From: Nitrososphaeria archaeon
GTDB taxonomy: Archaea > Thermoproteota > Nitrososphaeria > JACIWG01
Direction: 5' to 3'
NCBI GenBank assembly: GCA_963752255.1
Contig: CAVVXT010000019.1
Coordinates: 128,001-192,000, forward strand
DNA length: 64,000 nt
Part shown: piece after piece, positions 1 to 64,000 of the stretch
Position numbering within the stretch: the first letter of the stretch is position 1
Layout: each line of letters starts with the position of its first letter
The notes under the pieces: generated by a model
What the model saw: only the letters and a program-made list of their open reading frames with translations
The model's database searches: none
What the model was told of the DNA's origin: nothing
Program-made: the position numbers and the translations under genes

Positions 1-110
1 TTTCAACTGCTCTCATCGAGCCCAGAGGATTCCGTTTACTAAACGTATACTTATCGATATGGGAGAGCATGCAGCCATTTTACAACCTATGTTTCTTACA
101 ATTCAATTCT

Positions 111-479
111 TTAAAAACAGATGACAGCATCTGCTTCAAGCGCTAAATCGTTCAGGGTAGCAGCACCTACGATTCCAGCTTCAGAAACGAAGTCTCCACG
201 TGCGATAGTCAGCAGTTGGCAACTCTGTTCACACACCATAAGCTTTACTCCCGCCTTTATCGCCTGATCCATTACTTCTTTGAGCGATGGGAAACCGCCT
301 ATCTTTATCTTTTCAGCTTCTCCCTTCTTGACGATCGTTACACCTTTTATTACGAAATAGATTGTTGCCTCTATGTTCATCATTTCTGCGGTGGCTGCTA
401 GAATAAATGGCGCATATGTGCGTTCTGGTGTGTCAACACCGCTTGTTTGAACATACAGTATCTTTTTTTTCTCAGACAT
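111..479 (-). CDS. DsrE/DsrF-like sulfur-relay protein
   Basis: Typical DsrE fold pattern (YAPFILAATA, GVKLMVCEQSC, GAATLNDLALEADAVICF); lies next to tusA. Confidence 0.85.
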   Translation of the reverse strand: MSEKKKILYVQTSGVDTPERTYAPFILAATAEMMNIEATIYFVIKGVTIVKKGEAEKIKIGGFPSLKEVMDQAIKAGVKLMVCEQSCQLLTIARGDFVSEAGIVGAATLNDLALEADAVICF

Positions 480-503
480 TTTCTCACCTCCAATTAATAC
501 TGT

Positions 504-740
504 TCATTTCATCTTCCTGATTAAAAGCTGAACCCCTTTTCCTACGGAATTCACGCCTAACAGCTCCTGTCCTAAATTCTTCACAAGACTTCTTATATCC
601 ATTTCCGCCGCCGGGTCATCAGCGAGCACTTCCAATACTTCGCCCACCCCCATCTTGTCAAGTTCAATTCGAGTCCTAAACACAGGTTCTGGACAGTAGA
701 AACCTATGCAATCCAATGTTCGGTCTACTTTTTTATTCAA
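504..740 (-). CDS. tusA: TusA/SirA family sulfurtransferase
   Basis: LDCIGFYCPEP (CPxP motif) and EVLADDPAA. Confidence 0.93.
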   Translation of the reverse strand: MNKKVDRTLDCIGFYCPEPVFRTRIELDKMGVGEVLEVLADDPAAEMDIRSLVKNLGQELLGVNSVGKGVQLLIRKMK

Positions 741-764
741 AAAAGACTCGACTCATCGACGATA

Positions 765-779
765 TATCACAGTGTTATA
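765..779. promoter_or_regulatory. Palindromic operator candidate upstream of tusA (TATCAC-AGT-GTTATA)
   Basis: One arm mismatch to TATAAC-N3-GTTATA; next to a minus-strand TATA-like box. Confidence 0.55.
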
Positions 780-875
780 TTTATAACTTTTTATTTTTAA
801 TTATAATTATATGTTAAGCATCCGCTCTCTGAATAACCTAAAGTTCTAGGTCAAAATGTATTTAGAAGCTTGCTT

Positions 876-1967
876 CTATTTAATATTCGAAAGTGGAACA
901 TTTAGTCCTTCGATTACTATTCTACTGTAAAGGTCACGTGCCTTCTCTTCATTTTCTAATCCTTCAACGATCATTACCCCGCTCTTTAGGATACTTGCTT
1001 TAAGATCTGATCCTTTATCGAATGTTATACCTAAATCGGTTTTGATTTTGATCTTAAACTTGCTCTTTTCCAAAAGTGAAAGAAGATCATTCATTTTCAA
1101 GGTTAGGTTCTTTCTTGGTGTTATCACGAAAACCCGTTTTCTTTTTCGACCACAGATTTCCGTAACCAGTTGTACTTGAAGAGGTTTCGGCGGGCGTAAT
1201 GGTCTTGAGCCACATACGGGACAATCCTCTGCCTTTGATATGTCGATCGCCTGGAAGGTCAAAGATCCAACGTCACAGTAAAATAGTTTGTTCATAAGGT
1301 TAGGTGTCTGTCCTAGAATAATCCTTGCAGCCTCTGACACTTCAATACTAGCTATAATGTTTATGATCGAAGGTTGGACGCCGACTATGGCACAGGTCGG
1401 TAGCATTTGATCCTCTAAGTTTCCTTGAAAACATTCTAGGCAGGCGGTTTTACCGGGTATTATCGTTGATACGCTTCCGTAGGTTGTAATTGCAGCACCA
1501 AAAATGTATGGTACGTTATATGCCTGACAAGCCCTGTTTAATGCGTAGCGTGGAGCCATATGATCTAGGCCGTCGACAACAACATCCATGTCGCATACAA
1601 TGTCTCCAGCGTTTTCTGAGTTCAAGGATAATGGGAGAGGTTCCACCTCTATGTTGGGGTTATACTCGTGCAGCCTTCTCGCTGCGACCTCAACCTTAGG
1701 GTAGCCTATGAAGTCTACACCGTAGAGGGGTTGTCTCTGGAGATTAGAGAGCTCGATAATATCTTGATCGACCAAACGCAGGTGACCTACCCCCATTCCA
1801 GCTAGCAGCAATGAAGCTTGAGAACCAAGTCCTCCAATTCCGACTATGCAGACTCTAGCGTTTCTAAGTTTCAATTGCCCGTTATAACCTATATCAGGTA
1901 GAACGATCTGACGGGAGTAGTATTCAAGTTCCTTTTCTGAAAGCTTCTTTGCTTTAACCTTAGGCGT
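876..1967 (-). CDS. ThiF/MoeB (UbaA-like) E1 adenylyltransferase with C-terminal extension; probable ACG start at 1967
   Basis: GIGGLGS, LSNLQRQ and CxxC motifs; the conserved N-terminus (LSEKELEYYSRQIVLPDIG) is in frame upstream of the ORF-track start at 1874. Confidence 0.88.
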   Translation of the reverse strand, partial: TPKVKAKKLSEKELEYYSRQIVLPDIGYNGQLKLRNARVCIVGIGGLGSQASLLLAGMGVGHLRLVDQDIIELSNLQRQPLYGVDFIGYPKVEVAARRLHEYNPNIEVEPLPLSLNSENAGDIVCDMDVVVDGLDHMAPRYALNRACQAYNVPYIFGAAITTYGSVSTIIPGKTACLECFQGNLEDQMLPTCAIVGVQPSIINIIASIEVSEAARIILGQTPNLMNKLFYCDVGSLTFQAIDISKAEDCPVCGSRPLRPPKPLQVQLVTEICGRKRKRVFVITPRKNLTLKMNDLLSLLEKSKFKIKIKTDLGITFDKGSDLKASILKSGVMIVEGLENEEKARDLYSRIVIEGLNVPLSNIK

Positions 1968-2335
1968 TTTAGTTCACCCCTCTAAAACTGTAACTTAGAT
2001 AACCTTTTTCAAGAAAATTTAAAGCTTTTAACTCATGTTTTAGCAATGGCCCTTTAGAAATAAGAAACAAATATAAGTTTTATACTCGACATAGACTTAT
2101 TTGGCGGATTTGAGTTCAGAGTGAAGAATCTTGCGCACAAGAATAATTTAGTAAAATCTAAAACAGATGTAAAAAACTAAAGAAATAGAAGAAATCAAGG
2201 AGGTACAACTGATAACAGATTTATCAATGAACATGCTTAATGGAGCTAGTTTCGATGTAAAACGTGTTTAGTCGGGGATAAGGTAGATTTCGGTACAGCA
2301 TTTGAACTTCTTCCTATGCATTAAGGTTATCAACA

Positions 2336-3490
2336 TCAGGCTTTAATTGGCGAAATCTTCCTTAATTTTTTTACGGTTTTGGGCAAAGCTTCCAGGATGT
2401 AGTCCACATCTTTATCTGTCGTGTACCTTCCCAAAGATATTCTTAAGCTTCCGTGGATTTCTTCTGGTTTTAATCCAAGGGCTAGTAGCACGTGACTCGG
2501 TTCCCCTGAGCCTGATGAGCACGCGGAACCTGTGGACGCAGCTATCCCCTCATCACTAAGAAGCATGATTAGGGATTCACCTTCGATAAAAGAAAATCTA
2601 AAATTGTTTATGTTTGGTAACCTCTTGGTAGGGTGTCCGTTCAGGTAGGTCTTTTCAATTTCTAACACACCCTTGATTAGACGATTGCTCAAAGCTGTCA
2701 GCCTCTGCGCTTCTGACACCATCTCCTCCTTTCTAATCTCTACAGCTTTAGCGAACCCCATAATACCCGGGACGTTCTCAGTACTGGACCTTAGGCCGAA
2801 TTCGTGGCCTCCTCCGTGCAGCAAGGGCTCAATTTTTACTCCTTTCTTTATGTAAAGTGCGCCAACCCCCTTTGGCCCATAAATCTTGTGGGCGTTAACG
2901 GTCATAAGGTCTATATTCATTTCTTTGACATCTATGGGAATTTTACCGAAGCTTTGAGCTGCGTCGGTGTGGAAGAAGGCGCCATATTCATGACATAGCT
3001 TACCAATTTCCTTCAACGGCTGTATGGTACCAATTTCGTTATTGCCATGTATAATGGAAACCAAGGAAACGCCATTCTTCAAAGCTTTTTCAAGTTCCTC
3101 CAGATCTAATAGACCGTACTTGTCGACAGGTAGATAAGTTATTTTAAAGCCCTCTTTTTCCAGCCAAACAGCAGAATTTAGAACACTGTCATGCTCTATG
3201 GTAGATATGGCGATGTGCGTTTTACCATTTCCTTTATTGAAAGCGAAACCTTTTAAGGTCAGGTTATTTGCTTCAGTAGCGCTTCCGGTAAAGATCAATT
3301 CTTCAGGCTCAGCTTTAATCATTCCAGCAACTGTTTTCCTCGCTTCATCAATAGATTTCCTCGCCTCTAATCCGAAGCTGTGAATAGATGAAGCATTTCC
3401 GTAAATTTCGGTAAAATAAGGCTGCATGGTTTCAAGTACTCTGGGCTCTAAAGGCGTTGTCGCAGCATAGTCGACGTAGATTCTTCTCAT
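2336..3490 (-). CDS. iscS: Cysteine desulfurase (IscS/NifS)
   Basis: YVDYAATTP, HTDAAQ, AHKIYGPKG (PLP Lys), STGSACSS (catalytic Cys). Confidence 0.96.
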   Translation of the reverse strand: MRRIYVDYAATTPLEPRVLETMQPYFTEIYGNASSIHSFGLEARKSIDEARKTVAGMIKAEPEELIFTGSATEANNLTLKGFAFNKGNGKTHIAISTIEHDSVLNSAVWLEKEGFKITYLPVDKYGLLDLEELEKALKNGVSLVSIIHGNNEIGTIQPLKEIGKLCHEYGAFFHTDAAQSFGKIPIDVKEMNIDLMTVNAHKIYGPKGVGALYIKKGVKIEPLLHGGGHEFGLRSSTENVPGIMGFAKAVEIRKEEMVSEAQRLTALSNRLIKGVLEIEKTYLNGHPTKRLPNINNFRFSFIEGESLIMLLSDEGIAASTGSACSSGSGEPSHVLLALGLKPEEIHGSLRISLGRYTTDKDVDYILEALPKTVKKLRKISPIKA

Positions 3491-3539
3491 GACTCATCCT
3501 CCTTTTTAGTGTGTTGTCGATCCATTATTCAAGATTTAA

Positions 3540-4589
3540 TCACTCTTTCTGTAACCTAGATCTGGTAATATAACCATTCACTTTGGCGCCAGCAGGAATC
3601 GAGGAAGTTATCCAGGAGTTTCCTCCTATGACAGCATTATCCCCTATGATTGTTTCGCCTCCGAGAATAGTTGCATCGGAATAAATAACAACATTGTTTC
3701 CAACCGTAGGATGTCTCTTACGCCCCCTTATGATCTGCCCTTTCTCGTCTTTGGGAAAACTCAGGGCACCTAAGGTTACACCTTGGTAGATTTTCACATT
3801 ATCTCCAATCTCCGTAGTTTCTCCTATGACAACGCCTGTTCCATGGTCGATAAAGAAGTTTCTTCCGATCTTTGCTCCGGGGTGAATATCGATACCTGTT
3901 TGAGAGTGGATATATTCGCTCATTATTCTAGGAATCATCGGAACGCCTCTTATGTAGAGCTCGTGAGTTATCCTGTAGGTTGCGATGGCAAGAACGCATG
4001 GATAACTTAGAATGATCTCGTCGGTGCTCTTAGCAGCAGGATCTCCATCGTAGGCTGCTTGAATGTCTCCACTTAGGAGGGTTCTTATTTCAGGAATCTT
4101 CTCTAGAAGCTCCTTTACAACCACTTGTGCCCTTCTGTAGCAGACATCTTCAGGGCATTTTTTAATCCTTCGGCAAACGTACTTGAGGCTTTTCCCTACT
4201 TCATTAACGAGACGAAAATATATCGAGTTTAAAGTGTTGCCTAGAAAGTACCTAACATTGGATTTTGTTACTTTCTTTTTACCCATGTAGCCAGGGAAAA
4301 TTGTTGCTAAAAGGTCTTCTAGTACCTCGATAACTACCTGTTTCGATGGAAGATCTTTTCCTTCTAGGCTTTTCATTTCCCCATGACTTTTGTAGTTTTC
4401 CATAATCTCTTCGACGAGCTTTGGTAAACCTTCCTCAACCCAATTTTCTTCTACTATCTTTTGTTCTTTCATTATCATCTCCAGCATTTGCTCTGGACTC
4501 CATGCGTAAGGCAGTTCCTCGTTTCGCTTTTCCTCTTTAAAGCGAGATCTGTTTGATGTAGACTTCATTTGCTTTCTCATCTTTATCAT
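3540..4589 (-). CDS. cysE: Serine O-acetyltransferase (true start may be further downstream)
   Basis: [34 protein letters not shown]. Confidence 0.93.
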
Positions 4590-4740
4590 GAATACAATAG
4601 TACAACACTAAGATAGGGGTCTCCTATATCTTGATTATTTTTTGATTTGAGGGGATTAAAGACGTACTTCAAAACGTTTACTACACCTAAAGTTAAAACT
4701 TTTCTCATGACTTATCCTACTCATATTACGGCTGTCTGTT

Positions 4741-4755
4741 TATAACGCCGTTATA
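4741..4755. promoter_or_regulatory. Perfect palindrome TATAAC-GCC-GTTATA overlapping a TATA box upstream of cysE
   Basis: Read directly; minus strand gives caaaagaTTTATAA (BRE+TATA) overlapping one arm. Confidence 0.7.
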
Positions 4756-4933
4756 AATCTTTTGTTTTTAAAACTTCATATAATTCAAATAAGAGAAGCT
4801 AGTTATTTCTCACTATCTAATTTTCGTCTCTGCCATCTCATCTTTGGAAATTGCATTTTTTTGCCTAGTGATCGATTTAAGTTTTAGCTCAACTTCTTTA
4901 AAAATCTTGGAATTGGGAGTGGCGGGATATCTT

Positions 4934-5890
4934 TCAACGGCGTCCTTGAGGTTCGTTCACTTCGGGTTCCTTAAATAGGGCGGTACTCAAATATCGTTCG
5001 CCAGTGTCTGGAAACACAACTATAATGAGCTTACCATCGTTTTCGCGTCTCTTCGCTACTTCAAGGGCAGCGTAGCATGCTGCTCCAGATGAGATTCCAA
5101 CGAGCAGACCCTCTTCCTTTGCAAGACGTCTAGCAATGTTGAAGGCGTCATCGTCTCTAACCTGAAAGATTTCATCCACAATATCCCTACGGAAAACGTC
5201 CGGTACAAACCCCGCTCCTATTCCCTGTATCTTATGGCGACCAGGCTGTCCACCCGAGAGAACAGGTGAGTTTAAGGGTTCAACCGCTATGATTTTTAGG
5301 CTGGGCTTTAACGGTTTGATATATTCGCCTATTCCTGTAACAGTGCCCCCTGTCCCAACTCCGCCCACTACTATGTCTACCTGCCCGTCTGTGTCATCCC
5401 ATATTTCTACTGCAGTTGTTTCCCGATGTATCTTTGGGTTAGCGGGGTTCTTGAACTGCTGAGGTATGAATGAGTTGGGTGTGCTTGCGGCGACCTCTTC
5501 AGCCCTTTTGATCGCACCCTTCATCCCCTCAGCCCCAGGCGTGAGAACAAGTTCTGCACCATATGCTTTAAGGAGAGATCTTCGCTCAGCGCTCATCGTA
5601 TCAGGCATTGTCAAGATGAGCTTGTAGCCTCTTACAGCCGCAACCATAGCGAGCCCAATACCAGTATTACCGCTTGTAGGTTCAATTATGATCGTATCCT
5701 TATGGATCAATCCTTGTTTCTCAGCCTCTTGAATCATACTCAAGCATATCCTGTCCTTCACACTTCCCCCAGGGTTTCTTGACTCGAGTTTCGCGACAAT
5801 TGTAGCTTTCAAGCCCTCTGTAATTCGGTTCAGTTTGATTAAGGGAGTCATACCGATGGTCTTTAACACATCATCGTAAATTTTTAGCAT
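4934..5890 (-). CDS. cysK: Cysteine synthase A (O-acetylserine sulfhydrylase)
   Basis: [41 protein letters not shown]; ATG at 5890 preferred over the ORF-track start at 5914. Confidence 0.96.
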
Positions 5891-5906
5891 ACACCTTAAG
5901 TTAGGA

Positions 5907-5921
5907 TATAACACTGTTATA
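5907..5921. promoter_or_regulatory. Perfect palindrome TATAAC-ACT-GTTATA overlapping the cysK TATA box
   Basis: Read directly; 17 nt from the cysK ATG. Confidence 0.7.
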
Positions 5922-5972
5922 AATCTTTGTAGATTATCTTGTTTTTAACCAGTAAATAGGAACTCGTAAAAG

Positions 5973-6293
5973 CTATTTTATTAAGGTAAACACAAGCGTG
6001 CAAATACCACATAGGTCTACTTCTACTTTCTTTGACTTTTTTGCATCAGCTATTTTTCCTGCTTCTGAACCGATAATTTTTATTATTTCCTTATTAGCTA
6101 ACAGTTCTTTAGTCAATTTTCCACCCCTCTTTGAACTAATATACTGACTAACAGCAGCCTGCGTTATTCCAAGCACCTTAGCTGCATGGGATTGAGAGAA
6201 ACCGTGTTCTTCAACAAGCTCCTTTGCGATAAGTCCTCTTATGGTTGGAAGGATATATTTTGTTGCACTCTCACATTTCGGCCTGACAACCAT
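5973..6293 (-). CDS. Archaeal HTH transcriptional regulator (COG2522-like, Cys-containing)
   Basis: PKCE...LPTIRGLIAKEL...SQSHAAKVLGITQAAVSQYISSKRG, C-terminal CxxC. Confidence 0.85.
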   Translation of the reverse strand: MVVRPKCESATKYILPTIRGLIAKELVEEHGFSQSHAAKVLGITQAAVSQYISSKRGGKLTKELLANKEIIKIIGSEAGKIADAKKSKKVEVDLCGICTLVFTLIK

Positions 6294-6306
6294 TATTTTG
6301 AATTGA

Positions 6307-6321
6307 CTTAACACTGTTATT
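6307..6321. promoter_or_regulatory. Imperfect operator CTTAAC-ACT-GTTATT upstream of the HTH regulator (possible autoregulation)
   Basis: Shares TAACACTGTTAT with the cysK site. Confidence 0.6.
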
Positions 6322-6456
6322 AAAAGTTTGCCTTAAATTCAATACTTAGGTATAATAAAACTTTTGTATAATTTCCATTTCCTCTTTTAAAAGTTGTAAA
6401 CATAAGGCTTTGAATGTTTTTATAGTGAAGTTGCTAGAAAAGTTTAGAAGGTTAAT

Positions 6457-7276
6457 ATGTCTCGGAAAAAAAAATGGTAAAACAAATCTTATATCTTTAG
6501 CTGAGCTCGTTTCTTTAAGCGGAAAGAGAGCGTTAATTACGGGTTCAGGTTCAGGAATTGGCAAGGCAATTGCCTATAGGTTTGCTGAAGCAGGTGCTAG
6601 TCTACAGTTAGTTGATATTAAAGAAGAGAGCTTAGTTGCAGTGAAAGAAGAACTCAAGCAGTTTAACATGGATATAAGTGTTCATAAGGTTAATCTGTCC
6701 AAGAAAGAGGAAATTGACTCTTTATGGAAGTAGTTAGAAGGAAAAGAGCCCGACATTTTGGTTAACAATGCTGGAATATATCCAACTAAGTCATTTTTGG
6801 ACGTAGATGAAGCCTTCCTGGAGAAAGTGATGGATATTAACCTGAACGCAGTTTTCTGGATGTGCCAACACATGATAAAAAGCAGGCTAAAAATTGGTGG
6901 TGTAATCATAAACATGGGCTCAATTGAAGCTATAATGCCTTTGAAAGAGGATTTGTGCCATTATGATATCAGTAAGGCAGGAATTATGGTTCTCTCAAGA
7001 GCTCTTGCCAGCGAATACGGTAAGCATGGCTTTAGAATAAATGTCCTTGTTCCAGGTGGAATATAGAAATAAGGGACTAAAAACCTGGCAAAAGAGGCAA
7101 CAAAATTCAAACTGAATATCATCAAGTCTGGCATAGAATATAACATAAGGACTCCTTTAGGCAGATTGGGAAAGCCGGATGAGATAGCACGTATGGCCTT
7201 GGTTCTCGCAACCGAGTTGTCCAGCTACGTTAATGGAACACTTATTGCCGTTGACGGGGGCTTTTTATCGGCTTAA
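6457..7276 (+). pseudogene. SDR (FabG-like) oxidoreductase with three in-frame stops
   Basis: TGSGSGIG, NNAG, YxxxK and VDGG are all in one frame, interrupted by TAG at 6731, TAG at 7064 and TAA at 7070. Confidence 0.88.
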
Positions 7277-7459
7277 GATGGCTCACTAAAAACAGAATAA
7301 GATAAATTTTGACCTTTAGGAGATTTAGCAACTGGAGACGGAATTCATTTAGTTTCTATAGAAATAATATCAATTTTTTTTCATTATCAGTTTATTTAAT
7401 TTGTAGTAAAATTTTGAAAATCAACTGATATTCTATGACCTAAGTAGTGTAAATATATA

Positions 7460-7551
7460 TGGGGCCAGTGGGATTCGAACCCACGCTCACCAGCGATCTG
7501 GGCTACATGCTCCCCAGGCTGGCATCTTTGACCAAGCTGGACGATGACCCC
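7460..7551 (-). tRNA. tRNA-Pro(GGG) with a 16-nt canonical 37/38 intron (7496-7511)
   Basis: GGGGTCA/TGGCCCC acceptor stem, CCAGC/GCTGG anticodon stem, CT-GGG-G loop split by the intron, GGTTCGAATCC T-arm. Confidence 0.92.
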
Positions 7552-7609
7552 GTCAAACGGTGATTGCATTATGTGGTTTATTTGTGTATTGCTTAACCTC
7601 TTTTGTGCA

Positions 7610-8389
7610 TTATTTAACATCTAACCTAAGATTTCTGAGAACTTTTTCAAAGGTTTCCTGTTTCGGATTCTGTTTGTATTCTCTAAGGCCTTCTATAATA
7701 GGTTTAATTTCCTTTATCCCGAGCGTTCTCCTTACCTTTGGAGAAAGCTTCCCGCCTACAAAGAGACTCTGTGCAAGAGAAGTCACGTTCGAGTATTTCT
7801 TATTCGAGTTCGCTGATTCGAAGTCGAGTATCACGGGTTTATAATTTGACTTTATAATAATGTGTTTAACTGGGTTACTGAGTTCACAGTGCGCTACTTT
7901 ATTTTTATCTAAAACAAAACATTGTGTAAGCATGTCTTTCAAAACCCTTCGAAGCCTTCCAGCTTTTCCTCTGCCTTTAAGATCTTCTATAAAGTCTCCG
8001 ATCCTTTTTCCTTTAATATGCTCCAACACTAGGAACTCGTCTGTTACATAATACAGTTTTGGCCCCACTCCCAAAGCATTTACCTTGCTGAGAAATGCTC
8101 CTTCATCCTTCAGCGTTTTCCTATTCGAGTCTGTTCTAAGCAATTTGACAGCTGTAAGGCCATATCTTGTTTTGGCAGATATGACTACAGCTGTACATCC
8201 TTTGCCGAGCACCTGCAAGCCGTCAATTTGTGTCTTTCCTTGGATGAAAACTTCCTTTAAACCAGCACCCTTCAACTTCCTTATTATTTTATGAACTCTT
8301 AAATCATCAACCTTCGGATAAGAAAGTAAAAGGTTGTATGGTGCAACTGTAAGACTGTTAATCGAAATAGTTTTTTTCTTTAGGCTCAA
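7610..8389 (-). CDS. Archaeal RIO-like Ser/Thr protein kinase (COG2112 type)
   Basis: LGKGCTAVV, AVK, HCELS, ILDFESA; overlaps the end of cca. Confidence 0.8.
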   Translation of the reverse strand: MSLKKKTISINSLTVAPYNLLLSYPKVDDLRVHKIIRKLKGAGLKEVFIQGKTQIDGLQVLGKGCTAVVISAKTRYGLTAVKLLRTDSNRKTLKDEGAFLSKVNALGVGPKLYYVTDEFLVLEHIKGKRIGDFIEDLKGRGKAGRLRRVLKDMLTQCFVLDKNKVAHCELSNPVKHIIIKSNYKPVILDFESANSNKKYSNVTSLAQSLFVGGKLSPKVRRTLGIKEIKPIIEGLREYKQNPKQETFEKVLRNLRLDVK

Positions 8390-9734
8390 AGACCTCGCAT
8401 ACTCCTTCGAGAAGCCACCTTCTCTTATCGGATAGTACTGTTTTCCCGACGTAAACCTTGTTCTCTTCCTTTAAATATCGTGTTATCTTCTTGGATACAC
8501 CAAACTTTGTCGGTTCTCTGATGATTTCCTTCAAAATCGAAGTTGTTGAATCTAAATGTCGGCCAACCAATGCACAAGCTTTGCCTTCTCCGTCCACCCA
8601 AATAAGTAGTGCATCTTTGCGGTTTTTTGAGAGAAAACTCTGCATGTTGTCCGTGTCAAAGACGGAAGGACCTTTTTTGATCTGGTATTTAGAAATAGCC
8701 ATCATCTGAAAAAGAAATATAAACGCGCTAGTCTTTTGGTCGTCGCTTACAGCGACAGACCTTATCACCTTGAAGTCGAATTTCTCAAAATGTTTGGTAA
8801 GGCTGCTGAGAGTGTGATTCAACATTCCCCATAGGATGTCAACGCTCATTTTTTCATGCTCGAACACTATCGTCAAGAGATTTCCTGCGAGTGGCAAGGT
8901 CAGCTGTTTTTTGGTTACTTTCTTTTTCTCTTCACTGAAAAAATCCACTGATGGATGCTTTAGGAAACTTCTTGATTCCAGTATAAATCTGGATAGAGTC
9001 GTTATATAAAGTGCTCTTCCCAAGTTTCTGTTTATGTCAATTGGATCTGTTACTATGATTTTATCGTCATGAAATCTATCCTTAACATATTCTAATTTAT
9101 CTGTTTCAGAAATTATTAGTGGTAAACGCCACCTTTGAGCATTTTTTATGAGATTTTCAAAGGTAGCGTAACGATATACTAAGACTTCACACATGTATCC
9201 GCTGAACCCTCCGATCTTTATTTCTGCACCGTACGTTTCCGATGCTTTCATAAACTTCTTAAGTATTCTGACTTCACTTTTTTGTTTTTGGCTCAGATTG
9301 TCGCGCATGAATTCAAGATGGTAGGGTGAACGATCAGCAGCGGTCAACCAGTTTCCTCGTTCAACACTATAGCATGGCACGATGTTGATGCGTGCTTTGT
9401 TGACATACGTCTCCACATAGGGGTGCTCCGCGTATCTGATGATCAAGTTGTCTTTCCCAAATGCTTCGCAAGAGATTTTGAAACTGTCATCTTCAAGATC
9501 CGATTTTGTGGCTTGCAGCGGATACCTTAGGAATATGTCTATGTCAGCCTTTCCAGGAAGCCATGTGTCACGCGCGTACGACCCTCCCATTATCACTTCA
9601 GGTTTGAATGGGCTCTGCTCCGCATGTTTTCTTACACTGTTTACTACTCGTCCAGCGATATCTCCAACTTCCTTGTATCGCTCAGGGGAAGGCGTCGTTA
9701 AGCTTCGAGCTTCCTCAATAATTTTGGAGAGCAA
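8358..9734 (-). CDS. cca: Class I CCA-adding tRNA nucleotidyltransferase
   Basis: GGSYARDTWLPGKADIDIF, YAEHPYV, ADRSPYH, GFSGYMCE. Confidence 0.96.
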   Translation of the reverse strand: MLSKIIEEARSLTTPSPERYKEVGDIAGRVVNSVRKHAEQSPFKPEVIMGGSYARDTWLPGKADIDIFLRYPLQATKSDLEDDSFKISCEAFGKDNLIIRYAEHPYVETYVNKARINIVPCYSVERGNWLTAADRSPYHLEFMRDNLSQKQKSEVRILKKFMKASETYGAEIKIGGFSGYMCEVLVYRYATFENLIKNAQRWRLPLIISETDKLEYVKDRFHDDKIIVTDPIDINRNLGRALYITTLSRFILESRSFLKHPSVDFFSEEKKKVTKKQLTLPLAGNLLTIVFEHEKMSVDILWGMLNHTLSSLTKHFEKFDFKVIRSVAVSDDQKTSAFIFLFQMMAISKYQIKKGPSVFDTDNMQSFLSKNRKDALLIWVDGEGKACALVGRHLDSTTSILKEIIREPTKFGVSKKITRYLKEENKVYVGKTVLSDKRRWLLEGVCEVFEPKEKNYFD

Positions 9735-9745
9735 GAGTATCCCTC

Positions 9746-10303
9746 CTATCCGACGATATGTAGGTCCGTATAAATCGGACCCTTAGGTGTGAGGACGCTT
9801 TTCTTAATCTTAAGCCTAGATACGGAATCTTCACCAAAGTTGGTGTCTTGAGATTTTCTGATGTATTCACCGAGTTCTAGCCTGTGAAGTCCACTTTTCA
9901 TCCTAAGTATTGTAAGATGTGGATCGAACCTGTTGTCGGCTGGAAATCCGGCATCGCTCAGTGCGGACTCTGTTTTTTTCCATAGGGAAACCATCGACTT
10001 CGACGACTCATCATCGACGCCTATCCATACAACGTTTATGTGGGAAAGTGAAGGGAAAGCGCCCATACCCCTGTAGGTTACTTTGAATGGATCAAACTTG
10101 ATGTGTGATAAAGCATCAACCATCCTATTAACCTTTGATTCTTCAATTTCTCCAAGAAACTTTATCGTAAAGTGCAGGTTCTCCGCTTCTACGGGCTTTG
10201 CATCTATTCCCAATGACAAAATCTGTCTCTGAGCTTCCATAATGTTTGCCTTGACCTGCTCATCTTCAAGATCTAATGCGATAAAGGTGCGTACTAAACT
10301 CAT
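9746..10303 (-). CDS. thpR: RNA 2',3'-cyclic phosphodiesterase (2H phosphoesterase)
   Basis: RTFIAL, HFTIKFLG and PHLTI (two HxT motifs), LTPKGPIY. Confidence 0.93.
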   Translation of the reverse strand: MSLVRTFIALDLEDEQVKANIMEAQRQILSLGIDAKPVEAENLHFTIKFLGEIEESKVNRMVDALSHIKFDPFKVTYRGMGAFPSLSHINVVWIGVDDESSKSMVSLWKKTESALSDAGFPADNRFDPHLTILRMKSGLHRLELGEYIRKSQDTNFGEDSVSRLKIKKSVLTPKGPIYTDLHIVG

Positions 10304-10374
10304 TCTACAAAGCAATATTATGCCACGTTGATAAATATTATCAAAATATATAATTTGGCTATGTAGAAAGGTGG

Positions 10375-10941
10375 ATGTGTGGTGAATTGAAGTTCATAAT
10401 CTGCTTAACCGGCCTGCCTGGCTCAGGCAAAACAACTGTCGCCCAGAAAATTGCTCAAATGGGCTTCTATTACATAAGTCTGGGCGACGTTGTTAGAGAG
10501 CTGACCAAGATAAGAGGGTTAGCGATTAACAGTGTAAACCTTGGTTCTGTTATGGTTGCCTTAAGGAAAGAAAACGGTCCGCAGGCAGTAGCCGAACTTT
10601 CTCTGAAGGTCTTTCCAAAGGATGGAGAATTGGTCGTAGTTGACGGAATAAGGAGCAATTATGAAGTAGATGCTTACAGGTCCATCTGTAAAGTTAGACT
10701 GTTAGCGATACATGCGTCTCCGCAAAGAAGATTTGAGTTCCTTGAGTTTAGGGATAGGAGTGATGCTCCGACATCACGAACAGACTTCGATCTACGGGAT
10801 AAGAGAGAGCTCGAGATAGGTGTAGGAAACGCCATCGCTCTAGCTGATGAGATAATATCAAACAATTCTTCTATGCGTGACTTGATTCAAAAAGCGAAGA
10901 GAATTGTTAAATTTTGGCTTGAAGAAGATGACTCTCGATGA
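10375..10941 (+). CDS. Archaeal dephospho-CoA kinase-like P-loop kinase (UPF0200)
   Basis: GLPGSGKT, LGDVVRE, VDGIRS, RDKREL. Confidence 0.85.
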   Translation: MCGELKFIICLTGLPGSGKTTVAQKIAQMGFYYISLGDVVRELTKIRGLAINSVNLGSVMVALRKENGPQAVAELSLKVFPKDGELVVVDGIRSNYEVDAYRSICKVRLLAIHASPQRRFEFLEFRDRSDAPTSRTDFDLRDKRELEIGVGNAIALADEIISNNSSMRDLIQKAKRIVKFWLEEDDSR

Positions 10942-11387
10942 TTCCGAAACTCGAAATAAAGATCAAAGTCCAGATTAGCGCGGTTTTGAACGCCTCAGAA
11001 GATGTGGGTAAGGTGAATGCTGCGATAAAGAATGTCGTCGGAAACGTTGAACCAAGCAACAGAGAGGAGACCGACAATCTCCTCGTATGGGAATTTGATA
11101 GCATAAACGCTCTCTACAACTTCTATAGCAAGATTAGGGAAAGAAAAATAACTGCAGCAGCAAGAAGATTAATAATCAAAAACAGTAGAAACGATTCCAC
11201 TTGGGTTTATTTGAATAGGCAGGCAGCGTCTGTGGGCAACATCGTTTTGTGCGATGATCCAGAAGAATCTCCGTTGGGTCCCTTAGTTTTAAGGTTCGAG
11301 AGCCCACTGTTGATGGAGGTAGTCGATTGGCTCACAGGGGAAAAGGAAATTAACGATGTGACAAAGGATTTGAGGAGACGTTTATGA
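10938..11387 (+). CDS. UPF0201/COG1931 RNA-binding domain protein
   Basis: SED..KV..AI.N, LNRQAA, ESPLGP; usual partner of the upstream kinase. Confidence 0.82.
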   Translation: MIPKLEIKIKVQISAVLNASEDVGKVNAAIKNVVGNVEPSNREETDNLLVWEFDSINALYNFYSKIRERKITAAARRLIIKNSRNDSTWVYLNRQAASVGNIVLCDDPEESPLGPLVLRFESPLLMEVVDWLTGEKEINDVTKDLRRRL

Positions 11388-12175
11388 ACATAATTTCCCT
11401 TTCAACTCTTTTTATGTGGCCTCAACCTCTAAAGTTTGTTCTCAGCGAACTTTCCAAGAAGATAGATGGGGATGAGAGGCCAGACGCATGGGACCTCGTA
11501 GATGACAGGGACTATCGTTTCACAAAATATAATTTATCGAGGTATAGACAATTATCGGAGTCGGGTCTGAAGTTCACAGTACACGGACCTCTTTTCATAA
11601 CAAAGTACATCGACCGCGATAAAAGGGTTAGAGCCAAGTCCTTAAACGCGTTAAAGGATTCTATGCTCAACTCAGTTGAGCTATCTCCCCTAGCATATGT
11701 TTTCCATCCGGCTGCAATACCTAAAGGATTCACAAAGGAAGAAGTTAAGGTTGAGCATTACGAATTTCTAGAGCAGGTTAACGACTATTCAAAATCCATA
11801 GGCTTAAAAATTTTCATAGAAAACCACATCACTAACCTAGGCCAAATGTTTACGACGCCGGAAGAATTCCTAGAATTCTACGATAGAACCGGAACCGATC
11901 TAATGATGACGTTTGACGCGGGGCACGCTAACATAGACGGGGCGGCAAAGGCATTTATAGACAAGCTCTGTGAGAAGATCGGTGTCGTACACGTTCACGA
12001 CAACAATGGTACTTCGGACCAACATCTAGGCATAGGCAGAGGAAACATAAACTGGAATTATATCATTGGGAAACTTAAGGACTGCCGTTTTACTGGACCA
12101 TATATCGTAGAAAGCGTGCATGAACCCTTTGAAACCGTTCGCAATCTGAGGCTTCTCATAAATGGTAGATCTTAA
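11384..12175 (+). CDS. Sugar phosphate isomerase/epimerase (AP-endonuclease-2 TIM barrel)
   Basis: VHGP, FIEN, FDAGHAN, HVHDNNGTSDQHLGIG. Confidence 0.85.
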   Translation: MNIISLSTLFMWPQPLKFVLSELSKKIDGDERPDAWDLVDDRDYRFTKYNLSRYRQLSESGLKFTVHGPLFITKYIDRDKRVRAKSLNALKDSMLNSVELSPLAYVFHPAAIPKGFTKEEVKVEHYEFLEQVNDYSKSIGLKIFIENHITNLGQMFTTPEEFLEFYDRTGTDLMMTFDAGHANIDGAAKAFIDKLCEKIGVVHVHDNNGTSDQHLGIGRGNINWNYIIGKLKDCRFTGPYIVESVHEPFETVRNLRLLINGRS

Positions 12176-13100
12176 GTGGTTCTTTCGAGTCCGGATAGGG
12201 TACTTCAATCACATCCAAATCCTCTGGTATGATGACGTTCTTGTAGTGTTTCAAAGCTTCACTTAGGAGAAATGAAGAGTCTTCATATCTGGCGCTCAAA
12301 TGTACGAGGGCAAGCATCTTAACGTTGGCTCCAAAAGCGATTTTAGCCGCGTCCGAGGAAGTTGAATGCATATTCTGTGCTGCTTTGTCAGCATCCTTAT
12401 CCGAGTATGTGGATTCAAAAACAAGCAAGTCGGCATTCTTAAAAAATTTGGACAATGATGAATGGGGACGCGTGTCTCCAGAGAACCCTAACATCCTTCC
12501 CGGTCTGGAAGGTCCAAGGATAGCCTCTGGTCTGATGATTTTCTTGTTTAGAGTGACCTTCTCACCAGATTGAATCCTATGCCACAGAGGCCCCTCCGGT
12601 ATCCCTAAGCTCTTGGCTTTTTGTACATTAAATCTCCCGGGTCTTGGCAACTCCTTGAAAAGGTAGCAGTATTCGTTAACGGGGTGCAATCCTTTTTTTG
12701 CGTAAACCTCGTATTCTTTTTCTTTGACGATCAACCCTTCTTTAACTTCCAAAATATTCACAGGATACTGAAGTTCAACTTTCAAATATTTTATCGTCGA
12801 GTTTATGAAGCCCTTAACCCCCTTAGGTCCATAAATATCCAAGGCCCTAGAGCGTTTCAGCATACTCATTGTCTGCATTAGACCGGTTAGCCCTCCTATG
12901 TGGTCTCCGTGAAGGTGAGTTATCAAAATCTTCATTCTTCTGCAGAATCCTATGCCCGCGATAACCATCTGTCTTTGTGCACCTTCACCGCAATCTACGA
13001 TTATGACCTCATCCTTTCTAAGAACCGCTATCGATGGAAAACTTCTGCTGGCTACAGGTACGGCCGACGACGTACCCAGAAAGACCACTTTAAGGCTCAA
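12156..13100 (-). CDS. rnz: Ribonuclease Z
   Basis: FLGTSSAVP, DCGEGAQ, THLHGDH, SGDTRP, HLSARY. Confidence 0.96.
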   Translation of the reverse strand: MSLKVVFLGTSSAVPVASRSFPSIAVLRKDEVIIVDCGEGAQRQMVIAGIGFCRRMKILITHLHGDHIGGLTGLMQTMSMLKRSRALDIYGPKGVKGFINSTIKYLKVELQYPVNILEVKEGLIVKEKEYEVYAKKGLHPVNEYCYLFKELPRPGRFNVQKAKSLGIPEGPLWHRIQSGEKVTLNKKIIRPEAILGPSRPGRMLGFSGDTRPHSSLSKFFKNADLLVFESTYSDKDADKAAQNMHSTSSDAAKIAFGANVKMLALVHLSARYEDSSFLLSEALKHYKNVIIPEDLDVIEVPYPDSKEPLKIYHL

Positions 13101-13106
13101 AGTCTT

Positions 13107-14000
13107 TCATCCTAACATTTTTAGGTGGTCAACAATTGCCTTAGAAGCGTCAACCCTGCTATACTCTGTCTGGATGGTATTTGTGGCAATAAGTTTTGTA
13201 ACACCCGCCTGCGTCATCTTTTCCATAGCTCCAGCGACAAGAACCGGATGAACACACACTGCAGCGATATCTTTAACGCCAAAATCACTTAGGACGTTTG
13301 CAGCCTTGGCGATGGTGCCCCCTGAGGATATCATGTCGTCAACGATGTATGCGGTTTTCCCTTCAAGACGCACCGACGGTGACCTAACCTTGATTCCGCC
13401 GGTTACACGGTCCCGTTCCTTTTCTAAGACGCAATAGGGTCTGTTGATAAACTTAGCAAAAGTCTCAACCCTTACAGAGCTACCAAAATCTGGGGAAACT
13501 ATGAAGGCATCGGAAATTTTCTCATTCTTACTTACATATTCCGCTAACAGAGAAATTGCAGAAGAACTAAAGGCAGGGAATGGGAAAAGACCCAATCCTT
13601 CGACGTTGTGAATGTCGATCGTAAGCAGCCTTTTGATGTTTACGTTTGACATCAGATGACCTACAACCCTCAAGCTCATGATTTCTCCTGAAATAAATTC
13701 TCGGTGCTGTCTGGAGTAACCTAAATATGGGGAAACGGCGTAGACGATTGCACCTGACTCTGATAGCTTTTTTGCAAGAAAAAGCATTTGCATAAGATGG
13801 TGGTCTACCGGGGGACTAAGAGACTGTACGAGGATTACTCTAAGGTCTTTCACCTCTGATATAAGCCTAAAATAGTTCTCACCATCAGCGAACTCCTTAA
13901 ACTCTACGTCGATGACATCGCAGTTCATTTGCTTGGCCATAGATCTCGCAAACTGTATCGACGCCGGACCAGGCAATATTGCGAAATTTCCTAGGCTCAT
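13107..14000 (-). CDS. prs: Ribose-phosphate pyrophosphokinase
   Basis: FADGE, PYLGYSRQ, SPDFG, VDDMISSGGT. Confidence 0.94.
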   Translation of the reverse strand: MSLGNFAILPGPASIQFARSMAKQMNCDVIDVEFKEFADGENYFRLISEVKDLRVILVQSLSPPVDHHLMQMLFLAKKLSESGAIVYAVSPYLGYSRQHREFISGEIMSLRVVGHLMSNVNIKRLLTIDIHNVEGLGLFPFPAFSSSAISLLAEYVSKNEKISDAFIVSPDFGSSVRVETFAKFINRPYCVLEKERDRVTGGIKVRSPSVRLEGKTAYIVDDMISSGGTIAKAANVLSDFGVKDIAAVCVHPVLVAGAMEKMTQAGVTKLIATNTIQTEYSRVDASKAIVDHLKMLG

Positions 14001-14044
14001 AGATAGCCCTATAAGCAACTTTTGAACTAATTAAGTATTAGGGT

Positions 14045-15086
14045 ATGATAAGGGAAGCCGAGTGTTTCGAAAGAATAGAAGAAGATAAAGTAAAATGTTT
14101 TCTTTGCCCTCGAAAATGCACGATAAAACCTGAAAATACAGGCTTCTGCAGGGCGAGAGAGAACAGGAATGGAAAACTTTACACCCTAACATACGGTGAG
14201 ACATCCTCTCAAAATATGGAACCTGTTGAGAAGGGCCTGTTTCACTTTTATCCAGGAACTCAAACCCTATCCCTATCGACCTTTGGATGCAACTTTACGT
14301 GTCCATGGTGCCAGAACTATAAAATCTCACAGACTGCAGCCAAAAATCTTGTCACCTTCAAAACTAAACCTGAAGAAGTTGTTGGCATGGCAAAGGAGTA
14401 CGGAGCACAATCGGTAACGTACACATATAATGAACCGGTAATCTGGTACGAATTCATAAAAGATACCTCTAAGTTGAGTAAAAGCGAGAACGTAAAGAAC
14501 ATCCTAGGTAACAAACGGATATATAACAACAGACGCGCTTAAAGACTTCGTAGACTACATAGACGCAGTGAATGTGGATGTAAAGAGTTTCTCTGAAGAG
14601 TTCTATAGAAATTACTGTAGTAGTGAACTTGCTCCAGTTCTTGAGGCGGCAGAATATCTGGTTCAAAAGAATGTACACGTAGAATTAACCTATCTAATAA
14701 TTCCATTACTTAACGACTCACAGAAAGAGATAGGTAAATTCACGGATTGGGTGTTGAACCAACTTAAACCCAGCGTTCCGGTTCACTTTGCTAGATTCTT
14801 TCCCATCTACAAAATGATTGATAAGCCTCCAACACCTGCTGACACACTTATGGCAGCCGCAAACCTCGCCTACGGAAAGGGTCTTGAATACGTATACGTC
14901 AAAAACGTTTTCTTTGAGGGATTAGAAGACACCCATTGTCCAAGATGTCATACCGTCTTAATCACTAGATACGGATCAAATGTTATGGAAGTAAATCTAA
15001 CCGAGAAAAACGAGTGCCCAAGTTGCGGCCTAAAAATACCAATTGTAGGTAAACCGAGGATCCCCCTGTTTAAGGCTACTGATTAA
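14045..15086 (+). pseudogene. amrS: AmmeMemoRadiSam radical SAM enzyme, split by a +1 insertion near 14507 (possible sequencing error)
   Basis: CFLCPRKC, CNFTCPWCQN, YTYNEP; removing one G from ctaGgta restores ILVTNGYI and joins the two ORFs. Confidence 0.88.
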
Positions 15087-15098
15087 GGAAATTGTTAC

Positions 15099-16247
15099 CT
15101 AAATTGGAATAACAGGTTCACCTTTGTCCATCACAAGCCTGCCATCGACGTAGAGACTTCCCTCGTCCATGAACTTTATCATATCAAGATGAGAAGACGC
15201 CCTATTTTTTCCATGATACGCTCCGATGTTGTTTCCAACTGCAATATGTACCGTACGGTAAATTTTTTCATCCACAATTATACTGCCGTTGGTGTATTTC
15301 GCCCCAGGATTGCAGCCGATTCCCAACTCTGCTATCCGATCCTTTTCACCGGAATTTGCGTCAAGGAATTTTACGAAATTTTCTAACCCTCGTTTTGCAG
15401 TGAAATCCACGATCTTACCCCTATCAAAAGTAAGCCAGAGACCCTTTACCCCTCCAAACTCTGTTACAGCAACGTCTTCGAAGTAGATCTTCCCGTTTGC
15501 AGAGTCTTCTATCGGGGCGACAAAAACCTCACCCGATGGTATGTTCAGTCCGACATCACCGTTTAGCCTGTCTTCGTCAGATATTATTCCATCGTCCACA
15601 AGAATCCTCCTACCCTTTATCCGGAAAGATAGATCCGTCCCATCGCCGGCTTTGATTTCTACGATATCATGTCCTAAAAGGGAGTCTTGATAATAGGTGC
15701 AGAGTCTCAACATCTTATTAGAAAAAGATTCCTTAAAGCTGTCAAAGAATATCTTCCTAAAACGCCTAACAGAAACCCCATAGCCTCTTGCTGCCCTCGG
15801 CAAGGGCCAACCAAAGTAGAGCCATCGAATCTTTCTATTGTCTATTGTCTCCCTGATCTGCTGCCTGACAGGTGCGTCAACTTTAAGTTTGTCAACAACA
15901 TCTTTTGACCAGTTTGGATCATCGCTTTCTCCTATGAATATGTTAACATCGATAGTCTCAACTAAAGCTTTGTTGAGAGGATTCATTTTCTTAAGCGAAT
16001 CCTCGGGTGCAGTCTGATAGTACAGTTTGCTCCTGCTGTTAGCCTGCTGTATAAGAACGGTGTAGGCGCCTATTCTCCAACACTCTTCTTCCACCAGCGT
16101 CGCCATCTTAAAACAGGTAGGATCGATAGGATTATAGATGATCCTTACCGACTCAAATGTGCCATCTAGCCTTTTGCCGACTTTAAGGCTTTTGTTAACT
16201 ATTTTTTCGGCTAAGGTCCTCAGTTCGGAATTTGAGATAGCACTCAT
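15099..16247 (-). CDS. Aminopeptidase, M29 (AmpS/T) family
   Basis: NIPSGEVFVAP, IAELGIGCN, DEKI..TVHIAVG, SHLDM. Confidence 0.9.
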   Translation of the reverse strand: MSAISNSELRTLAEKIVNKSLKVGKRLDGTFESVRIIYNPIDPTCFKMATLVEEECWRIGAYTVLIQQANSRSKLYYQTAPEDSLKKMNPLNKALVETIDVNIFIGESDDPNWSKDVVDKLKVDAPVRQQIRETIDNRKIRWLYFGWPLPRAARGYGVSVRRFRKIFFDSFKESFSNKMLRLCTYYQDSLLGHDIVEIKAGDGTDLSFRIKGRRILVDDGIISDEDRLNGDVGLNIPSGEVFVAPIEDSANGKIYFEDVAVTEFGGVKGLWLTFDRGKIVDFTAKRGLENFVKFLDANSGEKDRIAELGIGCNPGAKYTNGSIIVDEKIYRTVHIAVGNNIGAYHGKNRASSHLDMIKFMDEGSLYVDGRLVMDKGEPVIPI

Positions 16248-16360
16248 AATCGGTTTTCAAAGCCGACTTGTTTAAAAGTATTTTCGAAAAAGTGCTTTCA
16301 CATTATATTAGGATAAACGTTATATAACTTCACATCACATGTGTTCTGGACAAGATTATA

Positions 16361-16696
16361 ATGGCCGAAGAAATCGTTAACTTTGACCCTTCAAACTTCA
16401 AGGAAGGGGTAAACGGTAAAGGCCATGTTTTAGTATATTTTTGGGCTCAGTGGTGCAACCCTTGCAAGCAAATGGCCCCAATTGTAGAGAAGCTAGCCCA
16501 GAAGTACAATGGCAAACTTACTGTGGGAAAAATGGATGCCGGAAAGTATTCAGAAATATTATCTAAATATTCGATATCGACGGTCCCAACTTTTATGCTC
16601 TTCGAAAACGGTATAATAATCGACTGCCTGATCGGAGCTGTCGGAGAAAGAGGGTTAGAAAATATGCTTAAAGATCATTCCATTAAAGCCGTTTAA
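16361..16696 (+). CDS. Thioredoxin
   Basis: FWAQWCNPCK and cis-Pro VPTF. Confidence 0.93.
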   Translation: MAEEIVNFDPSNFKEGVNGKGHVLVYFWAQWCNPCKQMAPIVEKLAQKYNGKLTVGKMDAGKYSEILSKYSISTVPTFMLFENGIIIDCLIGAVGERGLENMLKDHSIKAV

Positions 16697-16703
16697 ACCC
16701 GAC

Positions 16704-17132
16704 TCAAAGATCCAAAAGAAACCTAATAACGAACTTCCCTTTAGCATCGTATATCTCCATTAAATGGTATGTCACCGCCTTGACTTCGAGTTTGGCCTTG
16801 TGCTTGCCTTCCAAGAACTTCTCACCCACACCTTTTGCGGTAAGAACGTACCCACTGTTAACCTTCACAATCTTTACCTCCAAAGAGTTAGGTAGGAATT
16901 CCTTTGTGGTAACTTTGACGAGAACCTGCTCCAAGAAGTTGTACAAAAGTGACTTTAAATCGAATCCTTCGACATCGAAGGTCTGCTCTGACACCCCACT
17001 TATCGAACTTAAGTCCACCATCAAGTCGACAACCGCCAGCCCAGCTCTGCTAAAGCACTCCTCCAAGCTTGCCCCAGTAACCTCAACAAGTGCGTCTGAG
17101 ACATGGTCAAGCATTTTATAGAATCGGGGCAT
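16704..17132 (-). CDS. Archease
   Basis: LDHVSD, EVKAVTYHLM, C-terminal LLDL. Confidence 0.92.
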   Translation of the reverse strand: MPRFYKMLDHVSDALVEVTGASLEECFSRAGLAVVDLMVDLSSISGVSEQTFDVEGFDLKSLLYNFLEQVLVKVTTKEFLPNSLEVKIVKVNSGYVLTAKGVGEKFLEGKHKAKLEVKAVTYHLMEIYDAKGKFVIRFLLDL

Positions 17133-17203
17133 CGGATACCAAGATGGTGGAGACAATATTTATACTTAAATACTAAAGTGATGGAGACAGAAAAAGGCAT
17201 GAA

Positions 17204-17293
17204 GCCGGGATAGCAGAGTGGACCAATGCGCAGGCCTTGAGAGCCTGTCACTCCTTGTGGGTGGCGTGGGTTCAAATCCCACTCCCGGCGCCA
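17204..17293 (+). tRNA. tRNA-Ser(UGA), long variable arm, encoded CCA
   Basis: GCCGGGA/TCCCGGC acceptor stem, CAGGC-CTTGAGA-GCCTG anticodon arm, G73. Confidence 0.95.
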
Positions 17294-17406
17294 TTTTACT
17301 AGTAAAACTTTTTACTAGTAACACTTAATAATGATATTTGAATGATACCTATAGTTTCCTAATCCTGGGGAGTGGCCATAGAGGACAATAAAAAAATCGT
17401 TTCATT

Positions 17407-18585
17407 TCATTGAAGCGGTTTGCCACACTCTGGACAGAACTTCGATGGGGAAGTAATCGCTGCGCCACAGTTCGGGCATGTCTTTCCCTGGCTCTGTTGA
17501 CCCACCTGAGCGCCGCAGTTTGGACAGAACTTTGCGCCAGCTTGAAGAGTAGAGCCGCATTGGGAGCAGAACAGACCTTTCTTTGTCTGGCTTGCTGGTT
17601 GTGCTTGGCTGGCCCCGCAGTTGGGACAGAAAGAGCTGGTTACTGGAATTAGTGTTCCACAGTTTGAGCAGGACTTTGTGAGAGGTTGCGCCATCCCGGC
17701 CGCCATTTGGCCGCCGACCGCATATCCCATGCCAGCACCTGCACCCAGTCCCACACCTATCCCTGCTCCCGCGCCAGCTGCTCCTGAGGGGTTCTTGGCT
17801 GCTTCGACCATTGCCTGTCCAGCTTGATATTGCATATAGTTCACACCCAGAACCTGTATCTGGGAGCGGGTGTCGATCGCATTCTGAACTTCGTCCGGAA
17901 GGCTAATTGTCAAGCCCGAAATCTTGTTTATCTCTACGCCATATTGCGCGAAGTTGTCGGGAGAAGTCGCGAGCACAACCTGTTCTATATTCGTGAGGTT
18001 TGCAGCTAGGTCGGTGACCTTTAGTCCCTGTGATTTCATCTTGCCAATCCCGTTGTATACAAGGATAACCATCTGCTCCTTCAGTCGTGATTCTACGTCA
18101 TCAGAGGTCTCGGCGTTGAAAGTGCCGACAAACTGGTTGATGAAGTTCTCAGGAGAGGAGACCCTCCATCTATATTCTCCAAAGACGCGGAGGTTGACGA
18201 TCCCGAAAGTCGGGTCCGTGAACTGGTACGGCTGTGTGCTGCCAAACTTGCCATCCATGTACCTCTTCTGTAGGTAGTAGACCTCGGCCTGCTGTACAAC
18301 GCCGGTGAAGAATTTAAGTAGATTCCCAACTATGGGCGCGTTGAAGTCAGTAAGCGCATATCTGTTTGGCTGATCGAAGTATGTCAGCACCTTACCGTCC
18401 CTGTAAAAGACCGCAATCTCATCCTCCCTTACGACTATGTTATCGTTCAACCTGATGTTCCTCGGAACCTTCCACATCACGTTATTCTGCTTGTACTGGT
18501 CCTCCCAGTTGACTGTTATTGAACCCACAACGCTGCCACCAGTTGGAGGTATATCGTTCGATTTCTTCCTGAATAAGCTACTCAC
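17407..18585 (-). CDS. SPFH/band-7 domain protein with C-terminal zinc ribbons
   Basis: IVVREDEIAVFYRDGK, Gly/Ala-rich linker, three double-CxxC ribbons. Confidence 0.88.
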   Translation of the reverse strand: MSSLFRKKSNDIPPTGGSVVGSITVNWEDQYKQNNVMWKVPRNIRLNDNIVVREDEIAVFYRDGKVLTYFDQPNRYALTDFNAPIVGNLLKFFTGVVQQAEVYYLQKRYMDGKFGSTQPYQFTDPTFGIVNLRVFGEYRWRVSSPENFINQFVGTFNAETSDDVESRLKEQMVILVYNGIGKMKSQGLKVTDLAANLTNIEQVVLATSPDNFAQYGVEINKISGLTISLPDEVQNAIDTRSQIQVLGVNYMQYQAGQAMVEAAKNPSGAAGAGAGIGVGLGAGAGMGYAVGGQMAAGMAQPLTKSCSNCGTLIPVTSSFCPNCGASQAQPASQTKKGLFCSQCGSTLQAGAKFCPNCGAQVGQQSQGKTCPNCGAAITSPSKFCPECGKPLQ

Positions 18586-18595
18586 TTCAATTCAC

Positions 18596-19150
18596 CTACG
18601 TCAGTAATATACCCTCTATCGCTTTCATCCTGGCCTCCCACTTTTGCTTGAAGTCCACAATGGCAGCGCTGACTTTCGATAGCCCGGTTTGGATCGAAGC
18701 AGGAGCTGAGATGTCGTAAACGAGACTGGATGGAGAGGTAATCGCTAGGAGCTGCACCGCTGAGCTTACAAAGTTGTAATCGCAATCATAAAGTTTGTTG
18801 AGCCGATCCTCGTTGATGCTTATCGTAGCAACAAAGCCGGAGTAGCCCTGCTGAGCGTGTCTCACCTCACCACTCAGTTGCTGAACCTGCAAGATCAACG
18901 AACCAACAGATGTCAGATTCGTATAATCACCAGCGGTAACCATTTGCTTCCTCACGCCCTCTAGGTTCCCCTTCGTTTGGTTTAGCTTGTCCGCTACCTG
19001 GTTGCGAAGGAGGTTGTCAGAGACGCGAAGATCCTCTAGCGTCCTGTAGCCTTTGAGCCCTGGAACCAGTAGTTCAAGCTTCTTCTGAGGACCCCTACTC
19101 TCCTCAACCTGTTCTCTTATGTCTGGATTATCTTGTGACAATTTGATCAT
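18596..19150 (-). CDS. Helical hypothetical protein, partner of the SPFH gene
   Basis: PGLKGYR..EDLR.SD.LLR and GYSGF motifs; co-oriented, about 10 nt from the SPFH gene. Confidence 0.7.
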   Translation of the reverse strand: MIKLSQDNPDIREQVEESRGPQKKLELLVPGLKGYRTLEDLRVSDNLLRNQVADKLNQTKGNLEGVRKQMVTAGDYTNLTSVGSLILQVQQLSGEVRHAQQGYSGFVATISINEDRLNKLYDCDYNFVSSAVQLLAITSPSSLVYDISAPASIQTGLSKVSAAIVDFKQKWEARMKAIEGILLT

Positions 19151-19414
19151 CTATAAACCTATTTCGAATTTTTCAAAAGCTACAGCCTAGTATAAATATC
19201 TTTTGCTCATTCCCCTATAGTTATGTATTTGCATAGAAAATCTACCGATCAGTCCGTCTCATGCCTTACCAACAGCTCTGCTCAGTATCATAATGGCTTG
19301 GAGAGGTGGGATGTCTTTGCTTGGCTCAGAGGATGCCAGAGAGCACTATTCTGATGCAAAGATCATCCTGTGGATGCTTAAACCGGACAGGCAGTAGGAA
19401 GGAGAGCGACCTCA

Positions 19415-20476
19415 ATGGAGCGAAAAGGAGTCAGCTACGACGTAGGACGCGTGATGGGGTTCAATTGGCGCCCCGTCTTTGATCCAAAGATCGTCCATCG
19501 CGAGCTTGAGATCATCAAGGACGACCTGCACTGCAACGCGGTGAGGATCTGCGGCCTCAGCATCGACCGGCTGATGGTGGCAGCGGAGGAGGCACTGAAA
19601 CAAGGGCTGGAGGTGTGGCTTTCGCCCGAAATGTGGGACAAGAGCCCGCAGGAGACACTTGCATACGTCGCCAAAGCCTCCGCGGCAGCCGAAGGGCTGC
19701 GTCAGCGATGGCCGGAAAAGCTGGTGTTCAGTGTTGGTTCGGAGTTGACTCTGCTCATGCGAGGAATCGTCGAAGGCAGAAACATCACGGCGCGCATGAC
19801 CAATCCCAACTTTATGTCCCGTGTAAAGGCCGGAGAGCACAACAAGCCGCTCAACGCGTTCTTGGCGAGGGCGAACGCGGCCGTGAGGGAAGTCTTCCAC
19901 GGCAAGGTGACATACGCCTCGCTCCTCTGGGAGGCGGTCGATTGGAACCTCTTCGACTTCGTGGGCGTTGACCACTACCGAATCACCCGTATGGAAGACA
20001 AATATGTTGAGATGCTCAAGCCCTCTTTTTCACACGGCAAGCCGGTCATCATAACCGAGTTCGGCTACGGCACCTGTCAAACAGGCTTAGGCTCAGAGGG
20101 CTTCCTGAGCTCGGCAGGCCTGAGCGGAGACATCGTCGACCACAGGTCGCAGTTCCTGCACCATGTGCCAATCTTCGGTCGGTTCGTACGGCCGCACCTC
20201 AAGGGCAATCATGTCCGGGACGAGGGATGGCAGGCGCGCAAGCTCGTCGACCAGCTCAACGTACTTGACAGCGCAGGAGTTGATGGCGCTTTCATATTCC
20301 AATTCATCTCTCAAATCAATCCATATAATGATAATCCGATAAACGACCTCGACATGGCGAGCTCCAGCCTGGTGAAATACTACGAGAACGGAAGACACGG
20401 AACAACCTATCCAGATATGACGTGGGAGCCGAAGGAGTCCTTCAGGGCCGTCGCCGACTATTACGCCAATCATTAG
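19415..20476 (+). CDS. TIM-barrel glycoside-hydrolase-like protein of the family often labelled 'abortive infection protein'
   Basis: GVSYDVG, DLHCNAVRI, SVGSE, ITEFG, WEPKESF; GC-rich codon usage. Confidence 0.65.
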   Translation: MERKGVSYDVGRVMGFNWRPVFDPKIVHRELEIIKDDLHCNAVRICGLSIDRLMVAAEEALKQGLEVWLSPEMWDKSPQETLAYVAKASAAAEGLRQRWPEKLVFSVGSELTLLMRGIVEGRNITARMTNPNFMSRVKAGEHNKPLNAFLARANAAVREVFHGKVTYASLLWEAVDWNLFDFVGVDHYRITRMEDKYVEMLKPSFSHGKPVIITEFGYGTCQTGLGSEGFLSSAGLSGDIVDHRSQFLHHVPIFGRFVRPHLKGNHVRDEGWQARKLVDQLNVLDSAGVDGAFIFQFISQINPYNDNPINDLDMASSSLVKYYENGRHGTTYPDMTWEPKESFRAVADYYANH

Positions 20477-20776
20477 GAGTTGCTGATGCTACTTTTCAAA
20501 GATCTCAATTCCCTGTGCAATTGAGTCGGGAGACAGCCATTGGTGGCGTCTTCTGGATATTGTCGCTGGAGTTCTTCGTTGGACAGCTGTAGCGCAGTCA
20601 GCTTGAAAAGGAACTCACAGCCTGATTTACAACGCCATCACAATCTTCGGGTAACGGTTTGCGTGACAGTCAATATTGGTGGTGTCTCGGGTTACTATTA
20701 CTCCCCCCTCCACAAAGTGATGAACGCCACTTTCATTCTAACCTAGTTGCCCTCCTGATAATTTACCAGTAAATTA

Positions 20777-20802
20777 GGGTTCAAATCTCACCCCCGGCGC
20801 TA
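20777..20802 (+). repeat. attR-like copy of the tRNA-Ser 3' end
   Basis: Direct repeat of 17268-17293. Confidence 0.8.
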
Positions 20803-20886
20803 TTTCCCGTCTGAGTACATTAAAATTGAAACTTAAAAAGGGCGAGAAAGCTTAATAGCTTTCTACCCATATCTGATACGGTTTAA

Positions 20887-21354
20887 TTGAACAATCAAAT
20901 ATTAGGAAGTGCCAGAACTTATGCTTTCATCGGGTTCATATTTTACCTGCTAGCTACCGCAGCTGGTTTCATAGGCTTATTCGTCATTGGCCTGTTTATC
21001 TATGTACCTAACATCGCCTTCCCCTTCATCCTGATAGCTATAGTCTTCTTGCTGCTGTTCATCCCAGGAATAGTACTGACGATTTTTGCATGGATGACGG
21101 TAAGAAATATTGAGATGGGAAAATATGCTCAAGCGCGCACTTACAGCCTAATACTTGGAATAATAGGTCTATTCTTCGGCGCCATAATCGGCGGCATCTT
21201 CTTCCTTCTCGCCTACGCAAACCTACGGTGAATCGATGACACCGCCGATGGCGGTCCAACCTTTACCACAGAGATTCTGCGTCAACTGCGGCAGAGCTGT
21301 AGTAGCCCCTAACACAAAATATTGCGCCTACTGTGGAAAAGAACTGCCTCCATA
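20887..21354 (+). pseudogene. Membrane protein with C-terminal zinc ribbon, split by a frameshift near 21226
   Basis: Hydrophobic ORF; the +1 frame continues GESMTPP...FCVNCG...YCAYCGKELPP-stop. Confidence 0.7.
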
Positions 21355-21638
21355 GAGAAGCCTGCAATTTAAATCGCGTGAATGCAACCTAATGAACTTC
21401 CACTCATCTTGAGAATCTAACTTGAGAAACTCACTTGTTAGCAGCGATTTTAGAATAGATATTGCAAGATCTGCCGAAGGTTGTTGAGTAAGGACACTTG
21501 TTTTAATCGCTATCTTAGATTTATAAAAAACATGTCAGTAAACAGAGTATACAGTGGATAAGAAAAGAACTAAAAGTTAAATAAATTGAATGCGATATTA
21601 TATATTATTTATTAGGAAGTTTTAGAATGGGGTAAACT

Positions 21639-22745
21639 ATGAGAATTGCTTCTATTCAAGCCACAATACATACTATACCAGTGTACGTTCCACTATTGGA
21701 AAAGAATGTGAATTGGCCTATCGTCTTTGTACGTATAGACACCGACGAGGACATAACTGGATTTGGCCTAACTGGTGGAGGGCAGCGTTTCGGAGTCAAA
21801 GAGTTCATAAACAGGGAACTGGCGCCTTTCTTAAAAGGTAAAAATCCTTTGGAAACCGAAGCCTTATGGAATCAAATGTACCTCACACACAACCCGCGAT
21901 CCCAGACGGGAGTTTGGAGTTCAGCAGTGAGCGCAGTCGATATAGCCCTCTGGGACGTAAAAGGTAAACATTACAGAGAACCGGTATGGAGACTCCTAGG
22001 CGGAGCAAAGAAGAAAGTTCCTGCCTACATTACCTTTGGTCTTTTAGATTTTAATCGCGAGCAACTGGTTGAAATGGCTTGCCGCTATGTCCGCGAAGGA
22101 CAGGATAAGCTAAAGATGGTGGTGGCGATTAACAACGCTGAAGACCCAACCGAAGATGCTGCCCGAGTTAAGATGGTGCGAGACTCTATAGGAGACAAAA
22201 CCCAACTAATGGTTGATGCCAACTACCTCTTCTCCCTCAACAACGCATTAGAATTAGCCAAAAAAATAGAGGCATATAACATAACTTGGTTTGAAGAGCC
22301 AGTCTATGGAAATGACGCTAGGCTCCTGGCAGACTTACGAAGGAGAACAATAATACCCATTGCCGCTGGTCAGAATGAAGGCTCTCGCTTTCGTCATCGT
22401 GAACTCTTATTAAATGGAGCAGTAGACATTCTTCAGCCCAACGTATGCTATGTAGGTGGCTACACCGAAGCCTTAAAAGTGGCAGCTATGGCCCAAGCCT
22501 TCAATATCCTTATAGCCAACGGAGGTGGCTGGCCACACCACAACATGCATCTGCAAGCGGCTATGACCAATGGTTGGCGAGTGGAGTTCCATTACTTAAT
22601 GTGGAAAGTGGGAGAAATCATCTTCAAGAATCCTCCTGGACCAGATAAGGGCTGGGTCACTCTCACCGAACAGCCTGGACTAGGCCTAGAGCCAAAGGAT
22701 GAAATCCTTAAAGAATATCTGGAAAAAAACTGTCCTGAAAAGTAG
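21639..22745 (+). CDS. Mandelate racemase/muconate lactonizing enzyme family protein
   Basis: SAVDIALWD, KLKM, MVDAN, WFEEP, PGLGLE. Confidence 0.92.
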   Translation: MRIASIQATIHTIPVYVPLLEKNVNWPIVFVRIDTDEDITGFGLTGGGQRFGVKEFINRELAPFLKGKNPLETEALWNQMYLTHNPRSQTGVWSSAVSAVDIALWDVKGKHYREPVWRLLGGAKKKVPAYITFGLLDFNREQLVEMACRYVREGQDKLKMVVAINNAEDPTEDAARVKMVRDSIGDKTQLMVDANYLFSLNNALELAKKIEAYNITWFEEPVYGNDARLLADLRRRTIIPIAAGQNEGSRFRHRELLLNGAVDILQPNVCYVGGYTEALKVAAMAQAFNILIANGGGWPHHNMHLQAAMTNGWRVEFHYLMWKVGEIIFKNPPGPDKGWVTLTEQPGLGLEPKDEILKEYLEKNCPEK

Positions 22746-23112
22746 GAGGTCTTGATTTAGAGGCTTAAGACACCCTGCTAAAAATCCGCCCTTCTTCAAA
22801 TTAAATCAGATAAGGTGGACTTGCTTTTATCAAAGGAGCTCCACCAAAGGACCTACTAAGCATAACTCAAACAACGATTTACTTCATGAACATATAGCAT
22901 AACTTATAAAAAAAGAGGAATCAGTAATAAGTGTATGAAGTGGATATATTAATATTGATCAAAAAGAATCGGCGACTGTGAACAAAAGTCTTAATAATAC
23001 GACTTGCAAATTTAATTTTAAATGAGTATACTGATTAGAAAGGATTCAAACGAAAAGTGAAAGCGTATAATGCATGTTAGTTAGATGCGTAATAAATGAC
23101 CAATTTTGATTT

Positions 23113-23307
23113 TTATATAAGATTTAACGCCTTAGCACATGGGAGACAGTGATATTTTCTTGGAGCACCTTTTGAGATGATTGTCTCACCTATGTTGAAA
23201 TCTCTTTTACATTTGTAGCATTTTAGACCATATTCCTTTGCATAGTGACGATGCGAAAGCTTCGACATTATTGTCGCCGTTAATTTGATCTTGATAGTTC
23301 CTGTCAT
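23113..23307 (-). CDS. Small zinc-finger protein
   Basis: CYKC...YHCLPC; SD/overlap-like context in an AT-rich decayed region. Confidence 0.55.
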   Translation of the reverse strand: MTGTIKIKLTATIMSKLSHRHYAKEYGLKCYKCKRDFNIGETIISKGAPRKYHCLPCAKALNLI

Positions 23308-23789
23308 TTAGCTCAGAGATTTCGTGAAGAATGCTTTATCGCTGTACTTATACTTATAATGGTTGTGATATTTTTGTAGTTTTGCCATTACATTTTCTTT
23401 TTTTAGATCCAACTTCCTATTTTACGAAACAATTAATTTTGGATTCTGTTCCTTTAACCTTTTTAGAATTTTTACTTGCCATTGTTTTTTAGTTGCAGAA
23501 AAGTTTGATCAGAACTACGTCAACGGCTCCTTTGATCTTCGACTCCATCGCCTTGCTTGTCCGATTTTTTTAGGAAAGCTTTAGCTTTTCCTGGACAACT
23601 TAATAGCTTAATAGAACCAGCTCGTATCTTGCAACCTCTTCGGCCTGGATTACTTTATACCTTAAATATTCATATTTCGAGGCTTCATCCTTTAATATCA
23701 CCTTGAGCACCCTGTCAAAAGGCCTTTCACCCTTAAGGTTCTCCAGCACCCAATAAAGCGGCCTTCCAGAGCATGTAATCGATTATGAT

Positions 23790-23864
23790 GGACTCGTGGC
23801 TCAGTTTGGATAGAGTACAGGCCCTCTAAGCCTGGGGTCGTGGGTTCAAATCCCACCGGGCTCG
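23790..23864 (+). tRNA. tRNA-Arg(UCU), atypical (C33, A3:C70 mismatch); possibly chimeric or pseudo
   Basis: Cloverleaf with CAGGC-CCTCTAA-GCCTG and GTGGG-TTCAAAT-CCCAC; acceptor GGACTCG/CGGGCTC pairs poorly. Confidence 0.75.
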
Positions 23865-23877
23865 CTATATTTGATGT

Positions 23878-24521
23878 TCATTCTGATTTTTCGAAGAGAT
23901 GGGATTCAAAGAATGGCATTTTTGATGTTAACAAAGGTTTCCTCTTAAGATAAACGGCAAAAACATCGTCTACGATCATGTCTGCATACCTACAAATAAT
24001 TGCTTCAACGGTTTTTGGTGGCTTGCTGGATTCTGTTGCATGTACACTTATTGCGTGAACGACTTCCAGAGGTAGACCCACGTTTAGAGCTTCATGTGCA
24101 CTGATGAAAGCATAAGCCATCAATTTCCCTACTTCTTTTGTTTCATTTTTGCTTCCTTTTTTGGACTTCTTCCCCCATCCTCCCTCCAAGAGTGCACCGG
24201 CATCGGAAAGATTTGCTGCAGCTATTAAATAGTCCATTTTGACATGTATTTTGAAGGTTTTTTGGCAAAGTTTGCTATTTCTATAGACATTCTGGTAACG
24301 TCGTTAAGGTGCTCCACAAGGGTTTTCTTAATAGGTGAATATGAGGATAATGGATGCAGTAGATCTTCAGGTTCTTCTCCTCCACTTTTTTCTATCAAGT
24401 TCTTCCAGACTTGTATGACCTTTCTTTTTATCTTTTCATCTTCTATCTGGTTCAAGTCGGGAAAAAGCGACAGAATGTGCTCCTCCATTTGATTTTCACT
24501 TACAAATTTAGTTTTAATCAC
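23878..24521 (-). pseudogene. HD-domain protein, frameshifted, HD motif degenerate
   Basis: LVEHLNDVT + DYLIAAANLSDAG + HAISVH...PKTVEAII..YAD in two overlapping frames, with a T6 run near the junction. Confidence 0.7.
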
Positions 24522-24826
24522 GAACTTAAAAAGTTATGTTCTATTTTATAATGGATTTACTTAAGGAGACTGAGAAGAAACAAGGTTCCTCACGGGATAG
24601 GAACCCTCTTTTTACATTTTAGAAAATAAGATAATACTTTATGTTTATAGCTGTGTTTTATTTTCTCTTTGGTGTTTACAGTAATTTTACACAGGTTCAT
24701 AGACAATTAAGCTCTAGAATTACAAATGGATTAGCATGTTTAGTTGTCACTTGCTCTTGCTCGCTTGGAATGACATCGATAGCAAGACTTATCTTTGAGA
24801 CAGCTTAAATATAAAAAGAAGCCAGT

Positions 24827-25749
24827 TTGGGAATCGAGCCAAAATACAGGAAAAGAAAAAAAACATTCGATGCCATCATTGTCGGTAATCTTTCTGTTGA
24901 CAAGAACACGTGGCCTAAAGGTCAAATTGAAAATGCGCTAGGAGGAGCACCGACTTATTCAGGAAGTACATTTACCAGTTTAGGAAGAAAGACTGGCATT
25001 TTCTCAACTGTAGGAAGAGACCATTTTTCAGAAGTTTTACGCTTCTGTCAATCTAAGAACATTGATACAGCGGGTTTACTCGTTTCCAAACAGGAGACGA
25101 TGATTTTCCAAGAATTCATATAATCAAGATGGAACCAGAAAACAAAAATGTCTTAACAAGGCGCCTGAACTCTTTGTCAAAGACATACCTAAAAACTACA
25201 TGGATAGTGGAGCCTTCTATGTTTCACCACCTAGCGGGGGAGGTCGATGAGGAGCTCCTTAAAGGACTTAGGAGAAAAGGAAGTATTCTGATGCTGGACC
25301 CTCAAGGTTTAATGAGAATTATAGGCAAAAAGGGAGATGTAGATATCGTTCTTGATAAAAATATGTTGAAGAGAATTTTCAGGTTGGTCGATATCGTTAA
25401 GATCGGCAAGGACGAATTCAATGCCTTTGATATGGATGAGAAAGAGATCTTTGATATGCTCGAAAAAACAGGAGTAGGAATTGCCATCATAACTAAAGGT
25501 AAAGACCCTGTAACGATATCATATAGGGGGAGATTATTCGAAATACGAACATTAAACGTTGAAGTTGAAGACCCAACAGGGGCAGGTGATGTTTTTGGCG
25601 CAGCCTTTCTATCAGAATATATGACTGGATTTGATGTTGAAGAAGCTGCAAAATTTGCAGCTACTGCAGCAGGTCTAAAGATAAAATATAAAGGCCCAAG
25701 TGGATTTCCATCAAAAGAAGATATCATAAAACATCTTACCCTGAATTAA
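24827..25749 (+). pseudogene. PfkB family carbohydrate kinase with two frameshifts (near 25108 and 25230)
   Basis: GGAPTYSG N-terminus, DPQG, DPTGAGDVFGAAF; the middle segment YNQDGTRKQ...FYVSP is in a third frame. Confidence 0.85.
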
Positions 25750-25974
25750 ACGAAAAATTATGTAAAGCTGAAACAAATCAACAATGGGATAGCTTTCAAG
25801 GCGACTATAAACATCGTTTCACTTATCTATTTATTATCAGAGAATCTCCAACGATAACAATATTCTTAACGACGTCACTGACAGATCTGCAGACCAAAAA
25901 CCATTGATCGAAAAGATGTAAAAACGTTTAGAAGAAAAGTTAAATAAATTATCTTCTAGATACTATAAATTACC

Positions 25975-26325
25975 ATGAAAAAAAATATTGACAGTAACTT
26001 CGTTTACAAGTTACTAAAACAGGTTCCTAAAGGTAGGGTAACCACATATAAAGCACTCGCTAAGGCAGCGGGGAATCCAAAGGGCTCAAGAGCCGTTGGA
26101 GCCATTATGCGCACGAACCCTTATGCTCCTGTTGTTCCGTGCCATAGGGTTGTCTACAGCGATAGTGGTTTAGGGGGATTTAGTGGTCTAAAAAGACTTA
26201 ATGAGAAGGTGAAGATGCTAAAAGAAGAGGGAGTCATTGTCAAGGATGGAAAGATCGAAGATTTTAGTGAAATCTTCTTTGACGATTTCTCTGCTGAAAA
26301 AACAAAGAATGAGACTTTACCATAG
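25975..26325 (+). CDS. MGMT family (O6-methylguanine methyltransferase DNA-binding domain)
   Basis: GRVTTY, RAVG, PCHRVV. Confidence 0.92.
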   Translation: MKKNIDSNFVYKLLKQVPKGRVTTYKALAKAAGNPKGSRAVGAIMRTNPYAPVVPCHRVVYSDSGLGGFSGLKRLNEKVKMLKEEGVIVKDGKIEDFSEIFFDDFSAEKTKNETLP

Positions 26326-26332
26326 AAAAAAA

Positions 26333-26824
26333 TTATGATACAGCTATTTTGAAGACTTCAATCAAAGCCTCTGCAGTTTCTTTAACCACCCTGCTCATCT
26401 TTTTTCCAAATTCGACCTGCTCTATTTGAACGCCTACTATAAAAAAGCGCATTTTGGGGCTTGCAGAACGCATCACGGCAGCAACTAATTCTATTGGTAT
26501 ACTATGGGTTGAGACTGATATCCCTAACGATTCACCAGATATAAGTTCTTGAACAATTATTGCCCCTGGTTTCTGACCAGCTTGAACCGCGTCCAAGAAG
26601 AAAACGACGTCAGGATTCCGGTTAAGAACCTCGTCTATGCAATTCTCTGGGGTACTATAAGCGATAATCACCTTATCCCGTAAACTATTTTTTTTTAGTT
26701 TACTACCTAAATATATTCCAACTCGATCATCACCGCGAAGCTCGTTACCTATGCAAATTAAGGTAAAATTCTTCGACGATTTTATTAGGGCCTTCAGTGC
26801 TCCAATTGGTGAGCTAGAATCCAC
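26333..26824 (-). CDS. Hydrogenase maturation protease (HycI-like)
   Basis: IGNELRGDDRVG, PEN, DAV, STHSIP. Confidence 0.88.
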   Translation of the reverse strand: MDSSSPIGALKALIKSSKNFTLICIGNELRGDDRVGIYLGSKLKKNSLRDKVIIAYSTPENCIDEVLNRNPDVVFFLDAVQAGQKPGAIIVQELISGESLGISVSTHSIPIELVAAVMRSASPKMRFFIVGVQIEQVEFGKKMSRVVKETAEALIEVFKIAVS

Positions 26825-27120
26825 AGCATAAAGTTGACAACAAGATATAGAAAAACCTATGTTTTGATCCTAAACCATCTGATCTTAAATAGTTAATTTA
26901 ACAGTCAACGTTTACGAATCTTAATGTAAGTATGAAGACAGCAACTATATGTTCCATATCTGACATAGGAAGAAGAACTGTATCCTCCATTTTCCAAGCA
27001 AGGCCTTTTTGGATAAAAGGAGTAGTTGTACGTGCCATCAGGAAGAGATAAACTGCAATACTGTAATGTACTGGCCTTTTTTTAGTTACATTTAAACGCT
27101 TAAACCGCTTTTTAAGGTTT

Positions 27121-27672
27121 TTAACTCCACCATTTCTTCTTTAAAGGCATAGCGATTATTTCTCTAACCTCCAGCTTCTTCATTGTGTCTGTGCTAAAAA
27201 TGTCTTCAGTTTTTGTAGCTCTTGCTACAATCGCTGTGTCAGCTCCTCTTCCACTATCACCGACACCAATAACATCTTCGTACAAGTTTACAACAGAAGC
27301 GTCAGAAGCCATCAAAATTACCTCGACTGCGACTTTAAATCCTTGACCAAGAGCGTAGTAAGAATTTCTGATGTCATCCATACCTTTTTTGTGAAGTACT
27401 GGATATATCTGATCTATGGCTGTTCCCCCTAGTTTGGCGATTTTCTCCATAGCGGAAGACTTCATCTTTTCATGCGAAACTGCAACGATTTTAGCTTTGT
27501 TCTTAAATTTCTCAACGAATTTTAATGCTGTATACCCAGATGTACTTGCAACAACGATGAACCTAATATCTGCCTTTTGAATCCTTTTTAGAACTGTTTA
27601 TATGATTGTATCGGTGTCATCTGGTCCCGGTTCTTGAAAATAGACAGAATTATATTCTATTTTTGAAGGCAT
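27121..27672 (-). pseudogene. COG1751 pyruvate-kinase C-terminal-like protein with an internal TAA (27598-27600)
   Basis: MPSKIEYNSVYFQEPGPDDT...stop...VVASTSGYTA is in frame with GQGFKVAVEV...GADTA...REIIAMP. Confidence 0.82.
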
Positions 27673-27740
27673 GTTCCACTTTCCTTGATTATCGATATTT
27701 AAGATTTACCTTGCACTTTTCCATAAATCTTTAATGACCT

Positions 27741-29429
27741 TTATCTTTGAAGGCCCAGCAAAAGGGATACGCGGTCTTTATAATTTAGAAAAGATGAATT
27801 CTGGGACTCTAAGGGTCTGTGGAGAAGAACCTTACCCGCAGCTATATTCTGATGTTTTCCATGAACTATAGTCATTTTGCCATTAACTATCACGTACTCT
27901 ATGCCTTCCGCATACTGATGTGGATCCCCGTAGGTTGCTTTGTCTTTGATCTCGTTTTCGTTGAAAATGACGATGTCAGCCCACATGCCTTCCCTTACGA
28001 TGCCTCTATCTAAAAGGCCCACCTTCTGCGCTGGAAATGAAGTCATTTTATTTACAGCCTTTTCAAGGCTTAGAACACCTTTTTCTCGGACATATTCCCC
28101 TAGTATCTTTGGATATGTTCCATAGAATCTTGGATGCGGCTTTCCAATGTTAAGAATTCCCTCGGTCGCTACTGCCCACGAATCGGTGCCAATCATTGTT
28201 AAAGGGTGTTGCATAATTCTTTGAATATCGTCTTCATTCATTTCAAACACTACCATAGAAGCGCGACCTTTTTCTTCTAATATTAGATCGAATAAAGCTG
28301 TAAGTTCGTCCGGTTTACCCTCTAACTTTGTTATTTGGATGAGGTTCTTGCCCTCCAAAAATTTGTTCTTTCCAGACCCTACGTAACTTAAGAATATGTT
28401 TTCCCAGTCACAATTTTCGATAAGGTTATCCCAACCTAGAATGCCTTCTTGTATGTCCCTTCTGATCTTTTCCCTTTGATCAGGTTTTTCCAACCTTTCA
28501 ATTATCTTATCCATGCCTCCTTCATGAACCCATGGGGGCAAAAGCATAACCAGGGATGTCATTCCAGCTTCGTAAGGGTATTGATCACAGGTAACATCAA
28601 CCCCTCGGCTTCTTGCGTCCTCCATTAACTTTAGAGTTTCTTTGCTTTTACCCCATTGAAGTCTTCCAGCCGCCTTGTGATGTGATATTTCAACAGGTGT
28701 ACCGCTTTTTTCCCCGATCTCTATCGCTTCTTTAACAGACTTGATCAGGTTGGCACTTTCCCCTCTTATATGAGATGTATAGATTCCGCCATATTTTGAT
28801 ACAACTTTAGATAATTCGATTAACTCATTAGTTTTCGAGTATGTTCCAGGGGAGTAGATCAGACCGCTAGACATTCCGAAGGCACCTGCCTCCATCGCTT
28901 CGGCTACAAGAACACCCATACTTTCGATCTCCTTCTTGGTTGGATCACGCTCTTCAAAACCCATTACCGCTATTCTTATTGTACCATGTCCGACGAGATT
29001 TACTATATTTAATGAGCATTCTATCCTCCCTTGATATCTTAAATAATCGCTAAAGGATGACCATTGAACTTTTAAAATTTCACCAGAGGGTAGGAATGGC
29101 GAGAGGTATTCCATTAATAGATCCTTTCTGTCACGATTGACAGGAGCGAGACTCATGCCGCAATTTCCAACCACCATCGTTGTTACACCCTGGTGGAGCG
29201 CACTTGAAGCCTTAGGGTCAAAAGGTATTGCAAAGTCTGAGTGGCTGTGCATATCAATGAATCCGGGTGAAACAACGAGCCCACCTGCATCTATCACATC
29301 CTTTGCCTTTGCAGAGACAAGGCGACCAACTTTTGAAATTCGCCCATTCTTGACAGCGACATCAGCCCTGAACCATGGGTTACCTGTACCGTCAACAATT
29401 TTTCCATTTTTAATTAGGATATCGTACAA
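27741..29429 (-). CDS. N-acyl-D-amino-acid deacylase (D-aminoacylase)
   Basis: PGFIDMHSHSD, GNCG, SHIRGE, SHHK, DQYPY, PHPRFYGTYP. Confidence 0.93.
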   Translation of the reverse strand: MYDILIKNGKIVDGTGNPWFRADVAVKNGRISKVGRLVSAKAKDVIDAGGLVVSPGFIDMHSHSDFAIPFDPKASSALHQGVTTMVVGNCGMSLAPVNRDRKDLLMEYLSPFLPSGEILKVQWSSFSDYLRYQGRIECSLNIVNLVGHGTIRIAVMGFEERDPTKKEIESMGVLVAEAMEAGAFGMSSGLIYSPGTYSKTNELIELSKVVSKYGGIYTSHIRGESANLIKSVKEAIEIGEKSGTPVEISHHKAAGRLQWGKSKETLKLMEDARSRGVDVTCDQYPYEAGMTSLVMLLPPWVHEGGMDKIIERLEKPDQREKIRRDIQEGILGWDNLIENCDWENIFLSYVGSGKNKFLEGKNLIQITKLEGKPDELTALFDLILEEKGRASMVVFEMNEDDIQRIMQHPLTMIGTDSWAVATEGILNIGKPHPRFYGTYPKILGEYVREKGVLSLEKAVNKMTSFPAQKVGLLDRGIVREGMWADIVIFNENEIKDKATYGDPHQYAEGIEYVIVNGKMTIVHGKHQNIAAGKVLLHRPLESQNSSFLNYKDRVSLLLGLQR

Positions 29430-29616
29430 ACTTCACATCATTCTTAATCTTTTAGACATCCTTTAAAATATTTAAATATTGTTCACCTTACAAAAAAGTG
29501 AATTAGAGAATTTTTCAGTAAAGGAAAAAATTGTAACTCGAAATCATCTGATGAAGAAGGATATTGATATAACAAACCTTATATAGTTTTGGCGCGCATA
29601 TAGGTCTCTGGTTTTA

Positions 29617-30543
29617 GTGATTCGGATGAAAAGAATTTCATTTAAACAGGTGGGATTAAAGTACACTCTTAACCCATATGACGAGCCTATAATTAGGATA
29701 AAACCTAAAGAAACTATTGTTGTCGAAGTCGAAGATGCGCCTTCTGGTCAGATAAGAAAAGAAGGCGATGTTAGGGACCGTGATAAAATTCCATTTGGAA
29801 ACCCCGTTGTGGGCCCAATTTATATTGAAGGAGCAGAAGAGGAGGATACAATATCTGTGAATATAAAAGACATTAAGCCAACTATAGGTCAAGGCTCAAC
29901 CTATCTTTCTGAATTTAATCAGAGGTATCTGACTGATGTGCCAATCTTAAGATTTTTGAATAGCAGCCTTCCAAAGAGAACAAAGATATGTAAGATAAGG
30001 GGTGGGGCAGTACAGTTTGATGACTTGACCCTTCCCTACAGGCCTATGGTAGGAACCATAGGAGTTGCACCACATCCTCAAGCTGAATCAATTTCATCAA
30101 GCGTCATGCCTGGGCCGCATGGTGGAAACATGGATATTTCGGACATCTGCCCGGGAAGTACAGTTTTTCTACCTGTCTTCAATGAAGGTGGTTTCCTCTA
30201 TATAGGAGATGCTCACGCCGTACAGGGGGACGGAGAAATATCCGGAACAGCCGTCGAAATGCCTGCCGAATTGACAATCAAAGTTGATGTAACAAAGGAA
30301 AGCATCAACTGGCCTAGGATTGAGACAGATCGTGAAATTATGGTAGCAACTTCAACGAGCGCTGCAAGGAGTTTTGAAGATGCAATCAGAACCGCTTTCT
30401 TGGAGCTTACAATGTGGATGGAAGAGAAATGTGGCACAAATCGATTGGACTGCCTAATGCTGTGTTCGCAGGTTGGAAGAATCAGGGTAGGCAACCTTTG
30501 GACAGTAGCGGCGGCAATAGAAAAGAAGTACTTGAGGAAGTAG
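29617..30543 (+). CDS. Acetamidase/formamidase family protein
   Basis: NPVVGPIYIEGA, PGPHGGNMD, GDAHAVQGDGE. Confidence 0.92.
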   Translation: MIRMKRISFKQVGLKYTLNPYDEPIIRIKPKETIVVEVEDAPSGQIRKEGDVRDRDKIPFGNPVVGPIYIEGAEEEDTISVNIKDIKPTIGQGSTYLSEFNQRYLTDVPILRFLNSSLPKRTKICKIRGGAVQFDDLTLPYRPMVGTIGVAPHPQAESISSSVMPGPHGGNMDISDICPGSTVFLPVFNEGGFLYIGDAHAVQGDGEISGTAVEMPAELTIKVDVTKESINWPRIETDREIMVATSTSAARSFEDAIRTAFLELTMWMEEKCGTNRLDCLMLCSQVGRIRVGNLWTVAAAIEKKYLRK

Positions 30544-30589
30544 GAAATTCTTTTATGTCCACTATGCCTTTTATTAGAGGAATCAATCG

Positions 30590-31279
30590 ATGTTAAAGCT
30601 GAAAGGGCTCGGCGTTTCAACTGGTGTAACAACAGGGCCTGTACTAGTCTTTAACGTACTTAAAGAAAATAAGCTGCTTGAAATTCAAGAGGAAAATCTA
30701 AGCGAACTTAAACGTTTTGAAAAAACACTCCAGAGAACCAGAGAGGACATCGAAGCTGCTTACAACAAGCTTGTGAAGGAGGGGATACGTGAAGGTGAAA
30801 TATTAAGTGCACACCTTCAGATACTTGATGATGAAGAGTTCTCAGGTGCGATAAAGACACTGATATCCAACAAGAAAATGAAAGTTGAGGATGCGGTTGA
30901 AGAAACTGTAAAGAAGCTATCAGCCACACTTAGAGAAGCAAAGTCGGAATATATTAGATCAAGGATAATAGATATAAACGATCTTGGAGAACAACTGATT
31001 AGAAATATGACATCTAAGAAGGGGGCAGCTATTTCCTCAGTAAAGCCGTCAATAATTGTAGCAAAAGAACTTGGCGCTACAGATGTAGCGACAATGGATA
31101 AGGGGAAAATACTTGGTATAGTTACTGAAGAGGGATCTCCGATTTCCCATGTTTCGATATTAGCTAGAGCACTTAAAATCCCAGCTGTTGTTAAATGCCA
31201 AAACATAGTAGATCAAGTTGAAAGCAGGGACACAATTTTTATAAACGGCTCTACAGGAGAAGTCATAATCAATCCTTAG
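30590..31279 (+). CDS. Stand-alone N-terminal half of PTS Enzyme I (HPr-binding helical domain + His phosphocarrier); no PEP-binding domain
   Basis: LKGLGVSTG, ILSAHLQILDD, YIRSRIIDINDL, GSPISHVSILARALKIPAVV; ends INGSTGEVIINP-stop. Confidence 0.88.
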   Translation: MLKLKGLGVSTGVTTGPVLVFNVLKENKLLEIQEENLSELKRFEKTLQRTREDIEAAYNKLVKEGIREGEILSAHLQILDDEEFSGAIKTLISNKKMKVEDAVEETVKKLSATLREAKSEYIRSRIIDINDLGEQLIRNMTSKKGAAISSVKPSIIVAKELGATDVATMDKGKILGIVTEEGSPISHVSILARALKIPAVVKCQNIVDQVESRDTIFINGSTGEVIINP

Positions 31280-31360
31280 GAAATAACCATGTGGATCCAT
31301 CACCAGTAAACAATAAGGTAATTGAAAAGATTTTTTATACGTTCAATAACAAATATCCTG

Positions 31361-31768
31361 ATGTCAGAAAATTTGGGCGCAGCATCGTTCAAGCAGCTTG
31401 AGAAGGAATTCGATGAACTAGACAAGGAAATGAAAGCTGCGATAAGCGATTGGCAGGGTTCATATGTTAACGACACTTGGGTTCCTAATATCCATAGAGA
31501 TTCTGAAAAAGACTTCATCATTCTAGAGAGACTGTTTAAATTATATGATAGACTAGCAGTTTTGTTTGACAAAAACAGAATTGTCCAAGAAAACCATAAA
31601 GAGTTGGAAAGGATTGTGCATGAAAATATGCTAAAATTGGAGACAGCTGTCGAACAGATGGAAAATGGAGACTTCACATTTGTTGACGCCCCCGATAAGG
31701 AATCTTTCCATACATCATGGATGAGTTTGCATCAAAGCTTGATGGCGTTCTTAAAAAAACGTCTCTAG
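31361..31768 (+). CDS. Helical His-containing protein resembling the C-terminal domain of actinobacterial Rv1126c
   Basis: SDWQ...PNIHRD...LERL...GDF..VDAP..ESFHTSWMSLH matches my recollection of the Rv1126c pattern (TDWQ...PNTHDD...DSYHTVWFELH); ATG at 31361 preferred. Confidence 0.7.
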   Translation: MSENLGAASFKQLEKEFDELDKEMKAAISDWQGSYVNDTWVPNIHRDSEKDFIILERLFKLYDRLAVLFDKNRIVQENHKELERIVHENMLKLETAVEQMENGDFTFVDAPDKESFHTSWMSLHQSLMAFLKKRL

Positions 31769-31773
31769 ATGAA

Positions 31774-32172
31774 TTAGACTTTACGCAGGTTTTTTGAATC
31801 TTCTGCAGCATTTTTGGCATCATTAAGACTACCGCCCGAACTTATCTCAACAGCTGCGGCGAATGATCCTTCAACTAGCGGAGCATCCGCGATGGTGACC
31901 TTCTCTCCAATTTCTTTAGGGAGCATCTTTATAGCTGCTTTGGAACTTATTATTGCACTTCCTAAATCGCAGACTATCAACACACCCCCTCTGTCCATCA
32001 CGTGTAAAATCGCTCTTTTTATAGCCAAAGGGTCTGTTCCAATAACTTTAGGGTCTATTGTTAAACCTCCAACAGACTCGACTATAACATTTCCTTTAAC
32101 AGCCTGGTTCAATAGCTCTTTAACACCTTCAGCAAGCCTTTTACTATGAGAAACAATGACTATGCCTACCAT
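31774..32172 (-). CDS. dhaM: PTS-dependent dihydroxyacetone kinase phosphotransfer subunit (EIIA-Man-like)
   Basis: VGIVIVSHS (phospho-His), IGTD, DLGSAI, DAPLVEG. Confidence 0.92.
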   Translation of the reverse strand: MVGIVIVSHSKRLAEGVKELLNQAVKGNVIVESVGGLTIDPKVIGTDPLAIKRAILHVMDRGGVLIVCDLGSAIISSKAAIKMLPKEIGEKVTIADAPLVEGSFAAAVEISSGGSLNDAKNAAEDSKNLRKV

Positions 32173-32175
32173 GAA

Positions 32176-32832
32176 TTATTCACCCTTCTCCCTTACGAAA
32201 TCGTACATCACCTTAATTATCAGATAGGCACTTGTTGCTCCGGGATCTTGATGGCCAGCAGCTCTTTCACCCAGATAACTCGCTCTACCCTTCTTTGCTA
32301 TCAATGGAATCGTAGACTTCAATCCCCGATCAGCTGCCATTAGAACTCTTTCGAGAACATTTACTAGACCGGCACAACTTATATCACGTGACTTGTTCAA
32401 CTCCTGCACCGCAGGGTAGAGGGTATCTACCATAGTCTTGTCCCCTGGCATAGTGCCGCCTCCTATATCTTGGACAGCTTTCAGACCTTCTACGAAAATT
32501 GCTGCAAGATCTGCATTATTTGCCTCTTTTTTATCTGATGCTGCTGATGCCATACCTGTAAACATCATGCCATACAATGGTCCTGCAGCACCACCCACCG
32601 TTTCCATTAAAACGGTACCTGTTGTCATAAGAACATCTCCAATATCTGAATTCGGATCTGCCTTCTTAAGCTGTTCAACTACACTCTTAAACCCTCTATT
32701 CATGTTAATACCGTGATCCGCGTCTCCGATAGCTGCATCCAAGTCTGTTAAATACTCCTCATTTTCGTTCATAACAAGGCTGACCCTACATATTATTTCA
32801 ATAAAATCTGACGTTTTAAGAGTTCTCGTCAA
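32176..32832 (-). CDS. dhaL: Dihydroxyacetone kinase ADP-binding subunit
   Basis: LDAAIGDADHG, GGAAGPLYG, GDKTMVD, KGRASYLGER..GHQDPGATS; TTG at 32832 preferred. Confidence 0.94.
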   Translation of the reverse strand: MTRTLKTSDFIEIICRVSLVMNENEEYLTDLDAAIGDADHGINMNRGFKSVVEQLKKADPNSDIGDVLMTTGTVLMETVGGAAGPLYGMMFTGMASAASDKKEANNADLAAIFVEGLKAVQDIGGGTMPGDKTMVDTLYPAVQELNKSRDISCAGLVNVLERVLMAADRGLKSTIPLIAKKGRASYLGERAAGHQDPGATSAYLIIKVMYDFVREKGE

Positions 32833-32863
32833 ATCCACAGCACTTTTCAGAATGTGTCCTATT

Positions 32864-33871
32864 CTAGCAGATGACTGGACCCGGCGTGTTGATTGCAACC
32901 GTTGCTGCGCGATCTCCAAGAAGGCTCTTCAATTCCTCGTCCAGTTTAAGCACTCCCACCCTTGCTCCCTGCATTTCAAGAGAGGACATGAATTCACCTA
33001 TCCAGCTAGCGTAAACAATCAATCCTAAGGAGTCAACATATTTCCTTACATCCCTGTAAAAGAGTAGTTTTTCCATATAAGGAGTGCCACCTGTTCCTTG
33101 AACCATCAAAGCTATCTTATCACCTCTAACTGTGCTCAGGTCTTCAACTACCTTGTCAACCATCATTTTTGCGAGCTCTTCAGAAGGAACCCATTTTGCT
33201 TTCTCTACACCCTTCTCACCATGTATTCCTATTCCGATTTCTATCTCATCTTCACCAAGTTCAAAGGTGTGCCTGCCTACAGCGGGAACACTACATGGGG
33301 TCAGAGCAACACCAAATTCGCGACCATTTTCTATTACTTTCTGTGATACCCGTTTCACATCTTCTAGATTTCCACCCTTCTCAGCTAAAGCGCCAGCTAT
33401 CTTGTGTACAAAAACGGTTACACCAGTGCCTCTCCTTTTCGATTTGTCTCGGATTGCAACATCATCGTTAACTATAACCCAGTCAACCATAATGCCTTGA
33501 GCCCTTGCCGACTTTGCTGCTGACTGGAAGTTCATAACGTCCCCCGAATAATTCTTTATGACTATCAGGATGCCGGCTTTAGTAGATACCTCCTTTATTC
33601 CAAAAATAATTTGTGGAATCGTCGGAGAAGTGAAGGTAGCGCCAGAACAGGCACAGTCAAGCATGCCGAATCCCACATAACCCGCGTGAGCTGGTTCATG
33701 TCCGCTGCCGCCTCCTGAAAGAAGAGCGACCTTATTGTCCGCTTTCTTATAGACCCTGTAGACGTTGTTCCATTTGGAATCTAATTTCACTACGTCAGGA
33801 AAGGCTAGCGCCAACCCCTCTAGCATTTCCCGGACTTCCTCCCCTGGTCTATTAATGAGCTTCTTTATCAC
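32864..33871 (-). CDS. dhaK: Dihydroxyacetone kinase substrate-binding subunit
   Basis: SGGGSGHEPAHAGYVG, KNYSGDVMNF, GIGIHGEKG. Confidence 0.95.
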   Translation of the reverse strand: MIKKLINRPGEEVREMLEGLALAFPDVVKLDSKWNNVYRVYKKADNKVALLSGGGSGHEPAHAGYVGFGMLDCACSGATFTSPTIPQIIFGIKEVSTKAGILIVIKNYSGDVMNFQSAAKSARAQGIMVDWVIVNDDVAIRDKSKRRGTGVTVFVHKIAGALAEKGGNLEDVKRVSQKVIENGREFGVALTPCSVPAVGRHTFELGEDEIEIGIGIHGEKGVEKAKWVPSEELAKMMVDKVVEDLSTVRGDKIALMVQGTGGTPYMEKLLFYRDVRKYVDSLGLIVYASWIGEFMSSLEMQGARVGVLKLDEELKSLLGDRAATVAINTPGPVIC

Positions 33872-33969
33872 ATGTACAAGGTTTCATCATCTGACATATA
33901 TCCATTGTTTATGCGAAATTCTATCTAAATGGAAAGAATTCGATCTGTAACCTTCTAAAAAGGACCGTG

Positions 33970-35550
33970 TTATTGGAAGGATAAGAGCTTTTTAACTTCA
34001 ACCGTTGGCTCAGGCTGCACAATCGGCACTTCTCCTAGATAGACATTACCTGTACTTCCATCGACGGTGATCAGGTCGCCTTCCTTAACCTTGATTCCGT
34101 TGACTTCGAAGAAGCCTCTTTCCATATCGATTCTTATTTTATCACATCCTACGACACATGGCTTTCCAAACCCTCTTGCTATAACGGCTGCGTGACTTGT
34201 TAGCCCACCGACGACGGTCAGGAGCCCTTCAGAAGCAGCTACACCGGCTATGTCGTCCGGCCTTGTTTCCTGTCTCACTAGAACAACCTTAATGTCGGCT
34301 TCTTTCATTCTTATGGCATCGTTTAAGCCAAAGACTACTTTGCCGGATGCGACGCTAGGCGAAGCCGGAAGACCTTTGACCAAAGGCGTACCTTTAAAGC
34401 GTTGATCGATTTTCTTATAGAAAAGCTGCCTAACCTGTGAAATATCTATTCTTTCCAGCGCTTCCTTTTTAGTGATCAACCCCTCTTCAACCATATCTAC
34501 TAGAATCTTTATTGCAGCCATACTTGTTCTTTTACCTGTTCTACTTTGTAAGACAAAGAGCTTATCACTTTCAACAGTAAATTCTATTTCTTGCATATCT
34601 TTGAAGAATTTTTCTATCTTATAGGCGACTTGTATAATGTGCTCATACAACTTGGGCTTAGAATGCCTAAGTTCGTTTATTGGTTTCGGAGTTCTTAGCC
34701 CCGACACTATTTCTTCGCCTTGAGCTTCCGAAAGATATTCACCGTATATTTCTTTCAGCCCTGTTGACGGATTCCTTGAGAAAGCGACGCCTGTCAATGA
34801 TGACTCGTCAAAGTTTCCGTACACCATACTCATTACGATAACAGCTGTTCCTAAATCATCGTTAATCTTGTACATTCTTCTGTATGTTGAAGCACGCGGG
34901 TTCCACCATGAATCAAAAACTGCAGATATGGCTTGATAAAGCTGTTCATATGGATCTTCAGGCAGCTTTTTTCCGGTTACCTTTTCTACGAGCAATTTGT
35001 AAGATTCAGCGACATTGCTATAAAAACTTGGAGAAGAAACAGATATGTTCTTGACACCAAATGTTTCTTTAATGTCATTAAATGTGTGTGTGAAGTTCTC
35101 GTCTGGAACCTTCAAAACAGTTTTGCCGAAGCTTCTTATAAACGAGCCATAAATTTCATACGCAAACCTCTCATTTGAAGAATATTCTGCAAGCGCTTTA
35201 ACCACCATCTCGTTAACCCCTAAATTTAGAACGGTGTCCATCATTCCCGGCATAGAAAATGGAGCACCAGATCTCGCGGACACAAGTAACGGATTCTTGG
35301 AGCCTCCAAAACTTCGTCCACACTTCAGCTCTAGTTCCTTCATCTTCAAGAAAATCTTTTCCTTTAGCTCTATTGTAAGCTTCCTTTCATTAGCACAATA
35401 TCTTTTAAATGATTCCGTTGATACAATAAAACCGAGTGGAACAGGTAACCCCAACTTTGAAATTTCAACTAACATAAAACCCTTTCCCCCGATTTCAAAC
35501 TCCGTTAGGCCGTGAGCAGCTGCTTCGTCAAAAGAATAAACTAAGACCAT
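33970..35550 (-). CDS. C-terminally truncated pyruvate phosphate dikinase homolog (ATP-grasp + His swivel domains; no pyruvate/PEP barrel)
   Basis: GGKG, PLLVSARSGAPFSMPGMMDTVLNLG, AQGEEIVSG, LQSRTGKR, GGLTSHAAVIARG; ends at the linker helix; ATG at 35550 preferred. Confidence 0.9.
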   Translation of the reverse strand: MVLVYSFDEAAAHGLTEFEIGGKGFMLVEISKLGLPVPLGFIVSTESFKRYCANERKLTIELKEKIFLKMKELELKCGRSFGGSKNPLLVSARSGAPFSMPGMMDTVLNLGVNEMVVKALAEYSSNERFAYEIYGSFIRSFGKTVLKVPDENFTHTFNDIKETFGVKNISVSSPSFYSNVAESYKLLVEKVTGKKLPEDPYEQLYQAISAVFDSWWNPRASTYRRMYKINDDLGTAVIVMSMVYGNFDESSLTGVAFSRNPSTGLKEIYGEYLSEAQGEEIVSGLRTPKPINELRHSKPKLYEHIIQVAYKIEKFFKDMQEIEFTVESDKLFVLQSRTGKRTSMAAIKILVDMVEEGLITKKEALERIDISQVRQLFYKKIDQRFKGTPLVKGLPASPSVASGKVVFGLNDAIRMKEADIKVVLVRQETRPDDIAGVAASEGLLTVVGGLTSHAAVIARGFGKPCVVGCDKIRIDMERGFFEVNGIKVKEGDLITVDGSTGNVYLGEVPIVQPEPTVEVKKLLSFQ

Positions 35551-35629
35551 GAATACATACAAATAGTCTGAAATATTAAATCTTATTGGAAAAACATTTA
35601 ATAGACAAAGCTGCTTTTCCAAAACTTAT

Positions 35630-35896
35630 ATGATCAAAGGTGAAGTAACACTGTTGAACAGGACTGGGTTGCATGCCCGACCCGCTGCAAAGTTAGTTCA
35701 AATGACAAAGAAGTTCAGATCCAAAATAAGCATAATTAAGGGAGATCAAGAGGCTGACGCTAAGAGTGTAATCAGAATCCTCTCCCTTGGCGCAGAGCAA
35801 TGGGATAAGATCGTTATCAAAGCAGACGGAGAAGATGAAAAAGAAGCTTTTGAAGCGTTAATGACACTTATCAGCAATAAATTTTGGGAGGAGTAA
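35630..35896 (+). CDS. ptsH: HPr phosphocarrier protein
   Basis: GLHARPAA (His15), DAKS (Ser46), ADGEDE. Confidence 0.95.
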   Translation: MIKGEVTLLNRTGLHARPAAKLVQMTKKFRSKISIIKGDQEADAKSVIRILSLGAEQWDKIVIKADGEDEKEAFEALMTLISNKFWEE

Positions 35897-36071
35897 CCGC
35901 ATCCTCTCTTTTAAAACCATGATATCAATAGGGTTTTTCAAAATGGGAATTAAAACATAAATCGAGAGAGAATTAACACCAAAAGCAGTGTAGATCCTAT
36001 TATATTGCTCATTAGATGATTTGTTGTTAAGGAGCCTTACTTAAGCTTAAGGATAAATAAGGACCTTTGAC

Positions 36072-36713
36072 ATGATACGATTGATGCACAAAGACGACCC
36101 CAGACCCTACATAGAAGAAAAGGGATTACATATAAAGCTGTACAAAAACCTTGTTAAAAAGAGACCTAAACTATGGAATGCACTACAAAAGAATCTGGGG
36201 GAACTGCTAGAGTATTATCAGGAAGACCCAGACAAGCTTATTTTACTTTACGAAAAAACCATATCAGACGACTTTCTAGACAGCCGCGAAAGCCCAGAAA
36301 AGTTTTGGATTTTTCTTGTTCTAAAATTTTCTATAAGTTACCTTAATGAGACAAAAAATGTCTTTAACTTCCATTATGATTCCGTCAAGAAATTTTATGA
36401 TAACGAAATTCCGGCTCTAATGAAAACTGACATCGAAATTGCTCAACTTTTAGATAATGAGCCGTACAGAAACCTTTTTCTTAACAGACTTTACTCTACG
36501 AGAAGGGATTTATATCTAAAACTGGATAGGCTCTTGAAAACATATGATAATTTCAAGGAAGTGTCTAAGAAAGATGAAGAATTAGAAGGTAAACTGAATA
36601 AGAAACTTTCAATTTTTAGATTTATCCACCCACTTAGATTTAACAGATTTATAAAAGAAATTGAAAATAACCAGCCAAGTTTAGAAAAATACATTCCTCT
36701 AGTTTATTCTTAA
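36072..36713 (+). CDS. Hypothetical protein
   Basis: 213-codon AT-rich ORF; no motif recognised. Confidence 0.6.
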   Translation: MIRLMHKDDPRPYIEEKGLHIKLYKNLVKKRPKLWNALQKNLGELLEYYQEDPDKLILLYEKTISDDFLDSRESPEKFWIFLVLKFSISYLNETKNVFNFHYDSVKKFYDNEIPALMKTDIEIAQLLDNEPYRNLFLNRLYSTRRDLYLKLDRLLKTYDNFKEVSKKDEELEGKLNKKLSIFRFIHPLRFNRFIKEIENNQPSLEKYIPLVYS

Positions 36714-36974
36714 GCTTTCAGATTACATAAACATATTTCATTAAGTCAGCAGGAATTGTAATGACTGTATGGGAGTATTTATTGATTATAAGAAGCCATA
36801 AATAAGACTTTGTTCTCCAAAAAGTCCTTTAGAATTTTAATTCAGCTAAAGTTACAAGGTTCTAGTCTGATGATGAACCCTATAATTCGGTAACAGTCCC
36901 GAATTGACCCATGCTTGCGACCATTCTTTTCTTAAAAGCTTAAGCTTTACCGTCTGTATCTTAACACTTCACGT

Positions 36975-37150
36975 TCACTTTGAAGATTGGCCATCATGCC
37001 ACCGTTTTGGCACAATTGATATCAAGACCGAAGCTAAGATCACTAACAGTACTATGATTATCGAGATTAAAGTCGGGATCAAGAAGCCAAACTGTCCAGC
37101 TATAAGCTTCACACCGAAGAATATCAGTACCACTGAATTATGGAAATCCT
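36975..37150 (-). pseudogene. C-terminal remnant of a TerC/Alx-like membrane protein
   Basis: SVVLIFFGVKLI...IPTLISIIIVLLVILASVLIS resembles the last two TerC helices; no N-terminus present. Confidence 0.5.
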
Positions 37151-37185
37151 TAATTCTGAATACATTTGCCCTTAGTAAATGAAAA

Positions 37186-39874
37186 ATGGAGAATTTCAGT
37201 AAACCACAGTGGCACACTCTTGAACCTGATGCCGTATTGCAGAATATTGGTAGCAATAGAGATGGTCTTAGCGAACAAGAAGTTAAAGGGAGAAGGGAAA
37301 AGTATGGAATAAACGAAATAAGAAGAGAGAAGAAGATTTCTCCATTGAAGCTCTTTATCGAACAATTCGAGAATATTCTGATCATCCTATTATTGGCAGC
37401 TACAGCATTTTCTCTTTTGGTCGGAGAAGTGCTGGATGCTGTAGTAATTTTCGCTATAGTTATAGCCTCAGCTGGCCTAGGATTCATAGAAGAATTTCGT
37501 TCTGAGAATGCAGTACAGCTTTTGAAACAACTTGCAGCGCCCACTGTTACACTGATAAGAGAAGGAAAAGAGCAAGTAGTCCCTTCCTCAGATATCGTTC
37601 CTGGAGACATAGTTGTACTGCGAGTGGGAGATAAGGTTCCTGCTGACATTAGGTTAATTGAAGTTTTCAATTTAAAGATAGATGAAGCACCTTTAACTGG
37701 AGAGTCTCTTCCGGTAGAAAAGAACGTAACGGTCCTACCAGAAAATACAGTTATCCCGGATATGACAAACATGTCTTTTAGTGGTACTGTTGTAACCTAT
37801 GGCAGAGGCTTAGGTGTTGTAGTTTCTACTGGGAATGAAAACAGAATTTGGAAAAATCGCTAAAACTGTGCAAGAAGAGCAAAAAACCGAGACTCCACTG
37901 GAGCGAAGAATGAATACAATCAGTAAGACGTTGATTTCTTTTATGTTGTGTGTTTGTGCTCTTGTTGCTTTCTTTGGAATAATAAGAGGCTATGCTATTT
38001 TAGATATGATTCTTTGGGGAATCAGTTTAGCTGTGGCAGCCGTACCTGAAGCGTTGCCCGCTGTTGTTACTGGTTCATTAGCGGTAGGTATGTACGAAAT
38101 GGCTAGGAGAAAAGCGATAATAAGAAGACTTCCTGCAGTTGAAACTTTGGGAGGAACCTCTATAATATGCTCAGATAAAACAGGTACAATGACAAAGGGT
38201 GAAATGACGGTCAGAAGGATGTATGTTGAAGATAAAGTTATTGAGGTTAGTGGCGCAGGTTACGAGCCCAAAGGAGCTTTTTATATCGATGGCCAGGAAA
38301 TCGATTCTAAAAAATCTGAGGGACTACTAAGACTTCTAAAAGCATCGGCATTATGCAATGACGCAAAACTCGCCAATGAAAAAGGCAAGTGGATGGTTAT
38401 TGGGGATACTACGGAAGGCGCACTACTAGTTGTTGCAGCCAAAGCTGGAATTTATGTGGAAAAGTTGAATCAAGGAAGAGTAAACGAGATACCTTTCACT
38501 TCGGAACGAAAGAGAATGACTACCATCCATGTTGTCCCAGAGTTCGATAAGAAACTTGTTTTGATGAAAGGGGCCCCTGAAGTTGTCCTTGAGAAATGTA
38601 GCCGTGTCTTTATGAACGGAAAATCCACTTTGCTGTCACAAGAGAAAAAGAAAGGAATTTTAGAAGTAAATGAGAAGATGGCTTCTGATGCACTACGAAA
38701 TCTTGCATTAGCATACAGAGAGGAGATAGACGTTCCTGATGATCTCGACGAAGAATTTGAGAGAAATTTCATATTCTTGGGTCTTGTCGGAATGATAGAC
38801 CCTCCACGCCCAGAAGTAAAAGAAGCACTCAAGCTTTGCGATAACGCTGGAATAAAGGTCGTGATGATAACAGGAGATCACAAGTTAACTGCAGTTGCAG
38901 TCGCTAAAGAACTGGGCATAGTCAAAGATGACAACAGTTTGATCCTAACAGGTGCTGAACTTGAGAGAATGCCAGAGGAAGATTTTGACAAGATTGTAGA
39001 AAATGTAAAGGTATACGCAAGAGTCTCTCCCGAACACAAAATGAGAATAGTCAAAGCTCTAAAGGAAAAAGGACACATCGTAGCCATGACAGGTGACGGG
39101 ATAAACGACGCGGCAGCTCTCAAGATGGCGGACATTGGTATTTCAATGGGAATTACTGGAACTGAAGTAACTAAAGAAACATCTGATATGATTCTAGCAG
39201 ACGACAACTTTGCAACTATCGTCAATGCCGTAAAAGAGGGAAGAAGAATATTCGACAACATCAAAAAGTATCTTGTATATCTCTTGCAATGCAACCTAGC
39301 AGAAATCGCTACAATGCTAGTCGCAACCCTCGCAGGCCTTCCAATACCTCTGACAGCGATACAATTACTCTGGGTGAATCTAACCACAGATGGCCTACCT
39401 GCTTTAGCATTAGGAATCGATCCAGCAGAATCCGATTTAATGGAAAGGAAGCCAAGGCCACTAAAAGAAAGTATAACAACTAAAAGGGAAAATTGGATAT
39501 ACTTCGTTATAGTTCCTGCAGTCCTAACATCGATACTCCTCATTAACTTTACTTGGTCGTTGGCCAACGAATCCATGGTGGAAGCTAGGACGCAGACATT
39601 CACAGTCATGATAGCATGCGAACTTGTAATAGCTCTATCTTGTCATTCAGCAAAGCATTTATTCTACAAATCTAAGCCATTTTCCAACAAATTCCTATGG
39701 ATTGCTGTAATAAGCTCTTTCCTAATGCAATTCTTTGTCCTTTATGTTCCCTTCATGCATGTACCTTTTGACATTACCTTCCCAAGCCTTCAGGATTGGA
39801 CACTTGCCGCAGTCTCAGCTACCATAATATTCTCTACTGTAGAAACACTAAAGTTCCAAATAAGGAAGAAATAG
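37186..39874 (+). pseudogene. Cation-transporting P-type ATPase (type IIA, Ca2+-like), split by a +1 G near 37832 (possible sequencing error)
   Basis: LTGES, PEALP, DKTGT, KGAPE, GDGIND; removing one G from actGggaatg restores STGMKTEFG. Confidence 0.92.
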
Positions 39875-39961
39875 AATACAATCACTTCCTTTTTAGAAAA
39901 TATTTAAAAAGATTCAGTGGAGTTGGAGACCTAATGCGCGGAGAAAGAAAACGGCAGTACT

Positions 39962-40324
39962 TTGTGTCATACTTATACTATTCATGATCGTTTTATTATT
40001 TCAGAATGTACTTTGTTACACCAACTCTTCACTTTGGAGCAAGAGTTTAGCCACTTATACACCTCAGAAGTACAGAATCTCCTCATATACTACTACTTTG
40101 ATGGATGGTCTGGCGATGCTGATTCACCTGATCAATCTTTAGTTGATAGGATGGTCAAACCGATAAATGTTCATTCAATCTGGAAAGAAATCGTCTATGG
40201 CAACGTTTTTCTTGCTGTTATACCAGTAATCGTTGCAGTTGGAATTCTATCTTGGTTTATTTTGAGAAAGAAGTTCAAGGGCCGTAATTCAAGAAAACTT
40301 GAAGGATCAGGTAGATTACAATAA
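39962..40324 (+). other. Probable gene fragment (cell-surface repeat-like segment + C-terminal TM helix)
   Basis: YYFDGWSGD...W followed by a TM helix and basic tail; N-terminus unconvincing. Confidence 0.35.
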
Positions 40325-40390
40325 ATTAGATTATATTACTAGGTTAGAAGCGTATGCGTTCAATATGTATAAGTCTGTGCCTAAAGCTTA

Positions 40391-40468
40391 TGGTGCTCCG
40401 GCCGGGATTTGAACCCGGGTCCATGACTCGAGAGGCCATTATACTTGACCGGTCTGTACTACCGGAGC
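40391..40468 (-). tRNA. tRNA-Glu(CUC), encoded CCA
   Basis: GCTCCGG/CCGGAGC acceptor stem, ATGGC-CTCTCGA-GTCAT anticodon arm. Confidence 0.95.
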
Positions 40469-40503
40469 ACATACTTAGCTTTCGCACTTTTATTTATGAG
40501 CTT

Positions 40504-40752
40504 TTAGATTTTAATAACATACTTTGATGCGAGCCTGATATCTTCTGCTTTTATCGTCTTTCTTCCCGCATGGTTTGAAAGCTCGACAGCGTGCTTTCCG
40601 ATTTCAATTCCAGCTTGGTTCAATACCTTTGCTAATTCTATTAAAGCGTCTTCGCCAGCTCTGTCAGCACCCGCCTTTTTTAGTATCCTATAGATAGGCG
40701 CTAACCCGAACTCAAATTCATCTGAAGTCATGTAGTCTTCTTTCTTAAGCAT
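40504..40752 (-). CDS. Archaeal histone
   Basis: LAPIYRILKKAGADR, HAGRKTIKAEDI. Confidence 0.93.
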   Translation of the reverse strand: MLKKEDYMTSDEFEFGLAPIYRILKKAGADRAGEDALIELAKVLNQAGIEIGKHAVELSNHAGRKTIKAEDIRLASKYVIKI

Positions 40753-40795
40753 GTATATAAAAATTTTAGTAGACCACCTTGATAGTTAAAGGCGC

Positions 40796-41563
40796 TTGCT
40801 AATTGATTCGCACGCGCATATTGTTGACGATGAATTAAAGCCTTTTTTAGACTGGATCCTTGGCACATGTCAGAGGAATCGCATCAAGATCTTTGCCAAC
40901 GGTACAGATATAAAATCCAGTATTGAGAATGTTAAACTTACTGAGAAATATCCTGATACTATTAGTGCTTTCGTTGGCATCCATCCATGGGAATCTCATA
41001 CCTTTGATGGAGCAGCGTTTAAGGAATTCGTGTCCGAGAACCTTGCAAAAGTGAGCGGAATAGGGGAAATCGGATTAGATGGAAAGTACATTGACAGCAT
41101 TCCTTTTGAACTACAAAAAAAAGTGTTCGAATACCAGTTGTCGATAGCTGAAGAATTTAAATTGCCTGTGTGCGTACATTCACGTAGGGCTCACGAAGAC
41201 GTACTAAATGAGCTGGAAACTTTTACATTAGATGGAGTTCTACTTCACTGGTTTAGTGGTAGTGATGAACAGATGCAAAGGGGTATTGATAAAGGGTACT
41301 TCTTTAGTTTTGGTCCCACCATTGTTTACAGCAAAGGTTCTCGAAAATTAATGAGTTCATGTTCGATAGACCGTATACTGTTTGAGACAGATTCGCCTGT
41401 CCACTATGATGCATGCTTTGAAAATCGCATCTCAACGCCCCTACTATTGGGAACAATATATTATACAGCATGCAAAATTTTAAACAAAAATTTAGAAGAA
41501 ACTTTAAATATTATCTCGGAGAACTCGCAGAACTACATAGGGAGAAGAATAATTTGGAGATGA
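40796..41563 (+). CDS. TatD family hydrolase/nuclease
   Basis: IDSHAH, GIHP, GEIGLD, VHSR, LHWF, FETDSP. Confidence 0.93.
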   Translation: MLIDSHAHIVDDELKPFLDWILGTCQRNRIKIFANGTDIKSSIENVKLTEKYPDTISAFVGIHPWESHTFDGAAFKEFVSENLAKVSGIGEIGLDGKYIDSIPFELQKKVFEYQLSIAEEFKLPVCVHSRRAHEDVLNELETFTLDGVLLHWFSGSDEQMQRGIDKGYFFSFGPTIVYSKGSRKLMSSCSIDRILFETDSPVHYDACFENRISTPLLLGTIYYTACKILNKNLEETLNIISENSQNYIGRRIIWR

Positions 41564-41569
41564 AACATT

Positions 41570-41785
41570 TTGGGACTTGTTAGAAACCTCTCACTGGATT
41601 TAATCCAGAAGCACAAAGAAGAGTTCACGTCAGATTTCGAACAAAATAAGAAGGTTATTGAGAAGTACATTAGCTTCAGGTCAAAGAGTTTAAGAAATAT
41701 GATAGCAGGATACATCACAGGTTACATCAACAAAAACGCTGAAGTCGCTGAGAGCGAAGAGAAAGAAGATCAGACAGCAGAATAA
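41570..41785 (+). CDS. rps17e: 30S ribosomal protein S17e
   Basis: FTSDFEQNKK, SKSLRNMIAGYIT. Confidence 0.94.
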   Translation: MGLVRNLSLDLIQKHKEEFTSDFEQNKKVIEKYISFRSKSLRNMIAGYITGYINKNAEVAESEEKEDQTAE

Positions 41786-41817
41786 TATCTGTGTCAAATT
41801 TTGGTGGTCTTTGAATC

Positions 41818-42072
41818 ATGAAAGTTGTTTTCGTAGGCCATCTGAAGAATCTTTTTGGCAGGGAAGATGTTAAATTAGATAAAAACTTTGGAGATATTTC
41901 CGAGCTTTTAGTTCATTTGAGCAATATAAGAGAAGACGAGAAGGTTTCGATAAACAGGCAAAACACATTATTTTTTGTTAACGGTACAGAGATATCTGCT
42001 CTTGAAAATCTTGGAACAAAGCTCAAGGGTAACGATATTATAACCCTAGTTCCAATAACACATGGCGGCTAG
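41818..42072 (+). CDS. MoaD/ThiS/SAMP ubiquitin-like protein
   Basis: Beta-grasp pattern, VNG, C-terminal HGG. Confidence 0.9.
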   Translation: MKVVFVGHLKNLFGREDVKLDKNFGDISELLVHLSNIREDEKVSINRQNTLFFVNGTEISALENLGTKLKGNDIITLVPITHGG

Positions 42073-42655
42073 ATTGGAGTTTATCTCACCAAGTTGGGAT
42101 GATATTTTTGACATGTGTGTTGAAGGTGCCGAAAGAATCGACAAGTTGGGCCTCAAATTTGACATCATAATTGCCCTTTCAAGAGGAGGACTTGTTCCGG
42201 GCAGACTTATTTCTGACCTACTAGAGATAAGGGATGTCATCGTGCTCGATGTAAAATATTATTTCGGTATAGGAATCAAGATAGATAAACCGAGAATTAC
42301 AGAATTGGTTAGAACTTCAATCATATCTAAGAATGTCCTACTTGTAGATGATGTTGTCGATTCAGGGGAAAGCATTAAGGCGTCAGCAGAATATCTCTCA
42401 TCATTCAAGCCAAATACTATGAAAATATTTACATTAAACGTCAAGCCTAAGAGAATTATTAACCCAGACGTTTTCATAAAGGAAACAAACGCTTGGATCA
42501 TCTACCCATGGGAACTACTGGAGTGTTTCAAAGAATTGGAGGAGAAAGGTTACAACGTAAACAAAATTGCTGAGGAAACGGGACTGAAGAAGGAAGCTTT
42601 GACAAAGGTGAAGAGACTCTATGAAAAAAGGAGAAGGGAAACACAGACTAAATGA
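42062..42655 (+). CDS. Purine phosphoribosyltransferase (type I PRTase)
   Basis: SRGGLVP, LLVDDVVDSGES, WIIYPWE. Confidence 0.9.
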   Translation: MAARLEFISPSWDDIFDMCVEGAERIDKLGLKFDIIIALSRGGLVPGRLISDLLEIRDVIVLDVKYYFGIGIKIDKPRITELVRTSIISKNVLLVDDVVDSGESIKASAEYLSSFKPNTMKIFTLNVKPKRIINPDVFIKETNAWIIYPWELLECFKELEEKGYNVNKIAEETGLKKEALTKVKRLYEKRRRETQTK

Positions 42656-43172
42656 TCAGATCTTGTTCTGCTATGGCTTAAGATTCAGGCATCCTACAGA
42701 CATAATAGAACTCGAAGATGAGGTTGAAAAGAACACTGGAGCCATAATCCAAGCTGTCAATAAGAATTTTGTCTTAAGCAGGGAACATGCTATGTTTATC
42801 TTAACCCAATGCCTTGAGGCATACGATCGTGGGATATTTATCGCGAGAAAGCCAAAATATGACATCATACTGAATCTACTTTGCACGCAAAAGATCGAAA
42901 AAGCTTTAGCAGATGGAGGAGTAAAGAAAGACTGCAAAGACTGCGTAATACTTGGTTATTGTAGTAAAAGAGAGTTACAGATTTTAGAAGAATGCATCAT
43001 GACCTATGGTACATTTGATGAACGCATCATGGAACCTTCGGAGGATAAGAAAAAGTTCCTCATGGGATACCATAAAATAAGCTCAGAAGAACAGAAAAAT
43101 TACGACCTGTTGCAACTGCTCTGTGAGAGATCTGCGACAAGCATTATAAGGTACTATAAAAGTAAAGCTTAA
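42621..43172 (+). CDS. cgi121: KEOPS subunit Cgi121 (start uncertain)
   Basis: IQAVN...H, IARKPKYDIILNLLCTQKIEKAL..GG, CERSA; adjacent to Sua5. Confidence 0.75.
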   Translation: MKKGEGKHRLNDQILFCYGLRFRHPTDIIELEDEVEKNTGAIIQAVNKNFVLSREHAMFILTQCLEAYDRGIFIARKPKYDIILNLLCTQKIEKALADGGVKKDCKDCVILGYCSKRELQILEECIMTYGTFDERIMEPSEDKKKFLMGYHKISSEEQKNYDLLQLLCERSATSIIRYYKSKA

Positions 43173-43792
43173 GGAAAAAGATCCTTTACAGGAAGAGCGC
43201 CCTCTCTTAACACGACAATCTTTCCCTCAGAAACGTCCACAACTGTAGAATCACCGCCGTAGATTGTTTCACCACCGTCTACGTAAAGATCGGCATCACG
43301 ACCTAGTCTTGTTAACGTCTGAGCCAAGGTTACCGGCGACCCGTAACCTGATCTGTTCGCACTAGTCCCAACAAGTGAACCACCAACTTCTTTGAGGAGA
43401 GCAAGCGTCCAGTCAAGTGATTGTACGCGAACTCCAAGCTTACCCGTACCATAAGTAATTTTAGTAGGTAGTTTTACATTATCCTTTACTTTTCCGACTA
43501 TAGTCAAAGGTCCTGGCCAAAACAGTTCTGCAAGCCTATCTATCATCGGATTCCATTTTATTAGTTTGAATGATGTCTCAGCGTCTAAGCATAAAATAGG
43601 AAGAGGTTTTTCGCCTCGCCCTTTCATAGCTGCAACTCTTATAACAGCCTTCTCATCCGACGGAAGACACCCAACACCATATACGGTGTCTGTCGGGAAG
43701 ACAATTACACCACCGCTCATAATAATCTTTTTAGCCATAGGCAGGCTTTGGTCGGATTTTATGTGTATGAACATACACTCAACCTTTGACAT
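43169..43792 (-). CDS. L-threonylcarbamoyladenylate synthase (Sua5/TsaC)
   Basis: FPTDTVYG, KGR..KPL, FWPGPLT, TSANRSG, STVVD, REGA. Confidence 0.93.
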   Translation of the reverse strand: MSKVECMFIHIKSDQSLPMAKKIIMSGGVIVFPTDTVYGVGCLPSDEKAVIRVAAMKGRGEKPLPILCLDAETSFKLIKWNPMIDRLAELFWPGPLTIVGKVKDNVKLPTKITYGTGKLGVRVQSLDWTLALLKEVGGSLVGTSANRSGYGSPVTLAQTLTRLGRDADLYVDGGETIYGGDSTVVDVSEGKIVVLREGALPVKDLFP

Positions 43793-43841
43793 AAAAGTTT
43801 ATAAACAATATATTTGACTTGATTAGAATCGGTGTTATCAA

Positions 43842-43955
43842 TTGGTATATTCGGACGAGGAAGGGGAGGAAGAACTCGAAGAAGATTTTGACGAAGACTG
43901 GGAAGATGATTGGGAGGAAGGAGAAAGTGAGGGTGAGGAGGAGGATGAGTTCTAG
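43842..43955 (+). CDS. 37-aa hyperacidic peptide (below the ORF-track cutoff)
   Basis: TTG start after GGTG; MVYSDEEGEEELEEDFDEDWEDDWEEGESEGEEEDEF. Confidence 0.6.
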   Translation: MVYSDEEGEEELEEDFDEDWEDDWEEGESEGEEEDEF

Positions 43956-44028
43956 CTCCTCTCACAAAATTTTTCTCTAACCATAAGAGAGAACGAAGCT
44001 AAGCTTATTATCATAAAAACCTATACCA

Positions 44029-44727
44029 TTGCGTATGACTATCCTTAGTACACCAGTTCTAATCATAAATGCCAAGAATTATTTAGAATCCTCAGGTGAG
44101 AGAGGGATAAAGCTTGCAAAGTCTGCTGAAAAGGTTGCTAGGGAACTTGGAGTAAATATTATAATAGCACCTCCCACTCCACTCATTTACACGGTTGCAA
44201 ATATCGTAGATATTCCGGTCTATGCGGAGCATGTCGACATCTCTAAAGTTGGTAGTACGACAGGATTCATAGTCCCTGAACTTGTAAAGGATATGGGTGC
44301 CGTTGGCTCAATAATTAATCACAGTGAACACCAACTTCCAGTAAATATCGTAGCACAGACAGTAGAGAGGCTGAAACAGCTCGGTATGGGGACAGTCGTA
44401 TGTGCAGTCGACCAAAATAAGACCAAGATCTTTGCTGGAATGAACCCGGATGCCGTAGCTGTTGAGCCACCTGAACTGATAGGAAGCGGAATAGCGGTTT
44501 CAAAAGCTAGACCTGAGGTCGTAACAGATTCTCTGAAAGCTGTCACGGCTGCAAGATCCGCATCGAAGCTGATATGTGGTGCTGGAATAGTGACAGGAGA
44601 GGATGTCAAAAAGGCCTTGGAGCTAGGGGCTGAAGGAGTTCTAGTTGCAAGCGGTATAGTAAAAGCAGTCGATCCTGAAGCAAAGATACTGGAGCTCGCA
44701 GAACAACTAAGAAAAGTGGATAAGTGA
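44029..44727 (+). CDS. tpiA: Triosephosphate isomerase (archaeal type)
   Basis: INAKNY, NHSE, AVEPPELIG, GAGI, GVLVASG. Confidence 0.96.
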   Translation: MRMTILSTPVLIINAKNYLESSGERGIKLAKSAEKVARELGVNIIIAPPTPLIYTVANIVDIPVYAEHVDISKVGSTTGFIVPELVKDMGAVGSIINHSEHQLPVNIVAQTVERLKQLGMGTVVCAVDQNKTKIFAGMNPDAVAVEPPELIGSGIAVSKARPEVVTDSLKAVTAARSASKLICGAGIVTGEDVKKALELGAEGVLVASGIVKAVDPEAKILELAEQLRKVDK

Positions 44728-44729
44728 AC

Positions 44730-45010
44730 CTACTGAACATAAACTTTTTGTGATGTCCATCAAGGAGATGCGGTATAAACCAAAAATTAGTCCTGAAATG
44801 GTAAGCCCTTTGTTGTAAACATAACTGTAAGGGTGCTCAACTGAACCCAACTGGCTCAGGTTTCCGGTCCAGATATTCTACCGAGGACCTAAAATTATCG
44901 ATACAATTATTGCTATCCAAGCAATCGCCCAACCTATAATTCCAAGGTGATAGGTATATCTCATGGTCACGTTGACATCAACCTTAGCTACTAATTTTTT
45001 TTGCGTCATC
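44730..45010 (-). pseudogene. DUF998-like membrane protein remnant
   Basis: TM helix, in-frame TAG, then NLSQLGS...YNKGL.ISG; also a frameshift in an A-run near the start. Confidence 0.45.
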
Positions 45011-45298
45011 TAATTTTGTTTCTTGAGTTAATTAGTAAAACGAAATAATTGAATGAAGGAAAAATATTAATTTTAAATACATGGATAACCCTTAATTTAT
45101 ACGATAAATTATAGTCGACACACTATAGAATCATTATAATTGTTGTTGCAGTCATCGTTATATTGGTGGCTGAGAGTGCATAGCAAATAGGCTCACCGCA
45201 CCAATCTGGTTCATCACCTACGAGTATAAGTGAGAACTTTTCAAGATATACGTGGAAGGAGCTAGGGAAGAAGTTATTGTCAGAGAGTTCCCTGAAGC

Positions 45299-46264
45299 CT
45301 AGCTTATAGGCGACTCCATAAGTTTTGCTTTTGATGTGAACTCCTTTTCCCCTCTAATAATCCTCAGGGACACCTCATCACCTGTCTTCCTCTTCCAAAG
45401 CTGCGCTAATAGGTTACCTAGATTGTTAACCCTGTCTTTATCAACCTGTACTATAATATCACCTTGACGCAGGCTCGCGTAATACGCTGGACTACCAGTG
45501 ACAACTGAGACGACAAGAACTCCGAAGTCGACTGCAAGATTATAATATTCCGCGATACCGGCGTTAAGGTCTATGCCGTTTATGCCGAGCCATGGTCTTA
45601 CGACCCTGCCGTATCTTATGATTTCTTCAGCCACCCTCTTAACCGAATTGCTGGTTATGGCGAAGCCTATACCCTGAGCGAAAGGAATTATCGCGGTACT
45701 CATCGCGACAACTTGACCGTTTAGGTTGATTAAAGGGCCACCACTGTTTCCGGGGTTAATCGCCGCATCGGTCTGAATCAAATCCTCAATGACCGGTCCG
45801 ACCTGCGTTTGGATTTTCCTCTTAAGAGCGCTGATGACTCCGGCTGTAACTGTTGGACCACCAGCTAAACCAAACGGGTTTCCAAGGGCAAGAACAAACT
45901 GTCCTACCTTCAGATTATTGGAATCGAAAAATTCTGCGGAGGTCAGCCCAGTCTTATGAATCCTCACAACTGCTACATCTGTCAGCGAATCACTACCGAC
46001 AACCGTCCCTTCGTATAGCTTGTTATCAAATAAAGTTACGGAAATCTTCCCAGCGTTAGATACAACATGGTTATTAGTAACTATAAAACCATCAGCCCCA
46101 TATATAATACCTGATCCTAGACCTTCAACAGGCATGCTATGGAACAGGAAGTCTGAAATAAGGGTTACCGTGTTGACACTAACTACGAATTCGCTTGCCT
46201 TTTCAACTGCTTTTATAACCTTATCTTCGTCTACGGGGATCATTAAAATCACTCTTTTGAGCAT
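45299..46264 (-). CDS. HtrA/DegP-like trypsin protease with PDZ domain
   Basis: GSG, TNNHVV, DVAVV, IQTDAAINPGNSGGPL, PWLGI. Confidence 0.94.
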   Translation of the reverse strand: MLKRVILMIPVDEDKVIKAVEKASEFVVSVNTVTLISDFLFHSMPVEGLGSGIIYGADGFIVTNNHVVSNAGKISVTLFDNKLYEGTVVGSDSLTDVAVVRIHKTGLTSAEFFDSNNLKVGQFVLALGNPFGLAGGPTVTAGVISALKRKIQTQVGPVIEDLIQTDAAINPGNSGGPLINLNGQVVAMSTAIIPFAQGIGFAITSNSVKRVAEEIIRYGRVVRPWLGINGIDLNAGIAEYYNLAVDFGVLVVSVVTGSPAYYASLRQGDIIVQVDKDRVNNLGNLLAQLWKRKTGDEVSLRIIRGEKEFTSKAKLMESPIS

Positions 46265-46365
46265 ATTAGTGTTTAAAAAACTTTTTGAAAATCGTGTCTA
46301 TTACAAACATTAAAGTGTAAAAAATTTAATATATACGACCCCTGCCAAGATGACTGGTGGAATAA

Positions 46366-46539
46366 ATGAGTATGAAATGTCCAGCTTGTGGTTCAACAGA
46401 TATAACGTTAAACCAGCAGCTTAATCTAAAAGACGCAAAGGTCAGGAAAATCTATCTAAGCGGTAATTGTACCAAGTGTAAGAGTCAAGTTACAATAGAG
46501 TATACACCCACTACCATCCGCCAACAGCTTGCGGAATAA
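46366..46539 (+). CDS. 57-aa zinc-ribbon protein (below the ORF-track cutoff)
   Basis: MSMKCPACGS...GNCTKC; GGTGG SD-like sequence upstream. Confidence 0.65.
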   Translation: MSMKCPACGSTDITLNQQLNLKDAKVRKIYLSGNCTKCKSQVTIEYTPTTIRQQLAE

Positions 46540-46556
46540 AGTGGGACCAAGGGATT

Positions 46557-47135
46557 TTGTTCAAACGCATAGGATTAACAGGTTCACCTGGTACGGGCAA
46601 GAAAACCCTTGCAAGAGGGTTTGCCTTGAATGCGGGATACAGGATTTTGAACATCAACTCGCTCTGTATTTCAAAAGGCGGATCAATCGGCAGAGACAAA
46701 TATGGAATAGTTGTTGACACAGAAAAACTTTCCAAGATCATAGCTGAAGAGATTAAAAATGATAATTTCATTTTAGTGGGCCATCTTCTCCCATACGTTA
46801 TAGTCTCTAAAGATATAGAATTAGCAATCGTTCTAAGATGTAACCCATATGTGCTAGAAAAGAGACTTGAAAAAAGAGGATACCCTCATAAGAAGGTTCT
46901 AATGAATATTGGAGCTGAGACTCTTGGAACATGCTATTTTGATGCGTTAAAGGAATTCGGCTGTGGTAAGATACATGTGATAGACACTTCATCAAAGAAG
47001 CCTGGAGAAGTTGTCAGGGAATCCTTGAAAATTCTAGAAGGAAATGCACGATATGATGGCTCAGATATTGACTGGTTAAGCCTTGTTAGGAAAAAAGGCG
47101 ACCTGCGAAGGATCTTTCCTGATTCCTACTATTGA
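46557..47135 (+). CDS. Archaeal adenylate kinase AK6/Fap7 family
   Basis: TGSPGTGK, VGHL, VLRCNP..LEKRL..RGY, IDT, IDWL. Confidence 0.88.
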   Translation: MFKRIGLTGSPGTGKKTLARGFALNAGYRILNINSLCISKGGSIGRDKYGIVVDTEKLSKIIAEEIKNDNFILVGHLLPYVIVSKDIELAIVLRCNPYVLEKRLEKRGYPHKKVLMNIGAETLGTCYFDALKEFGCGKIHVIDTSSKKPGEVVRESLKILEGNARYDGSDIDWLSLVRKKGDLRRIFPDSYY

Positions 47136-47207
47136 TTTCTACTATGAATAATAAATGGATAGAACCTAAACCCGAATATATTGGAGTCCCTATATTAAAA
47201 TTCTAAG

Positions 47208-47223
47208 TGCGGCGTCCGGGATT
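47208..47223 (-). repeat. att-like tRNA 3'-end fragment (Gly-like, AATCCCGGACGCCGCA)
   Basis: GC-rich T-stem/acceptor-type sequence at the switch from housekeeping genes to AT-rich cargo. Confidence 0.6.
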
Positions 47224-47386
47224 AAAAACCCTCCGGTAATAATCTTCACATAAAAAATAGGGGGAAATACCTCTCCAAAAAAAGAAATTAAAGATTTAAA
47301 TGTCGTTATAACTGCTGATGCTTTTGTTATTTTAATTATTTTAGGTTTTTCACATTTCCTTAAAAAAGGGTGTAAAAGAGTTTGTA

Positions 47387-47734
47387 TCAGCTATTAAAAG
47401 TATATTTTATTCTCTTTTTATTTTGTCTCATATCATATATTATATAAAAAAGTATCAATAATGCCAAAAATATAAAAATGTAGGAAAAAACCAAATAGTA
47501 CGCAGAAGAGGCAGGATTAAAACGATAGGTGAGACTATCGGCTAACACAAGCAATGTTATAGCTAATGTAAAATAATAGTTCCATTGTGATGATTTTCTG
47601 ATTTTTTCAAGTTCACTCATGACCTTACTTGTGTTCTCTCGAAAAGAAGATTGCATCGTATTCATTTCGTTTTCTATGTTATCAAATCTTTTTTCTAAAC
47701 TCTCCAATTTTTCGTTTATCTGTTTATCTTCCAT
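47387..47734 (-). CDS. Hypothetical protein (coiled coil + 2 TM)
   Basis: ORF composition. Confidence 0.6.
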   Translation of the reverse strand: MEDKQINEKLESLEKRFDNIENEMNTMQSSFRENTSKVMSELEKIRKSSQWNYYFTLAITLLVLADSLTYRFNPASSAYYLVFSYIFIFLALLILFYIIYDMRQNKKRIKYTFNS

Positions 47735-48118
47735 AAAGAAAATATTAGAGTACTTTTATAAAATCTTTGGAGAAAGAAATGCTTGACGCTACGATCAAAC
47801 CGTAGAAGTAGGTTGGTAAACGTGTGGATTAATTATTAAAAAAGTGAATATACTTCCTTAGATCTTATTGGATCTCTTTTCAATCTCAAGATCCTTATGA
47901 ACATAAGGATGATTGCTGTAATTGTGACTGTAAAACTTGCATTGTAATACAAAAATATGAACAATGACGAAGCAAATAAAGATCCCTGCAACTAACGACA
48001 TAAGTCATACACAAATTATTTATCTTTCTTTTAGCGATTCTTCAAGTCTTATACCTATGAATAAATGTAATAGAATAGATTACTTCATCAAATAATATTA
48101 ATAAACATCTAAATTAGT

Positions 48119-48538
48119 ATGATTAACTACGTGAGTAATGAAAGATTAGAGACGATTAGATTAGTGATGCAAATAAGAGTTAGGTTATCCCAAAGAGCAA
48201 AAGATTTGTTATCAGCAATTCAAGAAAAACACCCAAAAATTGAGATAAACAAGAAGATAATAGATTTTTGTGCAGAGTTAGGAGACATAAGTGGTTTTTG
48301 CGATAAGAATACTAACAGGTGGATAGACGATGTAACAAGATACATGTCTGGCTGTATAATTATAGAAGAAGGAGTCGACTTTGACCTCATGTCCGACTTA
48401 TTAATGGCATTACTACCTCGAATAGTCGGCATGCAAATTGACTTCACAAAAGGTCCTCCCTTCAAAGCGATAGGTTTCAACATTGAGGCATCTTTAAAAG
48501 ACTTAAAAGCAAAAATAGGAGCCCATCTCAATCGATGA
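48119..48538 (+). CDS. Hypothetical protein
   Basis: 139-codon ORF with TATA-like upstream sequence. Confidence 0.55.
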   Translation: MINYVSNERLETIRLVMQIRVRLSQRAKDLLSAIQEKHPKIEINKKIIDFCAELGDISGFCDKNTNRWIDDVTRYMSGCIIIEEGVDFDLMSDLLMALLPRIVGMQIDFTKGPPFKAIGFNIEASLKDLKAKIGAHLNR

Positions 48539-48694
48539 GATTATAAAATGTCAATTAACCAAATATCGTAGATTATTATCACGTTATTCTTTTTTAAACC
48601 CATTTCACATTCTCTCTGAATAGTAATTCCAATTGATTTTGGGTAAATTAATACAATTTTATCGAGAGTATTTTGCAATGTGACGACTAAAGTT

Positions 48695-49471
48695 TTATGA
48701 AGAAAAAAGTAAAGCATCCCTGTTTGTAAATGGCTCAATTTTAAGGAGAAGAAATAATGAAGAAAGTAATCCTATAAAGAAACAGGAAACATGAACAATC
48801 CAAACAACGTTACTCGAGACATTAAAAAATGTTTGATAAGAAGAAATAAGGTAAAGATAAACAACAATTATGATAACGTTAAAGATAGGGCTGAATATGT
48901 TTTTAAAGAGAATTATTTCATTCTTAACTTTCTCTCCTATGGTAAGATGAACTGATTTCTTTTTTAGTGACGATAATATCCCTTTATAGCCAAACGTAAA
49001 TCGTATTATGAGGTATAAGTTATAAAATGCTGTCGATAATATAACTCCTTCGGTCCCATATGCTACACCTGACGCACCTCGGAAGTTGGGATTTGAAAAA
49101 ATGAAAAGAAAGCCTGTAAGCACAGAAGAGACAAATGGTATTATACAGTATATGCGAACAACCTTTTTTGGATTCCGATAATTGTTAAACAATAACAGTG
49201 CCAAAAATAGGGTTGTTGACTGAATTAAAGACTGCATGTTATTCAAAAGGTGGGAATAAGATTCATGAACAAACATATAGGTAAAGAAACCCCAAAGAAG
49301 ATTTTCCTTTGTTTCCGATAATGCAGGAAGTAATTTAGGATTGGAAACTTCTGCCTTATAAACCGCATTACATATAAGATAGAAAGTAAAGTAGACAAAG
49401 ACGATAATCGCATATGGTTTGAAGAATTCTATTATCTTTCCCAATTTAGGTTCAGATGTTTTAGTCATCAT
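48695..49471 (-). CDS. Rhomboid family intramembrane serine protease
   Basis: FTYMFVH..YSHLLNNM, GASGVAYG (catalytic Ser), VH in the last TM. Confidence 0.82.
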   Translation of the reverse strand: MMTKTSEPKLGKIIEFFKPYAIIVFVYFTFYLICNAVYKAEVSNPKLLPALSETKENLLWGFFTYMFVHESYSHLLNNMQSLIQSTTLFLALLLFNNYRNPKKVVRIYCIIPFVSSVLTGFLFIFSNPNFRGASGVAYGTEGVILSTAFYNLYLIIRFTFGYKGILSSLKKKSVHLTIGEKVKNEIILFKNIFSPIFNVIIIVVYLYLISSYQTFFNVSSNVVWIVHVSCFFIGLLSSLFLLLKIEPFTNRDALLFSS

Positions 49472-49480
49472 TATTATTTA

Positions 49481-50125
49481 TTAATAACTTGATAATACTG
49501 AAGATAAAATTCCATAACAAGCACTTAAAAATGAAGTAAAAACGATAATTAAGAGTGTCCAATCCTTTGGCGTTTTAATTGAGTCTATCCAGATATTGCC
49601 TTTAATACTTTTTAAAACATCATTTTTTGAGACGTTAGAAGGTAATGTCTGAAGAGAAAATGAGATTTGACCGCAAACTGTTATTCTTGGTTGGTTCAAA
49701 TCAATATAGCCTAAATATTCATATTTACTTGAATCACCAATTGTAGGGGCATCAGTAATAAGATGTATTTGTGACCAATTAATATTATCTAACGACATTT
49801 CTAATTTAGATATATTGAATAAATTGGCATATTGTGACCATAAAGATACATATAACTTTCCTCTTGAATTAAAATAATTAGGAGATATATTATTTGTAAT
49901 TGTAAATTCATTTTTGTTGGTAGGTAATTTTGTTATTTTTTGATAATATTCTAACTCTGGCTTCCATTGTGAGAGATAATAAGTTACAACGAATGCTATT
50001 GTGATAGATATTATTAGAGAACATCCTGATTGAATTAAAGTAACCATATTATATTCCTCCCTTTCATTGCTATACCTCAAAGTGTTTAAGTCCTTTTCTA
50101 TTAGTAAAAAGTAGAACAAGTGCAA
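49481..50125 (-). CDS. Hypothetical membrane protein (N- and C-terminal TM; start probably near 50047)
   Basis: ORF composition. Confidence 0.55.
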   Translation of the reverse strand: MHLFYFLLIEKDLNTLRYSNEREEYNMVTLIQSGCSLIISITIAFVVTYYLSQWKPELEYYQKITKLPTNKNEFTITNNISPNYFNSRGKLYVSLWSQYANLFNISKLEMSLDNINWSQIHLITDAPTIGDSSKYEYLGYIDLNQPRITVCGQISFSLQTLPSNVSKNDVLKSIKGNIWIDSIKTPKDWTLLIIVFTSFLSACYGILSSVLSSY

Positions 50126-50159
50126 TAAAGAAAGTGATTATTCCCATTATATCGAGAAA

Positions 50160-50951
50160 CTATTTTACGCTTTTCATTGCACTTATAACTTTTTCATTTA
50201 TAATTTGTCGCGATTCTTCGATAGTGCTTACCTTTACTTCCCCCCACTCTGGATCAGCTTTCCAATCTATCAAAAAGTAATTTCTTCTTGGATAAAGTTC
50301 TGCAAACTTGAGACCTTTTGATTTATGAATAAAGTTAATCCGATAAGGAAGTAAGGTGTGCCTAATATTTCCTTGATCCAATTCTTCAATAATTTTCACA
50401 GTTTCATCCCAAACCTTTCTTACATCGTCATTTGTGATATAGTTAGCCAAATCATGGAGTTGTGTTAGAGGTCGTTCTATTTCCGTTCTACGTCTGGTTT
50501 CAACATCAATTAGTTTGACATATTTTTTCCCATTTAATTCATAAGAGAAACAAATTTGTTTAAGCGTAACCTGTATATCCTCTGATATGTACTTAACAGC
50601 TATTTTAGTCCTCTCATCAAAACTTGGGGCAATAAGAATCATTCTTGGCATTTTGTCTTCTATTTTTTCTTGAGAATAATTCTTGAAGAAACTCATCCCT
50701 CTCTCAAGAAGATAATCAAAGTAACCCAAGGCTTGCATCAACTGCCCAGCATCTTCCTTAATTTTTAATTCCACCACAGTCAAGGTTCCTTGTGCGTCAA
50801 CACCATCCAAGTCCATTCTGGTGCCATAAGGTACAGTCCTCCTTTGTTTTTGGAGTAGTCTGAAACCCTCCTCTATCTGTGACGGATCATTGAAAAGAAT
50901 TTCTTCAAGTTCTGTTTCAGATTCTATTTTACATTCCTTTATTGCCATCAA
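50160..50951 (-). CDS. NucS/DUF91-like PD-(D/E)XK endonuclease domain protein
   Basis: E.ELEE, RMDL.GVD..G.LTVVELK, QALGY, PRMILIAPSF. Confidence 0.78.
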   Translation of the reverse strand: MMAIKECKIESETELEEILFNDPSQIEEGFRLLQKQRRTVPYGTRMDLDGVDAQGTLTVVELKIKEDAGQLMQALGYFDYLLERGMSFFKNYSQEKIEDKMPRMILIAPSFDERTKIAVKYISEDIQVTLKQICFSYELNGKKYVKLIDVETRRRTEIERPLTQLHDLANYITNDDVRKVWDETVKIIEELDQGNIRHTLLPYRINFIHKSKGLKFAELYPRRNYFLIDWKADPEWGEVKVSTIEESRQIINEKVISAMKSVK

Positions 50952-51060
50952 ACAAAATTATGGATTATTACTTATATCCTTTCTGCTTTTGTTATTGGTA
51001 ACACAGATATAAAGCAAATAATTAGGACTTCATAACGTTACATATTTAGCTCTATTTTAA

Positions 51061-51117
51061 TGGAGCCAGTGGGATTCGAATCCAAATAGGTTCAAAGCCA
51101 ATAAATAAACGAATTAA
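51061..51117 (-). repeat. att-like site: tRNA-Pro 3' fragment plus conserved element-end sequence
   Basis: tggagccagtgggattcgaatcca is 22/24 identical to the tRNA-Pro end at 7460; its flank resembles that at 53746. Confidence 0.75.
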
Positions 51118-51127
51118 ATAATGTTTC

Positions 51128-51583
51128 CTATACATCAAGTTTATTGTCTTTTAAAAAATCTTTCCATTTTTCTATACATTGGGATGCTAATTCAAAGGCA
51201 TCCATTTGCCCATTTTTGGTTTCAATTGTATATTTGATACTTATCGTTGCGCCAAGTTTATAATACCTTCCGGCAAATTTAGGATCTAAAAGACTACGAT
51301 TTTCATTTTCGAGATGCTTTATGCTATTGCAAATGTCTGCACAAAGACTCAGACATGTCTCATGATTAATGAATTTTTCAACATGCGGTTTAGGAATTGG
51401 AAGCGTATTATCATTTTTAATCCACTCCTTTAGATGATAGCAATTCATAAAAAATGCATAAACTTCGTCTTGATAAAAATCTGAATTTCGATCATGAACT
51501 CTTCCAAAATTAGTAGTTTTGAAAACTTCATACCATCTCATCATTCTATTATACTGTTCTTTGTACTTTGGTTCTTGTGACAT
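51128..51583 (-). CDS. Hypothetical helical protein, possibly HEPN-like
   Basis: AFFMNCYHLKEW...DICNSIKH (NxxKH). Confidence 0.5.
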   Translation of the reverse strand: MSQEPKYKEQYNRMMRWYEVFKTTNFGRVHDRNSDFYQDEVYAFFMNCYHLKEWIKNDNTLPIPKPHVEKFINHETCLSLCADICNSIKHLENENRSLLDPKFAGRYYKLGATISIKYTIETKNGQMDAFELASQCIEKWKDFLKDNKLDV

Positions 51584-51750
51584 TAATATTTAATGTATTG
51601 TCAATAACATATATTTAGGTTTTTAAAATGGTGGATCCTTGGTGGAGACTTTCTCTCAAAATCGGAAATATGGCAAAATACATGAATGTGTTTTGAAGCA
51701 ATGATGGGTAAGATGCAATACTTAAATAGAATTTGCAGAATTTACGGTAT

Positions 51751-52554
51751 ATGAAGACCTTCAAGATCATTGCTTTTTCAGATGTCACATTATGGAGTAA
51801 ATTACCTGAGGGATTAACTAACATTAAGAAATGGCTAAGCATAAAGTCCACAAATTCTCCTTTATCAACATACAGCTATGAAGAAATAGTTGACATCTTA
51901 AAACCAGATGTAACAATTTTAGCAGGAGATTATGACGAAGACTTTTATGATAGATTTTATGTTGGCTTCTACAAGTTCCTAAAATACGCTGGAGAAAGAT
52001 CAAAAGTGCTTGTAATCACAGGTAATCATGAAGACCCGAAATTCGGGGGCAGCGTAATCTTATATTCAGCAGAAAAAGTAAACAATATCAAAGGTTGCAG
52101 AGAGATATCAGGAAAAAGAATTAAAGTGAACGGTTTTTCCTTTCTCGGATTAGGATACTATAATACATATCATAAAATAAAACCTTTAATTGAAAAATAT
52201 TCTGAAAAGGTCGACATAATTGTATCCCATTGTGATCTCCAAAGATTACCTGCACTTTCTAACATTAAACCTAAACTAATTATTAACGGTCATTCTCGCT
52301 CGGGAAAGGTTTTAGTCAGAGACGTGCCAGTTATTCTTACTAACAGATTGAAATTTGTCTTGATTGAATTTAAAAATAAAAGACTTTCAAACATTCAAGA
52401 ATATAAATATCCATTCATAAAAGATGGAAAAAACTGGAGCATGATTGTAGAAAATAGTCGTAATCCATATCGTTATAGAATTATACATTCAGATTATGAT
52501 CCTGAGCCGAATTACGATTGGGTTAGTAAATATAAGTGGTTTAGAACTTTGTAG
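51751..52554 (+). CDS. Calcineurin-like metallophosphoesterase
   Basis: AFSD, LAGD, GNHE, VSH, NGHS motifs in order. Confidence 0.82.
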   Translation: MKTFKIIAFSDVTLWSKLPEGLTNIKKWLSIKSTNSPLSTYSYEEIVDILKPDVTILAGDYDEDFYDRFYVGFYKFLKYAGERSKVLVITGNHEDPKFGGSVILYSAEKVNNIKGCREISGKRIKVNGFSFLGLGYYNTYHKIKPLIEKYSEKVDIIVSHCDLQRLPALSNIKPKLIINGHSRSGKVLVRDVPVILTNRLKFVLIEFKNKRLSNIQEYKYPFIKDGKNWSMIVENSRNPYRYRIIHSDYDPEPNYDWVSKYKWFRTL

Positions 52555-52637
52555 AAATATATAAACATCCTTTTACTCTCATCCGGATAGCAAATTTAAA
52601 AAACATTATTAATCTATGATCCGATAATTTATCTGCT

Positions 52638-53582
52638 TTGAGCAACCTAAACCCTTCAATAATATCACGTTTGGCAAATATAAAAGCCACATATGAACAT
52701 GCTTTACTAATACTGACTAATCCAACGCCTTTGGATGGAGGGATTGCACTACTCCTTATGGATAATACGTTAGAAGCCGCTTTCAAGTTGGTTTTGGACA
52801 AGAAAGACGAATGGAAAAATATACAAAAAGGAGATGAAGATTTTCCGATGATATTGAATAAAGTGATTCAAACCGAGGAATTAAATGGGTTAAGAGAATA
52901 TCATATGCAACTAATAACATTACGTAAGGTCAGAAATTCCTTTCAACATCAAGGGATTATTCCAGATTTAAACACAATCCTAAACGATTATAGACTGCTA
53001 ACTGAACTTGCACTTAAGTTAATCTCGATGAATTATTTCCTAATCAAGTGGGAAGACGTATCTCTGTCGTTACTAATTAAAAGCGAATGGATAAGAAAAA
53101 TATATGGGAAAGCGGAGGCTGCCTTCACAGAAGGAGATTATGCCGCAGCTGCTGCTTATCTAATCTACACTTTTGAGCTTGTTAAGAGTATTGCAAGACT
53201 TCAGATATTTGGTTCAGGTCTTACTTCTCATAGAGTAGCAGTCAAAGAGAAATTCAAAGATAATCCTCTTGCAGACTATCTCTTTACCTTGGATGAGGAG
53301 GTGGAGGTCTTCAAGCTGGGGCTAAATTATCTGGACTTACGTAATTACTTTGATTTAGCTCAAGAAGTTGGAATAGACAGTATTTTGTATGAATTTAAAA
53401 ACAAGGAAGAAAATGTGGTTATCAATGAATTCAAGTTAAAATTGGCAGAGGCTAAAGACGACAATATTCTGAAACAATGGTATATTCACGCACGAGATCC
53501 TATCTTGAGATTTGTGATCAGAATGGAAGCAAGTTGGCGGTTATATAACATCTGGAAAGTCATGGAACGTGAGGGACCATAG
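52638..53582 (+). CDS. Putative HEPN-domain protein
   Basis: ALLLMDNTLE...F..IL...RKVRNSFQH (Rx4H). Confidence 0.6.
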   Translation: MSNLNPSIISRLANIKATYEHALLILTNPTPLDGGIALLLMDNTLEAAFKLVLDKKDEWKNIQKGDEDFPMILNKVIQTEELNGLREYHMQLITLRKVRNSFQHQGIIPDLNTILNDYRLLTELALKLISMNYFLIKWEDVSLSLLIKSEWIRKIYGKAEAAFTEGDYAAAAAYLIYTFELVKSIARLQIFGSGLTSHRVAVKEKFKDNPLADYLFTLDEEVEVFKLGLNYLDLRNYFDLAQEVGIDSILYEFKNKEENVVINEFKLKLAEAKDDNILKQWYIHARDPILRFVIRMEASWRLYNIWKVMEREGP

Positions 53583-53745
53583 GCATGATTATTGTATTTA
53601 AAATCCTTGTAGATACCGATTACGCTGCATACAGCACGAGTTGCAATATTTCATAGAACAAATTAAAACGTAGTGTATAAATACGAATCTGCATTAAATT
53701 TTATAGAAAAAAGTCCAACATACGAATTACTGTCTCATGAGCAAG

Positions 53746-53800
53746 TGGACCGAGCGGGATTTGAACCGAATTGGGTTTAAGTCTCTAAATAAAATGAGTT
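53746..53800 (-). repeat. att-like site: tRNA-Ala-like 3' fragment plus conserved element-end sequence
   Basis: Minus strand reads GGTTCAAATCCCGCTCGGTCCA; inverted arms ttgaacc-N6-ggtttaa. Confidence 0.7.
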
Positions 53801-53920
53801 GTTCAACTGTTTTGGTATTAATATTTCTGATGGGTTCTGTTAAGTTGACAGGGGGGTTAATTGCCCTGTTAAGTGGCGGGTGCCGGTTTGCGTTCTGAAT
53901 CACGGTCAGCCACTAATGCT

Positions 53921-54883
53921 TCATGGAACTGCCGTTATCGAGATTGTCACGGTGCCATAGGGGGCAACAGTGCTCTTTACCTGACCATTTCCAATAGCTG
54001 TAAGGTTACCGCTGCTGGTGTCCATTTTCTGGACAGTCAAGCTGAGTATAGCTTCCCCAGAGGGATTCCAATCCGATATTAGAATCCAGCCGTTTCCATT
54101 ACCGTAGTAGCATTTTAGAAACGCTTGATTGGCGGTGGTGTTCGAGTAGCCGATTGCGGTTGCATTCCACGGACCATTGTACTCAACATCTATTCTGAAG
54201 GTCACGAGTGGATTTTCCTGAGTGGCTGCAGGAGAACATGTGACCATTGATATAACTGTGGTCTTTGCTGTAACTGTGACCGTTGTCTTTATCGTAAGGT
54301 TTTCGCCTGTGACTCCGATTAACAGCGTGTACGTTCCTTGTGTTATGTTTACTTTAAGATATGAACTTGTCACCGCCCACCAGTAAAGAGTGCCTAACTG
54401 TCCCTGAGGACCAGGCTGAGACGTTTGAGTCGAATGCCCAAGCTGGTACGCTAACCCCCAGACCTGCTGGTTTTGAGAATTAAAAATGTCCAATTCTACT
54501 TGCCCAACGTTCGGTTCCTGTGGCCCTGTCAGATTGAAGCGTACCCAGATGTAGCCACCAAGATTCACAGACGTACCTGAAAGTGTAACCTCCAGTTCCA
54601 GCCCTGAGGTTTCATTGGTCAGCGTAGGACCGCTGAACTCTGCGGGTGGCGTAGCCGTATTGGTACCGTTAAACTCTGTTGACGTCGAAGTTGTAGTGGT
54701 GGTCGTCGAAGTTGTAAATGTAATGTTTGGCGAGCTTGTGGAAATAGTTAAAGTGCCCGCTGAACTTCTGAATAATGCTGGGTTAAAGTAGCTTATACTA
54801 CCAACAACTACAGCCGTAACTATAAGGGCGACAAAAGCTATCTTATAGGAGGATTTATCAAACGATTGTTTGATCGCATCACT
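53921..54883 (-). CDS. Thr-rich secreted/cell-surface protein; the reading frame extends about 105 codons upstream of the track start, and the ATG near 54880 is out of frame
   Basis: In-frame signal/TM (IAFVALIVTAVVVG) and Thr/Ser linker upstream of 54568. Confidence 0.65.
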   Translation of the reverse strand, partial: SDAIKQSFDKSSYKIAFVALIVTAVVVGSISYFNPALFRSSAGTLTISTSSPNITFTTSTTTTTTSTSTEFNGTNTATPPAEFSGPTLTNETSGLELEVTLSGTSVNLGGYIWVRFNLTGPQEPNVGQVELDIFNSQNQQVWGLAYQLGHSTQTSQPGPQGQLGTLYWWAVTSSYLKVNITQGTYTLLIGVTGENLTIKTTVTVTAKTTVISMVTCSPAATQENPLVTFRIDVEYNGPWNATAIGYSNTTANQAFLKCYYGNGNGWILISDWNPSGEAILSLTVQKMDTSSGNLTAIGNGQVKSTVAPYGTVTISITAVP

Positions 54884-54898
54884 ACTCCTTTAATGTGG

Positions 54899-55429
54899 TT
54901 ACGGTATACTGGTTACGGTTACGGTAGAGGTACTCGTCACCGTTACGGGTGCCACAGTAACAGTTACAGTAGGTCCGGATGATACAGCAGTTGCAGTAGT
55001 TGTTATAGTCACAGGACCACTTGTAGTATTCGTACCAGTAATAGATGTGGTGCCAACTGTTCCGGTTACGATAGCGGTCGTCGTCACCACTACGGTTGCG
55101 GTGCCAACTGTTTCAGTAACAGTTGTAATAGATGTAATAGGTGGAGTCGTACTAACAATAGTTGTATTAAATGTTTCAGTGGGAACGAGAATAGTCGTTG
55201 TACCAGACGAAGCTGCCTGTGAATTAGTTGGACCAGTAACTGAACCAGTGAACGTAGGTGAAGTGGTAGAACTGGTAAGTGTAGTTGTGGAACTGGCTGT
55301 TGTGGAAGACGTCTGCGCGGGCTGTAGTGGAAGAAGGTAGATTACTCCACCTGCCAGAGCCAACGCTACTACAGCAGCTACGAAAACTCCAATAACTATT
55401 TGTTTTTTATATTTTGACATTATGCTCAT
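54899..55429 (-). CDS. Membrane-anchored Thr/Ser/Val-rich surface protein
   Basis: N-terminal basic + TM segment followed by a low-complexity Thr-rich tail. Confidence 0.7.
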   Translation of the reverse strand: MSIMSKYKKQIVIGVFVAAVVALALAGGVIYLLPLQPAQTSSTTASSTTTLTSSTTSPTFTGSVTGPTNSQAASSGTTTILVPTETFNTTIVSTTPPITSITTVTETVGTATVVVTTTAIVTGTVGTTSITGTNTTSGPVTITTTATAVSSGPTVTVTVAPVTVTSTSTVTVTSIP

Positions 55430-55620
55430 CAGAGCAATATACTTTGACGTGGATATAGCGCTATTAATAGAAAGACAGGAAAGTGCAGTTTTCTAATTTT
55501 AGAAAACGTTCTTCTAATTTTAGAAATTGTGGTTCTGTTATCTCTGTGGTTGACTGATGTCTGTTGTTACCTTTCGGTTCATAAGCAGGTTTTAAAAGTG
55601 GTTCTGTTAACAAATACAAT

Positions 55621-55812
55621 ATGATCAGTGACGACGAATATAGAACAAAGATTAGGGGGATAGCTGATGATATACGTGCACGGACTAAAGGGACTGCGAC
55701 GGAAAAACAGCTGGCTGTAATCGAAGGTTTGCTTGAGTTGAGTCTCAGCGGTTTGAACGAAATAAACAAGAGAGTAACAAAATTAGAGGAGAAAAGCAAA
55801 CATAATGTTTAG
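55621..55812 (+). CDS. Small helical hypothetical protein
   Basis: 63-codon ORF with a TATA-like box upstream. Confidence 0.5.
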   Translation: MISDDEYRTKIRGIADDIRARTKGTATEKQLAVIEGLLELSLSGLNEINKRVTKLEEKSKHNV

Positions 55813-55978
55813 TTAGAACAGTTCGACTTAAGTAAGCGTTTTGAATTAGCGTTAGCCATTTGTTTTTCCCTTCGATTTTGTAACAATAACTCTTGGATTT
55901 TTAATCAATCGATGGCTCTTTAAAATTAAATGTTCTAAGACTTATATAATTCTAAACTCATAAACATTTGATTTTTGG

Positions 55979-56170
55979 ATGGAATCTGTAACAGTAATAG
56001 GGATTAGTTTTATCATAATTGGATTTATTGCTATACTTTTAGGAATATTTTTTGAAACATTTATTCCTCATGAACTTCAAGGAATCTCAATATCAGTATG
56101 GTTAGGAATAATTTTAATTATTTTAGGAGCCATAGCTATTTATTCAGAACGAAATAGTAATTCTTTGTAG
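55979..56170 (+). CDS. Small 2-TM membrane protein
   Basis: Hydrophobicity pattern. Confidence 0.5.
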   Translation: MESVTVIGISFIIIGFIAILLGIFFETFIPHELQGISISVWLGIILIILGAIAIYSERNSNSL

Positions 56171-56420
56171 AAACAATATTACCTTATTTTATTATAAATT
56201 CCCCTCATTTCGGTTAATATGAAAATTATTCCTTAGCGTAAAATTAACTTGTTAGATGTTGAGTAATCGAACCATATCGCCAACTTTCACATTAAGTGTT
56301 ACAAGGTCAGGGTTGTCATCAAATCTTAAGATGAGTGAACAAACACAGCATGTCCAATTTCTGAGACCATAGGCTGACTGAATCGAGCTTTCGTGCATTC
56401 TCTTCTTTTTTTCTCTTACT

Positions 56421-57092
56421 TCATTTTATTTGAATTCTACCCTTTTCTTGGCCATATCGAGTTTCAAAGTACGGATTCCCTATGATTATAGAAACTTCTA
56501 TTATTGTAGCTACTATAATAAATATGATAAACAACGTAGATGGATAGACATATGAAGGTAGTATTATCTTAAGAAGTTGGCTTATTTGATTGATAACAAG
56601 CAAAAAAAAGTCCAATAATGCTAATGGAAAAACTATAAACATAGACCAATATCTCCATTTGCTATTGTTGGATATCTTAGCCTTTCCGCGTAAAAGATAA
56701 AACGTAACAGTTGTTAGGAAGATTAAAAAAGAAATCTGTCTTAAATATTCTTGATCTGATTGAAGGAATCTCGTTACGATAAGAAAGTATGTTGATTGAA
56801 GGAAACCTATTCCGAAAAGTAAAACGTCATCTTCTCTTTTCAATTCTTCCTCATCTGCCTTTTTAAGTTTGGCTTTGTACTTGCCCCATTTGAATATCAA
56901 TGAGGTAATGACGTTTGTTAATAGAATAGGTGAAAGACAAATCAATCCAAGTACGATGAGTATCCCTGCGAGAATGTTTCCAATTAGCAATGCTATTACT
57001 AATAGGCCGAATAATGAGAGATAAAGATAGAAAAGAATATTAAATATTGTTGTTCTTTTAGCCCTTATAGGTTTCTTTTCTTCCTTTAGCAA
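56421..57092 (-). CDS. Multi-pass membrane protein
   Basis: About 6 hydrophobic segments. Confidence 0.6.
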   Translation of the reverse strand: MLKEEKKPIRAKRTTIFNILFYLYLSLFGLLVIALLIGNILAGILIVLGLICLSPILLTNVITSLIFKWGKYKAKLKKADEEELKREDDVLLFGIGFLQSTYFLIVTRFLQSDQEYLRQISFLIFLTTVTFYLLRGKAKISNNSKWRYWSMFIVFPLALLDFFLLVINQISQLLKIILPSYVYPSTLFIIFIIVATIIEVSIIIGNPYFETRYGQEKGRIQIK

Positions 57093-57289
57093 TGAGCATT
57101 CTTCGTTTGAGACTTTCTTAAAGTTTTGTTACACTAAGAGTGATTTAGGAGTTGACACCTTTCAATTAACTTTAATTTTTAGGCTCAATCAGCCTTAAAA
57201 TTTCACTGCATTGAGAATAGGTTATCATTTATATGCAATAAAACGAAAAGCTTTAGACTCACAATATCATAATATTGTATGTTTGGACT

Positions 57290-57778
57290 TCATGAAAATG
57301 AGAGATGGAAAAAGAGAATAGCAATATAATAAATCAGCATCAAGCCTACAAACAAAGCGCCAGCAACCAACGCTGAGATTCTTCGGCTGTATTTTCGTCT
57401 GAGCAAAACGAATCCTCCAACAAGCACTAAACCATCTAAACTTGGAATAACCAAGATTAAGTATTTTGGGTATTGCTGAACAATATATGCAAAAATAGCA
57501 CTCACGAAAGCCTGAAAAACCCCTTGGAAAACTACCAAAGACACTGATGAGTTCTTTATTTTTGGAATTAGAAGGATTAGTTGATAATCGAGTATGAGCA
57601 GTAGTAAGAAGGACAAGAAAGCAAGGTATTCGCCATTTTTAATTGTTGTAAAAAGTGCCGCTAAAGCACCCATAACACCAATGGCAGTAAACAATTTGTC
57701 ATTCTCATCTATGAATGCTTTCAGAGTCTTTCTGTTCGCGGGCTGTACTGGACTTGGAGTTTTTCCCGTTTCTGGCAT
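57290..57778 (-). CDS. Multi-pass membrane protein
   Basis: About 5 hydrophobic segments; SD-like GGAAGG upstream. Confidence 0.6.
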   Translation of the reverse strand: MPETGKTPSPVQPANRKTLKAFIDENDKLFTAIGVMGALAALFTTIKNGEYLAFLSFLLLLILDYQLILLIPKIKNSSVSLVVFQGVFQAFVSAIFAYIVQQYPKYLILVIPSLDGLVLVGGFVLLRRKYSRRISALVAGALFVGLMLIYYIAILFFHLSFS

Positions 57779-57866
57779 TTCCTTCCTACTGAACTGTTAC
57801 ACCATTTAATCAATTAAAAGGTTTTGTAAAGTCATTATCATTTCTTGGTTGATCGACTATCTCTTC

Positions 57867-58091
57867 CTACTTGCTCTCCCTACTTATTATCCACTGGTTC
57901 TGCCTCCCAACCCTTCTACCCTTCACCTTCCCTTCTGCCATAAGCTTGTACAGGTGTATTTGTGCCGTGTTCCAGGAGACGCTGACTTGTCTTGCAACCA
58001 TTTCTGTTGTAACAGGCCAGTCTTGTTCAGCCAAATATTCGACGACTCCCTTGTCTATGGCTTCACAGCTCCTTCCACTATGAGGTTCCAT
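57867..58091 (-). CDS. Winged-helix DNA-binding protein
   Basis: PVTTEMVARQVSVSWNTAQIHLYKL..EGKV..RRVGR. Confidence 0.75.
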   Translation of the reverse strand: MEPHSGRSCEAIDKGVVEYLAEQDWPVTTEMVARQVSVSWNTAQIHLYKLMAEGKVKGRRVGRQNQWIISRESK

Positions 58092-58135
58092 ATGACATCT
58101 CGTTATAGTATGTTTGTGAAAAGCTATATAAGTTT

Positions 58136-58366
58136 ATGCATGAACATATGATTGAACATATGTCCGATTATATGTTAGGCTTGGACGCCCCCAACGTTTC
58201 GTTCGAATACCTTAAAAGTGTAGCAGAAGCTCTTAACAGGTTAACAAAAATCTTTCTCTCCCAAGAAGAACTTACCCTGAAAGCTACACCTGCACTCGCA
58301 AGACTTGAAGGAGCTAACCATCGGGGACGTGCTGTCCGCTTGGCGGCAGGCGTAAGAAATCTATGA
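58136..58366 (+). CDS. Small hypothetical protein
   Basis: Divergent from the wHTH gene; ATGA overlap with the next gene. Confidence 0.45.
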   Translation: MHEHMIEHMSDYMLGLDAPNVSFEYLKSVAEALNRLTKIFLSQEELTLKATPALARLEGANHRGRAVRLAAGVRNL

Positions 58367-59244
58367 AAATCCAAGTGCTTGGTTTAGGTGTTGTAGGTTT
58401 GGCTCAAGCCTACCTTTTGAACAGGTTAGGCCATAGCGTGTACGGCTTCGATATCGTAAAAAGGGAGTTACCTGAGTACATTAAAGCCGTAGATCCACCA
58501 GTTCGAGATGTTCACTTTACTTTCGTCTGCGTTCCAACACAGAACGTAGAAGAATCCATCAGCATGCTGGTAGATCATAAAGTAGGCGGTCTGTATGTGA
58601 TAAAAAGCACAGTTCCTCCTGAAACTGCAGAAGACTTGATGGAGAAGTATGATGTCCATATATGCTCCAATCCTGAGTTTCTAAGAGAAGCTTTCTCTTA
58701 CGAAGATGCGTTGAACCCCGTCCGTCTTATAATAGGTGCCTGCTGTAGGGAGCATGGAGATATGTTAAGGTCACTCTATCTTCCTCTACGTAAGCCAATT
58801 TTCATGACGACAACAGTTGAAGCTGAAACAGTAAAATTAATCGCTGATGCCTATTCGGAAACTATGACCGGCTTTTGGAGTGAAATGTACGAGCTCACCA
58901 AAAAGGGGAACTTAGATATCAATTTGGCAAAAATGGTTACGGAAGATAAAAGGTACCGCAAATTAGGAACTAAAATGTTTGGGAAAACATTCAGGAAGGC
59001 GGGCGTTGGATCGAGCTTTCCAAACTGGGTGTACGTCGAAAAAGAGGACACCGTCTACAGCAAAAAATACGTGAACAGGTGGACGGAGCCAAGCCTCATC
59101 AAAGAATGGTTTGCAGCAGACACGAGAGAGGAAGGATACAGGCTTTTAGGAGAAGTCAAGCCGACATCAGGAGGAACAGCAGGAGTTATCTATTCCCAAA
59201 CGAGGAAGAAATGGATTGTCGGAGAATACAGCGAAGGCAAATAA
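58363..59244 (+). CDS. UDP-glucose/GDP-mannose dehydrogenase-like protein with a replaced C-terminus
   Basis: GLGVVG, CVPT, IKSTVPP, NPEFLRE, AETVK; no GGxCxPKD motif. Confidence 0.75.
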   Translation: MKIQVLGLGVVGLAQAYLLNRLGHSVYGFDIVKRELPEYIKAVDPPVRDVHFTFVCVPTQNVEESISMLVDHKVGGLYVIKSTVPPETAEDLMEKYDVHICSNPEFLREAFSYEDALNPVRLIIGACCREHGDMLRSLYLPLRKPIFMTTTVEAETVKLIADAYSETMTGFWSEMYELTKKGNLDINLAKMVTEDKRYRKLGTKMFGKTFRKAGVGSSFPNWVYVEKEDTVYSKKYVNRWTEPSLIKEWFAADTREEGYRLLGEVKPTSGGTAGVIYSQTRKKWIVGEYSEGK

Positions 59245-59342
59245 TCAAATAGATAATCAACCTTTCAGCCTATTGAAAGCGTGAGGTTCAATCAGTTAAC
59301 GAATAAAAACTTACTAAGAGATTTTGTTTAACTTAGTTAGAG

Positions 59343-59402
59343 ATTAACTTTTACTCGTAGTGTAATAATTAAATTAACTTTTACTTGTACGGTAATAATT
59401 AA
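59343..59402 (+). repeat. Two tandem imperfect 30-bp direct repeats
   Basis: attaacttttactcgtagtgtaataattaa / attaacttttacttgtacggtaataattaa. Confidence 0.75.
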
Positions 59403-59685
59403 GTTCAAATGTTCAAATGTCTGTTCACCAAACAGCAAAAAGTTTTTCCTCTATATATAGGAAAACACGCTTGTTTTCCTAAGGTGTACTGGGCTTTATT
59501 GGGGGAACTGCTATAATAGGGATGGACGTTTTTTCTATTTGGCGATCGCCTTAGCGATTATAAAGACGCTTAGGTAATTAATTTATACGCTGAGTGTAAA
59601 AGTGGCTCAACCATGTACATGATCTCGTGGCAGCGTTCAGCATGCTTCTTTATCGCTTCAAAGCTGTCTAAAAGTTCAACCAAGT

Positions 59686-60582
59686 TTAATCACCCTTCTT
59701 TTGGAAGTTTTTGAATCCAGGGGCATTCGGGTTCCAGTAGTTTAAGAAAGCGTCGATCAAGGACTGTAAGACTTCACAGTCCTTGCCGTAGAGCAGCCTT
59801 ACTGGAACGTGGATGACTTTAATTCCATGGTTCTTCAAGAGCCCTTTCTCCTTCATAGGGTTAAGGACGACCTTCTTGTCAAGCTGGATGGCGACGTTTC
59901 CTATCAGAAAGTCTACAACGTAAGGCCTTTTCTTTTTCCTTGGCAACAGCACTTCTTCAGGGCCCGGCTGGAATGTAACCGCAGTCTCAGGGTAGACCTT
60001 GATCTCGGAAAGCAGCGCAGTGAAATCGGCTATAGGATTCTTTTCAGTTTTAGGAGTTTTTGATCCTACTTTTGTGGGCTTTGCGGTTATGCTATCTATG
60101 TCCTCGGCTGTGCCCTCTGCTGCGACCTGTGCAGCACCTTCTCCTTTCGTAGTCACCGTTTGTAAAGAATGATTTTGTCCTTTTGCCGCTGTTGATTCAC
60201 CACCTTTTTTACCCCGGCCTTGCATCACCTCGTTTTTGTAATCGTCGGATAACAGTTCCTCTATCCTTCTAAGGGAGACTTCAAGAAGCACCGCCAGCCT
60301 TTTAGCAACCTTACCCCTCTCGATATGTTCTTTAGCAACAAGCGCTTTGGCAGTGTCGTTTATCTGAGCCTTCCACCAGGCTTCATCTTTCGTTCCATGT
60401 ATGTTGTCGGATATCTTCTTGAGATGGAAGTCAACGTCGTCCTCAACAATAACAACCTTCTCAGGCCAGTTTGGATTAGCCTTCTTTCTCGTCTCACCCG
60501 CGATAATACGCCCTGACTGATCCTTGATAACACTGTGAAGGGAATCCACGTTTCCTGTAACTTTCCCTAAGCTGCAGGACAA
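59686..60582 (-). CDS. ParB/Srx-like N-terminal domain protein, possibly with a degenerate C-terminal nuclease-like domain
   Basis: VIKDQSGRIIAGETR, SDNIH, HTH-like segment; C-terminal YVVDFLIGNVAIQLD...GIKVIHV. Confidence 0.55.
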   Translation of the reverse strand: MSCSLGKVTGNVDSLHSVIKDQSGRIIAGETRKKANPNWPEKVVIVEDDVDFHLKKISDNIHGTKDEAWWKAQINDTAKALVAKEHIERGKVAKRLAVLLEVSLRRIEELLSDDYKNEVMQGRGKKGGESTAAKGQNHSLQTVTTKGEGAAQVAAEGTAEDIDSITAKPTKVGSKTPKTEKNPIADFTALLSEIKVYPETAVTFQPGPEEVLLPRKKKRPYVVDFLIGNVAIQLDKKVVLNPMKEKGLLKNHGIKVIHVPVRLLYGKDCEVLQSLIDAFLNYWNPNAPGFKNFQKKGD

Positions 60583-60618
60583 TATTATCCTCAGGTTTAA
60601 CTTCTTTACTTTCTTCAG

Positions 60619-61035
60619 TCAATCAAAAGCACTTTTTCCTTTTGTTTCTTCCTTCTTCTCAAAGCCCGCGCCAGCCGGTAAGTAACTCGAAGAGCTCTGC
60701 ATATCCTGCTTTAATGATGTAGCAGATACATCTTCAGGAGTCAGTGAAAGAGGCATATCTATTCGCTCTATCTTCCAGGCCCTGTTGTCGAGCGTGTCCA
60801 GAAGGACAATTAACACTTCTCCCTCAGAGAGAGGAGGGTTAGAGTCTATCCAGGCCTGAGAGACTGAGATAGGTTTTTCGAGGCCCTCAATCTGGACCTG
60901 ATACCATCCACTTTCAAGGTCACCTACAAAGTTAAGAAATCGTCCCTGCACGAGCCTGCACCTCGACTCGAGAACGCCGCAGATTCCGACTTTGATATAA
61001 CTTTTGTTCCCGACCTTATAAGTTTCTAAATTCAA
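60619..61035 (-). CDS. Hypothetical protein
   Basis: Co-oriented with its neighbours, GGAGG SD upstream. Confidence 0.55.
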   Translation of the reverse strand: MNLETYKVGNKSYIKVGICGVLESRCRLVQGRFLNFVGDLESGWYQVQIEGLEKPISVSQAWIDSNPPLSEGEVLIVLLDTLDNRAWKIERIDMPLSLTPEDVSATSLKQDMQSSSSYLPAGAGFEKKEETKGKSAFD

Positions 61036-61207
61036 GATCCATTACCTCCTCCGTTCTTATTATAGAAGTCAACTCTATCCTCCCTAACCCTGAGCATACC
61101 AAGTTGTGACGGCGTCTTATCTTCAATAGGTCTACAGGCCTCTTTGACTTTGCAGTGTATTCTCCGATGATTTTGTTCACGGCTTCAACGATCTCCTGGT
61201 ACTTCAA
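61016..61207 (-). CDS. Small hypothetical protein or gene remnant
   Basis: 63-codon ORF overlapping the next gene. Confidence 0.35.
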   Translation of the reverse strand: MKYQEIVEAVNKIIGEYTAKSKRPVDLLKIRRRHNLVCSGLGRIELTSIIRTEEVMDLEFRNL

Positions 61208-61380
61208 TCGATTATCATCTCATTTTGCATTTTAACAGTCTACACCACAATATCCTTGATACCTGAAAGGAAAATGATTAGGGACAGAAAATCTAATAAA
61301 AAATGTCCTTAGATTATAATTCGAGATAAATATTCAAAACATACAGGGAATATAGAAAAAAAGCTTCTTTAGTCACGATT

Positions 61381-62159
61381 TTAGTTCAAGACGTTTGATG
61401 CGAGATTCTTTAGTTGTGGATATCTGATCTCCAATTCTTTATTAAATGGTTCCAACTCCTTTAGGTATTCTTCGTCTATTTTATTTTCTATTGTTTTCAG
61501 GTTCACTTTCCCCTCTTCGTATGATTTTCTCAGACTTAAACAGAATTCTTGAATCTGTTCTTCAGTATATGGTTCCACTTTTTTTTCTGAACGCTTCCTG
61601 AGAAATTCAGCCATGATTTCCACTAAGGTCTCTGCGAAACTTGGCGGAATTCTGAATGAAAACTCTATTAGTTGTTTGTTTAAGTAGTGCTGGGAACCGG
61701 ATAGCAAGCAAATTAAATTAGTAAGTTCTTCCGTCTTTTGATCAAGTTGAGCATCGGGTAGTTTAAAGTTATATTTTGTCTCTGGTCTTCCTGCCTCACC
61801 CTTGCTGCCTGGTACCCCCACAAGCCTTTCTTATCGACCTTTTCATGTAGTACATAGTAGGGAGCTATTTTCTTGAATTTCTTTTCGGTATTTCTAATGA
61901 ACTTTTTACGATAACTTTCTTTATAATACCCTTTCAACATAGCGTCCATATCTTCATCTGAAACGACCTTAGTCAAGTGAGCCCATACTATTGCTGTGGT
62001 CTTCAACCTTTTACCTTTGACTTTATCTAACTCTGAAAGCATTTTTTCGAAGGCACATCCGACCTGTCTACATGCTTCATTAATGGAAAGAGCTACATAG
62101 AGTTCCACCGGCGTAATCTTCAATTCTTGATCAGGTGCAACAGACATTTTGTCTATCAA
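61381..62159 (-). pseudogene. Probable single winged-helix protein split at a G5 run near 61818
   Basis: Two overlapping ORFs; a GRPETKY wing-like motif follows the junction. Confidence 0.5.
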
Positions 62160-62327
62160 ATTTTGTCTAAAATCGTTTTCCTTTTAAACGTTAATACTCT
62201 TATAGCGATAAAAATTGACCAGGTACAAAGTTGCGTCTGTCGCATTGGACGAGCAATGTTATGATAGGTTAAGAAGTATTGCCCAGAAAGAGGAGAGATC
62301 AATATCGTATGTGCTGAGAAAGATCGT

Positions 62328-63221
62328 GTGGGAACATTTCGAAAAAGTGACAACATCATGACAACGTTTAATGACAGACTACTACACAATTGCAGACATA
62401 TTCTAACACCGACTTGCCAGCATATTCTAACCAAAGGCAAAGACCTCTGCGAAAAGGAAAGACGGCCTTTCACTCACGTCGATTTCCCCGAGGTCAATTA
62501 TGGCACATTCAGAAACAGCGTCTCATATCTTCTCAAACGCGAGCTACTGGAGGATTACACAAGTTTTCTGGCCTTCTACTGGGTAATAGGAGTAAGGAAA
62601 CCTCACGATGGATTGGGTAACAGAAAGTCCTATGGTATGGGGGTAAGAGGACGAATGAACGACTTACTTGAATTAATAGGAAGCATTCCTCTGGGTAATA
62701 GGGGCATACACGATATTCGGATATACTTCAAAAAAGAGGGAATCTACCACATTATTGAAGGTGCGGAAGTAGTTGAAAGAACTTTACCACACAGCAAGGA
62801 TCTCATCCTTACGGAAGTTAATATAGGTCCCTTCAGGAACGCCAAGATTTCTGTTCACGCTAATGATTCCGTAAGCATTTGCTTAGGTTGTAGCACAAAC
62901 CAATTTTACTTAACAGATGAGGGTATGAATGACTTCGCTTTCACTTTGGGCAATTTAGGAGGACGGATCGAGACTTGGTGCAATTCGAAGATCAAAGTCC
63001 CTTATGTGGGCTCTTGGAGAATCAAAGGCTTGCATTATGGCAGGGACAGCCTATTAGAATTATCAGGAGAAAAATTCAATATAACGGTATCAGAGTTGAA
63101 AAGGACCGTTAGAGTTTACAATAAAAACATCAATGGCAAGAACAAGATAAGAATGGAGAGGATTGATGAACCAGACCTCGATGTTGCGTCATTCATTGAA
63201 AGCCGGATTAACGGTGATTGA
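62328..63221 (+). CDS. Mobile-element protein with N-terminal HTH (replication/regulation candidate)
   Basis: RPFTHVDF...YGTFRNSVSYL (wHTH-like), IHDIRI, DSVSICLGCS; sits in the element backbone. Confidence 0.5.
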   Translation: MGTFRKSDNIMTTFNDRLLHNCRHILTPTCQHILTKGKDLCEKERRPFTHVDFPEVNYGTFRNSVSYLLKRELLEDYTSFLAFYWVIGVRKPHDGLGNRKSYGMGVRGRMNDLLELIGSIPLGNRGIHDIRIYFKKEGIYHIIEGAEVVERTLPHSKDLILTEVNIGPFRNAKISVHANDSVSICLGCSTNQFYLTDEGMNDFAFTLGNLGGRIETWCNSKIKVPYVGSWRIKGLHYGRDSLLELSGEKFNITVSELKRTVRVYNKNINGKNKIRMERIDEPDLDVASFIESRINGD

Positions 63222-63432
63222 TGTGAAGTTCAAGATTCGCTTGAGCCAAAAAGTCTGGGATCCGCTTAAGAAAAACTATCAAGAACACTATATCTTGGTC
63301 AAGGATATTTCTCAAGAGCAGGCCCAAGCAATTTTACATCATTTTAGGTTACCGGATATCATCCCCGAAATATCTCAAAGTAGCCTTTCCAGCGGGGTAC
63401 CCAAGACAAAGGAAGTCAAAGGTGAATTATAG
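63199..63432 (+). CDS. Small hypothetical protein
   Basis: Co-oriented between backbone genes; start uncertain. Confidence 0.4.
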   Translation, partial: KAGLTVIDVKFKIRLSQKVWDPLKKNYQEHYILVKDISQEQAQAILHHFRLPDIIPEISQSSLSSGVPKTKEVKGEL

Positions 63433-63676
63433 AATGGAAAGTGTGCCATCAGAATCCTCTGACAGAAGATCTTCAAACAATTATCTACCTATAACTGGAA
63501 AGGATGAAGTTTGTCTGACAGAACTGAAAGGTTTGGCTGAGAGAATGTTACCAAGAGGTAGTGATCTTCGGGAACTTATCCTATCCGAACCAGATTATTT
63601 GCCCAAGCAAGAGGCGTTGGCCAAGATAGATATTTTTGTAAAACTGCTTTATAGGGAGGCCAAGGATCATAATTAA
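63422..63676 (+). CDS. Small protein convergent with the integrase-like gene
   Basis: LKGLAERMLP..SDLRELILSEPD; I recall this pattern beside integrases of archaeal integrated elements. Confidence 0.55.
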   Translation: MNYRMESVPSESSDRRSSNNYLPITGKDEVCLTELKGLAERMLPRGSDLRELILSEPDYLPKQEALAKIDIFVKLLYREAKDHN

Positions 63677-64000
63677 TGATTTGGTAATCTGATAATAGCC
63701 TCGTCCGTTGGCAGTTCTCTCACGTATTCCCACCCCTGCAGTATCCAGTTCCTAACCTCATCAGTAGGAACAATTTTTTGACGAGAATTGCCATTTAGTC
63801 CAAGTGACTGCATTGATTTCTTGTTAAATAGTTCCTGTAACTGCTTTGGTGAAAACTTCGACAAGTCCCCCAGCACCTTAATTTCTTCTTCAGTATAGCC
63901 AGCTATCTTCAAAAATTGGCGATTAAATGTTGCAATAACTTCGTCTTGGCTCAATGCTAGGATACTAATTTGAGTTCTTTTGGGCAAGTATCTCACGATG
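63673..64000 (-). CDS. Probable C-terminal tail of an archaeal tyrosine integrase (partial at window edge)
   Basis: RQFL..AGY.EEEI...QKIVP..EV..WI.QGWEYV..LP..EAIIRLP; catalytic residues lie outside the window. Confidence 0.6.
   Translation of the reverse strand, partial: IVRYLPKRTQISILALSQDEVIATFNRQFLKIAGYTEEEIKVLGDLSKFSPKQLQELFNKKSMQSLGLNGNSRQKIVPTDEVRNWILQGWEYVRELPTDEAIIRLPNH

What the first reader, a model, noticed from the sequence alone, without database searches (positions are those of the whole stretch)
30590..35896. Candidate ATP-fuelled, PEP-independent PTS: truncated PPDK + Enzyme I N-half + HPr + DhaMLK
Seen: dhaK, dhaL, dhaM and HPr cluster with an Enzyme I that stops cleanly after its His domain (229 aa) and a PPDK that stops at the linker before its pyruvate/PEP barrel (about 526 aa). 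I found no remnant of either C-terminal domain downstream. Every phospho-His motif is intact: GGLTSH, SPISH, GLHARP, VSHS. The PPDK homolog is co-oriented upstream of dhaKLM and is divergent from HPr across a shared 79-nt gap. Established: a canonical PTS loads Enzyme I His from PEP through the C-terminal barrel. PPDK-family ATP-grasp domains phosphorylate the swivel His from ATP and are reused with other acceptor domains, as in rifampin phosphotransferase and glucan water dikinase. Inference: both PEP-binding domains were lost in a complementary way, and the dikinase half replaces EI-C. The relay would be ATP to PPDK-His, then EI-N, HPr, DhaM, DhaL-ADP and finally the DhaK substrate (dihydroxyacetone or a related short ketose). 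PTS components are uncommon in archaea, and I know of no described system with this wiring.
Basis: partly seen in the sequence, partly recalled or inferred. Interest (0 to 1): 0.92.

Follow-up and report, generated by a model that had tools for sequence, protein, structure and literature searches.

The report
Dikinase-primed PTS relay for dihydroxyacetone kinase
An archaeon keeps a sugar-phosphotransferase relay (Enzyme I front half, HPr, DhaKLM) with no PEP-binding Enzyme I domain, next to a conserved truncated ATP dikinase and a small helical partner protein, which suggests the relay is charged from ATP instead of PEP.

Summary
The window holds EI-N (229 aa), HPr, DhaM/L/K and a 526-aa PPDK that ends after its swivel-His domain. 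All phospho-His motifs are intact. The only PEP-utilizers_C in the 2.1-Mb genome lies in a PpsA on another contig.

The truncations are conserved forms, not decay or misassembly.
- Close homologs have the same lengths.
- Short-read contigs from other studies bridge both gene ends.

It belongs to a large family, typically a winged helix plus a four-helix bundle.
- It is fused to PPDK-N in some bacterial proteins.
- PPDK-N lies in 65 of 80 family loci.
- It is present in all 5 archaeal genomes with a short EI-N.
- It was not found in the 13 sampled genomes with full-length EI.

Archaeal truncated PPDKs arose at least twice. Both lineages sit in PTS clusters, one with DhaKLM and one with EIIC-GAT/EIIB/EIIA.

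A bacterial truncated PPDK (VadK) autophosphorylates from ATP. No searched paper describes this wiring.

Counter-evidence:
- One genus has EI-N, HPr and the helical protein but no PPDK-N.
- The PPDK-N/helical-protein pair is mostly unlinked to PTS.

The ATP-fuelled relay is the best reading, at about 0.45, and is unproven.

The parts
30590..31279 (+). EI-N: the Enzyme I N-terminal half (HPr-binding helical domain plus swivel-His domain, motif SPISH). It has no PEP-binding barrel.
   Evidence: Pfam PF05524 E 1e-22 and PF00391 E 1e-21, with no PF02896. TIGR01417 scores 139.5, under its cut-off of 341.7, and matches model positions 1-230 of 565. It aligns to E. coli EI residues 4-231. Close homologs are 229-267 aa.
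31361..31768 (+). Four-helix-bundle protein ('orf148'), about 135 aa from the ATG at 31361. The ORF from the TTG at 31322 is 148 aa. It belongs to a large family whose typical members carry an extra N-terminal winged helix; this copy lacks it.
   Evidence: Family search found 1338 representatives at E<=1e-3. Alignments A1 and A2 show invariant Q45, H130, W133 and H137. AF2 gives pLDDT 90.1, with residues 1-14 below 50. There is no Pfam family over its cut-off. Short-read contigs differ by one base in homopolymers at 31330 and 31753, so the last few residues are uncertain.
31774..32172 (-). DhaM, the EIIA-mannose-type phosphoryl donor subunit (motif VSHS).
   Evidence: PF03610 E 1.4e-22. TIGR02364 scores 119.8, over its cut-off of 98.25.
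32176..32838 (-). DhaL, the ADP-binding subunit. The start at GTG 32838 is approximate.
   Evidence: PF02734 E 5.6e-53. TIGR02365 scores 217.2, over its cut-off of 138.3. The start codon was read.
32864..33871 (-). DhaK, the dihydroxyacetone-binding subunit.
   Evidence: PF02733 E 1.2e-109. TIGR02363 scores 383.1, just under its cut-off of 406.25. It is 67% identical to the G003 DhaK.
33970..35550 (-). PPDK-N: the ATP-grasp domain plus swivel-His domain (GGLTSH) of pyruvate phosphate dikinase. It ends in the linker before the PEP/pyruvate barrel.
   Evidence: PF01326 and PF00391. TIGR01828 scores 643.7, under its cut-off of 843.45. NF004531 scores 490.4, over its cut-off of 456. PDB PPDK matches at E 1.8e-142 over chain residues 5-512 of 874. 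The closest homologs are 526-538 aa.
35551..35629 (.). 79-nt divergent intergenic region between PPDK-N and HPr. It presumably holds both promoters; this was not tested.
   Evidence: Coordinates.
35630..35896 (+). HPr phosphocarrier (GLHARP, the His15 motif). No second HPr was found in the genome with this query.
   Evidence: PF00381 E 9.2e-28. TIGR01003 scores 93.3, over its cut-off of 47.9. It gave a single tblastn hit in the genome.

Best explanation
The cluster encodes a PTS-type phosphorelay for the DhaKLM dihydroxyacetone kinase. Its energy-coupling step is not PEP with an Enzyme I barrel, but an ATP-using dikinase module.

Proposed steps:
1. PPDK-N autophosphorylates its swivel His from ATP. 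Shown for a bacterial analogue; inferred here.
2. The phosphoryl group passes to the homologous swivel His of EI-N, probably on or through the four-helix-bundle protein. Inferred.
3. It then moves from EI-N to HPr, DhaM, DhaL-bound ADP and finally the substrate bound on DhaK. This is established for the families; inferred here.

The bundle protein has taken the place of the PEP/pyruvate barrel as the partner of swivel-His domains. Whether it acts as a dock, as a phospho-His relay or as a regulator is open.
For: 1. The relay parts are intact and conserved, yet they have no PEP entry.
- No PF02896 matched outside a PpsA on contig C12.
- The genome holds one PF05524 match, and one HPr and one PPDK-type gene by tblastn.
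- No EIIC/EIIB/EIIA homologs were found with the G327 and G387 queries.

2. The truncated forms are under selection.
- PPDK-N homologs at 72-92% identity are 526-538 aa.
- EI-N homologs at 47-86% identity are 229-267 aa.
- Short-read contigs of 2-3 other studies bridge both 3' ends without joints.

3. PPDK-N recurs in PTS clusters in two classes.
- G327: EIIC-GAT, EIIB, Rpe, HPr, EI-N, bundle protein, PPDK-N, EIIA on one 10-kb contig.
- G444: bundle protein, PPDK-N, EIIA, EIIB.
- G003 has dhaKLM-HPr-EI-N, plus the bundle protein and PPDK-N on another contig.
- No PF02896 was found in G327 (89% complete) or G003 (68% complete).

4. The window's PPDK-N lineage and the G327/G003 lineage are separate truncations of archaeal full-length PPDKs. 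This rests on the quick tree. An AU test rejects a single clade, p 2.5e-36. PTS-linked truncation therefore arose convergently.

5. The bundle protein is tied to both halves.
- It is fused C-terminally to PPDK_N plus PEP-utilizers in 4 of 10 long family members scanned.
- PPDK-N lies in 65 of 80 family loci.
- It is present in 5 of 5 archaeal genomes with a short EI-N (G000, G003, G327, G387, G437).
- In the phylum sample of 401 genomes, strong matches to the bundle part occur only in G000, G327, G363 and G387. None occurs in the 13 genomes with full-length EI.

6. M. tuberculosis VadK is a truncated PPDK.
- It autophosphorylates its catalytic His with ATP and Mg (PMC13400623, section 8).
Against: - G387 and G437 (one genus, 88% and 80% complete) have EI-N, HPr, EIICBA and the bundle protein. 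Their only PPDK_N match is a full PpsA of 817-818 aa. PPDK-N is therefore not obligatory for a short-EI-N system.
- G363 has the bundle protein and PPDK-N, but no PTS gene on its 12-kb contig and no PF05524 in the genome.
- In the 80 bacterial family loci, 0 had HPr, DhaKLM or a true EI-N. The module therefore has a PTS-independent role.
- Typical family members carry a winged helix and are labelled 'transcriptional regulator' by one automatic source. This fits a regulatory role.
- In Mtb the truncated PPDK is proposed to regulate enzymes, not to feed a relay (abstract; section 16).
- Transfer between two swivel-His domains has no precedent that I know of.
- The window's bundle protein lacks the winged helix and has Ser at the nearly invariant Glu135.
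- Only seven archaeal genomes carry the evidence, all are MAG-like assemblies, and kin are not independent.
Confidence: 0.45

Rival explanations
1. Regulatory module. PPDK-N plus the bundle protein is a VadK-like histidine kinase and regulator pair. It senses ATP/AMP/Pi and controls transcription or activity of the adjacent PTS/Dha genes. It does not supply the phosphoryl groups, and the relay is charged by an unidentified donor.
For: - Typical family members have an N-terminal winged helix: TrmB hit at E 8.5e-5, and MarR/MntR-type PDB hits confined to profile positions 3-90.
- An Atlas cluster is named 'Transcriptional regulator family protein'.
- VadK is proposed as a regulatory kinase (abstract).
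- The module occurs without PTS genes in 80 of 80 bacterial loci and in G363.
- In G387 and G437 the bundle gene sits divergently next to the PTS operon, as regulators often do.
Against: - The window's copy and its 85%-identical relative P0125 (136 aa) lack the winged helix, so they cannot bind DNA that way.
- The bundle domain carries a cluster of invariant polar residues typical of a site rather than a scaffold.
- This reading leaves the relay with no phosphoryl source in G000, G003 and G327.
- PPDK-N is co-oriented directly upstream of EIIA in G327 and G444.
Confidence: 0.25
2. The relay is still PEP-dependent. The four-helix bundle is a non-homologous replacement of the PEP/pyruvate barrel. 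With EI-N it forms a split Enzyme I. With PPDK-N it forms a split PPDK or PEP synthase.
For: - The bundle protein is the one partner present in all 5 short-EI-N genomes, including the two without PPDK-N.
- It occupies the C-terminal position of the barrel in natural fusions.
- Conserved His, Asp and Glu residues could bind a metal.
Against: - The domain is about 130 aa with no fold or sequence relative in the PDB. Foldseek found 0 hits at E<=1e-3, with best TM 0.47 to generic helical bundles.
Confidence: 0.1
3. The relay is charged by another enzyme, for example the swivel His of the full-length PEP synthase encoded elsewhere, or another small-molecule donor. PPDK-N is then an unrelated neighbour.
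For: A PpsA is present in G000 on contig C12, in three frames. PpsA is also present in G387 and G437, which lack PPDK-N.
Against: - G327 and G003 show no PF02896 at all.
- PPDK-N is clustered with PTS genes in three genomes of two independent truncation lineages.
Confidence: 0.13
4. Artefact or decay. The truncations are frameshifts, misassembly or pseudogenes.
For: The assembly has indel-type breaks elsewhere.
- PpsA reads in three frames.
- A P-type ATPase is split at a GGG run.
- Two homopolymer differences from short-read contigs lie in the 31330-31753 stretch.
Against: - No C-domain remnant exists in any frame.
- Homologs from other samples have the same lengths.
- Contigs of other studies bridge both ends.
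- The truncated clades have 4 or more and 10 members.
Confidence: 0.02

Closest known systems
PTS-dependent dihydroxyacetone kinase DhaKLM of E. coli, with its three-domain DhaM (EIIA-Man, HPr-like and EI-N-like domains)
   Same: The same DhaK, DhaL and DhaM families are present, and an EI-N module without a barrel sits inside the Dha relay. The window's DhaM, HPr and EI-N align to positions 1-126, 160-241 and 256-472 of the 473-position NF008478 model.
   Different: - Here the three modules are separate proteins.
- In E. coli the relay is charged by the cell's general EI and HPr from PEP (recalled, not from a call).
- Here no full EI or EI-C was found in the genome.
VadK (Rv1127c) of Mycobacterium tuberculosis, a truncated PPDK acting as a histidine kinase (PMC13400623)
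   Same: - Both have the ATP-grasp and swivel-His domains only, with no pyruvate/PEP domain.
- The catalytic T-S-H motif is kept.
- A small partner gene lies alongside. In Mycobacterium loci L145 and L153, a roughly 200-aa member of the bundle family lies directly downstream of the PPDK-N gene.
   Different: - The window's protein belongs to a different lineage. It is nested in archaeal full-length PPDKs, while the bacterial bundle-linked PPDK-Ns stand apart.
- The context here is a PTS relay, not the methylcitrate cycle.
- The main text has no occurrence of 'phosphotransferase system' or 'archaea' (find).
- That Rv1126c itself is a bundle-family member is my inference, not tested.
Canonical PTS Enzyme I (PtsI), including archaeal full-length copies
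   Same: The N-terminal HPr-binding domain and the swivel-His domain are shared. The short forms group with archaeal full-length EIs of G370 and G430.
   Different: The PEP-utilizers_C barrel, which loads the His from PEP and dimerises EI, is missing. The TIGR01417 score is far under its cut-off.
Pyruvate phosphate dikinase and other swivel-His dikinases (PEP synthase, rifampin phosphotransferase)
   Same: The ATP-grasp and swivel-His chemistry is shared. The family is known to swap the third, acceptor-binding domain (PMC4844700, abstract in the listing).
   Different: Here the third domain is absent. It appears to be replaced in trans by a four-helix-bundle protein, and the proposed acceptor is another protein's swivel His.

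Membership tests
PTS Enzyme I (PtsI, TIGR01417) | N-terminal HPr-binding domain plus swivel-His domain | tested here: met
   PF05524 covers residues 5-125 and PF00391 covers 152-223. The motif SPISH is in the translation.
PTS Enzyme I (PtsI, TIGR01417) | C-terminal PEP-binding barrel (PF02896), and a whole-protein score over the curated cut-off | tested here: not met
   No PF02896. The score is 139.5 against a cut-off of 341.7, matching model positions 1-230 of 565. No remnant lies downstream in any frame.
Pyruvate phosphate dikinase (TIGR01828) | ATP-grasp domain and catalytic swivel His | tested here: met
   PF01326 and PF00391. GGLTSH aligns to GGMTSH of the solved PPDK.
Pyruvate phosphate dikinase (TIGR01828) | C-terminal pyruvate/PEP barrel, and a score over the cut-off | tested here: not met
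   The score is 643.7 against a cut-off of 843.45, matching model positions 3-522 of 865. The protein ends about 16 residues after the last aligned residue of the solved PPDK, which is chain residue 512 of 874.
Short 'pyruvate, phosphate dikinase' model NF004531 (PRK05878) | Whole-protein score over the curated cut-off | tested here: met
   The score is 490.4 against a cut-off of 456, matching model positions 25-464 of 534.
VadK-type truncated dikinase | ATP- and Mg-dependent autophosphorylation of the catalytic His | not testable with these tools
   This was shown for Rv1127c only (PMC13400623, section 8).
VadK-type truncated dikinase | Common descent with the bacterial bundle-linked PPDK-N clade | tested here: not met
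   In the quick tree, the window plus P0001-P0003 is sister to full-length archaeal PPDKs (99*). The 23 bacterial bundle-linked rows lie on the other side of a 99* branch.
PTS-dependent DhaKLM | DhaL and DhaM equivalog scores over their cut-offs, and the DhaK Dak1 domain | tested here: met
   TIGR02365 scores 217.2, over 138.3. TIGR02364 scores 119.8, over 98.25. DhaK has PF02733 at E 1.2e-109, but TIGR02363 scores 383.1, slightly under 406.25.
HPr | Family score over the cut-off, and the His15 motif | tested here: met
   TIGR01003 scores 93.3, over 47.9. GLHARP is in the translation.
Winged-helix plus four-helix-bundle family (partner of PPDK-N; unnamed) | Bundle domain with invariant Q, H, W, H and the N.H.D...D loop | tested here: met
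   The window row has Q45, N56, H58, D60, D64, H130, W133 and H137. The near-invariant E135 is Ser here.
Winged-helix plus four-helix-bundle family (partner of PPDK-N; unnamed) | N-terminal winged helix of about 60 residues | tested here: not met
   The window ORF begins at about profile position 56. Only 42 nt separate it from the EI-N stop.

The most novel reading that the evidence does not exclude
The four-helix-bundle family is a general docking or phospho-relay partner of swivel-His domains. It has replaced the PEP/pyruvate barrel in a large, widespread dikinase family. The mycobacterial VadK partner probably belongs to it. In archaea it wires an ATP-grasp dikinase to EI-N and HPr. That would give the first phosphotransferase system driven by ATP rather than PEP. 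It evolved at least twice by truncation of resident PPDKs.
Probability: 0.3. Interest if true: 0.92.

Novelty: new variant of a known kind. Interest (0 to 1): 0.8.

Why it matters
The PTS is defined by PEP as its phosphoryl donor. A relay with the same carriers but an ATP dikinase at its head would change that definition. It would also change how PTS activity is thought to report the PEP/pyruvate ratio.

The finding gives truncated PPDKs a concrete candidate acceptor. These proteins were recently shown to be histidine kinases of unknown target. It also points to a conserved, uncharacterised partner family with hundreds of members in Actinomycetota and Pseudomonadota.

The system is small (six or seven soluble proteins) and can be tested directly in vitro.

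Tried and rejected
No earlier notes were seen.
- Complex prediction was sent ten times with EI-N (alignment A3) and the bundle protein (alignment A2, residues 15-148). Each time the machine was busy, so there is no result and no verdict on binding.
- The Foldseek search of the AF2 model against the PDB gave 0 matches at E<=1e-3. The best hits were generic helical bundles at TM 0.4-0.47.
- The A2 profile against PDB sequences gave only weak winged-helix hits in the N-terminal part, best E 0.0014.
- Pfam and NCBIfam gave nothing over cut-off for the bundle protein.
- The metagenome-contig scan with PPDK-N returned 80 loci at or below 50% identity.
  - 69 of the 80 had a C-domain hit.
  - Of the other 11, I checked 4 (L164, L165, L182, L192). 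All 4 have full-length frames of 881-919 aa.
  - The remaining 7 sit on short contigs and their lengths were not checked.
  - None of the 11 had a bundle-family hit.
  - The close truncated relatives P0001-P0003 were not retrieved.
- The 520-aa unknown bacterial family (cluster c5) has no homolog in the window or in the archaeal loci. The 539-aa ORF beside the G003 dha cluster is unrelated to it.
- The look-up of sequencing runs listed no RNA holder, so nothing can be said on expression.
- The careful tree search did not finish. The quick tree was used instead.
- The AU test group was named after the tree was seen.
- Literature. Five full-text searches found no paper describing a PTS charged by a truncated PPDK or an archaeal EI-N-only system.
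  - I read passages of PMC2405797.
  - For PMC13400623 I read the abstract, sections 8, 16 and 17, and passages found by term search.
  - Supplements are closed. The supplementary tables of PMC13400623 may bear on Rv1126c.
- The domain order and PEP dependence of E. coli DhaM, and the rule that PPDK passes the beta-phosphate of ATP to its His, are recalled rather than taken from a call.

Full report
**1. What is in the window.**

- EI-N lies at 30590-31279 (+) and is 229 aa. It has PEP-utilisers_N and the mobile His domain only.
- DhaM lies at 31774-32172 (-).
- DhaL lies at 32176-32838 (-), with the GTG start read.
- DhaK lies at 32864-33871 (-).
- The PPDK homolog lies at 33970-35550 (-). 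It is 526 aa from its ATG and has PPDK_N and the mobile His domain only.
- HPr lies at 35630-35896 (+), 79 nt from the PPDK start and divergent from it.

EI-N aligns to residues 4-231 of the 575-aa E. coli Enzyme I. The PPDK homolog aligns to residues 5-512 of the 874-aa Clostridium PPDK, with GGLTSH on GGMTSH. Both therefore stop just after the swivel domain.

DhaL and DhaM pass the NCBIfam equivalog cut-offs for the PTS-dependent kinase. DhaK falls just short, at 383.1 against 406.25.

**2. No PEP entry point in the genome.**

The window is G000:C19:128001-192000. The genome has 2,107,113 bases in 19 contigs and is 94.67% complete.
- A six-frame PF02896 search matched only C12:160291-161191. 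That is the C-terminal part of a PEP synthase that reads in three frames.
- PF05524 matched only the window's EI-N.
- PF00391 matched PpsA, PPDK-N and EI-N only.
- tblastn over the whole genome found one HPr, one EI-N and one PPDK-type gene. It found no homolog of the archaeal EIIC, EIIB and EIIA queries.

DhaKLM is therefore the only PTS consumer found.

**3. The truncations are conserved, not broken.**

- The closest PPDK-N relatives are 526, 532 and 538 aa, at 92, 72 and 73% identity. The nearest full-length proteins are 61% identical or less.
- The closest EI-N relatives are 229-267 aa, at 47-86% identity (P0273-P0280).
- Logan contigs of coded runs X1, X2 and X5, from two studies, lie across the EI-N stop into the next gene and across the PPDK-N stop towards dhaK. 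They show no joints (tables 5 and 8).

The assembly does have indel-type problems elsewhere.
- PpsA reads in three frames.
- A P-type ATPase is split at a GGG run near 37831.
- Two homopolymer differences lie at 31330 and 31753.

None of these creates the truncations.

**4. A missed component.**

An ORF lies between EI-N and dhaM, at 31322-31768. The likely start is the ATG at 31361, which matches the 136-aa relative P0125. It has no Pfam family over cut-off. tblastn found homologs next to the relevant genes in other archaea.

A profile of four copies found 1338 representatives at E<=1e-3 and 742 at E<=1e-10.

The typical member is about 200 aa, with two parts.
- The N-terminal part looks like a winged helix. 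The evidence is a TrmB hit at E 8.5e-5 and MarR/MntR-type PDB hits limited to profile positions 3-90.
- The C-terminal part is a helical domain with invariant Q45, H130, W133 and H137. W44, N56, H58, D60, D64 and E135 are nearly invariant.

AF2 models the window's copy as a four-helix bundle with a beta-hairpin, at pLDDT 90.1. Foldseek finds no PDB relative at E<=1e-3. The window's copy lacks the winged helix and has Ser at position 135.

**5. The bundle family is the partner of truncated PPDKs.**

I scanned ten long or intermediate family members with Pfam.
- Four (716-799 aa) are PPDK_N plus PEP-utilizers, with the bundle domain at the C-terminus where the barrel would be.
- Two are shorter pieces with the same two domains.
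- Two have PEP-utilizers only.
- One carries Transketolase_N.
- One has no Pfam family.

A scan of one genome per species found 541 relatives. The best 80 loci are all bacterial: Nocardia, Mycobacterium, Streptomyces, and Alpha-, Beta- and Gammaproteobacteria.
- In 65 of the 80, a PPDK-N gene lies in the locus. It is either just downstream of the bundle gene, or upstream and in places fused.
- In 0 of the 80 was there a PPDK C-domain, HPr, DhaK/L/M or a true EI-N.
- I did not examine the other 15 individually. Some sit at contig ends.

M. tuberculosis Rv1127c (VadK) is a characterised truncated PPDK.
- It autophosphorylates His422 with ATP and Mg (PMC13400623, section 8).
- In Mycobacterium loci L145 and L153, a roughly 200-aa bundle-family gene lies directly downstream of the PPDK-N gene. 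Rv1126c is thus probably a member, but I did not test that.
- The paper's main text has no occurrence of 'phosphotransferase system' or 'archaea'.

**6. Archaeal comparative genomics.**

Results from the phylum sample of 401 genomes:

| Search | Genomes with a match | Detail |
|---|---|---|
| PF05524 | 16 of 401 | 3 have short frames of 233-280 aa (G000, G327, G387); 13 have frames of 562-619 aa |
| PPDK-type, E<=1e-60 | 161 of 401 | 150 of the 161 match rows were listed; frames of 551-555 aa occur in G000, G327 and G363 |
| Bundle profile A2 | 21 of 401 | Strong matches to the bundle part only in G000, G327, G363 (two copies) and G387 |

- In the PPDK search, six intermediate frames (460-826 aa, several at contig ends) were not examined.
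- In the bundle-profile search, the other 17 genomes gave weak matches (E 8e-8 to 9e-6). Fifteen of these are confined to the first 94 model positions.

The class of G327 holds 76 genomes.
- PF05524 occurs in 3 (G327, G387, G437), and all are short.
- The bundle family occurs in 5 (G327, G363, G387, G437, G444).

G000's order holds 10 genomes. Only G000 and G003 have PF05524.

Gene contexts in the seven archaeal genomes:

| Genome | Arrangement | PEP barrel / PPDK_N finding |
|---|---|---|
| G000 | EI-N, bundle protein, DhaMLK, PPDK-N and HPr all within 5.3 kb | PF02896 only in PpsA |
| G003 | dhaK-dhaL-dhaM, HPr and EI-N together; bundle protein and PPDK-N on another contig | No PF02896 at 68% completeness |
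| G327 | EIIC-GAT, EIIB, Rpe, HPr, EI-N, bundle protein, PPDK-N, EIIA on one 10-kb contig | No PF02896 at 89% completeness |
| G444 | Bundle protein, PPDK-N, EIIA, EIIB on a 3-kb contig | not searched |
| G387, G437 | EIIA-EIIB-EIIC, HPr, EI-N, bundle protein | PPDK_N only in a PpsA of 817-818 aa |
| G363 | Bundle protein, PPDK-N and a second bundle paralog | No PTS gene on the contig; no PF05524 in the genome |

**7. Phylogeny.**

The PPDK tree is a quick maximum-likelihood tree of 67 N-terminal parts.
- The bacterial bundle-linked PPDK-Ns fall on one side of a 99* branch.
- The window plus P0001-P0003 (100*) is sister to full-length archaeal PPDKs of 849-853 aa (99*).
- G003, G327, G363 and seven further short forms are sister to full-length PPDKs of the G327 family (99*).

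An AU test on 31 rows rejects one clade of archaeal truncated forms, p 2.5e-36. The group was named after the tree was seen.

PPDK was therefore cut at the same linker at least twice in archaea. Both lineages are found in PTS clusters and with the bundle protein.

In the EI-N tree:
- the window, P0273-P0280 and G003 form one clade (99*);
- G327 and G387 group near the full-length EIs of G370 and G430;
- a single origin of the short form is not excluded.

**8. Reading.**

The most economical explanation is that the relay is charged from ATP by the dikinase half. The bundle protein then acts as the partner that swivel-His domains dock on in place of the barrel.

- Shown: gene content, conservation, absence of the barrel, the fusions and the adjacency.
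- Shown elsewhere: ATP-dependent autophosphorylation of a truncated PPDK.
- Inferred: transfer from PPDK-N to EI-N, and the role of the bundle protein.

The main difficulties:
- one genus has no PPDK-N;
- the PPDK-N/bundle module has a PTS-independent life in bacteria and in G363;
- the winged helix of typical members and the regulatory role proposed for VadK both fit a regulator.

I put the ATP-fuelled relay at 0.45. The rivals are a regulatory module at 0.25, another donor such as PpsA at 0.13, a PEP-dependent bundle at 0.10, and an artefact at 0.02.

**9. Novelty.**

Each family is known. An EI-N module inside a Dha relay has a precedent in E. coli-type DhaM (model NF008478). Truncated PPDKs as histidine kinases were published in 2025-26.

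Three things were not found in five full-text searches:
- a PTS without any EI barrel that is clustered with a truncated dikinase;
- the bundle family as the dikinase's conserved partner;
- the repeated, convergent origin of this arrangement in archaea.

I file it as a new variant of a known kind, of high interest, pending biochemistry.

Noticed in passing
L007 5235-7516 (G000:C12, about 160235-162516): The genome's only PEP synthase reads as three consecutive ORFs of 329, 207 and 241 aa. This is either indel errors of the assembly or a pseudogene.
   Followed up: partly
window 37186-39874: A P-type ATPase is split into ORFs of 225 and 679 aa that overlap at 37835-37863. The break lies at a GGG run near 37831, and one base fewer would restore the usual ...TGMKTEFGKIA... 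reading. It looks like a homopolymer indel.
   Followed up: partly
window 31330 and 31753: Short-read contigs have one more T in a T6 run (all four runs) and one fewer A in an A7 run (three of the four runs). The first lies upstream of the likely ATG of the bundle gene. The second changes its last few residues.
   Followed up: yes
L087, L090, L093, L098, L111, L127, L142, L147, L158 and others (23 of 80 bacterial loci): There is a conserved proteobacterial gene order: a 250-aa protein with a swivel-His domain, a 520-aa protein with no Pfam family, an acyl-CoA ligase, the bundle protein, PPDK-N, BCCP, biotin carboxylase, carboxyltransferase, then often a thiolase or an acyl-CoA dehydrogenase. 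It looks like a phosphorylation-plus-carboxylation catabolic pathway of unknown substrate. It holds two swivel-His proteins, as in the archaeal clusters.
   Followed up: partly
P0138, P0188 (726-728 aa); L129 6695-8260: The 520-aa unknown family is itself found fused to the bundle domain. It is 57% and 48% identical to the stand-alone form. The bundle domain therefore has at least two different fusion partners.
   Followed up: partly
P0186 (448 aa): The bundle domain follows a Transketolase_N domain. This may be a real fusion or a gene-calling artefact.
   Followed up: no
L078 3755-4459 and 6879-7490 (G363:C34): Two bundle-family paralogs flank the truncated PPDK, one upstream on the same strand and one downstream on the opposite strand.
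   Followed up: no
L013 13166-16483 (G003:C14): Beside the G003 dha cluster lie a radical SAM/SPASM protein, a small ORF and a 539-aa ORF with no Pfam family. The 539-aa ORF is unrelated to the bacterial 520-aa family.
   Followed up: partly
window 29617-30543 and G000 contigs C10, C14, C5: The acetamidase/formamidase-family gene just upstream of EI-N has three further matches in the genome (44-50% identity). The one on C5 spans only 73 residues.
   Followed up: no
window 36072-36713: A 213-aa ORF downstream of HPr has no Pfam family and no homolog in the related loci searched.
   Followed up: no

Follow-up and report, generated by a model that had tools for sequence, protein, structure and literature searches.

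A stand-alone Rv1126c-like helical protein as probable partner of a barrel-less PPDK in an archaeal Dha/PTS gene cluster

Helical domains with a conserved His serve in two described systems, namely the HPt domains (for example, Ypd1 and ArcB-HPt), which are four-helix bundles, and the PRDs of BglG/LicT-type regulators, which are phosphorylated by PTS proteins at the conserved His and are often accompanied by a nucleic-acid-binding domain. Among the swivel-domain dikinases, phenylphosphate synthase is a multi-component enzyme. HpeHI is likewise a multi-component dikinase with separate substrate-binding parts (PMC12167813) and, in the accessible parts of the reports, both HpeHI and rifampin phosphotransferase combine an ATP-grasp domain with a swivelling His domain, and phosphate is delivered to a site located on another domain or subunit (PMC12167813, PMC4844700).

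The described system nearest to the protein analysed here is Rv1126c of M. tuberculosis, the operonic partner of Rv1127c/VadK (EMBO Rep 2026, PMC13400623). According to the accessible part of that report, VadK autophosphorylates at His422 with ATP and Mg, its solubility is improved by co-expression of Rv1126c, and the pair is separated by a wash with 2 M NaCl, after which autophosphorylation of VadK was seen (PMC13400623). VadK is reported, in the part accessible, as required for tuberculosis virulence, and no published function of Rv1126c was found in the accessible portion of the literature searched.

The archaeal protein is encoded in a 64,000-nucleotide stretch from a Nitrososphaeria archaeon (the whole stretch analysed, hereafter the window). 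Its gene (31361..31768, + strand) codes for 135 aa and begins 81 nt behind the stop codon of a gene for EI-N (229 aa; 30590..31279, +). EI-N consists of the HPr-binding N-terminal domain and the swivel His domain (Pfam PEP-utilisers_N, 1e-22; PEP-utilizers, 1e-21) and matches positions 1–230 of the 565 of NCBIfam model TIGR01417; PEP-utilizers_C, that is, the PEP-binding barrel, was absent from it in the Pfam scan. Downstream of the 135-aa gene and on the opposite strand are those for a DhaM-type EIIA(Man), the phosphoryl-donor subunit of dihydroxyacetone kinase (31774..32172, −; PF03610, 1.4e-22), for DhaL (Dak2; 32176..32919, −; PF02734, 5.6e-53) and for DhaK (Dak1; 32864..33871, −; PF02733, 1.2e-109). 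The true start of DhaL is probably downstream of the listed TTG; its orthologue in genome G033 aligns to residues 30–245.

These are followed by a barrel-less PPDK (PPDK-t; 33970..35622, −), which is made up of an ATP-grasp domain and a swivel His domain (PPDK_N, 2.4e-41; PEP-utilizers, 8.7e-23), with no PEP-utilizers_C (PF02896) in the Pfam scan, and by HPr (88 aa; 35630..35896, +; PF00381, 9.2e-28) with its GLHARPA His15 motif. The likely start of PPDK-t is the ATG at 35550, giving 526 aa. In NCBIfam, PPDK-t scores 490.4 bits against NF004531 (cut-off, 456) and matches positions 3–522 of the 865 of TIGR01828; its catalytic His, H453 in the 526-aa numbering, is invariant in the PPDK-t alignment. 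PPDK-t therefore belongs to the same cluster as the 135-aa gene, yet is 2.2 kb away and not adjacent, with the three dha genes in between.

The open frame of the target is listed at 31322..31768 (+), with an ATG at 31361–31363 and a TAG stop at 31766–31768. ATG 31361 is the likely start, as the same Met is found in the alignment of the three closest homologues (86, 66 and 50% identity; no other was found by the word-based homologue search). A candidate archaeal TATA box, TTTTTTATA (31331..31339, +), is centred 26 nt upstream of this ATG, a position that may be consistent with a TATA box and a leaderless mRNA. The original prediction, made from the DNA letters, had pointed to an ORF directly after EI-N with PNIH, ESFH..W..LH and DWQ motifs; the ORF, its position and all of the motifs are present (DWQ at residues 30–32, PNIH at 42–45 and ESFHTSWMSLH at 114–124).

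The 135-aa protein has no Pfam or NCBIfam family, and the only matches were below threshold: Ppx-GppA_III reached 16.2 bits, under its cut-off of 27.3 bits (Pfam scan, E≤0.1), and xseB 14.2 bits (NCBIfam), both set aside as noise. Relatives are nevertheless numerous. An exhaustive profile search with the four archaeal sequences found 180 proteins at E≤1e-3, 3,030 proteins match one mycobacterial family member at E≤1e-5, and a scan of a collection in which each species is represented by one genome confirmed at least 481 stretches of the family. The M. palustre orthologue (P0153) is 34% identical to the 135-aa protein over 115 aa (BLASTP, E=4e-15), and a second cluster (P0062), 74% identical to P0153, was matched by the archaeal four-sequence profile at E=1.5e-6. 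The mycobacterial family proteins (201–202 aa; located in M. palustre, M. uberis and Mycobacterium MAGs) are encoded directly downstream of a barrel-less PPDK, and the M. palustre orthologue shares the WQ, PN.H.D and S.H..W...H motifs with the archaeal protein. The likeness to a mycobacterial protein with an extra N-terminal wHTH, as put forward in the original prediction, was borne out on both counts, as homology to these proteins of about 201 aa and as a wHTH seen in them. The link to Rv1126c itself is supported by the orthologues of other Mycobacterium species together with the operon statement in the accessible part of the paper (PMC13400623).

In an alignment of 126 family sequences, N43, H45 and H124 are invariant; W31, Q32, H117 and W120 are each found in 125 sequences, and W31, Q32, D47, D51, S115, H117 and W120 are each at least 97% conserved. 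The whole conserved set (F17, K25, W31-Q32, N43-x-H45-x-D47, D51, S115-x-H117-x-x-W120, H124 and R134), with family frequencies of 101–126 of 126, is present in the 135-aa protein. The original prediction hinged on conservation of the His residues, and these are invariant or, for H117, nearly so. As judged from the alignment, the quoted motifs are not chance and the 135-aa protein belongs to the Rv1126c-like family as a stand-alone form that has no wHTH. Judged through the orthologues, it differs from Rv1126c by the missing wHTH of about 75 residues, by a seven-residue insertion (83–89) that also sets it apart from the family, and by the loss of several conserved residues (D44, Y50, H62, R78, Y82, E122 and E125 are absent from the window's lineage in the alignment); moreover, its gene is located in a Dha/PTS cluster and not beside methylcitrate or fatty-acid genes. 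The lineage forms a long branch in a tree of the helical domain, a quick version from which no donor or transfer direction is drawn.

The usual member of the family, at about 200 aa, carries a weak wHTH followed by the helical domain. The wHTH is weakly similar to DtxR/MarR/CggR DNA-binding domains (best E=2e-4), and the NCBI name of the mycobacterial orthologues is ‘MarR family transcriptional regulator'. Such a make-up would suit a phosphorylation-sensing regulator, a wHTH factor that reads, or is phosphorylated by, the phospho-His of the dikinase, with the 135-aa copy as a remnant modulating PPDK-t; the control of PRD-containing regulators by PTS proteins would be a parallel. The genomic contexts of the family are very diverse (Dha/PTS, sugar-acid dehydratase, acyl-CoA ligases plus biotin carboxylase, and acyl-CoA dehydrogenase), as expected for a regulatory module, and a regulator gene beside its own operon would also yield co-occurrence with a dikinase. 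However, the 135-aa protein and its three close homologues are without the wHTH and such DNA binding, yet the conserved cluster is kept; no MarR or PRD match to the 135-aa protein was found in Pfam (PRD at E≤0.1), nor was a PRD among the top 50 structural rows. Furthermore, fusion to an enzyme and a co-purification that withstands salt, as described in the accessible part of PMC13400623, are unusual for a plain regulator, and a regulatory role is thus rather unlikely.

The AlphaFold2 model of the 135-aa protein (pLDDT 96.3; pTM 0.88) is a four-helix bundle with a beta-hairpin. The description as ‘all-helical' holds for the five modelled helices (3–32, 48–71, 73–78, 80–101 and 116–134) but overlooked the hairpin at 33–42. 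A conserved polar cluster (K25, S/T29, W31-Q32, N43, H45, D47, D51, S115, H117, W120 and H124) occupies one end of the bundle. No match to the model was found by Foldseek in the PDB at E≤1e-3, nor did a family-profile search find a PDB sequence relative of the helical domain, the matches being confined to the wHTH of the longer members. VIA-align returned generic helical bundles, the best (Z=12.2) being an unrelated one, and none of the structural Z values reaches the level, about 13, under which matches between helical bundles call for caution. In the ESM Atlas the best-scoring matches (0.81, a lead only) were actinobacterial clusters.

The proposal of an HPt-like His acceptor gained no specific support as a matter of fold. 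No match to Hpt (PF01627) was found in the Pfam scan (E≤0.1), and the HPt chain 8pbw_B (Z=9.2, rmsd 2.5, 99 aligned) ranks 49th among the 140 chains with Z≥8, a likeness no better than that of generic four-helix bundles. A conserved His in a four-helix bundle is common to the two, yet H117, the candidate, lies in the first turn of helix 4, by the beta-hairpin, unlike the mid-helix His of HPt domains, and its donor would be a PEP-utilizer swivel domain and not a receiver domain. As a matter of role, an HPt-like His-to-His relay is possible; H117 is predicted to face the phospho-His donor and to have a Lys and a Gln close to it.

Genome context links the family to barrel-less PPDKs. Among the 81 family loci, the helical domain is fused to PPDK-t at 14 and adjacent to it on the same strand at 39 (fused or adjacent, 53 of 81), with six more at a distance of 851–6,622 nt; the flanks of the remaining 22 showed no PPDK-t. 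None of the dikinase ORFs at the 81 loci has room for the barrel, and PEP-utilizers_C was absent from all 23 family-related proteins scanned (Pfam). Six of the eight matches of 718–799 aa are composed of PPDK_N, PEP-utilizers and, at the C-terminus, the helical domain, which thus takes, right after the swivel domain, the place that the barrel PF02896 has in Enzyme I and PPDK. At least one ORF with a swivel His domain is present at 71 of the 81 loci, including other swivel-His proteins at 14 of the 22 loci without PPDK-t. A module of truncated PPDK and helical protein conserved in Bacteria and Archaea, as had been proposed, is therefore confirmed, natural fusions included, and the 135-aa protein is very probably a partner subunit of PPDK-t.

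Bacterial operons with the family also encode a 520-aa partner protein, a second swivel-His protein, acyl-CoA ligases and biotin carboxylase. The 520-aa protein has no Pfam or NCBIfam family, no Foldseek match at E≤1e-3 and a best VIA Z of 5.9.

Structure prediction of the 135-aa protein together with PPDK-t, a check called for at the outset, gave a complex with ipSAE values of 0.74, 0.71 and 0.71, as against 0.19 for the best of three controls. Of solved complexes, 116 of 157 attain this ipSAE mark, as do 2 of 215 mismatched pairs; the counts apply only approximately here because our own alignments were used. At least 93% of contacts are shared between runs, the pLDDT of the partner is at least 86, and 76–83 contacts involve both domains of PPDK-t. 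Sequence and structure searches of the PDB found no solved complex similar to this pair, and the score is thus unlikely to come from the memory of the model. In the predicted complex, the catalytic H453 contacts K25, H117 and M121; the loop 450–461 of PPDK-t contacts S29, Q32 and residues 109–112; and contacts also extend to the ATP-grasp domain (residues 99–101, 219–228, 340 and 343). The contact residues K25, Q32 and H117 are conserved in 101, 125 and 125 of the 126 family sequences, respectively. The model thereby lends support to binding, for which experimental hints come from the M. tuberculosis pair. Neither H45 nor H124, although invariant, belongs to the predicted contacts, and both could be metal-binding or structural residues.

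Such a large interface across both domains would also be expected of a passive subunit, one that covers the PPDK-t surface bared by the loss of the barrel and serves solubility, stability or oligomerization, while PPDK-t phosphorylates EI-N or HPr directly and the His and Asp residues form a structural or metal site. The fusions, in which the helical domain stands exactly at the former barrel position, agree with this reading, as do the gain in VadK solubility upon Rv1126c co-expression and the autophosphorylation of VadK once Rv1126c is washed off, both from the accessible part of PMC13400623. However, the most conserved residues are polar, clustered and predicted to be touched by the catalytic His, which resembles an active site more than a packing surface, and 14 of the 22 PPDK-less loci have other swivel-His proteins. 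A purely passive role is accordingly the less favoured reading, with perhaps one chance in several, and an active transfer station is about an even bet. That H117 itself becomes covalently phosphorylated, as the modelled contacts might suggest, is a tentative proposal that we consider doubtful.

The gene neighbourhood recurs in other Archaea. In G455, EIIC-GAT, HPr, EI-N, the Rv1126c-like gene, PPDK-t and EIIA_2 are found within about 6 kb, and in G505 the Rv1126c-like gene is accompanied by EI-N, HPr, EIIC-GAT and EIIA_2, with no PPDK-t found in that genome (88% complete). G033 carries EI-N-HPr-DhaMLK on one contig and a wHTH-helical gene plus PPDK-t on another. The intervening dha genes might make the 135-aa ORF a chance neighbour, unrelated to the Dha/PTS genes around it; recurrence of the same gene set in G033, G455 and G505, and the match between the presence or absence of the family and that of barrel-less Enzyme I described below, leave this reading with hardly any weight.

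In the phylum sample, the EI N-domain was found in 16 of 401 genomes. Thirteen of them have frames of 562–619 aa and no strong match to the helical family, whereas the three with frames of 233–280 aa (G000, G455 and G505) all carry the family. A class-wide search with a narrow profile found G033 only, and in its taxonomic family (f1; 10 genomes) EI-N and the helical family are each confined to the same two genomes, G000 and G033. Hence, across the archaeal genomes searched, all four genomes with barrel-less Enzyme I carry the helical family, and no strong match occurs in the 13 whose Enzyme I is full-length: the presence of the family coincides exactly with the absence of the EI barrel. G485 has the helical family and no EI-N. 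With a broader profile, 182 of the 401 phylum genomes gave a nominal match, and membership was counted in G000, G455, G485 and G505 only; the remaining matches (23–33 bits) covered, among the matches listed, only wHTH positions and were not counted, nor was a 23-bit row over positions 9–177 in G423. The window's own genome (94.7% complete) contains only three swivel His domains in total, and its sole PEP-utilizers_C locus is PEPS-like and lies on a different contig.

The genomes that bear this pattern come from only two families and so represent at most two or three independent lineages. The 80 bacterial family loci lack an EI N-domain, HPr and Dha genes alike (BLAST matches to EI-N at two of them are cross-hits of the swivel domain only), and the ancestral role of the family thus cannot be PTS-specific. 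The predicted link to EI-N/HPr nevertheless gained in two ways, by recurring in a second archaeal family and by tracking the loss of the EI barrel, and in this archaeon the pair of PPDK-t and helical protein probably feeds EI-N/HPr.

The bacterial operons, with their 520-aa protein, second swivel-His protein, acyl-CoA ligases and biotin carboxylase, look metabolic, and bring up a catalytic or ligand-binding module as another reading: a metal, together with water or a small molecule accepting the phosphoryl group, would be bound by the His/Asp/Asn cluster, and the pair would act on small molecules as a two-component kinase or else as a phospho-His phosphatase, with the PTS served otherwise. Three invariant or near-invariant His and two Asp would suit a metal site, and there are precedents, HpeHI among them, for dikinases of two or three components whose substrate-binding parts are separate (in the accessible part of PMC12167813). 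Yet a helical bundle of 120 residues leaves little room for a substrate pocket, the archaeal PTS clusters encode no other donor to EI-N, and the family tracks the loss of the EI barrel, so that this role appears improbable.

The reading we prefer, at a probability of roughly 0.5, is that the 135-aa protein is a PPDK-t partner that replaces the missing barrel as a docking or relay station and feeds EI-N, HPr, DhaM and DhaKL. PPDK-t would autophosphorylate its swivel His from ATP, a step demonstrated for its M. tuberculosis counterpart and presumed here; its phospho-His loop would then dock on the conserved face of the helical protein, in place of the PEP/pyruvate barrel, and the phosphoryl group would pass to the swivel His of EI-N, either by transient phosphorylation of H117 or with the helical protein templating the transfer from one His domain to the other. 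From EI-N it would go to HPr, DhaM and DhaL-ADP, and finally to dihydroxyacetone on DhaK. PPDK-t and the helical protein would jointly replace the PEP-binding C-terminal domain of Enzyme I, and the relay would be driven by ATP rather than PEP. The proposed role resembles that of PF02896, a second docking station of the swivel His, but the fold is unrelated (a 120-aa bundle versus a TIM barrel of about 300 aa). HpeHI and rifampin phosphotransferase, as far as the accessible parts of the reports describe them, differ in having a large substrate-binding domain and small-molecule acceptors, whereas here the additional component is a helical bundle of small size, with a protein, EI-N, as the likely acceptor. 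The boldest version, in which these Archaea have an ATP-driven PTS and the bundle, phosphorylated on H117, is a new His phosphocarrier from PPDK-t to EI-N, HPr and EIIA/DhaM, is speculative and seems to us less likely than its alternatives taken together.

The evidence suggests that a PTS and a DhaKLM kinase can operate when Enzyme I has no PEP-binding domain, an arrangement of which no description was found in the literature searched. It also brings into focus a large protein family that has no Pfam or NCBIfam model, solved relative or assigned function, and whose mycobacterial member partners VadK. The archaeal clusters offer an obvious downstream acceptor, EI-N and then HPr, which is missing from the mycobacterial context, and the role of the partner thereby becomes a relay that can be tested with the proteins of a harmless organism. 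The known stations at which swivelling phospho-His domains dock, until now TIM barrels and large substrate-binding domains, would gain a small helical domain. In the boldest version, the same family of carriers would provide the output partner that is missing for the mycobacterial VadK-type kinases and for swivel-domain kinases in Bacteria more widely.

The target, a 135-aa helical protein, is encoded on the forward strand at 31361-31768 of the window, within an open frame spanning 31322..31768. Its ATG at 31361 encodes a start methionine shared by the three closest homologues (86, 66 and 50% identity; alignment A1), and TTTTTTATA at 31331-31339, centred 26 nt upstream of this ATG, is possibly an archaeal TATA box, in which case the target would have a leaderless start. 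Upstream on the same strand lies EI-N (30590-31279), an Enzyme I with PEP-utilisers_N and a swivel His domain and no barrel. Convergent with the target are DhaM (31774-32172, reverse strand), followed by DhaL, DhaK and the barrel-less PPDK (PPDK-t; 33970-35622, reverse strand), which consists of PPDK_N and PEP-utilizers without PEP-utilizers_C; HPr (35630-35896, forward strand) is divergent from it. PPDK-t scored 490 bits against NF004531 (cut-off 456), and its match to TIGR01828 is confined to model positions 3-522 of 865. The genome is archaeal, since it carries a full-length archaeal SSU rRNA (1446 bits). Elsewhere in the window, a 213-aa ORF just 3′ of HPr on the same strand (36072-36713) had no match in Pfam or NCBIfam, two overlapping forward-strand frames at 37186-37863 (225 aa) and 37835-39874 (679 aa, with DKTGT) look like one P-type ATPase gene broken by a frameshift, and the segment 46001-54000, with a G+C content of 0.30-0.35 versus about 0.40-0.44 in the rest of the window, may be a foreign island.

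As anticipated by the original prediction of a helical ORF after EI-N, the target carries DWQ (residues 30-32), PNIH (42-45) and ESFHTSWMSLH (114-124), and its AlphaFold2 model (pLDDT 96.3, pTM 0.88) shows four long helices, the first two of which are connected by a beta-hairpin (33-42). No match above threshold was found for the target in Pfam or NCBIfam, none for the helical part of the family profile among PDB chains, and none at E≤1e-3 for the model with Foldseek; VIA-align returned generic bundles only (best Z 12.2; an HPt protein at rank 49 with Z 9.2), all of them under the caution level of the tool for helical bundles. By profile, the target falls outside the HPt, PRD and MarR families.

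When 1.84 billion representatives were searched exhaustively with HMMER, a profile of the target plus three close homologues retrieved 180 proteins at E≤1e-3 (9 at E≤1e-10). Most are 195-215 aa long and match at about residues 80-195, and the N-terminal ~75 residues of the longer members bear a weak likeness to DtxR/MarR/CggR winged helices (best E 2e-4); this wHTH is typical of the family, whereas the target lacks it. That the target is a phosphorylation-sensing wHTH regulator whose wHTH was lost here is, in our estimate, rather improbable. The helical domain is also found at the C terminus of P0027 (448 aa) and P0044 (438 aa), the N-terminal starts of which are a Transketolase_N half or a HAD hydrolase domain; these two may be real fusions or gene-calling artefacts.

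The proposed kinship with mycobacterial Rv1126c was recovered via orthologues in Mycobacterium. A 202-aa member from M. palustre, named ‘MarR family transcriptional regulator' by NCBI, aligns with the target over 115 aa at 34% identity (E 4e-15). Its relatives at E≤1e-5 number 3030, and those from mycobacteria are 201 aa long. Cluster P0062 was recovered by both searches: the archaeal profile hit it with E 1.5e-6, and it is 74% identical to the M. palustre member. The family gene is directly downstream of a PPDK-t gene in M. palustre, M. uberis and four Mycobacterium MAGs, the same arrangement as that of Rv1127c (VadK) and its ‘operonic partner Rv1126c' in M. tuberculosis in the accessible text of the VadK paper (EMBO Rep 2026, PMC13400623). 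By orthology and synteny, rather than by the sequence of Rv1126c, these mycobacterial genes are considered Rv1126c counterparts, and it is well supported that the target belongs, in its helical domain, to an Rv1126c-like family. A one-genome-per-species scan found at least 481 confirmed relatives among at least 599 pattern hits, the best 80 of these at least 481 loci being from Nocardia, Mycobacterium, Acidimicrobiia and Alpha-, Beta- and Gammaproteobacteria. In the literature searched (few subscription journals, no supplements), the sole mentions of Rv1126c came from the VadK paper, the preprint of that paper and one sRNA review; the accessible text of the VadK paper mentions it three times, all in Methods (PMC13400623).

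The family is well supported as a partner of barrel-less PPDK. Six of eight hits of 718-799 aa consist of PPDK_N, PEP-utilizers and the helical domain (the other two having PEP-utilizers alone or no Pfam domain), and PEP-utilizers_C was found in none of the 23 family proteins scanned with Pfam. The module of truncated PPDK plus target-like protein, predicted to be conserved in both domains of life, was indeed encountered in a survey of 81 loci (80 bacterial ones and one from the archaeal genome G033), in which dikinases were found by BLASTP with the PPDK-t of the window: the two were fused in 14 loci, adjacent on the same strand in 39 and 851-6622 nt apart in 6, while the flanks of 22, several at contig ends, had no PPDK; these counts were built on stop-to-stop frames, and gene order was misjudged for at least one locus (L057). 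The unfused dikinases have no room for a ~300-aa barrel, because their frames extend at most 148 aa past the aligned end. At least one swivel-His ORF is present in 71 of the 81 loci and a second one besides the dikinase in 24, and 14 of the 22 dikinase-less loci encode a small swivel-His protein plus a 520-aa protein of no known family. In P0118 (1049 aa), one polypeptide contains a second swivel domain, the dikinase and the helical domain. Judged from the fusions and these locus counts, the constant companion of the helical domain is the PEP-utilizer swivel His domain, usually the one in PPDK-t. In the PPDK-t alignment (A3), many bacterial sequences continue past the swivel domain with ~100 conserved residues, a tail absent from the archaeal ones.

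The ~520-aa family was found at L017:4699-6261 and 31 other loci; in 32 of 81 loci it precedes the Rv1126c-like gene or is fused with it (fused in P0013 and L049), usually in the company of a ~250-aa protein with a swivel His domain at its C-terminal end. It had no match in Pfam or NCBIfam and none at E≤1e-3 with Foldseek, VIA reaching a best Z of 5.9 (AF2 model pLDDT 87.3), and it may bind the substrate in a multi-component dikinase of a new type. A proteobacterial operon at L017:2270-13500 encodes an acyl-CoA ligase, the small swivel-His protein, the 520-aa protein, an acyl-CoA ligase, the Rv1126c-like protein, PPDK-t, a biotin carrier, biotin carboxylase and a PYC_OADA carboxyltransferase. 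This kinase-plus-carboxylase layout is reminiscent of phosphorylation-then-carboxylation pathways for phenolic compounds.

In archaea, the presence of the family tracks barrel-less Enzyme I, a relationship well supported by genome comparison. An EI N-domain is present in 16 of 401 evenly drawn genomes of the phylum, in frames of 562-619 aa (full length) in 13 and of 233-280 aa in 3 (G000, the genome of the window, G455 and G505); strong family matches (E≤1e-25, with the helical part covered) are restricted to G000, G455, G485 and G505. Across the 10 genomes of f1, the archaeal family of G000, both EI-N and the Rv1126c-like family are confined to G000 and G033. Thus the family is present in 4 of 4 genomes with barrel-less EI, with a strong match in 0 of 13 with full-length EI; several genomes showing this pattern are incomplete, and since they span two families, they represent two or three independent lineages only.

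G000 (94.7% complete) has three swivel His domains, in PPDK-t, EI-N and a PEP-synthase-like locus on another contig that is split into three frames and is the only place in the genome with PEP-utilizers_C; no full-length Enzyme I was found in it. The split gene (G000:C12, about 160200-162500; locus L090, 3235-5516) has PPDK_N in its first frame (329 aa), the swivel domain and the beginning of the barrel in the second (207 aa) and the remainder of the barrel in a third (241 aa) that overlaps the second; this could be due to a frameshift or an assembly error, or the gene could be truly split. In G033 (68% complete), EI-N (249 aa), HPr, DhaM, DhaL and DhaK are on one contig (43-68% identity to their counterparts in the window), and a wHTH-helical gene plus PPDK-t are on another, beside a sugar-acid dehydratase and ABC permeases. 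G455, from another family, encodes in a row EIIC-GAT, ribulose-phosphate epimerase, HPr, EI-N (250 aa), the Rv1126c-like protein, PPDK-t (538 aa) and EIIA_2; G505 (88% complete) has the Rv1126c-like gene, EI-N (248 aa), HPr, EIIC-GAT and EIIA_2, with PPDK-t not found. G485 represents a third context, as no EI-N was found there: alongside PPDK-t it encodes two Rv1126c-like proteins, three PEP_hydrolase-like proteins and a 608-aa protein that carries a swivel domain at its C terminus. This cluster spans 2001-10415 of L106 (G485:C34); the PEP_hydrolase-like genes belong to PF09370, and one diverged Rv1126c-like gene has a DUF4423-type wHTH. No EI N-domain, HPr or Dha gene was found in the 80 bacterial loci.

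A conserved polar cluster in the target is well supported. Over 126 family sequences, N43, H45 and H124 are invariant; W31, Q32, D51, H117 and W120 are each conserved in 125, F17 in 125 of the 125 with a residue at that column, D47 and S115 in 123, R134 in 117 of 124, T or S at position 29 in 107 and K25 in 101. From the secondary-structure string rather than coordinates, these residues would gather at one end of the bundle, where the hairpin and loop 102-115 are located. One reading of the target, to which we give little credence, is a small module with a catalytic or ligand-binding role. Compared with the family consensus, the lineage of the window carries seven inserted residues (83-89), and D44, Y50, H62, R78, Y82, E122 and E125 are absent from it.

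Complex prediction supports binding of the target by PPDK-t. With PPDK-t (526 aa, A3) and the target (wider family alignment A2), ipSAE was 0.74, 0.71 and 0.71 versus 0.19 for the best control; that level was attained for 116 of 157 solved complexes and for 2 of 215 mismatched pairs, counts that are approximate because user-made alignments fed the prediction. Contact agreement between runs was at least 93% and partner pLDDT at least 86, and the pass is unlikely to stem from model memory, as no related complex has been solved. The lowest-error predicted contacts link the catalytic loop of PPDK-t (450-461) to K25, I28, S29, Q32, G33, 109-112, H117 and M121 of the target, with H453, the invariant His of TSH, predicted to touch K25, H117 and M121; ATP-grasp residues 99-101, 219-228, 340 and 343 are predicted to contact the hairpin and helix 2 of the target. 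H45 and H124 are absent from the contact list, which is no evidence against contact. Experimental hints of association come from the M. tuberculosis pair only: in the accessible text of PMC13400623, VadK is more soluble on co-expression with Rv1126c, is separated from it by a 2 M NaCl wash and autophosphorylates on His422 with ATP and Mg. A passive stabilising subunit is a further reading of the target, unlikely in our view though the least so of the three rivals.

The reading we prefer is a relay in which the phospho-His loop of PPDK-t would dock on the conserved cluster of the target, which would take over the part of the barrel as the second station of the swivel His. The phosphoryl group would then pass to the homologous swivel His of EI-N, to HPr His15, to the DhaM His and to DhaL-ADP. 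As the swivel domains of PPDK-t and EI-N are homologous and would contend for a single docking face, a ping-pong via a target residue is attractive, with H117, flanked by K25 and Q32, as the candidate; this remains tentative (probability roughly 0.3). The second swivel-His protein that recurs in bacterial operons and fusions fits a family role between two swivel domains. The closest functional analogue of the target would be the PEP-binding barrel of EI/PPDK, although the folds are unrelated; multi-component dikinases such as HpeHI, from the accessible text of PMC12167813, are looser analogues. No report of a PTS driven by a barrel-less PPDK was found in the literature searched (few subscription journals, no supplements). 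The PTS-type His relay is known as such, and what we rate as new is the energising module together with its helical component.
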